Positions 1 to 64,000 of a stretch of DNA of 64,000 bases are shown one piece after another. Positions within the stretch are counted from its first letter, which is position 1. Each line of letters starts with the position of its first letter. This stretch comes from Cycas panzhihuaensis (Eukaryota > Plantae > Cycadophyta), in NCBI GenBank assembly GCA_023213395.1, contig CM041465.1:83335741-83399740 (forward strand), in the 5' to 3' direction. The translations under genes were made by a program, and so were the position numbers. The notes beneath the pieces were generated by a model. The model was not told the DNA's origin and ran no database searches. It saw nothing but the letters and a program-made list of their open reading frames with translations.

Positions 1-3000
1 CATATATCTTTTCCTCACATCTATTTTCTGATTATGCTTGTGGCCTTGCATAGCACTTATTTTGCATATGGACGATGGGGGCAACCTTCCATCCCTCTCA
101 TCCTTTCATACTAGACTCTTGAGCAAAGTATGGGCAGACCCCATGCTACTATATTCTCTTTCCTTATCCAAGAGATATGCCATGACACTTAGCACTCCCT
201 TGGGATGATGACACTTTTGTATTAGTAGACAATATTGATTCTTTTGTGTTGACAACATTCACTATCACTAGATGCTCCTGAGTGACGAGGCTCTACTGCC
301 AAGGGGCAATATTTCCTAGCTACTAGGAATGGACATGGATAGTTCCTCTTAGGTAGGCATAGGTATATATCTCTACTTCTTCTTCTTATCTATTTTAGGA
401 TTTGATGAGATTCTTGATAGTTATATTTTGTATGATATTATTACATACATAGTTCTGATGCATAGTTTACCTGCCTATTTTCTGCCTATGACTGTGGTCC
501 AGCTTATGACAACTTAGGACCATGTTCCTATGGCACCACACAGCCCCTCATAACACCTTCTAGGCACTCTCGGGTACTCATGGGCCCCTGTAGCCCATCT
601 TTTGCTTATGATTAGTATTATATATAATTTCTAACACATCATTCTGGCTTGATTACTTATGTATATTTTACACCCCTTGTTGGGGCCTCTTATGCACCCT
701 TTTGCCCATTTGGGAGGCCCCACCATTGCTCAAAGGTCCCTTAACACCATCACCAGTCTAACATACCTTACTTTTACACCTTGGGACTTTTCTTTTAGGG
801 GTCCTTTAGGCTGTCTTTTTATTTTTCCTTATATTTAGTTTGCACCACGATAATATTCGCGATACCATAAAGTTTACCACCGGATGACTATCTATTGATT
901 TCCACAGCCTAGCAATGGTCAGTTTTGCATTTATTATAAAATTGACATGTGGCAGACTATTGTTTCTTGCCTAAAGAGAGCCCTAGTTTGGGCATAAAAA
1001 CCTAAATCTAAATTCATTTTACCTCTCTTAGCTGAAAGGAAAAAAATTCCTACCACCTATATTTTCTGATCTTTCTTCCTATTTTCTTCTTCTGAAAGGG
1101 CAAAACCCTAAACCATAGGTCTAACCAAACCTCCTTCATCAAATTCTTCCTCCTTTGTGCTTACTCCAATAATGATAATAAGATTCTAAGGCTTTGAGTC
1201 TCCTTCTCACCTCCAAAGAGGCCCTTCTTCACCCAAAAAGTGGGATTCTCGTCTCTCCTTGTTTTCTCATGAGGTAACATTCATTTTGCTTTACTTTTAT
1301 GGCTAGAAATAGGTTTATTTCTACTGTTCTTCTCCTCTAGGAAGTGTGTTTATTCAACAACACCATTTGTTATAGGTTTTAGCATATATTTCGCTCTTTT
1401 TGGTGGCCAAAGGAAAGCAAACCCTTCTTTTTCCATTGGTTGTACCTCTAAGTCCCTTGGGCACTCTTTGGTTACAGTTAGGCAAATTGCAAAATACCTT
1501 AGGGAAGGAGAAGAGGTGTTCATGGCTAGAGTTCTGACTCCTAAGGCCATATCCTCCAGGGAAGCCCCATACTTCTCTTAGTTTCCTACATCGTATCGGT
1601 CCTACAAGTTAAGAAATCCCCTTGGTTGAGGGTCTTTTTATTGATTGTAGCATTTGCAGCCCTTGCAATCAGCACACATACATACTATTCAACAGTAAAC
1701 TCCATCACATACCTTACTCTTCATGTTATTTACATTCTTCTTACATATTTTACAAAAGTTCTAGCATTACAACTTTTGCAACATTTGTGGTTTTTACAAC
1801 TTTTGCAACTTCTCGTATCATTTAGTACTTCTTGTAAGTTGTTTATTTTTATTGCTTGAAGCTTTCAATTCCCACTTAACCTGCTCTTACAGTACCTGAG
1901 TACATAGGAGATGGTCTATTTGAGGAGCTAGCCATTTCAACGCTACCATTTTCTCACCTTTAAACCCCCTTTATTTCCCCTAGAAATTCTTGGAAATATT
2001 TTTGCACATAAGGAAAATCGTAGATGGTATTATTCCTTTCTTTAAAAATATTAAGTAATTTTTAACTCCATTTAAGTGAACACACACACACATCAGCACA
2101 TACATGTACATGCATGCACTTGCTTATGGTTTAGAGGGTTTGTTCATATGGAAAACACCACTCTTCTTGAGCAAGCAGGATTGTGTCATGAACCAAGAGG
2201 TACGTTCATCTTTCTTACATTTTGCGTTTCCTTGAGTCTTTCCTTTAAGTTCTTTATTGTTTCATAATATATTTTGGGGAAGGTAAGGGAGCCCCATCCA
2301 TGACTTCATCCACAACATCTATTGTGACTTGGAGCATAAAGTGATAGGTGAAAGGAAGGTGAAGATGAGAAAGAGAGGCACTTCACTAACTGATTCATTT
2401 CCAAGTGTACTCCTTCCAACTCCTCTCCTCTTCCTTCTTCTTTGCTTCTCCCCCTTTCTTCCCTAAAAGGAACTTATTTACGTTTGCATGTAGATAGTAA
2501 TTGCCTATTTGTATACTTGCATTCACCAAAGGGAAACATAAAAGGAACATATTTATATTTGTATTTTCATCCGGCCTAAGCATGTAAAGACCTTGTCTGT
2601 CCTTTTCACTTGCATGAGCATAAGAAGGGTAGTTTGAACAAGTGCACTTCTTATCTCTCCCCCTAAGAAAGAAACCAAACAAACCAATTGAAAAACTTTC
2701 TTTTTCTTACTACACCCCCTTTTTTACATTCCATATACATGCATAGGTATAGGGGTAGAATTAAGGAAGTGTGTTTTGGTTGAGAATGTTATTCCTCTTT
2801 CTTGCATCACTAGGAAAGATTATATAGGTCATTTTTATTCTTTCTCTCCCTTACACCCCCTCCTCCACTTAATCTTCCATTAACGAAAAGGAAAAGAGAG
2901 AGAGGATAGGAAAAGAGAGAGAGAGTGTGTTCGATCAAGTTATATCCTTTTGGCATTGATATCTTAGATATTTACACCATCTCGTCCCATAAACAAGACA

Positions 3001-3539
3001 AAAAATACTACCTAAATCTCTTGGTATAGTTAAACAACCATTCATCTTAGTCTAAACCCTAGAGGCATCCCTTTTTGATGACCTTCAACAAAACTTGCCA
3101 TTAGTCTTACTTCCTAGATTTGGTCTACAGATACTAAATTCCCTTCCTCATCGCTCAAACCAACTATCTCTTTTACTCATTCCATAGGTTCCTATTCTAT
3201 TAGGGTCTATCCTTCCTCCTTCCCCTCTTCCTTGGAAGAGTGTCTCGAGTTTTTCTCTCCTTCCTTCTACCATTGGGATAGAAGAGTCCTTTCCCAGACT
3301 ACTTGGTAAACTGAGGACCCCCTTACCCAACCTAACTTCTATATTGTGCCTGCCAAAAGGGAAAGTCTTATGCGCTATTTGTGGGTCTTTGAATCTACAT
3401 TTCGATGCATGAACATCCTTTATAGGTGACCTATCCCCTCCCTCGAGGACTCTAAGCCCTTGATATAGTGATATTGTTGGCTTAAATATCCTTATCTTTA
3501 GTGACCTTCTAGAGGCGTGCTTCCACGTGGTAACTAACA
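1..3539. mobile_element. Unclassified decayed repeat, probably the 3' part and LTR of an LTR retrotransposon inserted just upstream of the PBS of Copia A
   Basis: No recognisable protein. Ends in an LTR-like terminus ...TTCCACGTGGTAACTAACA (3539). No partner LTR in the window. Confidence 0.3.
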
Positions 3540-3846
3540 AAGTAATTTTTCATACTTATTAATGATCATTTGATATAACATCATAAGTAACATTTCACAT
3601 ATATCATAGCTAAATATTTGGACCTAAAAGAAGTTTATTTCAAACCTTAGTGGTGGCCTTATTAAGCTTATTAATAAAATTTAAAGAGACAAAAGGTGGT
3701 CCAAATTATTGGTGGTGTATATCCCATTTTGAAGAGATATTTGTGTGCTTGTTTTCACACACTCTCTAATACTCTTGATTATTATTGATCGTGCTTGATT
3801 TACATTTATGGTGAATTTTACAATTCTTAGGTTATTTTTATTTATT

Positions 3847-6800
3847 GTGGATAATTTGTTATCAATTCCCAAGCTTTATGGATGCAACTATTTCATATGG
3901 TTAAAAAGAATGAAGCCTCTTTACAATTTAAGCAATTATGGAAGATTGTTTGAGAGGGTTTTACTTCTCCTATTCCTATTTCCCTTGCTATTGATTTGAC
4001 TTGTGATTAAGAGAAGTTGAAAGAAGAATTAGAAAGGAAATATAGTTAAGTAATTGCCTTCATATTTAATAATGTGCTTGATGAGATATTTCCTCATATT
4101 TGTAATCTCTCTACTTCTTATGTTGTTTGGACTATATTGAAAATATCATTTGAAGAAAATACAAATACGAGGATTTAAACCTTAAGAAGGAACTTTGAGA
4201 ATCTCAAGATGTATGCTACATAATCTATTAATTCTTTTATCACTACAGTTAAAGATCTTATAAATCAATTGGGTATATCAGGTAAACAAATACTCAAACA
4301 AAGAGTTGTAGAGAAAATTTTAAGATGCGCAAGAGAGAGAAGGAAATTTGAGATAATTATTACAACCATTGAAGTGATAATAGAATTATCAATATTGACA
4401 ATTGATGAGTTATTATCAATGTTGTTGACAGAAGAAGCAAATAAGAGTTATATTGATAATTTGGAGCAAGCCTTTACTTCTAAGGCTTCCATAAGAGGAA
4501 AGTTTATGAGATTATCAAATCAAGGAACCAATCTACCATTATCATATGGTTATGGTTAAGGCAACTCTAGACATAGATAAGGACAATGATAAGTGAGAGC
4601 ATCTTCATCAAACTATAGACAAAGTAACTTTGGATATGGATAAAGATAAGTACGAACATCATCACTAAACCATGAATAAGGTAATTTTAAATATGGATAT
4701 AGTCAAAGACAAGGATAAATAGGAGAATCTACGTCAAGTTTTGGATAAAGAAATTTTGGATATGGATATGGATTCAAATAAGAACAACATGGACAAAGAG
4801 GATATTGAGAGGAAGAAACTATCCCACACCATCAAGAGGAAGAAGTTTTTCAAAAGGAAGAGGTAGAACCTCACGAAGAGAAATTAGAAGAGGAAGAGGT
4901 TTTGTTACTTCTTGTTATAAATGTGGAATGCAAGGACCCTATTCGTATGAGTGTTATCAAGACAATGTGGTCAATACTACTACTAAAAGAGAATAGAACA
5001 TTTTCTATATAAGCTTGAATGTTCAAGCTTTCAATAAGAAAGGTGAATAGTACATTGATTCTAGCTATTCAACTCATATATCCTATAATGCAGATGCATT
5101 TTCCAAGATCCATGAAGAAAACAATGAAAGGAAAGTGGTATTTGGAAATGACAATACACAAGAAGTCCAAGGACAAGGAGTTGCCACAATTTAGACTAAA
5201 AGTGGAGCAAATAAGAACATTCAAAATGTTTTATTTATACCTAGATTGAGAAGAAACTTGTTATCTATTAGCCAAATGATGGAACAAAAATACATGATAA
5301 TCTTTGATAATGGAGAATGTGAAATAAGTGATAAATTAAATAATTGTGTTATAGTTGTAAGAGACCAAATGACAAAGGATAGATTATTTAAACTTATACT
5401 TTTTCCACCTTTATAGGTATTGAATGCTTCCATTTTAAATTATAACATACTTTGACATTATAGATTTAGTCATCTCAATTATGGTTCACTTAGTACTTTA
5501 TAGAAAAAAAGTATAGTTATAAAATTCTCAACCATTCAAGGCAATAATAGAGTTTGTAAATGTTGTATCTATGGAAAACAACATAGAGAAACTTTTCCTG
5601 ATTCAAAATTTTAATCCAGATATCCACTCCAATTAGTCCATGAAAATTTATATGGCCCAATGAGAACTCCTACAATTGGAAATGCCAAAATTTTCCTAAT
5701 TTTTATTGATGATTTTACAAGAAAAATTTAGGTATATTTCCTCAAAGAAAAGTTTGAAACATTTTTGACATTTCTTAAATTTAGAGTTATGGTTGAAAGA
5801 CAAAGTGGTTACAGGTTAAAAATACTTCATTAAGATAATGGAGGTGAATTTATCTCAAATGATTTTCAAGATATCTATAATAAAGTTGGTATAAGGAGGT
5901 AATTTACCACTCTATATATGCCTTAATAAAATGGAGTAGCTGAAAGGAAAATTAGAATAGTTACAGAAATGCCCAGATGCATGCTTAAGACTAAGAGTTA
6001 AGTAATGAATATTGGGCTGAAACAATAAGTACTACTATATATTTATTGAATATAAGTCTTACAAAGGCAATTGGGAACTTAACTCTTGGAGAATGTTAGA
6101 CAATATACAAGCCAAAAGTTTCACATTTAAAAATCTTTGGGTGTGTTGCTTATATTCACATTCTTGATGAAAACAGATCTAAATTAGAAAGTAAAAGTAT
6201 CAAGTGTATTTTCATAGTTTATTCAAGTGAAAGAAAAGCATATAGATTATTTAAACCAATTGCAAGAAGATTTATGGTAAGTAGCTTTGTGATTTTTAAT
6301 GAGAATACAATCTACAAAATTGAAGAAGATAAAGGAAAATAGGTTATTGAAGCAAATCCAAAACCATTTCCACTTCAGAATTCATTGTTATTGACATAAA
6401 TTCTAACTCAAAGTTTAAGACAAGATTCAAGTTTTACTCTAGGTTCATCATCACTAAGTCAAAAATATATTACAAGTTCTGCTCCAAGTTCATCATCATT
6501 AAATCAAGAAAATGCTACAAGATCTACTCCAAGTTCATCTCTATCAAGTTAAGAACAAGTTACATATCCAAAATGGCTAGTTAAAAATCATAATTTAGAA
6601 GCTATGCTTAGTAGAAATTTTAATAAAAGGTTAACTAGATCTTAAATTAGAGTTAACTATGCATTGATGGCTCAAGTTGAACAAAATAATGAGCCACAAA
6701 TATATGAAGAAGCTATTGTCAAAGATGATTGGGTTGAAGCTATAGAAACAGAATATAATTCCTTGGTAAAAAATAAACTTAGGATTTGGTTGAGTTACTT

Positions 6801-8210
6801 GTTGATAAATAAGTGATCAGAATAAAACGGATTTTTAAAACCAAATATAAATATGATGGAACTATTGATAAATATAAGGCAAGACTTGTGGGTAAAGGTT
6901 ATGCTTAGTAAGAAGGAATTGGTTATGAAGAAACTTTTATTCTATTTGCCAAGATAGATACAATCAAAAGTCTCTTATCCTTATCTACTTATTAAAGTTT
7001 GACCATATATCAAATAGATGTCAAGTCAATATTTCTTAATGGATACATTGATGAAGAGATCTATGTTGCACAACTTGTAGAATTTGAGAAACAGGGAAGA
7101 GAACACTTAGTGTACAAGTTGAAGAAGGCCTTATATGGATTAAAGCAAGCTCCAAGAGTTTCATACTCTAGAATTGACGAGAATTTTCAAGATAAAAAAT
7201 TTTAGTAATACCTATCATATCCATATCTGTATGTCAAAATTATAGATACTTTAATTCTTATAGTTATTCTTTATGTTGATGATCTCATCTATATATGCAA
7301 CAATGATGAAATGTTTTAGAAATTCAAAGATGATATAAATTTAGAATTTAAGATGATAGATCTAGGACAACTACATTACTTCCTTAATATGGAGATTTGA
7401 TAAGGTAAAGAAGGAATCCATATGCCCAAGAGTAAATATGTTATAGAAATATTGAAGAAATTTAAAATAAGTAAATATAAGTCAAGTTTTAATTTTGTTG
7501 AACTTGGGTTAAAGTTAAGTAAAAATAAAGATTATGTTTCAGTTGATCTTGCTATGTATCATTAATTAATAGGAAATTTGATTTATTTAATTAGTACTTA
7601 ATATGACATAGAATATGAAGCATATTTAACTTCAAGATACATGTCAGAACTAAAGGAACAACATTGGGAAGTAGCAAAGAGGATCCTTAGATACATCAAA
7701 AGCACTTTGAACTATGGACTTTGGTACACTCTATTAGAAGAATTCAAGTTGATTAGATATTCAAATGCAGATTGGGCTGGTGATATTGATGATTGAAAGT
7801 TAATTTCAGGATATATATTCAATGTTAGATTAACATCTATATCTTGGAATTCAAATAAATAACCATCAATTTCTTTATGGACAACAGAAGCAGAATATAA
7901 AGTAATTGGGTTAGCAGAAAGACAAGCAAATTGACTTAGAAGAATTCTTGAAGACCTTCATCAACCTCAATAGGAACCAACATTGATTTTCTATAACAAT
8001 TAAAGTACAATTCAAATTACCAAGAATCTAGTCATGCACAACAAAACAAAGCATATGGACATTACATATCATTACATTAGAGAACTCATTCAGAATCAAC
8101 AAGTTTAACTTTAGCATTGTAAAATAAAATACTAAGTTGTAGATATTCTTACCAAGGTATTATCAAAGGATAAATACTTCTAACTTAGACATAATCTAGG
8201 TGTATATCTA
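3847..8210 (+). pseudogene. Copia A gag-pol pseudogene
   Basis: Gag start PKLYGCNYFIW; zinc knuckle CYKCGMQGPYSYEC (~4914-4955); integrase FIDDFTRK and DNGGEF; RT IYQIDVKSIFLNG, KKALYGLKQAPR, LYVDD; RNase H ADWAG, KTKHMDITYHYIRE, DILTK. Many stops and frameshifts. Confidence 0.92.
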
Positions 8211-8229
8211 AATATGTATTATGGGGGAG

Positions 8230-8567
8230 TATTGGAAGGTAATACATATTTAATATAATTGGTTAAGTTATATGTCATATATGAGTGGTCAAACATAAAG
8301 GCTAAATATGATTGGATAACATAAAGGCCAAATATGAATAGGTTAGCATAAAGGACAAATATGATTTGTTGTAAATGAGGCACATATGCCCATAAGATAA
8401 CTATAAGTATACATGTAGAATGAGAGATCATGTATATAGAATGTGAAATATTCTATTAGAGTTATGATCATGATTTTGATATGTTAATCTCTATTATGGG
8501 TCTACTCTAATGTTGTTATTTTGATCCTAGTTATGCTATCTTGTGCATTTAATTTCATTTTCTAATA
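8230..8567 (+). repeat. Putative 3' LTR of Copia A, with three ~26-bp tandem units (8292-8370)
   Basis: Follows the PPT. Ends TATTGGA / TCTAATA look like deaminated TGTTGGA / TCCAACA. The unit AACATAAAGG(C/A)(T/C)AAATATGA is repeated three times. Confidence 0.6.
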
Positions 8568-8599
8568 AAATTAATTGCTCTATTAGTCATGGGATTTAT

Positions 8600-11500
8600 T
8601 CTTATAGATTGATGCCCCTTCAAGGATGATCTTGTTGAGTGTTGACTAGTGACGTTCATCCAACAGCTTTGTGAATCAATTTGTAATGCGATTAGTGATC
8701 AAAGAGGATTCCACTTGAAGCTTACTTTCATCAAATACCTCTTGAATAATTGACTAGCATCTCACTTCTAATGTTGATACTCGATCTTATAGGTTCTCTT
8801 TCCCCAAATTAAGAACTTCGTCTGTAGGTTGCAATATTCTATCAATTGAAGACTAGTCTAAATTAAACATAGGGTACGTACCTTTAGTGTAATTCAACTA
8901 GCACAATAGTTTATCTTGTCCTTCCTTAATGACCTCAAAGATTTACACCTGATATAATCTCCTCAAGTCTAGGATAAGAAATGTAGATTGAATATTATTT
9001 TGATATAACTCTAAACTAAGTGTAGTTACTATATTTAACTTGTTTACTAGCTTCTAATCAACATGTGCAATCATTGTCTCAAGGTCAATTCAAATAGAAG
9101 GGATATTTCTATGTAAAGAATCTTTTTCCTCCATAATTTCTTTCTAGGAAGGATTCATTTTCTGTAATGAATCAAGAATGTGGGAGTGGATGACTTTTAT
9201 CATTTGAAGTTGACTAGTAGTTCGAGTTTTAATCAGCTTTTCTATTACATTCTCAATTATGACCAATAATGACATAGAGAAGGTTGCCATATCCTCAATG
9301 AGTAACTGGTGTTTTTCATTACCTTAGTTTATATTCCTCTTGGAGCTTAACCTTTATAGGATTAGGAGATGGCATGAAGGGGCGAGAGGGGGGGGGGGGG
9401 TAACAAACATCTATTAGTAGAGGCTTGTCAAACTCGTATGTTGATGCTTCATTAATCTTTATATCCTGATACTGAAGAAACTTCTGTATCACTGGATCCC
9501 ATAGTCTATGGTTATTTCCATAGTATCCCACAAAAGTATTTTTGTGACTATGGTTAGATTTATTTATCTATTTGTTAGAGATTATTGCATTTGCGATGCA
9601 CCTAAAGATTTTCTCAATGGAAGGCTTCTGACTAGTCCATCCTTTTTGTGGCATCATACTTTGAATTATAGGGGTTGGAATCTAGTTCATAATGTGAATA
9701 ACAATTCTCATAACTTTTGTGCCAAAAATAGATGCCATATGTTGTGTTTGCATGCTACATAATGCCATGTCAATCAAGGTATCATCTTTCTATATGGAAA
9801 CCCCATCATGTAGGATAAACTCAATACCATGATTAGAATAGAACTTAGAAATGTGATTATCATTAGTTTTTCCATGATTACTCCTTAATAATTTTAATTA
9901 ATTTTTATATATTTTTTTACCTATCACTTTATCTTTTACTTTTGACTTATCTTTAGTAGAGTATATCTAGGTATTCTAAGTAGAAAGAAGATTATGATTT
10001 ACTTTAGGTGTATACGATGCCTTCTCGAGACAACCACCTTACATTATAACTATTTCAACATTTTTGACTAGTATTACATTAGCATTATCGAGTACGACAT
10101 CCATCTAGCCAAGATTTTAGTTTAACACATCAAAACTCTACATTCTATGAGAGATATATTGTTGTGCACCCAAGTTAGCTGATACTCATACATAATACGC
10201 TACAATCTTCTCCTTTCCATTGGCCTACCTTAAGTTCTTTTTCCTTAACTAGTAGTCATTTTCTCTATGGACCATCCTTTCACAATAGGTACATGAACCA
10301 TTATATTTCCTTTTCCCTTTATTAGTAACCTCTTCATGTGAACATTTATCCCTATCTTCATCCTCATTCTTCTAAACTTTTAAGGATGGGGTATAATTAG
10401 TATCAGTAGAACCCACAAACCTATGATGTTTAAGCTTGACTTCCTTCATAAGAAGTAGTTCCTTCAACTTTTGAAATGAGGTATCTTACAACATCTCGTC
10501 AATATTATACATGGTCTGTAAGATTTTGTTAACTTATTTATGATAATTATGAATAGAATTTTATTGCTAATCAAGTCTTCTTCTATCCCCTCCAGCTTAT
10601 TCTTGATTTCAGTCAACTTATTTAAATAGGTGTTAATGTTGCTTTTATCCTTAATACAAGAGTTGAATAGTTCACCTAATAAGATGATTAAACAATTTAT
10701 CTTTTTTATTTAAATGTCACATAAGGTTTTTTAGATATCGTGTGGCATATTCAACTTGTGAACAAGTGCTCTATGATCTAGGGCAAGAGAGAGATTTAGT
10801 AGACCGGTGGCATGAAGTTGGTTTCTCTGTGTGAGTTTATCTAGTTTAACATTAAGTTCCCCTTCCTTTTTCTTGGGTGGAGCCTCACAGGTTAGGTCCC
10901 AAAGCTCCTGGACCATCAACACAAGCTCTATGTTAGACTTCCACTCCTTGAAGTTGGTGCTATTAAAGATTACTTGCGGCAATAAGGTTGTTTTAGCATC
11001 CATGTCTGCAGATACTTCGAGTTCACTCCCACTTGATTTCTGAACATGATTATATGTCTTAATTTCACTGCTTAACACTTTACATATATCACTTCACTGA
11101 AATTAGGTATAAACATGACACATTCTCCATAAATAATATGCCTTTTTAACATCAATTGAAGTAGTAGTATATTAAAAGATATATTTTAGCATCAAAAGCT
11201 TCTTGACGAAGGCTCTAAACTCTCTTATATGGACTTTGCATATTACTGGATCAGTTTCTAATGAATTAACTCCAAATACATGTAATAGAGATGTTTTAAA
11301 GTTGAATAGATTACTTTGAAATATTTTAATCCAAAGTTTGAATCAAATATTAAAATTAGAATATTCTATAGAATATTCTCTTTAATGGTATGCCTTCAAA
11401 AATGTTGTATGATCTTATTGCTACACCGTGCTCTTAAAAATTTGATTGTAAAATAATATATATCAAATATAATATATATACATTAATAAAATTAAATATC

Positions 11501-12859
11501 AATGTAATTAATGTGTGATTAAATAACTATTATTTTTTATCATTCATTTTTACACTGAATGACAGTAGTAAGTTGTAGGCTAATTAAATCCCAAATTGAT
11601 AGTTGTATAATATCAATCTGCATGATTGATTTGTTGCATTCATTTTTTATCACTATATATCAAATAATATATATAGAAAGCATTGATTTATGCATCAAAT
11701 GTGTTCAAACAATGACTGATTTATTTTCGTATGATTAATATTAATTGAATAATATTAATCCATATCCTTAAACCATATTAAAAAAGTATACATATTAATC
11801 TAACAAATGATATTTATTAGATATATCATTCATCTCTAGAGTACAAATAACAGACATATTTTTCAATCAATATGACAATAAATAGTCAATGATCATGCAA
11901 TGAATAGTCTTCCATAATGTATTCCTCAAAACGATGGCTTATTTATAGATTTATTTTATATGGTGATGATGGAATAAGTGATTTTTGATATTTGAATAAA
12001 ATATAACTTTAGAGTTAATATATTTTCATTTTTTAAATCATTTCAATGCTTTAGAAAGGGCATGACTTGTTTTGAATGGTCATAGGACTATTCTTTATTG
12101 TACAGTTTCAATTTGGAGTCTAACACAAATGAATGGTGCCCAATGTCTTCAAAATTTACTCAACACTACTTTTATGATCCCAAGCTAAGCCCAACATTGT
12201 TGTATGGCTTCCGTTGATACCCAACTTCATTATACAACTTCCACTATTGGTGCCACAAGCATATGAGGTTCCCAATGCATTTTGCAAATCTAGATAACCT
12301 CTTTAATTAGTGTCAACTCTATATATGAATCTCCAATCTTTGAATATGATTCATTAGTGATAAATTCACTTATTTTCAATCCCATATCTGAGTTTTAACA
12401 TTGTTCCTCACTTCCTTAGGCTTTGATACTATGTGAAGGTTTGTGTATATGTAGGTTGTAGGTTGGGTGTTAAACCAACTAGAGGCAGGGATTGCTACAT
12501 GTTAGGAACATGCACAAGGGGACTCAAACACTAGATTTATCATGGGAAACTCCCAATAGAGAAAACCTAATAATACAATGTTTAATATATTAAAATATAA
12601 AACAATATATAATGTTTCAAAGGTGAGATGGAACATGAGCAAATTGATGAGTTCACATTGATTTGAGCTAATGGTTGAAATACCAAGGGTATATGAATAA
12701 ATATACCCTAAAATGGTACCATATTATTTCACGTATGGTCATGCCTGCTTATCACAACCTTTGATATAAGGACACATCCCTCCCTTGCACATGCACATGA
12801 TAACTAACCCCTAATGAAGCATTAAGTGTATAGTTAACCTAAGTTAACTATCATTAACA
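8600..12859 (-). mobile_element. Copia element I, non-autonomous, with gag and a condensed pol; related to element B
   Basis: Gag PQVIFNSTNFKEWKSNIELVLMVQELW resembles B gag PKVIFNGNNFSDWKANMELILMMNQLW. Knuckle remnant CTYCERMVH (~10290). INT C-terminus GYYGNNHRLWDP. RT remnant ELYQNNIQSTFL...KEGQDKLLC. The link to the LTR at 12432 is inferred. Confidence 0.7.
12420..12859 (-). repeat. tRNA-iMet PBS (12420-12431) plus 428-bp LTR (12432-12859), probable 5' LTR of element I
   Basis: GCTTTGATACTA is the reverse complement of TAGTATCAAAGC, close to TGGTATCAGAGC. It abuts a TG...TTAACA block that shares the GGGAAA-CCC-GAAAA motif with the B LTRs. Confidence 0.65.
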
Positions 12860-14699
12860 ATTTCTGTATGTTTTTTTAAATTTTATGTGAAATAATGTTA
12901 TAGAAAATCTATTTAATTTTCATAAAGACAAGTTAGTTAGTGTGAAAAATTATGATTCATATAAGCACTAGATGGCAAAATTATTAAGGATGGATGGTTT
13001 TGTGGCCAATACATAGAAGGAAATGTGATTAATCTAGATAAAACTATTGTTTCTATTCATGAGAAAATAAAATTTAAGATAAAAAATGGTAGTGCTTTAT
13101 ATTTGGTTAACATGTGTATTTGTAGAGTTTTGGTGGAGAATATTAAAAGGAAAAAATACCTTAGGAGGGATGGACTATTATAACATTTGTATTTTGAACA
13201 GACAATAATGTCAGGATAATGATTCTTAAAAGTCAGTTATATAGTGTGAAGATGATTGGTTTTATGGTTGAACATCTCTAGCAAGTAAAAGGCAATTTGA
13301 AATTAATTGGAGAATGTTAGAGAGATTGTTGATGATAAAGATAGTATTATTATTATATTAAGGAGTTTGTTAAAGAAGTACGAAAATTTTATGATGAGTT
13401 TCTTATTCTGTTAAAGAAGGTGACTAAAATTTCATTCATTGAATTTAAAACTTTAATATTGTGATACAAACAAATTTATAAGGAAAGTATTGTTTGAGAA
13501 AGATAAATTTAGAGTCCACAATGGTAGATTGTTTAGAATGGATAACAAAAGTGTTATTATTATGGCAAACTAAATTACATCAATAAATATTATAAAACGT
13601 TACACCCTGATAAATAGAATATAAAGAAATTAAATGATTAACAAAATTAGAAGAGGAAGAAACTAAAGTCATGACACTTTTTTGGTCATAATTTAGGTTC
13701 AAATGAAAGGAATTTTTTTTTTCATGGTAGTGTCATAAGAAAGTCACAAATCACTTAATGTTTAGTACATTGATTTAAGAGCTTTTAGATATATAATAGG
13801 TAAGATCGAGTGGTTCATGCATGTGGGAGGTTATTGGACAAACAACCACATTAAGAAATAATAAAGTGTTGAAAGTAAAAGGGATATGAGAGGTTTTAAT
13901 CATTACATTTGATGGAGAGGACTACTATATAGAAGATGTGATGTTTGTATTAGGATTAAAGACAAATTTAATTTCTATTAGTTATATTGAAGGTGGCAAG
14001 ATATGCATTTTCTTCAAGGATGGGAAGGTTACTATTTACTATTAGTGATTATGATATAAAAATCACAACCAAAGGTATTAGAGATGGTGGTCTTTATCAA
14101 CTCTTAGGAAAATCTATAGAGTAAAGAGCTTTTATTGCTTATGTAACTTGTAAACATTAATTATAGCATGAAAGAATGAAACATTCACATTATTATTGCT
14201 TTCATTTAATGTATAAATTGAACATGGTTCATGGGCTTTTAAAACTAAAACCAAATAATAATTTGTGTGAACTTTGTATCATGGAAAAATATTATTAAGA
14301 AAGGTCACATAAAGACAAATATTGGAAAGCAATAGATAAGTTTGGCCTTGTATGCCTAGACATTTGTAATTCAATGCCAATTACTTTTATTAAAGGTGCA
14401 AGATATTTTTTTGACTCTCATTGTTTATTTTTTAAAGAAAATTTAGCTGTATTATATAAAGGAGAAATTTTAGACCACAAATATTTTTAAGAAATTTAAA
14501 TAGTGAAAAATGAAAGTGATTAGAGGTTGAAAATTTTCATATCAAATAATGGGGGAGATTATACCTCCCAAATATTTATAGTTTTGTATGGACTACAAAA
14601 TTAAGAAATAAATGACAATTTTATACATACCATATCTCCATAGAATAGAGTTGTTAAGAGGATGAACATGACTTTTGTAAAGAAGGTTAAGTCAATAAT

Positions 14700-15076
14700 T
14701 GTTTGGAAACATAAAATCATACATGAATATTCCCAACTACAGAATCTTTTACCATACACAACAAGCAAACAAACAAATATACACAGATAACAGATGCATA
14801 GTACACAGAAATTTACGTGGGAAAGCCCTTTTAGGAAAAAATCAATCACAAAATAATCCTTGATGGATCTCTTAGATTATTGCACAATGGATTGATACAA
14901 TGATCTTGGATGATGAATACATAAGGCCTCAAGACATTTATACTCTCCAAGAGGTGTCACTCAATTAGGGTTGTGACCCTCTGAATAAGTCGCACCTTTT
15001 GGCTTTGCACCCTTTCACTTAATTAGACCTCATTAACATTAACTAAGTGGCTTAATAATTAACTACCACATTAACA
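14700..15076 (-). repeat. 3' LTR of Copia B
   Basis: TG...CA ends; aligns without gaps to 20668-21044. Confidence 0.95.
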
Positions 15077-15179
15077 TTCCCCCTTAACGTGAATGTGGGG
15101 AGTCTGTCAACTGCAACAATTATGTTATCACGAAGTCTGGGACTATCTTGTAGCTTCTTTATCCTTGTTGATACATCCC

Positions 15180-18100
15180 CCCTCAAGGATAACATTGGTG
15201 AGTCCAAGTCCAGTATGCATCTTCGTGAATTGATCTTCAGTGAGAGGTTTGGTGAATATGTCTACAAGCTAGAATTCACTCGAATAGTAGTCAACCTACA
15301 GCTTCCCTAATTTGATCTATTCATGAATGTAATAGCACTGAATCTCAATGTGCTTTGTATGTGCATGAATCTATGGATTCTTTGATAGGCTAATAGAACT
15401 TTGATTATCAACAAAGATAACCAGGTGTCCATTTAAAACTCTAAGAAACTCTAAGAGACCTTGTAACCATACGACTTCCTTCACACTAGTACTGAGTCCT
15501 TGATATTCAGCCTCTGTAGAAGAGAATACCACTGTCTGTTGCTTCTTTGACTACCATGAAATAAATCCATTGCCAATACTAAATAAGTATCCAGTACTGG
15601 ACTTCCAATCGTTAGAATCTCCTTCCCAATCAACATCCATGTAGCCATACAATTGTATCTCTTCACCTTGATAGTATTCGAGACCAAGATTGATAGTCCC
15701 CTTCAAATACTTTAGAATCTACTTTGTTGCAACCAAATAAGATTCCTAAGGATTTTGCATGTAACGGAAAACCAACCTAATAGCATATATGATATCAAGC
15801 CTAGTATGAGTCAAATAGATCAGACTCCTTACTACCTGGAAATAGTTTATACCATCTATAGAGGGCTTGTCCATATCCTTCTGCAACTTAGTGCCTTTTA
15901 TATATGGTGTTATAATTAGTTTACAATTCTACATTCTAAATTTCTCTAGTAAGTTATTCACATACTGAGACTGCAACAACATAATCCTATCATCCATCTG
16001 CCTGACTTAAATGCCCAAGAAGTAGTGAAGTCTCCCAAGGTATGTCATGTCAAATGAAGCTCCCAGATTGGATTTGACTTTAGCAATAGCCTTGCCACAG
16101 TTACCGTCGATGACCAAATCATCCATATATACCATGCATGCTACTATTGAAGTCCCTCTTCTCTTCATATACAGATTGGGGTCAAGTTCAGAAATCTGAA
16201 AACCTTTAGCTTTCAACTTTGTATTCATCTTTTCATACCAAGCATAGGGTGCTTATTTCAGGTCATAGATCAACTTCTTCAAACGGCACACAAGATGCTC
16301 TTGGCCATCCTTAACGAATCCCAGAGGCTGCGACATATATATCTCCTCCCTTAGATCTCCATTAAGGAATGCAAACTTTACGTCCATCTGATGTAACTCC
16401 CAACCATAAGCTAATGCTAAGGAAATCAACAAACAAACCATTATCATTCTGGAGACTGGTGTAAATGTCTCCTCATTGTTAATTCCTTCTTTCTTCTTGA
16501 ATCCTTGTGCAATAAGTCTAGCCTTAAACTTGCCCACCTCTCCATCAGAGCAAAACTTTATCTTGTAGACCCACTTACATCCTATAAGATTCTGTTGGAA
16601 GTAGTGGAACTAAATCCCATGTGTCGTTCTTCAGTAGAGAACTATATTCCTCCTCCATTGTAACTCTCCATCTTAGATCTTCTTTCACTTCATTGAATGA
16701 ATTAGGATCACTAGAATCATTGGTGTCTACTAGTAGAGTTCGACTAGCATGCTGACTTCGTGTTCTTTGATCATCAGTTAAGGTTTCCATTGCCACACCA
16801 GAATCTTCTATAGTCTTCCTTTCCTATAAAGGTATCGAAGGACCCATTGCTAGAGGTACTTCAACTTGTGGTGGCTCCTCACTATTACTCATCCCACTCA
16901 ATCTTGCTTCCTCAGGTGTTTTAGTAATTGGCTCATTATCCTCTCAACTTAATGAATCTGGGAATGGGAGAAGAGGGGGGTAAAAAGGCTCCTATGATGA
17001 TCGGTCAGCATGATACATTGATATCTCATCAAATTTTACATCCTAACTAACCACAATCTTTTCCCTCTTGTGGATCCCATAGTTTGTAGGTTTTGTTCTC
17101 CATGAAATACCCCATGAATATACACTTTAGACTTTTTTGATCTAGCTTCTTTCAGGTATCATCTGGGATGTGGGCATACAAGATACACCTAAACGTTCTT
17201 AAATAGCTAATGACATGTTTATGACTAGTCCATTTCTCTTTAGGGGTCATGCTGTGAACTACTTGAGTGGGTACCCGGTTCAAAATATAAACAACAATTA
17301 CCGTAGGTTCTGCCCAAAACTTTAGTGGCAGGTTTTGAGCATGCACCATACACCTCACCATCTCTAGCATGGTATGGTTCTTTCTTTTAGCAACTTCGTT
17401 CTATTATGGGGTATATGGGACTATAAATTCTTGCTTTATACCATGATCACAGAAGAACTGATTGAACACATTGTTATTGTACTCCTTGCCATTATCACTT
17501 CTTAAGGACTTTATTTTCTTATCACATTCATTTTCAACCATCACTTTCTAGTCACGAAAGCGATCAAACACGATTGACTTGTTTTTGAGAAAGTAAACCT
17601 AGGCCTTCTTGGTGTAGTCATCCATAAATACAAAGGTATAACATGATCCATATATTGAAGGATTAGGAAGAGGGCCCATTAGATTTGAATGTATAAGCTC
17701 CAGCTTCTCCTTGGCTCTTCAGGCATTATCCTAAGCAAAAGGATAGTGATGCTTCTTGATATACATATACCATTTGCATACACCATCTGAGCAGGTAATC
17801 GACGGTAATCCTTCCACCATCGTTAACCTCTTCAACAGTTTAATACTCTTGTAATTAAGGTGACCAAGGAGGTTGTGCCATAACTTACTTACGTCATCCA
17901 TACTAACAACAAAGGTGTAGGACTTCTTTTGAGACTAAAACTTTTCAAACACCCAGAAGTTGTCCCTAACTTTCCTAGTAGCTATGATAGGAAAGTTTTG
18001 TTTCAGATCCTTAATTAGGCATTTGTCATCATAGAGCTCTACCTTCATACCTTTCTTGTAGATCTCTTGAGCCAAAAGAAGGTTCAACTACATCTTTAGT

Positions 18101-19139
18101 ACATAATACACCCCAGTGAATTTACCTCCTATAATGGAAACTTCGCTGATATCTTCTACTGGCAAGATGCAAGTATCACCAAAGACAATCTGATCACCAC
18201 TTTGATTTAAAGTCATCGTATCAAAGTTCTTCCTTTGGTAAGAAATATGCTTCTGCACTCCAGAGTCAAGTACCCAATAATCTCTCCGATTAGATTTGAC
18301 TGATAAGGCTTTTACTTGGACATAGTGAGCAATAATATTCTTTCCTTTATTATCCTAGTTGACTTTGTGCTTGTCACGATGCCTAAACCAATAGTTCTCC
18401 TCATGGTGACCTTCCTTCTTATAATAATTGCATTTCTTGTTGAACTTCTTTTTGTCTTAAGAACTTTCTCCTAACCACTGTGTGATCTTCTCCTCCTTAG
18501 GGGCCTCCTTCCTTTGAGTTTTCATGGCTAAGGCCTAACTTGAACCCGAACCTCTAAGCATACCATGATGTTTGAGCTTGGCATCCTCTACTAGAATCAA
18601 GTTTTTAAGCCCATCAAATGTCTTTGCTTATATCACTTCATCTCTACCATAAATGGTCTAGAATGTGGCGAAGGCAACTAGCAATTTTGACATGATTATT
18701 GTGAATAACAACGTATCATCGATTGAGTTTGGCTTCAGTTCCTCTAACTTATTTTTCAAGTTAGTAATCTTGTTAAGGTAGGAGCTGATGTTGTTCTTAT
18801 CCTCCACATACGAGTTGAGTAATTCTAACATTAGTGCTAGACATCTATTCATCTACTTTTTTTCAAATGTATCACATAGTTTTCTCCATATCTCTGGCAA
18901 TTTGTCAAGATTATGAACCAATGCTCTCTAGTCTAGTGGCAGTAACAATTTCAATAGTCCCATGGCCATAAATTACTTCTCTTCAAGATGAATATGCTCC
19001 TTATGTCTAATGGAATCATGTCCACTTTTACTTTGGTGATTCCCCATAGTTGATTCATCATTAGAATTAGTTCCATATTGGCCTTCCAGTCACTAAAATT
19101 GTTACCATTGAATATAACTTTGGGCATAATGCATTCCAT
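15180..19139 (-). pseudogene. Copia B gag-pol pseudogene
   Basis: ORF-track fragments: gag (19139-18658), INT MLEMVRCM...FWAE, RT KFKARLIAQG, LHQMDVKFAFLNGDL, VYMDDL, LHYFLG. Protease WVLDSG at ~18270. Confidence 0.93.
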
Positions 19140-20667
19140 CTTGAGAAATAAGCTTCAATATGGGTTAAACGGCACTAAAACAAATGTTTACAGGATAAAA
19201 TACACCCCTATGTCCTCCTTTGACTCACGAGCACACTTCCAAAGGCATCCAACACCAACTATACCCATGTTAAGTGAGTCACTGACTATTTACACCTCCT
19301 CAACCATCAACAAATGAATTTAATTAACCATTAAATGTCATAATCGATTATAAAAGCTGCTAAAAACATGTGCACCAAAACAAAGGATGGCTCCACATGG
19401 CTAAAGTGCACGATCTCCAAGTTAAAATCACAAAACATCCCCTCGATTTATGCTTCTAATAGACCAAGAATACTTAAATAACTTCACACTATATAAAAGG
19501 TGTAATATCAATGGTATAGAGGGTCCCTTTTATAAAGTTCAATTCAAAAGAGAATATGCCAAAAGGCATATTTTTAAAAGTGGCAACTTTTCAAAAAACA
19601 CCCATGGCTCATCACTTAACTCACATGCCTTAAATCTCAAGAAATCAAATCAATGATATTACTAAGGTATTAAACTTAGTAAATATACATCAAATAATTC
19701 AAAGAGAGTAATGCACGTTGAGATATTAATGGATGTGGCACCTGCTAACTAATATGAATAACTTACAAACCTGCACACTTCAATCAGACCAACATTCACT
19801 TACATGGACCTATGCTTGCTGTATGATTGATATACAGTCATACCTCATCCCAACCATTTCATATAAAAGCTCAGCCACATGAATAATAGCCACAATAGTA
19901 CATGCAGGGGTTGCGTACTTTAAAACTGCTAACAACGATGCTATAGCTATAAATGCATTTAGTACGGATGGTAAGTAATCCATATAGCACCCAACCACCT
20001 CCAAAATACACCCATCCAACACTAAAACTTGCCTAGCCACCTCTAAACATGCATATATAGGCTAACTTTATCCATACAAATGAGATAAGAGGGCCTTTCT
20101 CATATATAATGGCACTACAACTTAAAGTTTAGTCATAGCCATTTGTGGTGCTAATAAATGCAGTATAGTTTTAGTATAAAGGGTAAAAAACAATCCAGAC
20201 AAGGCTTTAATCTCTCTCTTATATAGACAAGATACTTTTAATGGCTACAAAATCTAAATTTCTTTGAATTTTATAGTGTTTTTTATGTTTAAAGAGCTGA
20301 CTTACGTGTGTATATAGATGGTTGTTCTTATAGTCACTGAATCGCCATCAATATATGCTCTACAGGCATTAATCTTTACAACAAATCTTTAATCAGCTTT
20401 GGATGACTCCTAACAAGCCAGCTCCAACCATGATTGTGGTCTTCACACTTGAATATTGACTCCAATAAACCCTTATGTTCTTGTTGAATAGTGATCTTCA
20501 CTACTTCAACCACCACCAATACACTGTGTCTGCTTCTACACATTGTTAGGGTTGATGGACCCTCAAGACTTGTCTTGGGTTAGATGGCGTTACCTGGGGA
20601 CCAACGATTATACCGCTCCGCTTAACATCAGTCTTCAATTGTGTAGGACCCTATGGCTCTCATACCA

Positions 20668-21044
20668 TATTCAAGAACATGAAATCATACATGAATATTC
20701 CCAATCGTAAAATCTTTTACCATATACATTAAGCAAACAAATAAATATACACAGATAATAGATGCATGGTACATAGGAATTTACGTAGGAAAACCCTTTT
20801 GGGAAAAAACCCACCACAAAAGGATCTTTGATGGATCTCTTAGATTATTGCACAATGGATTGATACAATGATCTTGGATGATGAATATACAATGCCTCAA
20901 GGCATTTATACTCTCCAAAATATATCACTCGATTAGGGTTGTGACCCTCCAAATAAGGTGCACCTTTTGACTTTGCATCCTTTCACTTAATAAAACCACA
21001 TTAACATTAATTAAGTGGCTTCATAATTAACTGCCACATTAATA
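20668..21044 (-). repeat. 5' LTR of Copia B
   Basis: Adjacent to the iMet PBS; partner of 14700-15076. Confidence 0.95.
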
Positions 21045-24000
21045 ATAATAAAAGAGAGAAATTTTTTAAAGTCCTTTTGGATAGAAGTTGCTTGTACAAT
21101 AGTTTATTTGACTACTTGTAGTTCTAAAAATGCTACTTAGAATATATAAACTATAGTTGAGTGAGAAATAGATAATGAACCATCTAAAAATGTTTAAAGT
21201 GTTGCATACATGTTTATTTCAAGAAAAAAATATTAGAAGTTTGATGCTTAGAGTTTTGAGTATATTGCCATTAGGTATAGTAAAGAAAACAAAGTGTATC
21301 AACTATTTGAGATACCAACAAAAATGGTTTATATAATTTAGGATGCGTTTTCCATATTTTTGGATTTATTGGTAGGGAGGCATTGTTTTCTACCATCATT
21401 CACTAAGCGAGACATCATATGTTTGATATAATGCCAATTTAAGCTTTGAACCCTTGACTTTAGGGTACCTATGATTACAAACAAAAATATTACTATGCAA
21501 GGAACAAAGTCCTTTTTTCTCACTTATAATGCTAACTCTCTCTCATCTCTTTTTCTTTAGCTAAATGTTTTCTTGTGATTATTTATTGGTCTATCTTATG
21601 GGCTAAAAGAACAATAGTTTCTCATAAAAAAACATGATTTAAAGTGGTCTATTTAATTCTAAATGATTATTAGGTTTTCATCTTTTTGCCACTCCTTGCC
21701 TTGGAGGAGCTCTACTCTTCTAAGTTTTTATTTTTTCAGTTGAGAGATTTTTCTATTTTAGGATGGCTTTTGATGTTGTTGGAAGCTTGGAGTGTGGGAA
21801 ATCATGCGATTTTTGGTGATTCTTCCTTTATATTTAGTATTATGAGGGATTTTCTTGATTTTTCCTTATTGAAGTTGATGCTTTATGTAGTTTTGGTGTT
21901 CGATTTGTTTAGTGAATCAACTTCCTTATCAATAAGCTTTTATGATTTTCTCATTGTTCTTTGCATATAATTTATCTTTGATTTCACCTTTCTTTTATTT
22001 TATTGGTGACTTTTTTGTTAAAGTATAGGTACATTTCATTTTTCAAGAGATCCAATGCTTTCTTTGTAATATATCTCACACTCCCATTGTGCACAAGTAT
22101 TTCCCATTACTTGTAGTATGATAGATTGAGGTTTTCTACTTGATTTCCCTTTGCTTTGTTTATTCTCTTTTCATTTTGTTGTTCCTTTCTCCTGTTGTAT
22201 GATTGGTTTGCCTTATGTTTCTTTTCTTAAATTTTACCATTTAAGTTCACTCATTTTAGGTCAATCCTGGCCTTTTTTCTTCATTGTCTTATGATCTTGA
22301 TTTTTGGCAATTGGATTTTTAGTTATATTTCCTATGTAGTTTTTCTTCTATGGCTTTCTTGTTTGCATGTGGTTTGGGTAGATATCTTTCTTGTATTCAT
22401 GCATACTTGAAGGTCATTTTGCTTACGTGTTGGCTTGGAGTTCTTTAGGGTTCTATTTGCTTGTCATCCTACTGCCATTCTTTCATTTTTGGTGGTTTGA
22501 AGTTTGTTTCTCTTCTCTTCTTGTTTGTGTTTGGGCTTAGAATCAAGAATCTTTTTCTTGATTTCAACATTATTTACAACTGGTCTCTCTTTCACATCTT
22601 CCACTCATTTGGTTTGTATGCATCTTACCTCACCTCCCTATCCACATGCTTGTATTACAAGGAGAGTTTTTATTCTTATAAGCATGGATTTGAAATTCTT
22701 ACCCCTCTCTTCAAGTGAATTTTATGCTAGGTGTTTATTATTTTAGTGATTTACTTCCCAAACAGTTCTTTTTATGTTTATTTCTAGTGCTGTATATTTT
22801 CTATTTTACATAACAAAAGAATAATATCAAATACAATGAATAATATATTTTCTTTTATGTGTATGTATCTTTACTCTGCATCTTTATTTGTGTTCAGTAT
22901 AAGAGATAAAAGAAAATAGTAAAATAAAATAAGAAATAGTTTTTTTTCTTAATTATTATTATAAAATAAATTTCATTTACATAGTGTTTTCTTGAAATTC
23001 AATAAAATATATATTTGTATAAAACAACATAGATTTATTATAAATGAGAAGGAGGAGAGGTCTATCAAATGACCAAAAAAGTGTCCTTAAATATGATGTA
23101 ACTTGACCCTCAATTCCATTAGATATGAGATTTATCAATTTCTATGGTGAGTACAAATAATTCATCTCCTCATCACCTCAAAGTTCTTCAGGGTTTTAAT
23201 TAGGCTCTAGAATTCCCACAAATAAGAATTCAATCTAGTTCCAGAATTCAACCCAATTCCCATGTAGTCACTCTTTTATTATGTCTTTTTATGAAAAGTA
23301 TTGGTTATTATTTAATTAATAATGATTTAATCTTTTATTTTAATTTAATATTTTTTTATTTTTTCTAAGGAGAGTTAGGCATATGATAATTCCTTTCCTC
23401 TTGATTATAATTATCCTCATGAGTTTTTTTGTCTCTTTGCATCATAAAGTACAAATATGATTAGTAAATAATTTTAGATATTGTTTTGTATAATTTTTTC
23501 TCTTTCCTAAGCAGTACTATCTTTATCACAAAATGTCCATTTAACTTTGATTTTAGAAATCCTTCTATTTTTAAGTTGTCTAACTCTTTGATCCATTTTT
23601 TTCAAGTTTTATAGGGAATTCATATCCAAATTTTATAGTTATTTCATTTTATTTAATCAACCATTTTTTATCAAGTACATATTTCTTTAGTAAGCTTATG
23701 AAGAATACTCTATAGATTTTTAATTGAGGAAGTAATGCAAGCTTATAGCCTAGGTTTCATATTTGTTAAAGTACTTCAAAAGGACCACAATATTTGGGAG
23801 TTAGTTTAGCATATTTTTTTTAAATTTTAAGGAATCTTTTTTTGGGTTTGATGTGGAGAAGTATCTTATCTCCTATTTAAAATTCCTTAATTAAGTGTTT
23901 CAAACTAGTAAAATTTTTATATCAGTCTTAGATGACCTTGATATTATTTTTGGATTTATAAACCACTTCTTTTATTTCTGCTAAATTCATAGTAGAATAC

Positions 24001-25543
24001 CATTTTCAATGTATATGTTTTGATTGAAAAATAGGTGTATTATAATTTTTTTTATAAACAGCTTCAAATGGGGTTGTCCTAATAGAGAAGTGATAACTTT
24101 AATTGTATATCAATTCTACTAAATGTAAATAATTCTCCCAATGGAAAAGTGTTTTTATTATACAAATTCAAAGCATATCTTCCACCATTTAGTTTACTCA
24201 TTCTATTTGTTCATTAGTCTCAAGGTTATAGGTGATACATATTTTAAGGGTAGTAAAATTCTCATAACAAAAAGTTTCCTAAAAGCTAAACATAAATATA
24301 GGATTTCTATTAGATACAATACTTTTAGGTATGTCCTATAGTTGGAATATCTCCTTTGTAAATATTTGGACAATGTTTTTTCTAGTAGATTTAATCCTAG
24401 TAGATATGAAATGTGTTATTTTAGTTAACATGTCTATTACTACTAAGATAGTATCATGGCCTTTCTAATTACTCAATAGATCAATAACATAATCAATGCT
24501 TACTGATTCCTATTTCTACCTAAGGATGTCTAATGGTTATAATAACCTTGCGGTTCTACATTTTTTGCCTTAATTCTCTAATAAAAAAGACATTTTTAAA
24601 TGTATAGTTATATATCTAATTTTATTTTAGACTATTTTTTTTTCTTAAATAGTTAAATAGGTCTTATGGAATCTAAGATGTCCTACTATAGGTATGTCAT
24701 AGAGATCTTTTAGGATTTTATCTTTTATTCTGGAGGCATTAAGTATACATAAGCTTCCCTTATAATAAAACAAATCATTATTTGATAAAACATATATTTT
24801 TCTACTTGCTCCTTATAATGAATATTGCATTGAGGGTTTTATAGTTGGGAAAGGATTGATTTAAAATACTCATCATTAATTAGGAAATCTTTGATAGAGT
24901 TGTTCAAGTTAGTTGTCACTAAGGATATAACATTGTTATAACTTCTTTTTTAGCTAAGGGCATTAACAACTTTATTTTTCTTTCTAGGGATATATTAGAT
25001 TCCAAAATTTTATCTAGCATCTTTGACTCATATTTAGATACAGATGTTTGAATATATATTGTAGACTATGATGATATGTTTTGAGGGTAAATTTAACTCC
25101 TAGCAAATGATGTCACCAAATCTTTAAAACATGTATTATGTTTAGTAATTCTACATCATAAGTAGGATAATTTTTCTTAGTGCTTTGTAAATTTTTTGAT
25201 TAATTACTTATAATCTTTCTATTTTGCATCAAAACTCCTCTTAGTCTATTCACAGTAATGTAAAAAATTATTAGGTAAGTCTTATATAGATCAAGAATAC
25301 ATAATATTAGTGTGGTTATTAATTATTTCTTTAGTTTATAGAAGGATTTTTTATATTTTGATGTCCATATAAATATCCTATCTTTTCTAGTTAGGTCAGT
25401 TAGTAGTGCCACAATTTTAGAATAACTCTTATTGAAACTTTGATAAAATCTTAATAAATCTAAGAAATGTTGTACTTCATGTGCATTCTTTGGTTGTGAC
25501 CATTCCTATACAACTTCTATTTTTTTAGGGGTCTAGGGTGGTT

Positions 25544-25924
25544 TATTAGGATACCACTCCTTAATGATAATTGCACACCAATATAATAAGCAGATAACTC
25601 CAAAAGAACACTTGTACTGTAATACCCTTCGAGGGGGCAACCTCCTAATTACATGTAATAACAATGATATTTAAGATGCCATCCTCTAAGGATTACACAA
25701 ATATATATATGGCTCTATGCTTACTACACAACCTCTTCCTTATGCATGTGGGATATTACATGGATATATATAGTGCTCAATGACCACTACACAACCTTCG
25801 ACTTATGCATGTGAGATATTAAGAAAATGGAAGAAGTAGAAGAAATAAAAGATATAAAAGAGAGAAGAAGTAGAAGATATAAGAGAATATAAGAGAAGGT
25901 AAGTTAGGGGTTAGATCCCTACCA
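25544..25924 (-). repeat. 3' LTR of element D (contains an internal ~65-bp duplication ending TTATGCATGTGRGATATTA)
   Basis: Aligns without gaps to 31201-31581. Confidence 0.95.
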
Positions 25925-25944
25925 AAGTCCCCCCCTTAAAAAGC

Positions 25945-28900
25945 TTTGTCCTTAAAGCTTGGTGATCTCAGGGTGCTCTAAGATAAATTGTTCATTCTCC
26001 TAGGTTGCATCTTCTCATGGAAGTTGTTTCCATTTGATGAGATACTCAATGATTTGTTTGGATCGTAGATGTCGAATTCTTTGGTCAATGATACATTCTG
26101 GAATGAGTTGAAGTTACCCCTCCTCATTTAAGATAGATAATTCTGTTTGAACTTATACTTGTTGCCCAATTACCTTCTTGAGACATGAAACATGAAAGAC
26201 ATTATGGATCCTTGATAGTGGTGGTAAGTCTAAGGCATATGTAACTTCACCAATCTTCTTGAGAATTTTATAAGGCCCATAAAATCAAGGTTGTAATTTA
26301 TGTTGCCTATTCCATTTGAGAGATGCCTACTTATATAGTTGCAACTGTAAGTATACCTAATAACTTGGCTGAAACACTCGTTCACTTCACCCTTTATCTG
26401 CTTGTTTCATCCGATCTTGTGCAATGTTCAAATTTTCCTTAAGTAGCTTAAGAATTTGTGTTGTTTGTTGGATTTGGTCTTTGACTGCTTGAACCTTAGA
26501 ACTGATTATGGCATAGTTTTTAATTATGGGTGGTTCATAGCCATATAATACTTGGAATAGAGTCATTCATGTTGATGCATGATAGGTTGTATTATACCAC
26601 CATTCTGCTAAAGGAAGCCAATGATGCCACTGCCCCTGCTTATCTGAAGCATAACACTGAAGGTATCCTTCAAGGAACTTATTAACCACCTCAGTTTGTC
26701 CATAGGTTTGTGGATGGTAGGATGAGCTCATTGTCAGTTTAGTACCAAGTAGATGGAAGAGTTCTATCCAAAAGTTATTGGTAAACTTGGGATCTCGATC
26801 ACTGACTATATATTTGGGCATTCCATGCAACCTCTGTATATCCTTTAAAAAGATCTCAGTAATTTGCTTTGCCTTATATGTGGCTTGAATGCCACAAGAA
26901 TGAGCATATTTAGTTAGTCTATTAACAACCACCAGTATAGCATCTTTTCCTTCTGACTTAGGCAGACCCACGATAAAGTCCATAGAAATATCTTCCCATC
27001 ATTGATTTGGTATGGGAAGGGGTTGCAGCAATCCTAGAGACTTGATTGTTTTTGCCTTATGTCGTTGATAAATTTCACATGACGAAACATATCTCTTCAC
27101 CTCTCCTTTTTGTCCCTTCGAAAAGAAAGACTATTTTAAGCGGTGGTATGTTCGTAGGAACCCCGAGTGACCTGTTGTTAGAGAGGCATATGCATCATGT
27201 AAAATTTGCTCCTTAAGGCTAGAGTGAGGGCATATATATATTTGATTCTTATACCAGAGAATATTTGAAGACCATGTATAATGGGTTGAATGCCTTACTC
27301 TAGCTTGAAGGTCTTGAATGATTTACTTTGTAAAGGAGTCCTCATCCCATTCTTGCTTGGCAACCGCTATCCAAGAGGGATTGACTGTCATGATAGAATA
27401 TAGTGCAGAGCCTTCTTCCTTATGAGATAAAGCATCATCATATATATTATCCTTGCCTTTTTTATATATGATTTCAAAGTCAAAAGCTTACATTTTGGTG
27501 ACCCATTTTTATTGTTCCTCAGATGCTGTCCTTTGAGATAGGAAATATTTTAAGCTACATGGTCTGTTTTAATTTGGAAATGTGTTCCAAATAAATATTG
27601 TCGCCATTTCCTAATTGCATGAAGAATTGCTAACATCTCCTTCTCATAGGTGGATTTGACTTGTTCTTTGGGTGTAAGTTGATGACTTTCAAAGGCCAAA
27701 GGTTTCCCTTCTTGCATTAAGAATGCTCGAATGCCCTACCCTGATGCATCACATTCAATGGTGAAGGTCTTTGTAAAGTCTAGTGTTGTAAGGACTGGTG
27801 TGGTAGTTAAAGCTAGATTTAGGTGTTCAAATGCTTCATAGGCCTTATCATTCCAATGAAAGGAATCCTTTTTTAACAAGTTGATTAAAGGGGAGGCAAT
27901 CCTTGCATAGCCTTGAATAAACTTTCGATAATATCCTCTAGTTCCTAAGAATCCATGAAGGCCCTTGATGTTTTTAGGTTTAGGCCAGTTTGTGATAACT
28001 TCTATTTTCTTAGGATTTACCTTGACTCCTTCTTGAGAGATAATATGGCCCAAATATTCTATTTCTATTTGCCCAAACTGACATTTTAATTTTTTTTGCA
28101 TAAAGCTGGTTGTCTGTAAGCACCTGTAATGCCTTATCAACATGTTGAAGATGGTCTTCCCACGTATGACTGAAGATCAAAATGTCATAAAAAAAGACTA
28201 ACATGAACTTCCTTAAGTAAGGCCGAAAGAGTTTATTCATGAGTCCTTTAAAGGTGGATGGGGCATTAGTAAAGCCAAATGGATTGACTAAAAATTCATA
28301 GTGACCTTCATGTGTACGAAATGTAGTTTTATAAACATCCTCTACTTTGATCTTGATTTGATGGTATTTTGACTACAAGTCCAATGATGTGAAGAACATT
28401 GCTCCATGGAGTTCATCCAAGAGTTCGTCGATGACTGGTATAGAAAGTTTATCCTTGATGGTTATCTTATTGAGCTCGCGGTAGTCTGCACACATGCAAA
28501 ATAAGGTATCTTTTTATTTTTACTAGAATCACTGGGGTAGAAAAAGTGCTTTTACTTTTCCTAATAATACCAGCATTAAGGAGTTCTTGAACTAGTCATT
28601 CAATTTCATTCTTTTGCTAATAGGGATACCGGTATGGTTGAATACATAGAGGATTACTTCTAGTTACCATGTTACTGCTATGATCTTGGTCACATACTGG
28701 GGGAAGACCTTAAGGAATATCCTAAAAGTCCTGATTATGGTGGTGAAGTGACAATTTTAAGTCATTTGGTATACCATCATCTTGGAGAATATCCCCTTCT
28801 ATTGGAAGTTCTTGACCTTCTAGATCATAACATTTGGAAATGATTCATGTACCACCCTTTTTAATGAGCCTCTCCATACAGTGTGAGATGATGATTTGGG

Positions 28901-30314
28901 TCGGCAGAGGAATGATCCTATTCAATTGGTAGTCAATTACTTCAGAAGTAAATCGAATGAAGAGTTCTTGCATATTTAGTTGAATGGTCCCAAGTGGTTT
29001 GAGCCATTGTACCCCTAATACAACATCAAATCCTCCAACGTGAATGGCGTACATAGAAGTGGAGAGGTGATAGTCAACCATTTACAACTTGATATTGTGA
29101 CAGTTTCCCCCACAAGCCAGTGTTCCTCCATTAGCCACTATAACCTAAAATTTTTTGACAAGTTATGGAAAACAGTTGAGTTCTTTAGCAAGTTTTTGAT
29201 TAATAAAGTTATGGGTGCTCCCAGAATCTATGAGGACAACCACCTTCCTTTTCTTAATATACCCAATAAGTTTGAGTGTCTGAGGGGCTGTAATTCCAGC
29301 TAGGGCATGCATAGATATAGTAGTAGTATCTTCTTCTTCCCCGTTAGGTGGGTCACAATCATTATTTTCTAGCTCTAATGAGGCTTCTTCTACTAGTTCC
29401 TCATCTTGAACATCCTTAATTATAAATAAAAATAGTTTAGAACACTTATGGTCTTTATTCCACTTTTGGTTACAATGAAAATATAACCCTTTCATTTGTT
29501 TCTTATCCATCTCTTGGGAAGCCATTTGTCACATACCAGAAGCCTGAAATTATGGTCACTTTTTTGGAAATATTCGTTGGAAGGGTCAGGATGCCTTATT
29601 TTTTGCTTCAATATGTCAAGCAAAATTGATAGCTGTAGAGATGTTATTAGGTTTTAAGAGTCACAACTCATGTCTGATGTCATCTTGTAACCCACCAATG
29701 TACAACTCAAGTAATTTATTCTGACAAAGACCATCAACCCTTGTGGAGAGATGTTCGTATTCTACTGTATAAGCTGAAACAATCCTCTCCTGTCTGACTT
29801 TAGTTAGCTAGTTAAAGTGGTTGTGATCCCAGGTAATATCATATTGAGCTATAAGATCCTTGACAAAACCCTCCCATTGATAGCTAGGCCCACCAATTAT
29901 TTTCATAACCCATTGGTACCATTGGTAGGGTTCAGTTTCCATGTGTAGAGAAGCAAGAGGGATCTTCTTATCTGCTGGAACTTGATGAAGAGAAAAGTAT
30001 TGTTTCATTTGGATGATCTAGGTACGTACATATGTTCCATTGAACTTCTTGATTTCTACCTTGGGAAGGAAGTTCAGATGAAAGCGCCTACCATCATTAC
30101 CTTCATCTTCTTTAGCAAAGTGACCCCCACCTATGTGAGTAGTATCATCAAGGTCAATCTTTTCTTCCTTAGAAGGTTTCATGGATGCGAGCTCTAGTAT
30201 TACTACTTCAAATTTTTCATTGAAGTCATTTTGGATTTGTAATATATCTCCTCAAAGTTATGAGATAACGTCATTAAGATCTTGAGTCCAATTTGGGTTC
30301 ATCTTAGGGGCCAT
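25945..30314 (-). pseudogene. Element D gag-pol with C-terminal chromodomain
   Basis: Gag QYFSLH..ASLHME..YQWYQW; PR VLIDSGSTHNF and DVVLGVQWL; RT MNKLFRPYLRKFMLVFFYDILI; RH IECDASG; INT MDFIVGLP, SDRDP, YHPQTYGQTEV; chromodomain PECIIDQR...IEYLIKWKQLP*EDAT*E (~25980-26105). Confidence 0.95.
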
Positions 30315-30425
30315 TAGTCCACAAGATCTAAGTTGAATCCTAGTTGATAAATGAGAATGAAAAGGATTTGATAGGGTGTCTATAGAGTGTTATTCCCAGT
30401 ATTTTATAATAAGGCAATATGGATT

Positions 30426-30470
30426 TTTTTTACTTTTTTACTTTTTTACTTTTTACTTTTTTATTTTTTT
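30426..30470 (+). repeat. (TTTTTAC)n-like short tandem repeat in the leader of element D
   Basis: About five imperfect copies visible. Confidence 0.7.
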
Positions 30471-31200
30471 GGTCACTGGTTGGCTGACTAACTATGTGCG
30501 CATGAGCTGATGACAAACTAGCTAGACATGCTAGATTTAACAAATTGATGATGACTAACTCACTAACTAACTAAGTGCACATAAACCACTAATAGACTGA
30601 TCAGGTACACTAGGTATGGGCTTATCTAGTTTGTAGGCCCTCTGATATACTGATCCCAGATGTAAATGGTATCAACTTACAGAGGTAAGCACTCTACTTT
30701 GTAGTTGTATTACCCCATCTCTAGGGTAGGTGGAGAGTAGCTTCTTGGGGCTAACTACTTACTGGTGTATTACAAATTATAGACAGTCAATAGGTTTCCT
30801 ATGGTTACCTATACTAGGAAGGCCTATCTAGGGGGGTCCCCCTATATACCTGCAGGTACGTGGAGGCACAATTCTATAGCCGAGTTCTATCTAAGGCTTG
30901 ATTCAGGAGTGTGATCTCCAGTCCTTCACACAAGGGATGGAAAAGCCACAATGCGCTTAGCCTAAAACGATAGATCCTCGTGATATTTATAGACCTCCGG
31001 CATAGGGTCTCTATCTAAATGCAAAAGAAAACTACCCGGTGGCAATGTTAGGGTAGCTGCCCAATTGTAGTGTTATCTACCCCCAAAAAGCAAAGTAACT
31101 AAATGAAAATTAAATGAGAATAAGTACTAATGAGAAAAAATTGATTATTTAGTAACTTTGACTCTCTTGCAAGGAATGGATCGACCGCTCTAATACCACT

Positions 31201-31581
31201 TGTTAGGATATCACTCCTTAATGATAATTGCATACCAATATTATAAGCAAATAACTCCAAAAGAGCACTTGTATTGCAATACCCTTCGAGGGGGTAACCT
31301 CCCAATTACATGCAATAACAATGATATTTAAGATGCCATACTCTAAGGATTACATAAATATATATATGACTCTATGCTTATTATACAACCTCCTCCTTAT
31401 GCATGTGGGATATTATACGAATATATATAGTGCTCAATGACCACTACACAACCTTCTACTTATGCATGTGGGATATTAAGAAAAGGGAATAAGTAGAAGA
31501 AATAAAAGATATAAGAGAAAGAAGAAGTAGAAGATATAAGAGAATATAAGAGAAGGTATGTTAGGGGTTGGATCCCTAACA
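31201..31581 (-). repeat. 5' LTR of element D
   Basis: TGTTAGG...CCTAACA ends, next to the iMet PBS. Confidence 0.95.
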
Positions 31582-34013
31582 TGATTTTTTTTTCTAAAAT
31601 GATGTATTCTAAGTATGAAATCCTCATTTTAAAAAATTCATATTTATTTATTTTTTCATATAATTTATGTTTTCTTATTTTTTCAAGTATGTTTTGAATA
31701 TTCTATTCATGTTCTATTTTAGTTTTTGAATACACTAAAATATCACCCAAAAATATGATTATAAATATATCTAAATAGGATTGGAATATATCATTCATTA
31801 ATATCATAAAAGTAGTTAGTACATTAGTTAGTCTAAAGAATAAAACAACAAATTTATAATGGTTATACCTAGTTCAAAATTTTATTTTAAATATATCTCC
31901 TTGCTTAATTTTGATTTCATGGTAACTTAATCATAAATTTTTTTTTAAAAAATATTTAGTACTGTTTAATTAATCTAAAATATCATCGATCCCAAGTAAT
32001 AGTTATTTATTTTTTATTGTCACATTATTTAACTATCAATAATCAATGCATAATCTTAAGGTACCATCTTTCTTTTTAATGAATAGAACTAGTGCTTCTT
32101 ATAGAGAGATGTTGAGTCTAATCTTACCCTATTCTATTAGTTTTTATAGGTGTATTCTAAGATTAGTTAATTATGAAATATTAACATGGAGTTCTTGATA
32201 CTAGTTTTGCTTTAGGAATGAGATCTATTACATGTTCCATAACTTTTTGGGGAGTAGTTCTTTAAATCTTAAAAGAAATACATCATTGAATTATTTAATA
32301 ATCAAATGACTAGTATGATCATTACTATATATTTAGGTGTTTTTGAGTACTAGTGTGCAAAAAAGTTTATATCCTTTACACATATATCTTTTAATTTATG
32401 ATGTAGAAATGGTCTATAATTATATGGATCTCTTTTCCTCTTGAATAATACTAACTCCATCAAGTTATCTGGTTACTATAACTTGTTTATTGTGGCAATA
32501 AACATAAGTATTATTAGGTCATAACAAAGTCATACCTATTATAATGGTATTTTATCGAAGATTTAGTAATTAAAAATATTCAAATGTTTGATAACCATTT
32601 ACTTTGAATCTTAATTCCTCCAATATAGAATCAATTTATCTAAGTGTTTCATCTTCATCCAACTCTACCTAAGAGGGTTCTATTTTTTTACATATTATAT
32701 TTAATTTTAAAAAATAATTTTGGTGAAATAAAGTTATGGCTACTTTCAGAATCTATCCAAGTGATAAAAGGCCATTTATTTATTTTTTCTTTAACTTGTA
32801 CCAAAGATAATTATTTATGTATGCTATGTGACTCAATGGCAATATGGACATGTATTTTGGGTTGAGTTTGCACTAGGTATTTTACAATTGGAATTCTTTC
32901 TTCTAATGTATGCTTTTGAAGTTAAGGGCAATTTAGTTTGTTTAAAATATGCTTTTTCACATTTCCAAAATTTAATAGTTCTTAATTGGATTTCTTGATT
33001 TTGATTATTGCCTACAAGTTTTTCTAAATGAACTCTGACATGTATAACTTTTCTTTGTAATATTATTATTATAGCTACTTATTTTTCCTCCTTGGTAGAG
33101 TCTTCTTTAATGTTATAAGATACCACCTTTACAGGTGCCTTCTCATTTATGCACCCATTCTTTTCTCTTTCTTTTACTTAATCTTTATTCTTCATACCCT
33201 TGAGTGAGTGTGGTTGCTTCATCCATAGGATTAGGTTTTCCACCTTAAATATTAGCATAGTATTCTTGATTGAGTTAATTTTAAAATCTTATGAGTCTAT
33301 CTTTACCCTAAGCAAATGGTACAAAATCTATTCAAAGTTTCAAATTATTATTTATAGTCCTCAATACTGAGACTTCTCCACTTTAAGTCAAACTTATTTT
33401 CTTTGTTTTAGAGGAAGTTGTATGAAATAAATTTGTTAGAAAATTTCTTTTATGAAATCAATTTGGTCTTTGTCTTATAGCTTAAGAGTTCATCACACCA
33501 TTAGGCGAATGTAAAGCCTTTTAACTTATATATGGTGATTCTATTTTTACAATCACTACTCAATTTCTTTAACTCAAAATACCTTTCCATATTATCTAAC
33601 TAATTTTTTGCATCTTCTTAAGTGTTTATTTTTTCCTTCATATTCCAAAAGTTTCAGTTTCCTACAATAGTGATTAATATCCTTTTATTCCCTTTTCCTT
33701 CTTTTACAATGAAATTTCACATATGACTTTGAATTTGGTTTGCTAAGGTTTAGATGATTCATGTATTGATTTTGTACTATTAGAATTTTCATCTAATTCA
33801 TCACTTCTTCTTTTTCCTTTTTGGGTTTTATCCTTATAATTTCATGTTTTTCCTCTTATCTTACATGATTTCTATTTGTTTTTATTTTTGCACTTTCTAT
33901 CTACTTTCCCTAAGGGTTCACTTTTACTTTCTTCACTTCCTAATATGAATCCTTCTATATTTGCTTCTATATAAACTTTTATATCTTATAGTCATTCATT
34001 GTTTATCATATTC

Positions 34014-34257
34014 TATTACAGACCTACTCTATAACTTGAGGAGGAAGCCAGATATAATAAATACACAAGAGCATTTGCAAGATTGAATAGTCCAAAAGAC
34101 TAATTGATTGATTATAAAAGTATAAGTGATGTCTAATGTTATAATACAAAAGGTTTTTATATGTATAGACTATGCCATTTTATAAAGGATTATAACTATT
34201 CAATAGGCACCCCTTCATTTAATATTCAATTAATTAACCTTAAGGGGGTTCATAATA
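34014..34257 (-). repeat. 3' LTR of element E
   Basis: Aligns without gaps to 37344-37587; PPT adjacent. Confidence 0.93.
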
Positions 34258-35560
34258 ATTCCTCCCCCTTACAATGTTTTGCCTATGAAATATATTTGAA
34301 TGATTGGTTGATTACTTCAATCAAGGTAGTTCATAATAAGACCTTCTTCTTGAAATGTTTCATCTTCAAAATTTGATTGAGATAACAATTAGTTTGATGT
34401 CTCCTCTTATTGATGAAAGAATATCATACTCATCTGATGTATATCATCGAGTCATACTTGCTAGAACTTTAACTAATAATGAATATGCATACAATGGCAA
34501 GCTTGAATAAGTTGATGTAGCCATGGACCAATTAGAATTTGTCGATTACAAAAATGTTAAATTCCTATATGCTTTACCCTATAGGATAAAGATTATTACC
34601 ATGGTATCTTCCATTTGATTTTGACTTTAATCTATCAACATACATATTATTGTCTTAGAATGTATGGTTTCACACCAATACTTGAAAACTTCTCAAATTG
34701 ATTAGGAGGCAAAATGGTTGTTCCTGATACTAGAAAATCCTCAAGCACATATGATATAATTATTTGATTCATATTATTTGGTCGATTAAGAGGTGAGCTT
34801 GTTATTATTAGTATCAGTAACATTTGTTTAGATTGATCAAGAGATGTTATTGGTATTGTTTGGTCCTTTTTTAATTGATTAAGAAATGTAGATATCACCA
34901 CTCTCATTAGTGACCATTTTAGTATATACTCGATATTTTTATAAATTATTATGTTTTCTTTTAGGAATGATACCAACATTTTGCCCTTATTAACTATTCA
35001 TGATTCATCCTTATTTTCCTATTGTACATTATTTTCTTCTTTTTGTATACTCAAATCATGTATTAAGATTATGATTTAGGTTATAGGCTCTTTTTCTTTT
35101 TGTATTGCATGATCTTGTATTCCATTGGCTTTTAATATATATGTGCCATCCTCATTTGCATTGTTGATAGATTTATTCATATGTCTTTTATGATTTGTAA
35201 ATGAATTTTCTCAATTTAACTCCTATAATCTTTTTACTTGTTCTTTTAATTTTTTGTCCAACATTAATAAGTAAGTATCATTGAGGTTTACTAACGTCAA
35301 AGAAGATTCTTTATGTTTATCTTCACTTTCTATGTCTAAAAACTTTTTATTTTTTTCCAATTTTCTATAAGTACTTACTTCTACATGTTCTTTAGGTGAA
35401 AATTTTATCTTTGGAAATTTCTTATTTGTAAAAACCAATTTGCTTTATATAAAATGGGAAAGCAACTTGGAATTTGACACTTAAAGGGGTCCATGTAAAC
35501 CAATAGAATAATTGTATAAGTCTTGATTATATGTTGTTGATAGAAGTGTACCAGCCTTAC

Positions 35561-36146
35561 TTCCAAAAGTTCCACTTCCCATCTACATTTTAGGTAATAT
35601 TCTTTGGGAAGTAATGCCCAAACCTTTAAACAATCTTTAAGCCAATGATGATTGACTAACTTTATTCCTATTTATTTAGCAACCCTATACTTGTCACCTT
35701 CATGCTTGTAACAAATGAGAGGTGTTACTTTACTCATAATCAATGGCTTTATAAATTGTTCTCCCATTATTTCAACCATTCTCATAAGGACACAATGATC
35801 TTGACCTTGATACCTAGTTAAGCAAATGCATAAGGATACACTGCTTGGAATGCCCATCATATTTTTTTATAGGTTTGTATAATATCTTATCAGTATCTAC
35901 AAGTATTCCACTAGCCAAACTATATTCAATTCATAAGTGTATAACTAAAACCTTCCCATCCTTCCTAGCCATACCACAAATACAATTATAATATGATAAT
36001 TGGTAAATAGTGACATGAGTATAAGTTATGTCATATCTTCTTGTGTTGAATACCCTAATATACATAAGCTCTATTGTATATTTGTTTTATGTTGTAGGGT
36101 TGAATCCTACTAACATAAATCTTACTCCATGAAATAATAGTCCCAT
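35561..36146 (-). pseudogene. BCP1: Intronless fragment encoding the N-terminal tandem BRCT domains of a BCP1/DDRM2 (At4g02110-like) DNA-repair protein
   Basis: Hand translation: MGLLFHGVRFMLVGFNPTT*NKYTIELMYIRVFNTRRYDITYTHVTIYQLSYYNCICGMARKDGKVLVIHL*IEYSLASGILVDTDKILYKPIK/NMMGIPSSVSLCICLTRYQGQDHCVLMRMVEIMGEQFIKPLIMSKVTPLICYKHEGDKYRVAK*IGIKLVNHHWLKDCLKVWALLPKEYYLKCRWEVELLE. It matches the recalled At4g02110 motifs GVKFALVGFNP, THLIV, GKVVV..SWV, ILYRP...GIPG, CLTGYQG, MG.QFSKPL...VTHLICYKFEGEKY, IKLVNHRWLEDCL..W.LLP. Three stops and one frameshift in an A7 run. Confidence 0.9.
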
Positions 36147-37343
36147 TCTCTTGCCTTGAATATATATGCATACATATAAGAGAAATATAAGCATTAAGGT
36201 ATGTAGACCTTACCTTAGAAATTGTGGCGATATGCTTTGCATAACTTATGATTATTGTAAGTTTAGAGTACATTTATAATCTTGCAAAGTCTCTGGAATA
36301 TGGAACCTCCATTTGAAATTGTATTTATTTGCAATTCGATGTGGAGGTAATATATATTATACTTGGTTTGTTTGATTTAGATATGTTGCCTTAGTTTTGA
36401 GATACCACCACTTCATCCATGTTCAAATAGGTTACTCCAATTACTTGACTCTATTTCACATTTATGTTATTTTCTTCATAACTTTTATAAAATAATATAA
36501 TACTTGGACAACTCCTAATAGTATTATGTTATATATAATATTATAATATTATATGTAACAAGATCAAATCATAAAATAAACATTATTGAAAACTTTTTTT
36601 TTTGCATGACTATTAATTGTGATAATACTAAGTATTTGTGTAGATCAAATAATATACTTTGCACGCTACCATCCATATGCTTATAAGTATTAAAGTGATG
36701 TATAATACAATATGATAATTGAAAAGAATTAGTAGAATATATTATATATTAAATATATAAGGTCAGTGATAGGGCAACGAATGGAGGAGAAGACACAATA
36801 TAAGGGAATGTCAATGTAAAATGGAAGATGATGTAGGGAAGACGCAAGATATAAGACAATGCAGAGAACAGAATAGAAGATGATGTAGAGAATAGAATGG
36901 ACAGAAAAGGAATGGAATGAGAACAAGAGTAGGAGTGGGAGTGGACGGAATAGAACATGACATAAAGGTGATACGAGAGGAATGATGCAAGGTGGATGAC
37001 TATTAGTAGTTCTACCGCAACAACTTCATATAATAAGACACAATGCAATGGGTTGCTAGAATGCAAAGAACAAGACATAAGGACTACATAGATGCATTAT
37101 GATAATATGTCAAATGAAATGTAGAGGCTCATTTATATTCATTGTTTGGTTAATAAATATATGTGATATGTAAATTTTAAGATGATATGTAATGATTTAA
37201 AGAATTATGTATGCCTATGCGACTTTTGAATTAATGGAAGAAAGGGTATTAATTTGGGTCAAAGCTTAGTTCTTTAAATGCTAAGAATCAAGAAAATAAG
37301 TTTTGTTGATGAATCTCGATTGAAGACTCACATTAATACCACT

Positions 37344-37587
37344 TATTATGGACCTACTTCATTACTTGAGGAGGAAGCCAGATATAATAAATACATAAGA
37401 GCATTTGTAAGATCAAATAGTCCAAAAGACCAATTGATTGATTATAAAAGTCTAAGTGATGCCTGATGTTATAATATAAAGAGTTTTTATATGCATAGAC
37501 CAAACCCTTTCATAAAGGGTTGTAACTATTTAAGAGGCACCCCTTCATTTAATATTCAATTAATTAACCTCAAGGAGGTTTGCAATA
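37344..37587 (-). repeat. 5' LTR of element E
   Basis: Next to the PBS; partner of 34014-34257. Confidence 0.93.
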
Positions 37588-39302
37588 TATTCTTCTTTTC
37601 TTCTTTTTTATAGTTTGTGTTTCAATTCAACTAATTTAGCCAACATCTTATCTAGGCTTCTATTGAGAGCTTAGTTCCTTTCTATCAATATTGCTATATT
37701 AAGGACATTGTCTCTATCCATTGGTTTAGTTGTCATTTCAATGATCCAAATTATGGTCTTAATTCATAAATAAGTGGTGTGCAATTAAAAATTAAAATAA
37801 AAATTGCTAAAATATTAATACAATGAGATATTTATGAATCAAGTGTAAGAAATCTCTTCAATGATGGTTCATTTGAGAGAGAGAAAGTAAGAGGCTATTC
37901 TTCTAAGGGTGTTCAAGATTTGACTCTAACAAAGTTTCACATACTAGTTTGTATCTCTTCATAGTTCTTTGGGAGAAAACCCTTTTATCTAGCAAAAGTT
38001 TAAACTAAATGATAAACCCATTTGTGTGGCAAAAGATTATTCTCAAATGTAGTATAAGTAATACATTGAGAATTAGTTATTAGCATAAAATCTATGTAAG
38101 GGGGTAATCTTGATCTTACAAGTGCAAGCGTTGAATTGGTACTTAGAATAAGCATGGTCATACCTATGTTCTAAGCATGTTAAAATTATAGAAGTTCTTG
38201 TATACTTAAGTACTAATAAAGGTGTAAATGGTTTTAGTCTTGATCCCTCTCTTGGGAAATTCATTTTGAATCATCCAAATATAAAGATCCCTAAGAAAGG
38301 AAAAAATTATTTAGTGAATAAAGGAAAAGTAAAGAATTAGGATGTACCCACAACAAAGTATATTGAGAAATGTAAGTTCTTTAAGGATGGATTATCCCCT
38401 AAGTCTATAAGATATATTAGAAGGTGTACACCCCCTCATTTCCTCTTCCTATTTACCTAGGAAAGTGTGTTAGCATTTAGGGGAGAAAGGTTTTACCTAT
38501 GTGTGATGTATTTGATTTCATTAGCTTAATATAAAAATGGATCAACAATTCCTAAAGTGGATTTTTGTCATTTACTCAATGTAGGAAATTGATAGTTTAC
38601 TATGGAGGTGAAATAGGGTTAATCCCCATCTCATTTTCATTTCATCCCCCCCTCGATCCCTCTTTTCTTTTATGGTTATAAGTTCTCAAAGGAGGTAGTG
38701 AAGAGTGCCTAGGGGGATATCCTTTTGTATTTTATGTAGGGTTTATGAAGAAAGTGACTAAAAATCTGCATAAATTATATTCATACTTTGACCTTCTTCT
38801 TAATATGAGATTTCATTTATTAGTTTTCTTCTTTTAGGTCATGATGTACACCCCAAGGTTTCATTTGTAGTGGTAATTTATAAACTATGAAGGTCGAGCC
38901 CAAAGCATTAGGACATCTCAACATAATGGCATGGAGTGTTTGATTTCATTTCTAGGCCTATATATAGAGTGTTTATCCTTTATTTTAGAAATAGAAAATG
39001 CAATATAATAGTATCTTAGGGGTTAAGCAAATCTTCAATCCCATATGAAATTCTTCAGCTTTATCAATGTTCATAATAGATGGAAGTAGTTAGAAAATTC
39101 CACTACTTCTCCTTTGGTTAAATAATATTATTATAATCCTAGGTTTCTTGTTGTAGATTCTTAGCTTAGATTTATGTTTATATACTATAGTTGGTGATAC
39201 AATGAGGAGAGGAATATATAGTAGCCAGAGGAAAAGGCTACTACTTGTAATAATTGTGATTCCCACTCTGTGTCATCTTGTTAGAAGTGATGGTCCAGTT
39301 TC

Positions 39303-39941
39303 TGTTAGATATATGACAACAATTATGCAAAAGCTTTAATTTTTTAGACCTTTGTTGGCATAGTTTCCCATAATCTTTCCTTAGGGGGATCTAAAGGAGG
39401 TGGAGCCTCTCTTAGCTAGGGGATGGAGGGGGAGTTAAAACCCTTCCCCACCCTACAAGTGGGGGTTCGAGGGTGATAGACCTTGAAGCAAAAAGCCAGG
39501 GCTCAAAACCTATCAAATTGTAAAGGGAATCTAGACCATTCATCAAAAAGACCTAGATCTGATAGTTATGATTGATGTGCCTTTCTTGTAACCTATTTTT
39601 AGGGTAATTGTATCACATTATATTGTATTACATCACATTAAGAGTGAGTGGTTATTGGTTGTTATTATTATGAAATTTCTATTGTAACTGCATGTACAAT
39701 CTTTTATTTTTGACTAAAAAGGATCGATACCTTTCTACTGTGGATGTTTCCCTAGCACTCTGCTAGGGTTTTACCACGTTAAAATCTATGTATTAGGTAA
39801 TATATATGCTTTCTTATATATGTTGAATAATCTCTAGTTTTAGATACTTGCATTTATTATAGTTTTGAATCCTTGTTATTATTGCAAAAAAGTTAGATCT
39901 TGATGGTTGGTTTTAGTTATTTAGACCAGGTTTTCTTAATA
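39303..39941 (+). repeat. 5' LTR of Copia F
   Basis: Aligns with 43977-44643. Confidence 0.92.
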
Positions 39942-40012
39942 AGTGGTAATAGAACCACTCATATTTTATAGCAAATCTATAAAAGGTTTGGTGTTGGTTC
40001 ATGTTATATCAA

Positions 40013-43000
40013 ATGGGAAAAGTAATGAATGTAAAGTTTGAGGTGGAGAAGTTCAATAAGAAAAATAACTTTAAGTTATAGAAGCTCAAAGCATATGATA
40101 ATTTGGTGTAGTAGGGATTGTACAAAGCCCTGGAAGGTAAGTCAAAGAAACCATTGGGAATGACTAATGAAGAATGGGAAGACATAAAAAAAATAGCCCT
40201 TGTCACAATATATTTGTACTTGGAAGATGAAGTTCTATTTAACATTGCAAATAAAAATTTAATGGTAGGGTTATGGACAAATTTAAAAAGCATGTACATG
40301 ACAAAGTCTGTGACCAATTGAATATACTTGAAGAGGTAATTGTATTCATTTCATATGAAGGGAGGTACTAAAATTCTTGATCATTTAAATGTCTTTAATA
40401 CTCTTATATGTCAGTTGGATAGTATTAGTGTAAAACTAGAGGATGAAGATAAGGCTATAACCTTGTTATGTTCATTACTTAAGTTCTAGGATAACGTTAT
40501 CACCCCATTAGCTTCAATGCTACTAATGAGATAAACTATGACTCTATTGTGATTACATTTTTGATTACATAGGTGAGGAGGAGACCCATTTTAGAAACCT
40601 TTAGACCAAAAGCTATGGTAATTAGAGGTAGATCCATGGAGAGAAGACAAAGTTCTAGAGATACATCAAGATTGAAGTTAAAAGGTAAGAAGGGTAAACT
40701 AAGATGTTAGTATTATAATAAGACAAGTCACCTCAAGAAGGATTTTTGGAAGAGGAAGGAGTTCTAGAAGAAGGAAGACCTTGCCAAGGAGGCAAATCAA
40801 GTTGAATTGAGTTAAGGTATGGATAATGATGTCTTGGTTGCATGCAATGTTTCACATTATCATAATGATTAACTATTAGATTCATATGCTTCTCACCACA
40901 TTTGTCCACATAAGAGTTGGTTTTCTGCATACTAACCTCTTGACGATGGTGATATTCTCATGGAAAATGATGTTTTATATAGAACTATTGGGGTTGGTTG
41001 CATTAGAATAAAGATGTTCAATGGTATAGTAAGAACATTGATAGAAGTTAGACATTTACCTAAATTTAAAAGAAACCTAATTTCTTTGGGTGAATTAGAT
41101 TCCAATGGTTGCAAGTATATAGGCCATGGAGGAGTTTTGAAGATGTCAAAGGGCACCTTAGTTATCATAAAGGCTTAAGGAAACCTTTACACTTTGATTA
41201 GAAGAACAGAAATCGGTCAAGTAGTTAGAGTGTTAAAGACAGTAGAAGATCCTACTTGATTATGGCATCAAAGGTTGGGGCACATAAGAAAGAAAGGATT
41301 GAAAGTGTTGATGAACCATAAGTTACTTCCTAACTTGAAATTTTAGATTTGATATTTTATAAATATTATGTCTTTAAAAAGTAGGGTAGAATCATATTTA
41401 ATATAAGAAGTAACATGAGTAAAGATATTCTAGATCATTCCCATTTATATGTATGAGAACTAACCCTGATGATATCTTATGGAGGAGCATTATATTTTCT
41501 AAAATTCATAGATGACTTCTCCAAGAAGGTGTAGATCTATTTTTTAAAGAGAAAGTTTGATGTATCAAGTGTGTTTAAATAATTTAAAGCTCTAGTTGAA
41601 AAGAGTATAGGCAAGTCAATCAAACTACTTACGAATAGATAATGGAGGTGAGTTCAATTCTTTAGAGTTTAAAAACTATTATAAAGAATCAGGGATTGAA
41701 AGACATAAGACCACAAGTTATACTCTGTAGTAGAATAGCATTACAGAATGCATGAATAGAACTCTTTTAGAAAGAGCAAGGAGTATGCTGAGTAATGCAG
41801 GCATGGAGTAGGGCTTATGTGTAGAAGGAGTTCTAACAGCTTGTTATCTGGTAAACAAATCACCATCACTTGCAATAGAATATAAAATTCCTAAAGAGGT
41901 ATAAATCAGTCATCCATGTTATTATATAAATTTGAAAATATTTGGTTATAATGCTTATTCTTTTCTTGTTAAAAGAAAAGCATACTAAATTAGACCTAAA
42001 ATCTAAATGGTACATCTTTGTTTAGTATGGTGATAAGGATGGAGTTAAGGGATACAGGTTATGGGATCCTACTACCTATAAAATCATCATCAAAAGAGAT
42101 GTGGTATTTGATAAATCTTCTTTTCTAAAATCTAAAAAATATAGAAGTTGAAATGAAATAGGAACCAAAAAGTAAACATCAACAGGTTAAGGTTGAAACC
42201 CAACCATCTTTAGAAGAAGAAAAGAAGGAAGAGTTTTTTGAAGATAAACTTGCTAAAGAAATATAGGAATATATTGATACTTCTCAACCACCTATAAGAA
42301 GATCTACATGGGTCAGGCATCCTTTTGAAAGGTACAACCCATCCAATTTTATTGCTTTGATTTCTAATGATGGTGAACCTACATGTTATTAGGAAGTAAT
42401 AAATGATGACTATAATGCAAAGTGGATAAGGACTATGCATGAAGAAATGGATTTCCTAGAGAAGATTAATTCATGGGACCTAGTAGAACTTCCACAAGGT
42501 AGGAAAACTATTGGTTACAGGTGGGTCTACAAAAGGAAAACTAATGTTGATGGGAAAGTTGATAGATACAGAGAAATATTAGTGGAAAACAATTTTGCAC
42601 AAAAAACATGTATAGATTTCCATAAAATCTTCTCACCAGTTATTAAGCTTATTTCTATTTAGGTTCTATTAGAATTGGTGGCTTTACTTGATTTAGAGTT
42701 GGAGTAATTAGATGTTAAAACTACATTTCTACATGGATATTTAGAAGAAGAGATATATATGGAACAACCATAAGGTTTTATACAGGATGGCAAGAATAGA
42801 TTTATATGTAGGCTTGGGAAATCTTTATATGGCCTAAAGTAATCTCCCAGGCAATGTTACAAGAAGTTTAATTCCTTCATGGAGAGCCAGAATTTTAAAA
42901 GAAATGAGTATGACCATTATATTTGTTTTAAAATTTTAGACAATAATTTATTTATCATGTTTGTATTATATGTTGATGACATACTTGTGGCAAGAAAAAG

Positions 43001-43919
43001 TATGGTAGAAATCAATAAGTTGAAGGCTTAATTATCTAGGATGTTTGATATAAAGTATCTTGAAGCAACAAAATAAATCTTAAGCATAGAGATATATAGA
43101 GACATGAAGAATGGTAAGATTTGTTTATCACAATAGAAATATATAGAGAAGATACTAACTAAATTTGGTATGGTAAATATGAAACTAATTCTATTTGCTT
43201 CTTATTTCAAGTTGTCTTCAAGTTTGAGTCATAGTTCTAAGAAAGAAAAGGAATATATGTCTCATGTACCTTATGATAGTGTAGTAGGAAGATTAATGTA
43301 TGCCATGGTATGTATAAGACCTAATATTTCACATGTAGTTAGTATGGTTAGAAGATACATGGTAAATCCAGGCAAAGAGTATTAGGTGGTAATGACATGG
43401 GTGCTTTAGTATTTAAGAGGCACAAGTAACTATTGCATCACCTTCAGTGGTATAGGTAATTCAGTTTGTGGATATATAAATGTAGATTTTATAGGAGACT
43501 TGGATAAAAGAAGGTTAACTTTAGGTTATGTGTTTACTCTTGTAAATAGTCCAATTAGTTGGATGTCTAAACTTTAAAGTTTAATTACTTTATCCACTAT
43601 AAAAGCTAAGTATATTACTATAACACATGTTTGTAAGGAGGCAATTTAGTTGTAGGGTCTATTGGGTGATCTTGGAAGGGTATAAGATAAGGTAAAGGTA
43701 TTTTGTGATAGTCAAAGTACCATTTACTTAGCTAAGAATCTAGCTTACTATAATAGGATAAAGCATGTTACAATCAAATATCATTTTGTGAGATAGGTTG
43801 CTAAAGCAAGTGTAGTAGCTGTTAAGAAGGTTAATACTCATTAGAATTATACATACATGTTCACTAAACTAGTATTACTAGAGAAGCTTAAATGGAGTAT
43901 GGATTTTCTTGGCTTGTAG
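40013..43919 (+). pseudogene. Copia F gag-pol pseudogene
   Basis: KFEVEKFN..NNF, LKSMYMTKSVTN, VRTLIEVRHLP...RNLISLG, DNGGEF, WDLVELPQGRK, LYVDD, VPYDSVVGRLMYAMVCIRP. Confidence 0.93.
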
Positions 43920-43976
43920 AAAAGATGATGAATAGTTCAGGAAAGGTATCAGGAATATTATTGTCAAGGTGGAGAT

Positions 43977-44643
43977 TATTAGATATGTGACAATAATTAT
44001 GAGAGGGCTTTAATTTTTTGGACCTTTGTTGGTGTAGTTTTCTCACTAATCTTTCCTTGAGGGGATCTAAGGGGGGTGGTAGCCCTTTTTGGTTGAGGGA
44101 TATAGGGGGAGTTAGAACCCCACCTTGTAAGTGGAGGTTTGAGGGTGATAACACCTAAAGCAAAAAACTAGGGCTTAAAACCTATCAAATTATAAAGGAA
44201 ATCTAGGTCGTTCATCAAAAAGACCTAGATCTAATGGCTATGATTGATGTACCTTTCTTATAACTTAATTTTAGGGTAATTGTATTACATTATATTGTAT
44301 TACATTATATTGTATTACATTATATTATATTACATTATATTGTAAGTAGGTGGCTATTGATTATTACTGCTGTAAAAATTCTATGGTGATTACATATTTA
44401 ATTTTTCATTCTTGACTAAAAAAGATCGATACCTTTCTTATGTGGTTGTTTTCCTAACACTTTGTTAGGGTTTTACCACCTTAAAATCTATGTACTAGGT
44501 AATGTGTATTCTTTCTTATATATGTTGAATAATCTATGGTTTTAGATACTTATATTTATTATAGTTTTGAATCCTTGTTATTGTTATAAAGTATTTAGAT
44601 CTTGGTGGCTAGTTTTGGTTATTTAGACTAGGTTTTCTCAATA
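43977..44643 (+). repeat. 3' LTR of Copia F, with an expanded 15-bp unit TATTGTATTACATTA (44277-44343)
   Basis: About four units here versus about two in the 5' LTR. Confidence 0.92.
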
Positions 44644-44979
44644 GCTTTCTCTTTTAAAATTTTGACCAAGGCATTATTAATACCCACCTTGTTTGCAAGG
44701 GAAATAATTGTATTTTCCATCAAAACTCTTGTTATAGATGAGATATCAACTAACTTGTATAGTTCCACTACTTTTAGGGTTATTAAAAGTTTTCAATAAT
44801 TTGCATATATTATGGAGTTTTCAATATAAATATTATTTCTTTAACCAACACCCGAAACATATGATTTTTTTGATGGTATCATTTTAATGTTAAAAAGGTA
44901 GATTATGTATCATGGGCCTAGTCTTTTTTTAAAATGTTTTATTTTATATTTATGTATGTGTGTGTGTGCATGCTTATAT

Positions 44980-45160
44980 ATTATAAGTTTTAAATGGATA
45001 CTTTTCTTACAGTTTGTAGAGTTTGATGGTTGCCTCATGTCGTTACAAGTTCCAGAGTTTTGATGGATACCTTATAAGTCTTATTTGTACAATTTCCAGA
45101 GTTTAATGGCTACCTTATTGATGTTCCTTTATAGGTTTCTTAGGGTTTGATGGTTGCCTT
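44980..45160 (+). repeat. Imperfect tandem array, core TTACAAGTTCCAGAGTTTGATGGTTGCCTT, 4-5 copies
   Basis: Copies at about 45007, 45043, 45087 and 45129, plus a weak one at 44981. Confidence 0.65.
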
Positions 45161-46850
45161 CTAGGTTTTGTTTTACTACCAAAGCCTATTTTACTAGGCC
45201 TATTCATTTACACTTAGTAGTGGGTGAGTAGATTTGTTAAGTCTTTTAGAGAGTTTTCTCCATGTGGGTAATAATTTTATGGAGGAGGGTATATCAATGG
45301 ATTATGTAAAGGGTCTGATTTGGAAACCTATTTGCTCATTTTTATTAGATATATTAAATACTTTATAAGTATTACATAGGTATAAGCATTGCACTTAAGC
45401 CCCTTTAAGGGGCCTTAGGGGCCTATTGAAATGAATCAAACCACCCTAAAGTTTCATAAAGTTATTACCACTTTACTATTAAATGAGACAAGATAAAAAT
45501 CTTTTGAAGATTATACAAAAAAGAGGCATTGGCAATGAGAGGCCATTGGTTAGATCATGGCCAACAAAGGTCTAGGTATAGATGATCAAAATCTAAAGAA
45601 AAATTTTAATCTCTAAGTAGAGGCCTAATCGTATGCTAAAAATGTAGGAAGATTGACTATATAAATAGCTAGTATAGAGCTAAGGTTAACAAGGGTAAAT
45701 TACCTGAAGTTATTTCTTCCATGGTAACAAAAGCCTCTGATGAATCTGATGGTAATATTTATTTAGCTACCTTAAGCAAGATGCCAAATGTTGAGTATTA
45801 GTTAATTGACTCTAATGCCTCTCTTTATGTTACTCCCCATAGGGAGTGATTTTATAAAAGTATTAACGTAGGTGAAGTATTCCTTGAGGACCATTACCCA
45901 TATAAAATCATAGGTTGTGGAAGGATGAAGGTTCAGTCTAGGAATGGAAGGGTTAAAACTATCCCTGATATAAATCATATTCCTAGTTTAGATATAACCT
46001 TATTATCTATTAATTAATTAGGTGATGTAAGAATCAAAACAACTTTCAATAAAGATAGTTATAGAATAGTTCAAGGAGCATTGGTATTAGTAAGAGGGGT
46101 TCGATATGGAATGTTGTATAAACTTGGTGTTACCATAATGAGTGCTAGTAGTTATAGTTTGATTCTTGTAGAATGTAGCAGTAATACAGGTGGCACCTAA
46201 ATGTTGTTGATTAGTAAGACTATGTTGTAGTATCAGAGATTAGGCCACATTGAAGAAAAAAACCTCTATGATCCACTCTTTAAAAGTATAGTTAAAGATA
46301 TCTCTAGGATTAATAACTCTATTGATTTCGATTTGTGTGAGTATTGTCTAATTTGAAGAGAGTGAAAGGGATTCTACAACTGGTGCACAACAATATTTTT
46401 AGGCTTGCTAATATACCCTCTTTAGGTGCGTTTAGGTATTTTATTTTATTTATTAATAATTTCTTGAGAAAGATATTATTATACTTTCTCAAGTAGAAAT
46501 CTAAGATTTTTAGTAAATTCAAGAAATTCAAGGCCTTGGTTGAAAATTAAATCAATATGACAATTAAGGTACTAAGAACTGATAATGGAGGTGAGTTTTT
46601 CTTAAATGAATTTGAGTAGATCTGTAAGCAATGTGGAATAGTAAGGCAGAAGATAACTCCTTATGTCATAATTGAATAGAGTTGCTGAAAGGATGAATAT
46701 GACCTTATTGAAAAGATCAAGGAGCATGCTTAGCAATACTAATTTAGAGAATAAATTTTAGAATGAGGCTATGATGACTGTGAGCTACCTAATAAACAAA
46801 TTGTTAACAATTACTTTGGCGAATAAAATGCCTAAAGAAGCATGATTTGG

Positions 46851-47531
46851 CATGTGTAGAGAAACAAGTCATAAGAAGATTTTTGGAATTATCAAGGTGA
46901 ACTAAAGTTTTAAGGCATAAAACATGTATAACTGAGTGTAACTTGGGGTGTGACCAAGTCAAAGTTTGACAGTTCAAGTGTGACTAGGTACAACTTAAAG
47001 CATGGCCAAGTATGACCAAATACAACCTAGAGTAAAACTAGGTCAATGTTTGGTAGTCCATGCATGATTAGGTACAACCTAGAGTATGACTAGGTACAAC
47101 CTAGAGTGCAATTAGGTCTTAGTTTGGTAGCCCAGGTATGAATAGGAATAACTTGGAGTGTGACCAAACTATAATTAAGATTGTAATAAGATGGTTTAAG
47201 TTTGACCTCATGACCTAATCACATATAATTGACTGTCAATTAAGTATGACAATTATAAGAGGAACTTGTAATAAATTTATATAAGTGATAATATCTTCAT
47301 ATAGTCATCATTTAAATAGTACTTTTGTACTTATTTTCTTATTATATGCTTATGATTACAAGTTATATCTATTGTGTACTATTTAGACTTGTGCCTAATT
47401 ATGAGAGGACCAGATGTAATGCCCCTTTTCTCAATAAAGTTCTAGTTTGAATGCTCTAATGTTGTATGCATTTTTATGGTTACTCTATTTTCTACATCAA
47501 GTAGCTTAATTAGGAATAGTAGTAACACACA
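46851..47531 (+). repeat. 5' LTR of H, with internal GGTACAACCTAGAGTGTGACTA-type tandem units
   Basis: Aligns with 62347-63040; ends ...AACACACA. Confidence 0.88.
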
Positions 47532-47532
47532 T

Positions 47533-47558
47533 TGGTTCCATTGTTATTTGAACCTGGG
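47533..47558 (+). other. Primer binding site complementary to tRNA-Glu (extended)
   Basis: TGGTTCCATTGTTA-TTTGAACCTGGG versus the recalled complement of the plant tRNA-Glu 3' end, TGGTTCCGTTGCCGGGACTCGAACCCGGG. Confidence 0.75.
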
Positions 47559-47566
47559 ATGGACAT

Positions 47567-50500
47567 ATGTACTAAAATAATCACTAAGTAAAGGAAGTAG
47601 GTCTATCCATACTAACAAAAGATGGTTCTAGAGTAAAGAAAGAAAATAGACAAGAAGGAAGCTACCATTGGGAAATCAAGTGGCTCTAGGAAGGAACCTG
47701 TAAACTAAGAATCCCTACAGAGAAATAATAGGTGAAGAGGAGACCACCTATGAAGTCCAAAGGATGAAGAAGTTTGATTTTTGAGAAATGATATGAACAT
47801 GAAGAATTCACAAGAGTTGGGATTAGAGCATCATCAATTTTAAAACATCCAATAATAACTTAAGTAGGAGAGAAATAAAGAGATTAGAAATCATAGTAGA
47901 GGTGTGTAATAGATAAAGATGCTAATATAAAAGAAGGTTGTTAAGAAAAATTAGAGGTATTTAAAATCCTAGATACTCCCAAGCAAATCCATTCTATCAT
48001 AGTTAAAATTTATAGTTCCACTAGTGTGGGTTGGGATCATCTCATTATAGAAATAAAGGATTCTCATTCTCATATTTTGAATCCTTTATTTAATAAGATG
48101 GGGGAACATACTTGTGGGATCAATCTTTTTAGGACCCTATATTTAGTAATGAGAAGGAAGCCCTAGTCAAATAGGTATTATAACTGGGATTCCCCTTGGA
48201 AAGAATAATGAGAATCCATCAATGATTGGAGGAGGAATGAATATAGGTGGAAGTTTCCTATAAGGAACGTCAACACTTATATCAATAGGAGGAGGTGCTA
48301 ATTAACCACCACTAATTGGTCCAAATCCTAGAGGAGGGATGATAATAGGAGGACCAAGTAGTAGGAATTGATCATTAACTCCATATGTGATTATTCAAAA
48401 TGATGTTACTTTTGGACATTTATAATTTGATGGGTTAGGAGGCCCTGTTGATCATCTGGGTTTATTTTCTAATATGTTAAAGCTAAAAGAAATTTGGGAT
48501 CTAGAGGAAATTAAAGCTTGATTGTTTTCTACATTATATAGGGTTGCTATTTTTTGGTATCAATATATATCCAACATAAATCCTAGTTGGGACCAAATAC
48601 AAACTTAATTTTTGTATTGATTCCAAAGGTCGAGGGGTCTAATGACAATCTTTTAAGCCTTGGAATAGGAGACTTCATATAATCATGAATAAGATGGATT
48701 CTTTTACTTAAATTAATCCTATACTAGCCTTAAAGTATTTGGTTTAAAGGTTGGTATTATAATTAAAGGACAAAGTTATTTTTCACCTTATGAATAATTA
48801 TGAGCAAGTGTGAGAGTTGGCTTTAAAATTTAAAAATCAAATGAAGACTCATTGCCTACAACCTATAGCATAGATGGGATTAACAAGAACCAACTTTCAA
48901 TATTTTGGGCAACTAGAAATAAATGTCCAATTAGGAGTAATTATGTAATCAAATTTCCCACCACAACATATGTCTCATATGGGTATGAATCTAGAATTAG
49001 AAGTATTCAAAAATGAAGTATAGGTATTGAAGTAGCAGTCATTGGTCTCAACTCCTATAATGTTGCAATAAATCCAAGAAATTAAAAAACTAAGAACTAA
49101 GTTATCACAATTAAGAATGAAGAAAATAAGGGACAATGTTTGGTGCCCTTCATCTTGTGGCCAAGTGAGTGACTTAAGGGATGAATACTTAAAGGCCCCT
49201 ATTACAAAATGGTGTGATATTTACAGAAAGGAACAATCATAACATTTAGGAATGTTATTATTGGGTATCTCATAGGTTAGACATTAGGATTTATTTTACT
49301 AGAAACTAGACCAAAATTCATCTAAATAATATAAGGGAAAGATAAAGGCTATTCAATGTCACTTATGTTCAAGATGGGGTTATTTTTAATTAGACTATCC
49401 CCTATAAAAGAAAGATGGTGATTATATTTGTGAAGAATATGGTCCAACTAATCACGAGTGGATTAATTGTCGAAAGAATACTAATATAAAAGTTTAGAAT
49501 TCTAATCTTGTAACCAAGGTTTAAGATGAAGAAATGCCCTCTTATTTATGGATACAAAGTGGAAAGCTGGCATCTACTCTAGTTGCTAATAATTTTCTAG
49601 ATCCTACAATGGAGAAGGAAATACTTCAAGAAGTTATTCAAGCTTGCAAGGAGCTATGAATACAATGCATCAAGAGGAGATGCAACAAGTAAATAGATTT
49701 AAGGGTTAAGTCTATACAAGGAAAACAATGTTTTAGGAAGCAAAGTCAAATCCTTGGCAAAGATTACAACTTGTCAAAGATCTTCTTATGGAGTTGGGAA
49801 TTACTATTCAAATTACTATTATCTTTAAATGGTAAGAGGCATGCTATTTTCAACAAGCAATGTTGGATTAGATTAAGAAACTGATGATAAGAGCTTTGAA
49901 GACTGATGTAATCAATCTAAGAGTCCTAACAAATATTTTTGGGACAACTATTTATAAGACCATTGTGGATAGTGGATTTGGGATAAATGCATCACCTGAA
50001 GCATCCTAGATTTTATTGGGAAGGCCTAATATGGTTACCCTAAATTATTCAATTAGGTTAGCTAATAAATTATAGGTAAGACAAATGGGTGCGCTCATGA
50101 ACATACTTATGAATGTAACAAGCATCATAATTTTGTTGGATTTTGTTGTGGTAAGGATGCAAAATCATAAAAAACTTATCCAACATTACTAAGAAGGCAT
50201 TGGCTATTAGCCATTAAAATACCCTAAAATTGGAGGAAATTGAATTTTGCCTTAAACTTATGTGGGAGGAAGGTAACATTTCCCTTGTGCTTAGATGGTC
50301 CACAAATCGAGAAATTTGAAGACACATACACAACATCTTCAACCATTATAACACTAGCAACTACAGTGAGCCCCTATTCAAAAATAGCCTACCAGGCCTA
50401 AAGAACACCACTACCATTGCCTAATAAGGCTTCCTCAACATATGTATTGAATTGGATTTATAATGCTTGGTAGGAAGCAAAGATAGAAAATTGTTATTGA

Positions 50501-53500
50501 TTGGAAATTTGCTTAGACTCTTCAACATAAAAGGAAGAAGATTCAAAGAAGTAGGAAGAAGAAGAAGACTATGAAAATGAAGATCTTTCAATCGAAGAAG
50601 ATTTTGAGGAGGTATATTGGTAAGAAAAAAGTTAAAAAGCTTGGATGAGCTATTTAAAGAAAATATGATTCCATGTATATAAGGAGTAGAAAGTCGAGGT
50701 AATAAAAAAATATCTTTGAAAATGTTTGTAAAGGGAATGTGTAATTCTATAAAAGATTATTTTCAAATGGAAAAGATAGATGAAAATGGTCAGAGAGTGG
50801 AATCTAAATTATTGTTGGCTAAAGGGAGCCTAGAAAAGTTGAAGAATTTTCCACCATCCTATTCCAAATTGGAATATGGAGAATGAATCATAAGCCAATC
50901 CTTAGATTATGAGTTGAAGCTAGATGGTAAGTCAGTATAGGGGGAAAAGTTAAAGCTTAGAAAGATCAATATTGGAACTAAAGAAGAACCTAAACAAGTC
51001 ACCATAGGCAACTATTAGGACTAAGAGATAATCAATTAGGTAATGACATTATTTATGGAGTATAAAGAATTCTTTACATGGTTCTATAATGACTTGAAGG
51101 GAATTCCTCCTGAATTAAGAGAATATAAGATTGAATTTCTTGAGAATACTAAGCCAATTCAATAACGTCCTTATAGAATAAACCCAAAGTATAAGGAGCA
51201 AGTTAAAGTAAATTTGGATAAATTATTAGTAGTTAGGTACATCTTTGAGGTAGTAAATAGTGAATAGGTTAGCCTAATAGTAGTTGTGCCCAAGAAGAAT
51301 GAGAAATTAAGGGTTTCTATAGATTATAGAGCATTGAATGAGGTTGTAAAATGAGACCCCTTACCAATCCTTTTCATGGAAGATGTACTAGAAATGGTAG
51401 TTGGACATGAAGTTTTCTCATTCACTGATAAATTCAGTGGTTACAACCAAGTATGAATCACTTTTAAAGACTATTTAAAGACCACCTTTATTATAGAGTG
51501 GTGAATATATGCTTACAAGGTGATTCCATTTAGACTAACAAATGCACTTGCTACCTTCCAACGGGTCATTCTCAACATATTTTTAAAAATAGTAGGGAAA
51601 ACTATTGAAGATTTTCTTAATGATTAGACATTGTATAGTTCTCTAAAAAAACATTTAATCAACTTGAGGCTAATTTCTGAGATTTGTAAGAGAAGTAATC
51701 TCTGTTTAAATCCCAAAATACCTTTATGGTAGCATTTGGTTCATTGTTAGGGTATATTGTTGTAAAGGATGGGTTTTTAATGGATCTAGCAAGGTTTTAG
51801 TCATATTAAACTTTCTATTACTAAAAACAATGAAGAATTAAAGGGATTTTTAGGAATGATAGGGTATTACCAAAAGTTTATCTATTATTATACCCAAATT
51901 ACTAATCCTTTCGATGCATTATTAAAGAAAGCAACCACATAGGTATGGATGCTGAAGTAGTAGTTAACATTTGATCTGCTAAAGAAAATGATAACTTAAG
52001 CCCTCGTCTTATAATTCCATGATTGTAAGAAACCATTTTATATCCATGTGGATGCATCATTACATGTTATTAGTTATTCCCTAACTCGACTAGGTGAAGG
52101 AAATGTAGATATTCTAGTTTATTTTTCTAGTAGAAAGCTTACACTAGTAGAATATAATTATTTTATTATAGAATGAGAAGGGCTTGGTATGGTTTATGCT
52201 TTATGTGAGAACTTAGACACTACTTACTAACTAATCCCTTTGTTTTCTTTGTGGACCATTAGACCTTATAATAGTTGATTAATAAGCTAATATTACAAGG
52301 GAGACTTAGTTGTTGGCTTATGTTGTTTTAAGAATTCATGTTTAAAATCATCATGAGAAAAGGGGAGAAACATATTATGCTAGATCAACTTTTAGGAATA
52401 GAGTAAGGGTGGAAAGCAATTAAGATAGTAGATGATTTTGATGATAATAAGTTGTTCTACATTGAGGGTGTTCCCTCATAGGATGAAATAATTGCATAAT
52501 ACTTGATTATTAGAGAAACACCTATAGGTATGGATAGAGTAGAAAGAAAGAGTTTTATTAAAAAAGCCTTTCCTTTCTAATTGGTACATGGCATGTTGTG
52601 CAAGCTTAGACCTGATGAAGCTTTACATAGATGTATTTTAGAGCATGAGGTACATACTATTTTGAGGGAGGTCCATGAAGGGGTGACATCTATTCACTAG
52701 GGGAGTGAGAATATAAGGAAAAGTTTGTTGGTAGGATTGTGGTGGCCAATATTATTCATGGATGTGGATGAATGGGTTAAAACTTATGTTGTTTATTAAT
52801 ATACATATAAAACTTCAAAATAGAACTTTTACCATTACACTCGATTCTAGCTTGAGCTCCATTTGAATAATGGGAGTTAGACTTTCTAGGTGCAATCAAC
52901 TCACCTCTGAGGAGAACTAATTCCAAATATATCCTCATTGCTATAGATTTTATGACTAAGTTGAAAAAGACAAAATTAATTAGATAGCATGCCATAAGGA
53001 GCACTACTAGATTTCTCTATAAAGTCATCATTATGCATTTTGGCTACCCTTTAGAGATAATTTTAGATTAGGAAAATAAATTTCTTAATAATACCATTAA
53101 GCAATTAACCATAGAATTCATGATTTAGCATGGTAAATCTTATCCATAATATCCTAGACCTAATGGCCAGGTGGAGAGTATTGATAATATTTTGAACACT
53201 ACTGCAATAAAGATTTGTAATGTAGGAAGAATGGACTAGGAAGAAAGACTCCACTTAATCCTTTAGGCAGGTAGGACCACAAGGAAATAACCTCATAAGC
53301 GCATACCTTTCCAACTTATGTATGGATTGGAAGTAATAGTTCATCTTGAATTCTAAGTAGAAAGTATTGAAGTAGCCTAACATATGAGATTAGGAGAATA
53401 AGAATCTTACAATTAATGTTTGATTTAACTGATGAAGTTGGATGAAGAAAGGGCTATATGGGAACTAGAAGTAGAAAAAGCAAGAAGGAAGGCATGGTAT

Positions 53501-53719
53501 GATAGACATCTATAGGTACCTTAGTACTATATAGGTGATTTAGTCTTAATGTACGATAGTAAATTTTGGATGAAACTCAGTAAGATGAAGTTAAGGTATC
53601 ATAGACCCTTTAAGGTAAATCACATTCACACAAATGGAGTAGTATGCCTAGATTAATTAGATGGTAAAATGTTGACCAAGATGGTCAATAGTAATATGCC
53701 TAAGTTGTATAAGTATTAA
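47567..53719 (+). pseudogene. Gypsy H gag-pol pseudogene
   Basis: Zinc knuckles at 49140-49475; PR IVDSG (~49960); RT EYKEFFTW..DLKGIPP, RPYRINP, VVVPKKN, DYRALN, FSGYNQV; RH IHVDAS; INT YPRPNGQVES. No chromodomain and no additional RNase H seen. Confidence 0.9.
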
Positions 53720-54396
53720 AAGAAAAAAAGGAAAAAAAACAAAAAAAGAGCATGTGATCCAAGGTAACAAATTGAATTACATTCTAGAGAACTACCAATC
53801 TTGCCTCTGCTGGAGCTGGATCTGCGTCTTCGAGCTAGGGTTCATAGCGTGGCGGCGCAGGCGTTCTTAGGGATTGTCTGGATGCCATGGCGTCTTCCAG
53901 AGGTTGAAGGCATTGCAGGCCGGCCGGCCTTTGAAGACTTGTTTTGGCTATCCTCTCTCGCTCTAGCTGTGGAGGTGCTTGAGGAATATGCATTCGGATC
54001 GAGACTAGAAGACTTGCTCATTAGAGGAGGCAGAACGCATCATAGTGTCGATACTCTACCGTGGACTCCAGATTTCTGTTTTCACTGGATCGTCCTTCTA
54101 GAGGAAGAGCGCCGCCTTATCAAGGCTGATCAAACGGGTGAGTTTTGGCTTGGGGAGGGACGAGGGACCCTCAGATGCTCATGCAGACACCGGACCTGCT
54201 TTAATGGTGGATCTATTTTGAATACACTACTGAAAATTGGGCGGGGTTTTTGGAAAGACTGGCTGATACTTGGTATGTCATTACATGCTGGTCTGGAGTT
54301 AGTTTCTTGGAAAGATTGGATGAAAAGGCTTGAAATGCCAATGCTATTTTGTTGTGTTGCTTTGCTGGCTTTTTTCTGTAATTTTCTCTTAATATA

Positions 54397-55722
54397 ATGG
54401 AAAAAGATCAAACCTATCTAAACCAGAACCAGAACCCTAACCTGGCCTTGGGGAGAACTTATTGCGATGTGCTGAAAACAAACGAGGTAGAATCCTTCGA
54501 CCTAACACCAGAGATCGTGGATAACGAAGCTAGGTTGCAGATTCCTTTGGCTTTGGTAGAAAAAACTGAAAAATTATGGGAGAATTGCCTAGTGGGCAGA
54601 TTTTCAGGCCCCAGGCCGGGATTGGAAGCCATAAGGGCATAGACAAAGACGAAGTGGAGAATAATGGGGGGTGTGGAGGTAATAGCCATGCCTAAGGGCT
54701 ATGTGCTATTTAAATTTACCTCATATGACGACATGTCTGGTATTCTGATTAGGGGCCCTTGGATGTTTGGACGTAAGGCCCTCCCTCTTGAGAAATGGCA
54801 TAGGGATTTTGATCCCTCGAGCCCTAAAATTAGACAAGCTCCAATTTGGATCCAACTCCTGGGCCTCCCTCTTCACCACTGGAACCCTAAAGTGTTTAGA
54901 GGCATTGCGAAAGTGGTGGGCCCTCTATTAGCTGTCGACTCAGCGACGAGGAACAGGAGTAGGCTTATAAATACCAGAATCTGTGCTCTGGCAAGATTAG
55001 ATAAGCCCCTCTTGGAATATATTAGGATGGAACTGTCAGACAAGAGTTGGGTCCAACCGCTGGTTTATGAGATGGACCATTTTAGATGTTCAACTTGTAG
55101 AAATTTGGGGCACTTACCTCAGAAGTGCCAGGGAGTTCAGCCATTAAAAGATGACAAAGAAGGAAATCAACCTACCTCAAACCCCCAAGAATCTGGGGTG
55201 GGTGTTGAATGCCCAGCACCCCCGGGGAATGCAGAGGACTCTCCCCAAAATTTGGGTTTTGACCCTAATGAGGAGGACACGCTGTTGGAGGAGGAAGACT
55301 AAGAGGCTCAGGCCCATGTGACCTAGAAGGGTTCGGCTGGGGTGGATGGAGTGGGGGATTCCCCCCACTCTGGGGATGAGCTAGCCCATATTGACATGCA
55401 AGGACAACCCAGGCTGGAGGAAGAGAAGAACAAGATGGTAGGGTTGGAGACAGAATTAATCTCAGCGGTGGAAACGGTTTAAGGGGTTGGTTGCATCGAG
55501 GTTCTAGGTAGGGCGACCCCTGTTTCACCGCCGCACTTGGCCTCATCTCAAAAGAAGATGCCTGACGTGGGTGTCGAGAGGAAGGTTGGTAGGCCGCCTT
55601 CTAGGCTACAAAGGGAAAGAGATTCGACTGCTCAGGTCGATTTTGGCACCCAAAAAACTTTAAAGGAAGCATTCCTTGAAGGACCTATTCTTAGATCTAG
55701 TACAAGAAATGAGACCCCCTAA
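54397..55722 (+). pseudogene. LINE ORF1 (DUF4283-type domain plus CX2CX4HX4C knuckle)
   Basis: WENCLVGRF, GPWMFG, PIWIQLLGLPLHHW, CSTCRNLGHLPQKC. Interrupted by stops at 54640 and 55300. Confidence 0.92.
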
Positions 55723-55761
55723 GGGGGATACTGCAGAGGTCTGGAAACTGAGAAAGAAACG

Positions 55762-58700
55762 ATGAAATTTATTTCATGGAATACTAGGGGTTTGAACGCC
55801 CCTTCGAAGCAAAGAATAATTAAGGATATGAGAGATAGACATCAATTGGACCTATTATTTCTGCAAGAAACAAAGCTGAGTAAGGAGAATGGATTAAAGA
55901 TCAGAAACAAAATCTGGAAGCAAGCGGAGGGTACAGAGAGGGACTATAGTCAAGGTATCAGAGGATTGATGGTGCTGTGGAACCCATCTATCTGGTTGGG
56001 AGAAACCTTTTTGGTTGAGGACTCCTTCATCTCAGTTAGACTAACAAGCAAAAGTAACAACATTACATGGATGGCCACCAATGTTTATGCCCCAACTCTT
56101 CAAACAGCTAGGAAGGGGCTTTGGGATAGACTGATTGAAGCCCACAGGGATTGCCAGCTCCCATGGCTGCTGGTGGGAGACTTTAACTCGGCTTTATCCC
56201 CTGGAGATAAGAAAGGAGGCACCGGGGGTTGGACCACTAGTATGGCTGAATTTGGTGACTTCCTCCAACAAGGGGGTCTGGAAGATGTCAGGCTTAGTGG
56301 GGCATCTTACACCTGGACGAACAAGAGGTTGGGGGATAGCCATATTCAAATCAAGCTAGATAGGGTGCTAGTGAACTATGATTAGATGAGGTGTTTTCTG
56401 GACTTTGTGCTAGAGGCATTGCCGAGGATAAGTTCGGATCACTCACCTCTTTTGCTACAATTTTTTGATCCGGTGAAATTCAGCGGGGCCCCTTTCAGAT
56501 TTGAATTAATGTGGCTCTACCATCCTGATCTTCGGAACAAAATTAAGGATTGGTGGGGTATAGACATTAAAGGTCACGCTATGTACAGATTTTCAAAGAA
56601 GCTGGACTGGGTTAAAAGACAAATAAAGGCTTGGAACAAGGAGGTCTTTCAAAACATAAATGCACAAAAGGATAAAATAATCCAGGATCTAAAAAGCATC
56701 GAGGAACAAATTGAGTAGTTGGGTAGATCAACGGAGCTCGACAAGGCGGAGAAGGAGCTCACGGAGACCATGGAGGAGATACTTAACAGGGAGGAGACCC
56801 ATTGGAGACAAAAATCTAGGGCCCTCTGGTCAAGGCCATGTAAATACTACATTTTTCCATATGACCACTGTAAAACATAGGGCGAACAACAGGATTAACA
56901 GTCTTATTTCGGATGATGGGTCAGAGGTCAGCTCAGTCGAGGGTATGAAGGAGCTGGCTAGTGATTACTTCAAGAACCTTTTTATACCACAGCCAGATTT
57001 GGTCGAGAAGAGAGTTCCTGAATAACATCCCTTGTTTGGTGAATAGGGAGCAGAATGCCTAGCTTTCAGCCCCATTCACTCAGGATGAGGTCAAGGAGGC
57101 TCTCTTTGGTATGAAGAAAGATAAGGCGCCGGGCCCTGATGGATTTCCCCTGGGGTTCTTTTAGGAATTCTGGGATATTATTAAAGGGGACCTCATGGAT
57201 GCCTTGAAAGAGTTTCAGGAAAACAGAAAGATTCTGCAGGAGTGGCAGTCCACTTTCCTGGTCCTTATCCCCAAGAAAGATGGGGCAAAAAGGATGGAGG
57301 AGTTCCGCCCTATAAGCCTTTGTAACGTTAAGTACAAAATTCTTACTAAGGTTCTGGTGAATAGGTTGAAGAAAATTATGCCAAACATTATTTCCCAAAA
57401 CCAAGACGGTTTTATTCGGGGTAGACAGCGATATGATGGCTATATTGTTGTGCATGAAACAATCCACTCAGCTGCAGAAAGGAAAGAGCCTGTGATGCTT
57501 ATCAAGATTGATCTTTCGAAGGCCTTTGATAGAGTCTCCTGGGTTTGTCTGCTAGATTGCCTGGGGGCATTTGGCTTTGGGGAGACTTGGCGGTCATGGA
57601 TTAAACTATGCATTGGCAACCCACAATTTTCGGTCATTATAAATGGCTCTTCCTCCAGATTTTTTCCGGGATTCAGAGGGCTGAGACAGGGAGACCCTCT
57701 CTCTCCCTTCTTGTACATTACGATGGCTGAGCTCCTAGGTAGAACCCTGGAGTCAGTCAGAAGGCAGGGGGCCATAAAAGGTATAAAGCCGACATCTGGG
57801 GTGGATAATGTGGCTCATCATCAATTCGTGGATGATAATATTTTTTTGGGAAAGGCTACTATAAGTGAGGCCTCCAAATTTAAGGAGATTTTGGGCCACT
57901 TTGAGGAGGCCACGGGCCAAAAAATAAATTTCAACAAGAGCAGTGTTTTCTTTATCAATACCCTGGGTTATGTCCAAGGCAGGATTAGTAGAACTTTAGA
58001 GATGAAAAGCTCCCCACCATTTATCTTGGGCTGCCACTCTTCGTTGGGAGAATGTCCAAGGATATGTGGAACCCCCTTATCGACAGGATGCAAAGGAAGC
58101 TGGCGGGCTGGAAAGGCGCTCTCTTGAGTTTAGCCGGAAAACTCTAGTTAGTTGCCTCGACGTTGTAGAGCATCCCAGTTTTTTGGATGTCTATTTTCAG
58201 GGTTCCAGCGGGTATATCAAATATTATAGAATCTATTCAGAAGAGATTCCTCTGGTCGGGGTCAGAGAGCAAAGACAGAATTCACTTGGTTAGTTGGAAT
58301 AAGTATGCACTCCGAAATGGGCCGGGGGCCTCAACCTAAGAAGGACTCCTCTCTTCAACGCTGCCCTAGGAGCTAAATTGGGATGGCGATTATTTAAAGG
58401 GGGACAGAGACTATGGGAGATGATCTTGGAAAGAAAATACATTCAAGGGGGCTCTCTCCTCAGGAATGAGGTTTCACAGGTTGGTTCTACAGTCTGGAGA
58501 AGCATACTAAAAGCATGGAGGAATATAAGGAATGGGTTGAAATGGAGACTTGGAGACAGTAATTCCATCAGATTCTGGGAGGACGTATGGTGTAGTGACG
58601 TAGCGCTTAAGGACTACCCGGATCTGGAACCTATTATGGGTCCTCAGAATGCAATATGGTACCCAGGTTAAGGATTACTGGATTGGGAATGGCAAAAACA

Positions 58701-59930
58701 AGAGATGGAAGCCCTTCGAGGAAATCCAAACTGAAGGATGGCAAGAGAGCTTAAACAAGTTAAAAGAGATTCTTGGTAAGAATTATATCCCTAGATTGTC
58801 CTTGCCGGACTCGGTTGTGTGGCCTTTGGGGTCAGTCCGGACTACACTGCTAAACAAGGATATCAGTTCCTTTGTTTAGCCAGAGGGGACCACAGAAATC
58901 CTACCCTTGCTAGTGTTTGCAGGCTCCCTATTATACCTAAGATCGCCATATTTTGGTGGACCTGCCTGATGAATAAAATCCTCACCATAGACAATCTCAA
59001 GAGGAGAGGCTTTTCGTTGGTGAATAGATGTCCTTTATGTTGCTCAGAGGAGGAATCTATGGATCACATATTTATTGGGTGCTCCTTTACGAGAGAGGTC
59101 TAGAGGTTGTTACTCGGGAAAATGGAGGTTTGCTGGATCTTCTCAGAGAAGACTATTGACTTATGGCTTGCCTGGCTTAGCCCCTTTAGAAGTAGAATGC
59201 TAAGCAACATTTGGAAGTGCACGCTTCTGATTTTAGCTTGGAATATATGGAAGGAGAGAAATCAGAGAATTTTTTAGGATACCCAGATGGATCAGACTGC
59301 CGTTTTCAGCAGAATAAGTTTGGACATAAAGGAAAATGTTGGGAACGTGAAAGAAAAACATGTTTCCTTGACGGAGAGTAGAATTTTAAGCAGATGGGGT
59401 ATTCGGCTTGATTTTGAGGTGGTTAGGCCTAGATGTAGCAGTTGGCAGCCCCCAGAGGAGCCCTGGATTAAAGTTAACTTCGATGGAGTGGCCAAAGGGA
59501 ACCCCGGGGAAGCGGGCGGTGGGGGTATCTGCAGGGATTACACCGGCTCCCCAATCTGGGCTTTTGCGGATTACTATGAATGCCAGACAAACCACTATGC
59601 AGAGATGAAGGCTATGTTTAAAGCCCTAGACCTAGCTGTTAAAGGAAATGCCCAGCGTTTAATTTTAGAGGGGGACTCAGAGGTGGTGCTCAAGGTTCTG
59701 AGAGGGGAGGCCCTTCTAGACTGGAGATTCCAGACCCTTTTCAATGACACCAAAGAGATCATTTAGGGGCTGGCGGAAGTCTAAATAAGGCATACTTTGA
59801 GAGAAGGCAATAAGCCCGCTGATTTCTTAGCAAATTGGGGTGTAAGGCACCGAAAAGGTCAAGTTTGGAGAGGCGAGTTCTCTAGGGATCTTATGGTTCT
59901 GGTAGAAAAGGACATGATCAGTATTAGCTA
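55762..59930 (+). pseudogene. LINE ORF2 (APE endonuclease, RT, zf-RVT, RNase H)
   Basis: ISWNTRGLN, LQETK, NVYAP, GDFN, KLDRVL, SDHSP; KAPGPDG, FRPISLCN, KIDLSKAFDRV, GLRQGDPLSP, QFVDD; CPLC..EEESMDHIFIGC; KVNFDG..KGNPG, EGDS. Several stops and frameshifts. Confidence 0.95.
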
Positions 59931-60498
59931 GCCATGGGGCTTGTCCCGGTATTTAGCTCTCTGGCCTAGACCGTGGGGTTGTCACGGTCATATATACATT
60001 GGTTAGCACAGTGTCCTCTGATGTAATAGGTTGTGGGATCCTGTTCAAACCCACTATAAATTCATTTTACCTTATCAAAAAAAAGGTAACAAATTTTTTT
60101 AATCATGGTGACAATGGACAAAGCATATTAAAGATTTGATAAAGATTAGATAATTATTGATTAAAGGAGTGTTGCACCTTTTTGGTTATAATCATCATTG
60201 CATTAATCACAATCAATAGTGGATTATTTGGTCATAATCAAGGTTAGCAATAGAAATTAATTATAAGCATAACCAACAATGAACCTACAACAAGATAAAT
60301 GGATAGGATTGTGTTAGGTACAACATGTAGTGCATATTGTAGACATGATTAGGTAAGGTAATGATGATAAGATGTGACTATGACCAAGGCAGTTACCAAA
60401 AATGATATATATCTTCTTTTCTCCTTAACTTAATTATCATATGATTTGATCATTCTAGCTAAGCATTTGAAGGAACCTTGCAAGAAGAAGAATAAGCC

Positions 60499-62230
60499 AT
60501 GGTGGACATTAATCATATTCCATACAAAAATATAAGTTTCAGGAATGATCCTTAGATTCAAGCCAAATGGTTGGTAATATCAGCTAGTGATAATACAAAG
60601 AAAATGTTGATGGAGGCTAGCTTGTCAAAATATATTTTACTAGGTGTTCTTCTTATGGTAACTTCTATTTTAGTGTTATAGCCAAAAATTTTATATTTTT
60701 CTATAGAAAAAATTATAGATTGATAAGACTATCAAACAAGGGCAATGGAATTCTAAAGGATAAGTAAATTCCTAGGGAGTAGGATGCAAGACAAATCAGT
60801 ACAGATATAAAGGGCATATCAAGCTTAGAAATAAGTATTACCACCATCCATTCTAAAGAATGAAAATGGATCACTCATCTTCTATTTATTGAGTTGATTC
60901 TTAGTTAGAAACATTTATATGTTCCAACAAGTTTGTAGACATTATTGCTATCAGTTTCTAAGGGGGATTAATTTAATTAGGATAATTTCATTTTTAAATG
61001 ATTCTAAAAGAACTTTGAGAGTGTAGGACATGAAACATAATCCAACATAATTTTCCATGTGATGTTGCTATAAGGCCTATTATGTTTCTAATGCCCTAAT
61101 GTATAATTACTACCACCAAAAGAAGGGAAAGTCCATCTTGTCAAATTGACATGCATAATTAAAAAGGATAATTTACAAAATCATATGTTGGTAGAGGCCC
61201 AAGAAAAAGTAAAAGTGTGGCTTCTTCAATAATGGCAATAAACGATTTCAGTACCTTCTCTAGGCAGAAAGGTAGTTAGTGGAAAAGAAGATGAGGAACT
61301 ATGAGAAGAGGAGACATTGTAGATAAGAATTAGAAAACAAGTAACTAAAGAAGAAGAGAAAAACAAATAAAAGAATGAAAGAAGAGAATGAATTAGATTA
61401 GGAAAAAGGAAGGTAGAGTCAAAAGAGCTAGTAACAATTGAAGAATAACCCTAAAAAGTAGTTCAGACTAGTTTGAAATGTATAAAAACTGATTATCATT
61501 AATGCCAACATAGGAAATTAGCATAGAAGAAGTGATAATAAGAGATTATTAAGCAATTGAATCGACAACCAATAGAATTTGAGTATTCTTATACACAAAT
61601 TTTGGAAGAAGGAATAAGTACAATATCCTATGATCTTGAGGATGTCTCTAAGTGGAGGACTTCTTTTCTTAGCAAAGTCACTAGACAACTAGTGGAAAAA
61701 TTAGAAAATTGGATATAAAAGCCACCACCTAATGTATAATAAATTCACTAGTTGAAGGAACAACTTCAAATGATACAGACAAAGTTGAAATTTTTAAAGA
61801 AATTTATTTTGGATTGGGTTGATGATGTCAATGACATTATTTCAGAGTTAAATAGATTTAAAGAAAATTTTAATTAACATAATATGGATGATATTTAGGA
61901 TATAGTGTATAAGTTAAGCACCTGGATTCTAAGAAGTGATAAGAAAATACAACAATACCATACTTTATAGAAATAGGTTCTAGCATATAAATCTAAACTA
62001 GATTATAAAAAAGATAACTAAAGAGTTGAATGAGGAAATTGATCAATTATAAACATGAGAATTACCAAATATGAGACAATTAGATGCATTACATGATATA
62101 CTTCTCTTGTATGACTACATCAAGTCTAAAGGCCTAAACTTACCTCTAACTATTATCCATTTAGATCCTCTAGGTATCAAGAGGAAGGTTGCCAAGCTTA
62201 AGGAGGTTCAAAAGCAAGCCTAAGAACATA
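60499..62230 (+). pseudogene. Decayed extra 3' ORF of Gypsy H (unknown function; E/K-rich, coiled-coil-like C-terminal half)
   Basis: MVDINHIPYKNISFRNDP*IQAKW...KKMLMEASLSKY, then EEDEEL*EEET and KLENW...QLQMIQTKLKFLKKFILDW. Lies between INT and the PPT. Confidence 0.5.
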
Positions 62231-62346
62231 AGAGTTAGAATTGTAATTATCAATAATATTAATTTTTTAGGGGGGATTAAGGGTTGGAATTTTTTTAAAA
62301 ATTTTAGAATGAGTGAGGGCACTCGTTGGAGATGTAACAAGGAAGA

Positions 62347-63040
62347 TGTATATGGAGAAACAAGTCATGAGAATATTTTTGAAATTGGCAAGGTAAATTG
62401 TAGTTTTCAGGCATAAAATAGGTACGACCAAGTATAACTAGTTATAATCTAGAGTGTGACCAAGTCAAAGTTTGGAAGTTTAGGTGTGACCAGTAATAAC
62501 CTAGAGCATAACTAAGTGTGACTAGGTATAACTTAGAGTGCAACTAGGTCAAAGTTTAGTAGTCTAGGTGTAATCAGGTATAATCTAGAGTGCAACCAAA
62601 TATGGCTAGGTACAACCTAGAGTACAATTAGATCGTAATTTTGTAGCATAGGTATGACTAGGTATAACTTGGAGTATGACCAAACCATAACTAAGATTGT
62701 AACAGATAGTTTAAGTTTGATTTTATGACTTAATCACATGTAACTGACTACTAATTAATTATGAAAGATATAAGAGGAACTTGTAATTAATGTATATAAG
62801 TGATAATATCTTCCTCTAGTCATCATTTCTATAGGAGTTTTATACTTATTTTCTTGTTATATACCTATGATTATAGGCTATTTATTTTATGTGCTATTTA
62901 GGCCTAGTTGTGAGAGCACTAAATGCAGTTCCCCTTTTCTCAATAAAGTTCTAGTTCAAATACTCCAATGATATATGTATTTATGTGCTTGCTCTATTTT
63001 TTGTATTAACTAACTTAAGTAGGAATAATGGTAGTAAACA
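62347..63040 (+). repeat. 3' LTR of H
   Basis: TG...CA ends; follows the PPT; partner of 46851-47531. Confidence 0.88.
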
Positions 63041-64000
63041 TCTAATAAGAAGCCATCTCTGGTCACTTTAAAGTATTTGATTGTGAAGCTTTTATGCATG
63101 TTCCTAGGTTGTAGAGGATGAACCATGATTTTAAAGCATAAAGTCTACTTTTATAGGCTATGGTAACAGAGCAAAGGGTACAAGATTTATAAGTTTAAAT
63201 CACAGAAAGTTATATATACTTGTGATGTTATCTTTAGAGAGGAGTTCAAGTCTCTAAAGCAAGACAAAGAACTAGAAGAGGAAGACTCAAAGAAGGTGCA
63301 ATTTAAGATGAGATGGAGATTCTACATTAGAATATAAATTAGTTGAAGAGGATGAACTAGTTGAGGAGGTGGCCCAACTTCAAGGAACCCCCATCTTAAG
63401 GAGATCAACTCATGAGAAAAAATAGCTCGACATGTATACTCTTGAAGACTTTCATTAATTCTTATTTATTTCATCTACTATAGGTGAATATCTATATACT
63501 ATTTGAGAGGCTTTGGAGTCAAAAGAGAGCCAACTTTAGAAGAAGGCCATGGAATAAGAAATAATAGCCTTAGACAAGAATGAAATATGGGATTTGGTGA
63601 ATCTACCAAATGATAGAAAACCTGTTGATAATAAATGGACATTCAAGAAGAAGTTTTAAGTAGATGGTACTGTGAAAATGTATAAGGCTCATTTGGTAGA
63701 AAAGGGTTATTCCTAGGTAAAGGGAATAGATTTTGATGAGGGTTTTTCTCTTATTGTAAAACTAGCTTCAATTAGATTTCTATTGGTTATAGCAATTACT
63801 TGTAATATCAAGGTGGATCAAATAAATGTGAAGATAACTTTTCTTTATGGTGACCTTGAATAAGAAATTTATATGTTATAATCTGAAGGTTTTGAAGTTA
63901 TAGGTAAGGAGAATATGGTGTATAGGTTGAAGTAGTTAATATATGGTTTGAAATAATTATTGAGGATGTGGTACTAGATAATTAACTTACACATATTAGT

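Follow-up and report, generated by a model that had tools for sequence, protein, structure and literature searches.

A unit of 3,574 bp (3.57 kb) on the minus strand, at 34014-37587 of the 64-kb window (the whole stretch of Cycas panzhihuaensis DNA that was analysed), is a complete non-autonomous LTR retrotransposon, and what it encloses is only a piece of an At4g02110/DDRM2/BCP1 family member and no full gene, referred to below as the cargo. The features of the locus, in window coordinates, are as follows.

34009..34013, no strand: left copy of the target-site duplication (TSD), TATTC, the same 5-mer as at 37588-37592
34014..34257, minus: 3' LTR (244 bp) in the orientation of the element, 87% identical to 37344-37587 without gaps
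34259..34270 (read 34270->34259), minus: PPT AAGGGGGAGGAA, 1 base off the 3' LTR, which sets the orientation
34647..35470 (read 35470->34647), minus: second decayed coding-like stretch, which shares its frame with ATG 36146 and terminates at the stop 34649-34647
35562..36146, minus: processed At4g02110/DDRM2/BCP1-type gene fragment, by Pfam and tblastn of orthologues
about 35860-35590, minus: BRCT2 of the cargo, followed by 9 further codons
35672..35674, minus: in-frame stop 3, in BRCT2
35862..35868, minus: 7-base homopolymer, frameshift between BRCT1 and BRCT2; the tblastn segments switch frame at 35853-35866
about 36140-35900, minus: BRCT1 of the cargo
35931..35933, minus: in-frame stop 2, at the end of BRCT1
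36087..36089, minus: in-frame stop 1, in BRCT1
36147..37329, minus: leader between PBS and cargo, 1.18 kb, with no protein-family match
37330..37341 (read 37341->37330), minus: PBS TGGTATTAATGT, a candidate decayed tRNA-iMet type, 2 bases off the 5' LTR
37344..37587, minus: 5' LTR (244 bp) in the orientation of the element, paired with 34014-34257
37588..37592, no strand: right copy of the TSD, TATTC, the same 5-mer as at 34009-34013

The two LTRs are direct repeats identical at 213 of 244 positions with no gaps, and their 31 differences comprise 26 transitions and 5 transversions (K2P 0.143); inside the 64-kb window the repeat has no copy beyond this pair. The TATTC duplication is perfect at both outer borders, where the identity of a 5-mer at fixed positions has a chance probability of ~0.0017. 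Both LTRs end in TATT..AATA rather than in the canonical TG..CA; LTR elements with non-TGCA termini exist. The PBS candidate agrees at 8 of 12 positions with TGGTATCAGAGC, taken as the plant tRNA-iMet PBS consensus; transitions account for three of the four mismatches, and the TGGTAT it contains has a chance probability of ~0.002 within 6 offsets. The PBS candidate and the PPT are present in the minus orientation only and lie at the inner LTR edges, so that the element and its cargo both read along the minus strand. The leader is pyrimidine-rich on the sense strand and includes a 24-nt tandem repeat at 36820-36898. With regard to coding capacity, 16 ORF pieces yielded no Pfam match to gag, protease, RT, RNase H, or integrase, BRCT alone being matched, and tblastx of the element against the rest of the window, including a LINE, detected no similarity; nor do the flanks have an empty-site paralogue in the window. 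The first-pass annotation of this DNA had described a complete element with 244-bp LTRs, a TATTC TSD, a PBS, and a PPT, and had found neither gag nor pol; that description is confirmed here, with the PBS as a candidate.

The cargo was identified at several levels. PTCB-BRCT (PF12738) matched its 62-aa ORF piece at E=2.1e-9, with 37.7 bits where the cutoff is 22, and tblastn with 30 orthologues covered 36140->~35530 and no other place in the window, which bears out the two consecutive BRCT domains previously proposed within a ~195-codon frame; the BRCT2 piece had 0 matches at E<=0.01 among PDB sequences. A search of 1.84 billion representative proteins returned 97 matches, the long ones being proteins of 1,100-1,460 aa aligned at residues ~100-170, and those that carry names are At4g02110 orthologues, as expected from the earlier assignment to the N-terminus of At4g02110 (BCP1/DDRM2). 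DDRM2 and BCP1 are confirmed names of the At4g02110 gene, which encodes a homologous-recombination factor (bioRxiv 10.1101/2022.04.08.487320; PMC9791218). The cargo corresponds by homology to the protein's BRCT1 (aa 9-87) and BRCT2 (aa 105-194), but differs from it in having no linker, no C-terminal BRCT pair, and no PHD finger, in its broken frame, and in the loss of several invariant residues. The C-terminal BRCT5-type pair and PHD finger, both carried by the orthologue proteins P0001 and P0102, are absent from the element and from the window as judged by tblastn of orthologues.

In lineage terms, the cargo aligns colinearly, at 53-55% identity, to residues ~27-220 of orthologues from gymnosperms, and its protein identity is highest to gymnosperm proteins, at 51-55%, compared with 77-90% for conifer orthologues among themselves. 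Either a distant host lineage or a period of cargo evolution on the element would account for the low identity to conifers. At the DNA level, identity to the conifer-like sequence L016 is 73% over 35909->35562. A maximum-likelihood tree places the cargo beside gymnosperms (support 85/74) on a branch of length 2.41, and an AU test did not reject its placement with angiosperms or non-seed plants (p=0.22).

The fragment has all the appearance of spliced mRNA. Host-gene contigs of poplar-, legume-, crucifer-, grass-, composite-, and fern-like type have exon ends at the same seven points (in poplar residues ~29, 58/59, ~95, 127/128, 156, 178, and 192/193), with GT/AG borders readable at many of them; host exons were compared one by one, and breaks in the cargo were read as X. 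The cargo crosses all seven intron positions, as placed from these other plants' genes, without extra sequence, and thus spans eight exons joined as in mRNA. That seven of seven conserved positions are uninterrupted argues for derivation from spliced mRNA, the source envisaged in the first-pass annotation.

How far the captured sequence extends is less clear-cut. The cargo starts at an ATG that lies no more than a few codons from the first conserved residue, and homology 5' of ATG 36146 is not significant (P 0.5-0.8). At the other end, the earlier claim that the cargo ends just after BRCT2 stands insofar as detectable homology to the host gene stops at 35562, but it is weakened by the stop-poor stretch of 274 codons that follows on the same strand. 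This second stretch has 7 stops, against 26-37 in other frames and a minimum of 8 (mean 21) in 5000 shuffles, and it is in register with the cargo ATG after two frame changes. Searches with its 110-aa ORF found no homologue in Pfam, in the protein Atlas (score 0.76), or among PDB sequences, where matches to ND5 were compositional only. The same ORF has no match in a word-index search confined to proteins of 60-190 aa, which makes this a weak blank, and gave a pLDDT of 48 in an AF2 single-sequence model. The disordered linker of the donor protein, tried as a source, gained no support (DNA score 15, with shuffled sequences averaging 14.3; protein z<=2; neither significant), and the 34-nt alignment gap that would give the right frame to the stretch is without statistical support. 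Because a second decayed coding stretch follows the BRCT pair on the same strand, the cargo is perhaps more than a single tidy unit, and its earlier description as one functional module is doubtful. An ATG beside the first conserved residue together with a stop-poor stretch of 274 codons would also fit a once-expressed ORF.

The state of the frame is that of an old, neutrally decayed sequence. Using the mutation spectrum derived from the LTRs, ~3.3 stops are predicted per 195 codons, and 3 are seen, in line with the previous reading of the three stops and one homopolymer frameshift as post-insertion decay; the same spectrum predicts a change at 16.5% of residues in the cargo. The CpG observed/expected ratio is 0.2, and the differences that separate the cargo from L016 lean 41:15 toward C>T/G>A. 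The cargo compared with L016 has a dN/dS of 0.17 (CI 0.08-0.32). Residue loss amounts to 29% at invariant columns and reaches 80% at variable ones: 21 of 72 invariant columns are changed, or 16 of 67 by hand count when five likely misaligned tail columns are removed, and the glycine of the conserved LTGYQ motif is among the residues altered. Given a stop count as neutral decay predicts and a dN/dS of 0.17, the element probably inserted with a cargo frame that was open and resembled the host's, a state for which a fresh capture accounts equally as well as function would.

These findings are likely to reflect an old, dead, non-autonomous minus-strand LTR retrotransposon whose captured, processed BRCT1+BRCT2 fragment is a decayed passenger. 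Its parts are ordered as 5' LTR, PBS, 1.2-kb leader, cargo, PPT, and 3' LTR, flanked by a 5-bp TSD, and this arrangement may have arisen while an ancestral element was being reverse-transcribed, if the reverse transcriptase jumped to a spliced host mRNA packaged with it and then returned, which would have set the 5' part of the host coding sequence between the leader and the PPT. An autonomous partner would then have copied the element in trans, and the present copy, whose frame was presumably open or almost so when it inserted, would since have decayed neutrally through methylation-type C>T/G>A transitions. A host-gene origin by another route has to be weighed against this account. The near-intact LINE 16 kb away, whose RT has its best public match at 61%, indicates that the machinery for a LINE-mediated retrocopy is present, and a 27-nt imperfect direct repeat (78%; 36151-36177 and 34621-34647) brackets the ATG-to-stop block. 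However, 13 pairs of this low-complexity kind occur in the AT-rich DNA, this weak repeat among them, and it is the only semblance of a TSD belonging to the cargo itself. As the cargo keeps the mRNA 5' end and is 3'-truncated, the opposite of the usual LINE product, and has neither poly(A) at either candidate 3' end nor a TSD of its own, it is not a LINE retrocopy, and the broader proposal of a LINE-mediated or other secondary insertion into a pre-existing LTR element is very unlikely. It is more improbable still, to the point of being hardly credible, that the locus is not one element at all, with a processed pseudogene or host-gene relic lying by chance between two solo short repeats. The TA..TA ends and the lack of another copy of the repeat in the window would suit such an arrangement, but TSD, PBS, and PPT stand at the exact repeat borders, in one orientation and on the strand of the cargo, and the joint chance of these border features is far below 1e-4.

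A further alternative is that the BRCT pair and the region downstream of it made up a working TE-encoded protein, kept by selection as a multi-copy non-autonomous family spread, of which the present copy would be a decayed member. The protein might have mimicked the host repair factor DDRM2/BCP1 as a decoy or a dominant-negative form, or it might have tethered the element to damaged chromatin. Compatible with this proposal are the frame that was probably open at insertion, the low dN/dS with preferential retention of universally conserved residues, the ATG adjoining the first conserved residue in the sense of the element, and the second stop-poor stretch that comes into register after two frame changes. 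The host family also bears an Rtt107-type BRCT5 domain, and the Pfam name of Rtt107 describes it as regulating Ty1 transposition. The same signals, however, are produced equally by a host mRNA that evolved under host selection and was captured recently, and invariant columns have been lost in the numbers given above, the LTGYQ glycine included. In addition, first-exon capture is a general rule in gymnosperms and implies no function (PMC13477047), an ORF is not needed by non-autonomous elements, the leader places 23 ATGs upstream of the cargo, and the present copy is dead. A working protein is therefore unlikely on balance, and its fullest form, a high-copy family without gag and pol whose sole ORF, the phosphopeptide-reading BRCT pair of a host recombination factor plus the C-terminal part, was kept open by selection as a decoy of an Rtt107-like repair/restriction factor or as a damaged-chromatin tether, is distinctly unlikely. 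For the present copy, passenger rather than working gene is the best-supported reading of the cargo, which had been raised at the outset as the neutral alternative; sequence analysis of this copy furnished no evidence of a function, nor in particular for the reader that steers integration, the interference with repair foci, or the siRNA source suggested in the first-pass annotation, and we infer that the family as a whole likewise bears it as passenger cargo.

Spliced host coding sequence inside plant LTR elements has precedents in maize Bs1 and in the template-switch retrogenes of rice, and template switching is the accepted mechanism. The element described here resembles Bs1 and the rice chimeric retrogenes in carrying such sequence in sense inside a pol-less LTR element, and differs from them in host gene, plant lineage, and element backbone. 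Compared by definition with TRIM elements, it shares short LTRs (244 bp, within the range of 100-250 bp), a tRNA-iMet-type PBS (a candidate here), a PPT, a TSD of 5 bp, and the lack of any genes of its own, but at 3,574 bp it exceeds their usual length of <~1.5 kb. A published setting is provided by the gymnosperm giga-genomes, each of which is reported to hold about 400,000 captured gene fragments, taken preferentially from first exons (PMC13477047, Plant Commun 2026). As in that survey, an exonic 5' fragment of a host gene resides in an old LTR element that is heavily decayed by transitions; the differences are that BRCT genes go unmentioned in the survey's main text and that the present fragment consists of eight exons joined as mRNA in an element without any gag or pol (PMC13477047).

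The locus is thus a real but ordinary case of gene-fragment capture, a process already known to be widespread in giant genomes of the gymnosperm type. Taken by itself, it contributes one well-documented example, in which eight exons are joined as mRNA and the decay is dated. Should it prove to belong to a family in which the BRCT frame was kept open, it would represent a rare recruitment of a host DNA-damage reader by a retrotransposon.

Translated in a single frame, 36146->35561 (-) yields BRCT1, then a frame change and then BRCT2, with the following breaks:

36087-89 (-), in-frame stop 1, from the translation
35931-33 (-), in-frame stop 2, from the translation
35862-35868 (-), frame change between BRCT1 and BRCT2, at a 7-base homopolymer
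35672-74 (-), in-frame stop 3, from the translation

A 62-aa piece of this cargo scores above the Pfam cutoff for PTCB-BRCT (E=2.1e-9) and matches 97 proteins among 1.84 billion representatives. The long matches (1,100-1,460 aa) align at residues ~100-170, and the named ones are 'BRCT domain-containing protein At4g02110' from across all land plants, the best being from Taxus and Cryptomeria. The first-pass annotation had named At4g02110 as BCP1/DDRM2, correctly: the protein is described as DDRM2, with BRCT1 at aa 9-87 and BRCT2 at aa 105-194 (bioRxiv 10.1101/2022.04.08.487320), and as BCP1 (PMC9791218). In a tblastn search of the window with 30 orthologues, matches fell solely at 36140->~35530. 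Aligned to orthologues with an X at each break, the cargo is colinear with residues ~27-220 of the gymnosperm proteins, at 51-55% identity to gymnosperms and 42-50% to angiosperms. A maximum-likelihood tree places it beside gymnosperms on a very long branch, and the AU test did not reject alternative placements. The C-terminal BRCT of two host-family proteins (P0001, P0102) matches Pfam RTT107_BRCT_5, whose namesake in yeast regulates Ty1 transposition; the connection is a curious one, given that it was a retrotransposon that captured this gene.

The host-gene structure was drawn from 47 plant loci of the At4g02110 type found by scanning metagenome contigs, including poplar-, Vigna-, crucifer-, pea-, grass-, composite- and fern-like genomes (by best protein match), with exon ends compared ungapped, exon by exon. 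Seven exon ends, many with GT/AG borders, are shared within the first 195 codons; they follow ..NPxxExQ, ..VDKIxY, ..xxVMY, ..DDIM, ..CYKFEG, ..WLED and ..YxK. The cargo crosses their equivalents (about 36081, 35991, 35880, 35783, 35697, 35631 and 35588) without inserted sequence, which argues, on intron positions taken from other plants' loci rather than from the Cycas donor gene, that it derives from spliced mRNA, as the first-pass annotation had proposed. In L016, a conifer-like metagenome contig (99% amino acid identity with P0102 across the BRCT region), positions 133-1545 cover residues ~104-579 of the same gene without introns but with three changes of frame, between flanks that are unrelated. 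Either a conifer carries here another processed fragment of independent origin, or the contig is an mRNA sequence laden with errors.

Cargo DNA is 73% identical to L016 over 35909->35562, and this similarity stops inside the eighth exon. Of the mRNA, the 5' end is present in the fragment and the 3' end is missing, which disfavours LINE-mediated retroposition; neither poly(A) nor a convincing TSD was found bracketing the cargo. Such a 5'-retaining fragment is consistent with capture by a template switch while the element itself was being reverse-transcribed. The proposal of a single BRCT module is not established, given a stop-poor stretch on the same strand: read in frame with ATG 36146, the 274 codons between 35470 and the terminal stop codon (34649-34647) contain 7 stops, versus 26-37 in the other frames and at least 8 in 5000 shuffles. 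No homologue was detected (e.g. in Pfam), and the stretch may represent a rapidly evolving linker from the donor, a further captured segment or an ancient ORF of the element. Flanking the entire ATG-to-stop block (36146->34647) is a 27-nt imperfect direct repeat (78%; 36151-36177 and 34621-34647), which may have arisen by chance in AT-rich sequence or may mark a junction.

The LTRs supplied a mutation spectrum, in which each copy has changes at ~17% of its G/C sites and transversions are few. Applied in simulation to codons like those of the host, this spectrum predicts 3.3 stops in 195 codons, compared with the 3 observed, and 16.5% of residues changed. dN/dS between cargo and L016 is 0.17 (bootstrap range 0.08-0.32; 114 codons). 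Where 16 orthologues are invariant, 29% of columns have lost their residue, against 80% at variable columns; by hand count, the 21 invariant losses include 5 tail residues past the homology end that are probably misaligned, leaving 16 of 67. The stop count, dN/dS and graded loss together indicate that, at insertion, this copy carried a host-like coding sequence that was probably open; a fresh capture fits this as well as selection on the element does.

The carrier is bounded by a gapless 244-bp direct repeat (34014-34257 and 37344-37587) with 31 differences (26 transitions, 5 transversions; K2P 0.143); two long words of it recur nowhere else in the window. A TATTC pentamer lies on both outer sides (chance of a match at fixed positions ~0.0017). 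The termini are not canonical TG..CA; the outermost bases are identical in the two repeats (TATTA at one end, AATA at the other), so the LTR borders first drawn are right. Orientation (37587->34014) is fixed by the inner LTR borders, and the BRCT frame runs in the same sense. Two bases inside 37344, in minus-strand reading, lies TGGTATTAATGT, which matches the plant tRNA-iMet primer-binding consensus at 8 of 12 positions, with three of the four mismatches transitions, and appears to be a decayed site of that type; the polypurine tract AAGGGGGAGGAA lies one base inside 34257. Sixteen ORF pieces from both strands hold no Pfam family besides BRCT, consistent with the gag/pol absence noted in the first-pass annotation, and tblastx and blastn found no match to the element in the rest of the window. 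[quoted passage not shown] CpG stands at 0.2 of expectation, and the window is AT-rich (33% GC).

In the leader between primer-binding site and cargo, a 24-nt tandem repeat (3.1 copies, 36820-36898) sits in a tract of strong strand asymmetry, where the sense strand of the element is rich in pyrimidines. A 16-nt inverted repeat (88%; 37245-37260 / 37325-37340) pairs the primer-binding site with leader sequence 64 nt off, a possible stem.

The window is packed with retroelements. Four more LTR-like direct-repeat pairs (14708/20676, 25543/31200, 39446/44118 and 46923/62429; 83-92% identical) place the BRCT element in a retroelement nest, and none resembles it. A near-intact plant LINE with long ORFs (53801-59766, +) encodes a DUF4283 ORF1, an APE-type endonuclease, a reverse transcriptase whose best public match is just 61%, and RVT_3/RNase H. 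Elsewhere, an annotated 438-aa Tanacetum coccineum protein (GJW54607.1; P0089) joins an N-terminus resembling the end of copia-type pol to a C-terminal BRCT2 of the At4g02110-type family, and may be a parallel TE-BRCT chimera in a composite. Gymnosperm genomes each hold about 400,000 TE-captured gene fragments, with first exons preferred and old capture dates (PMC13477047). On what was tested, the BRCT element is a real and ordinary case of this already known gene-fragment capture by gymnosperm TEs.
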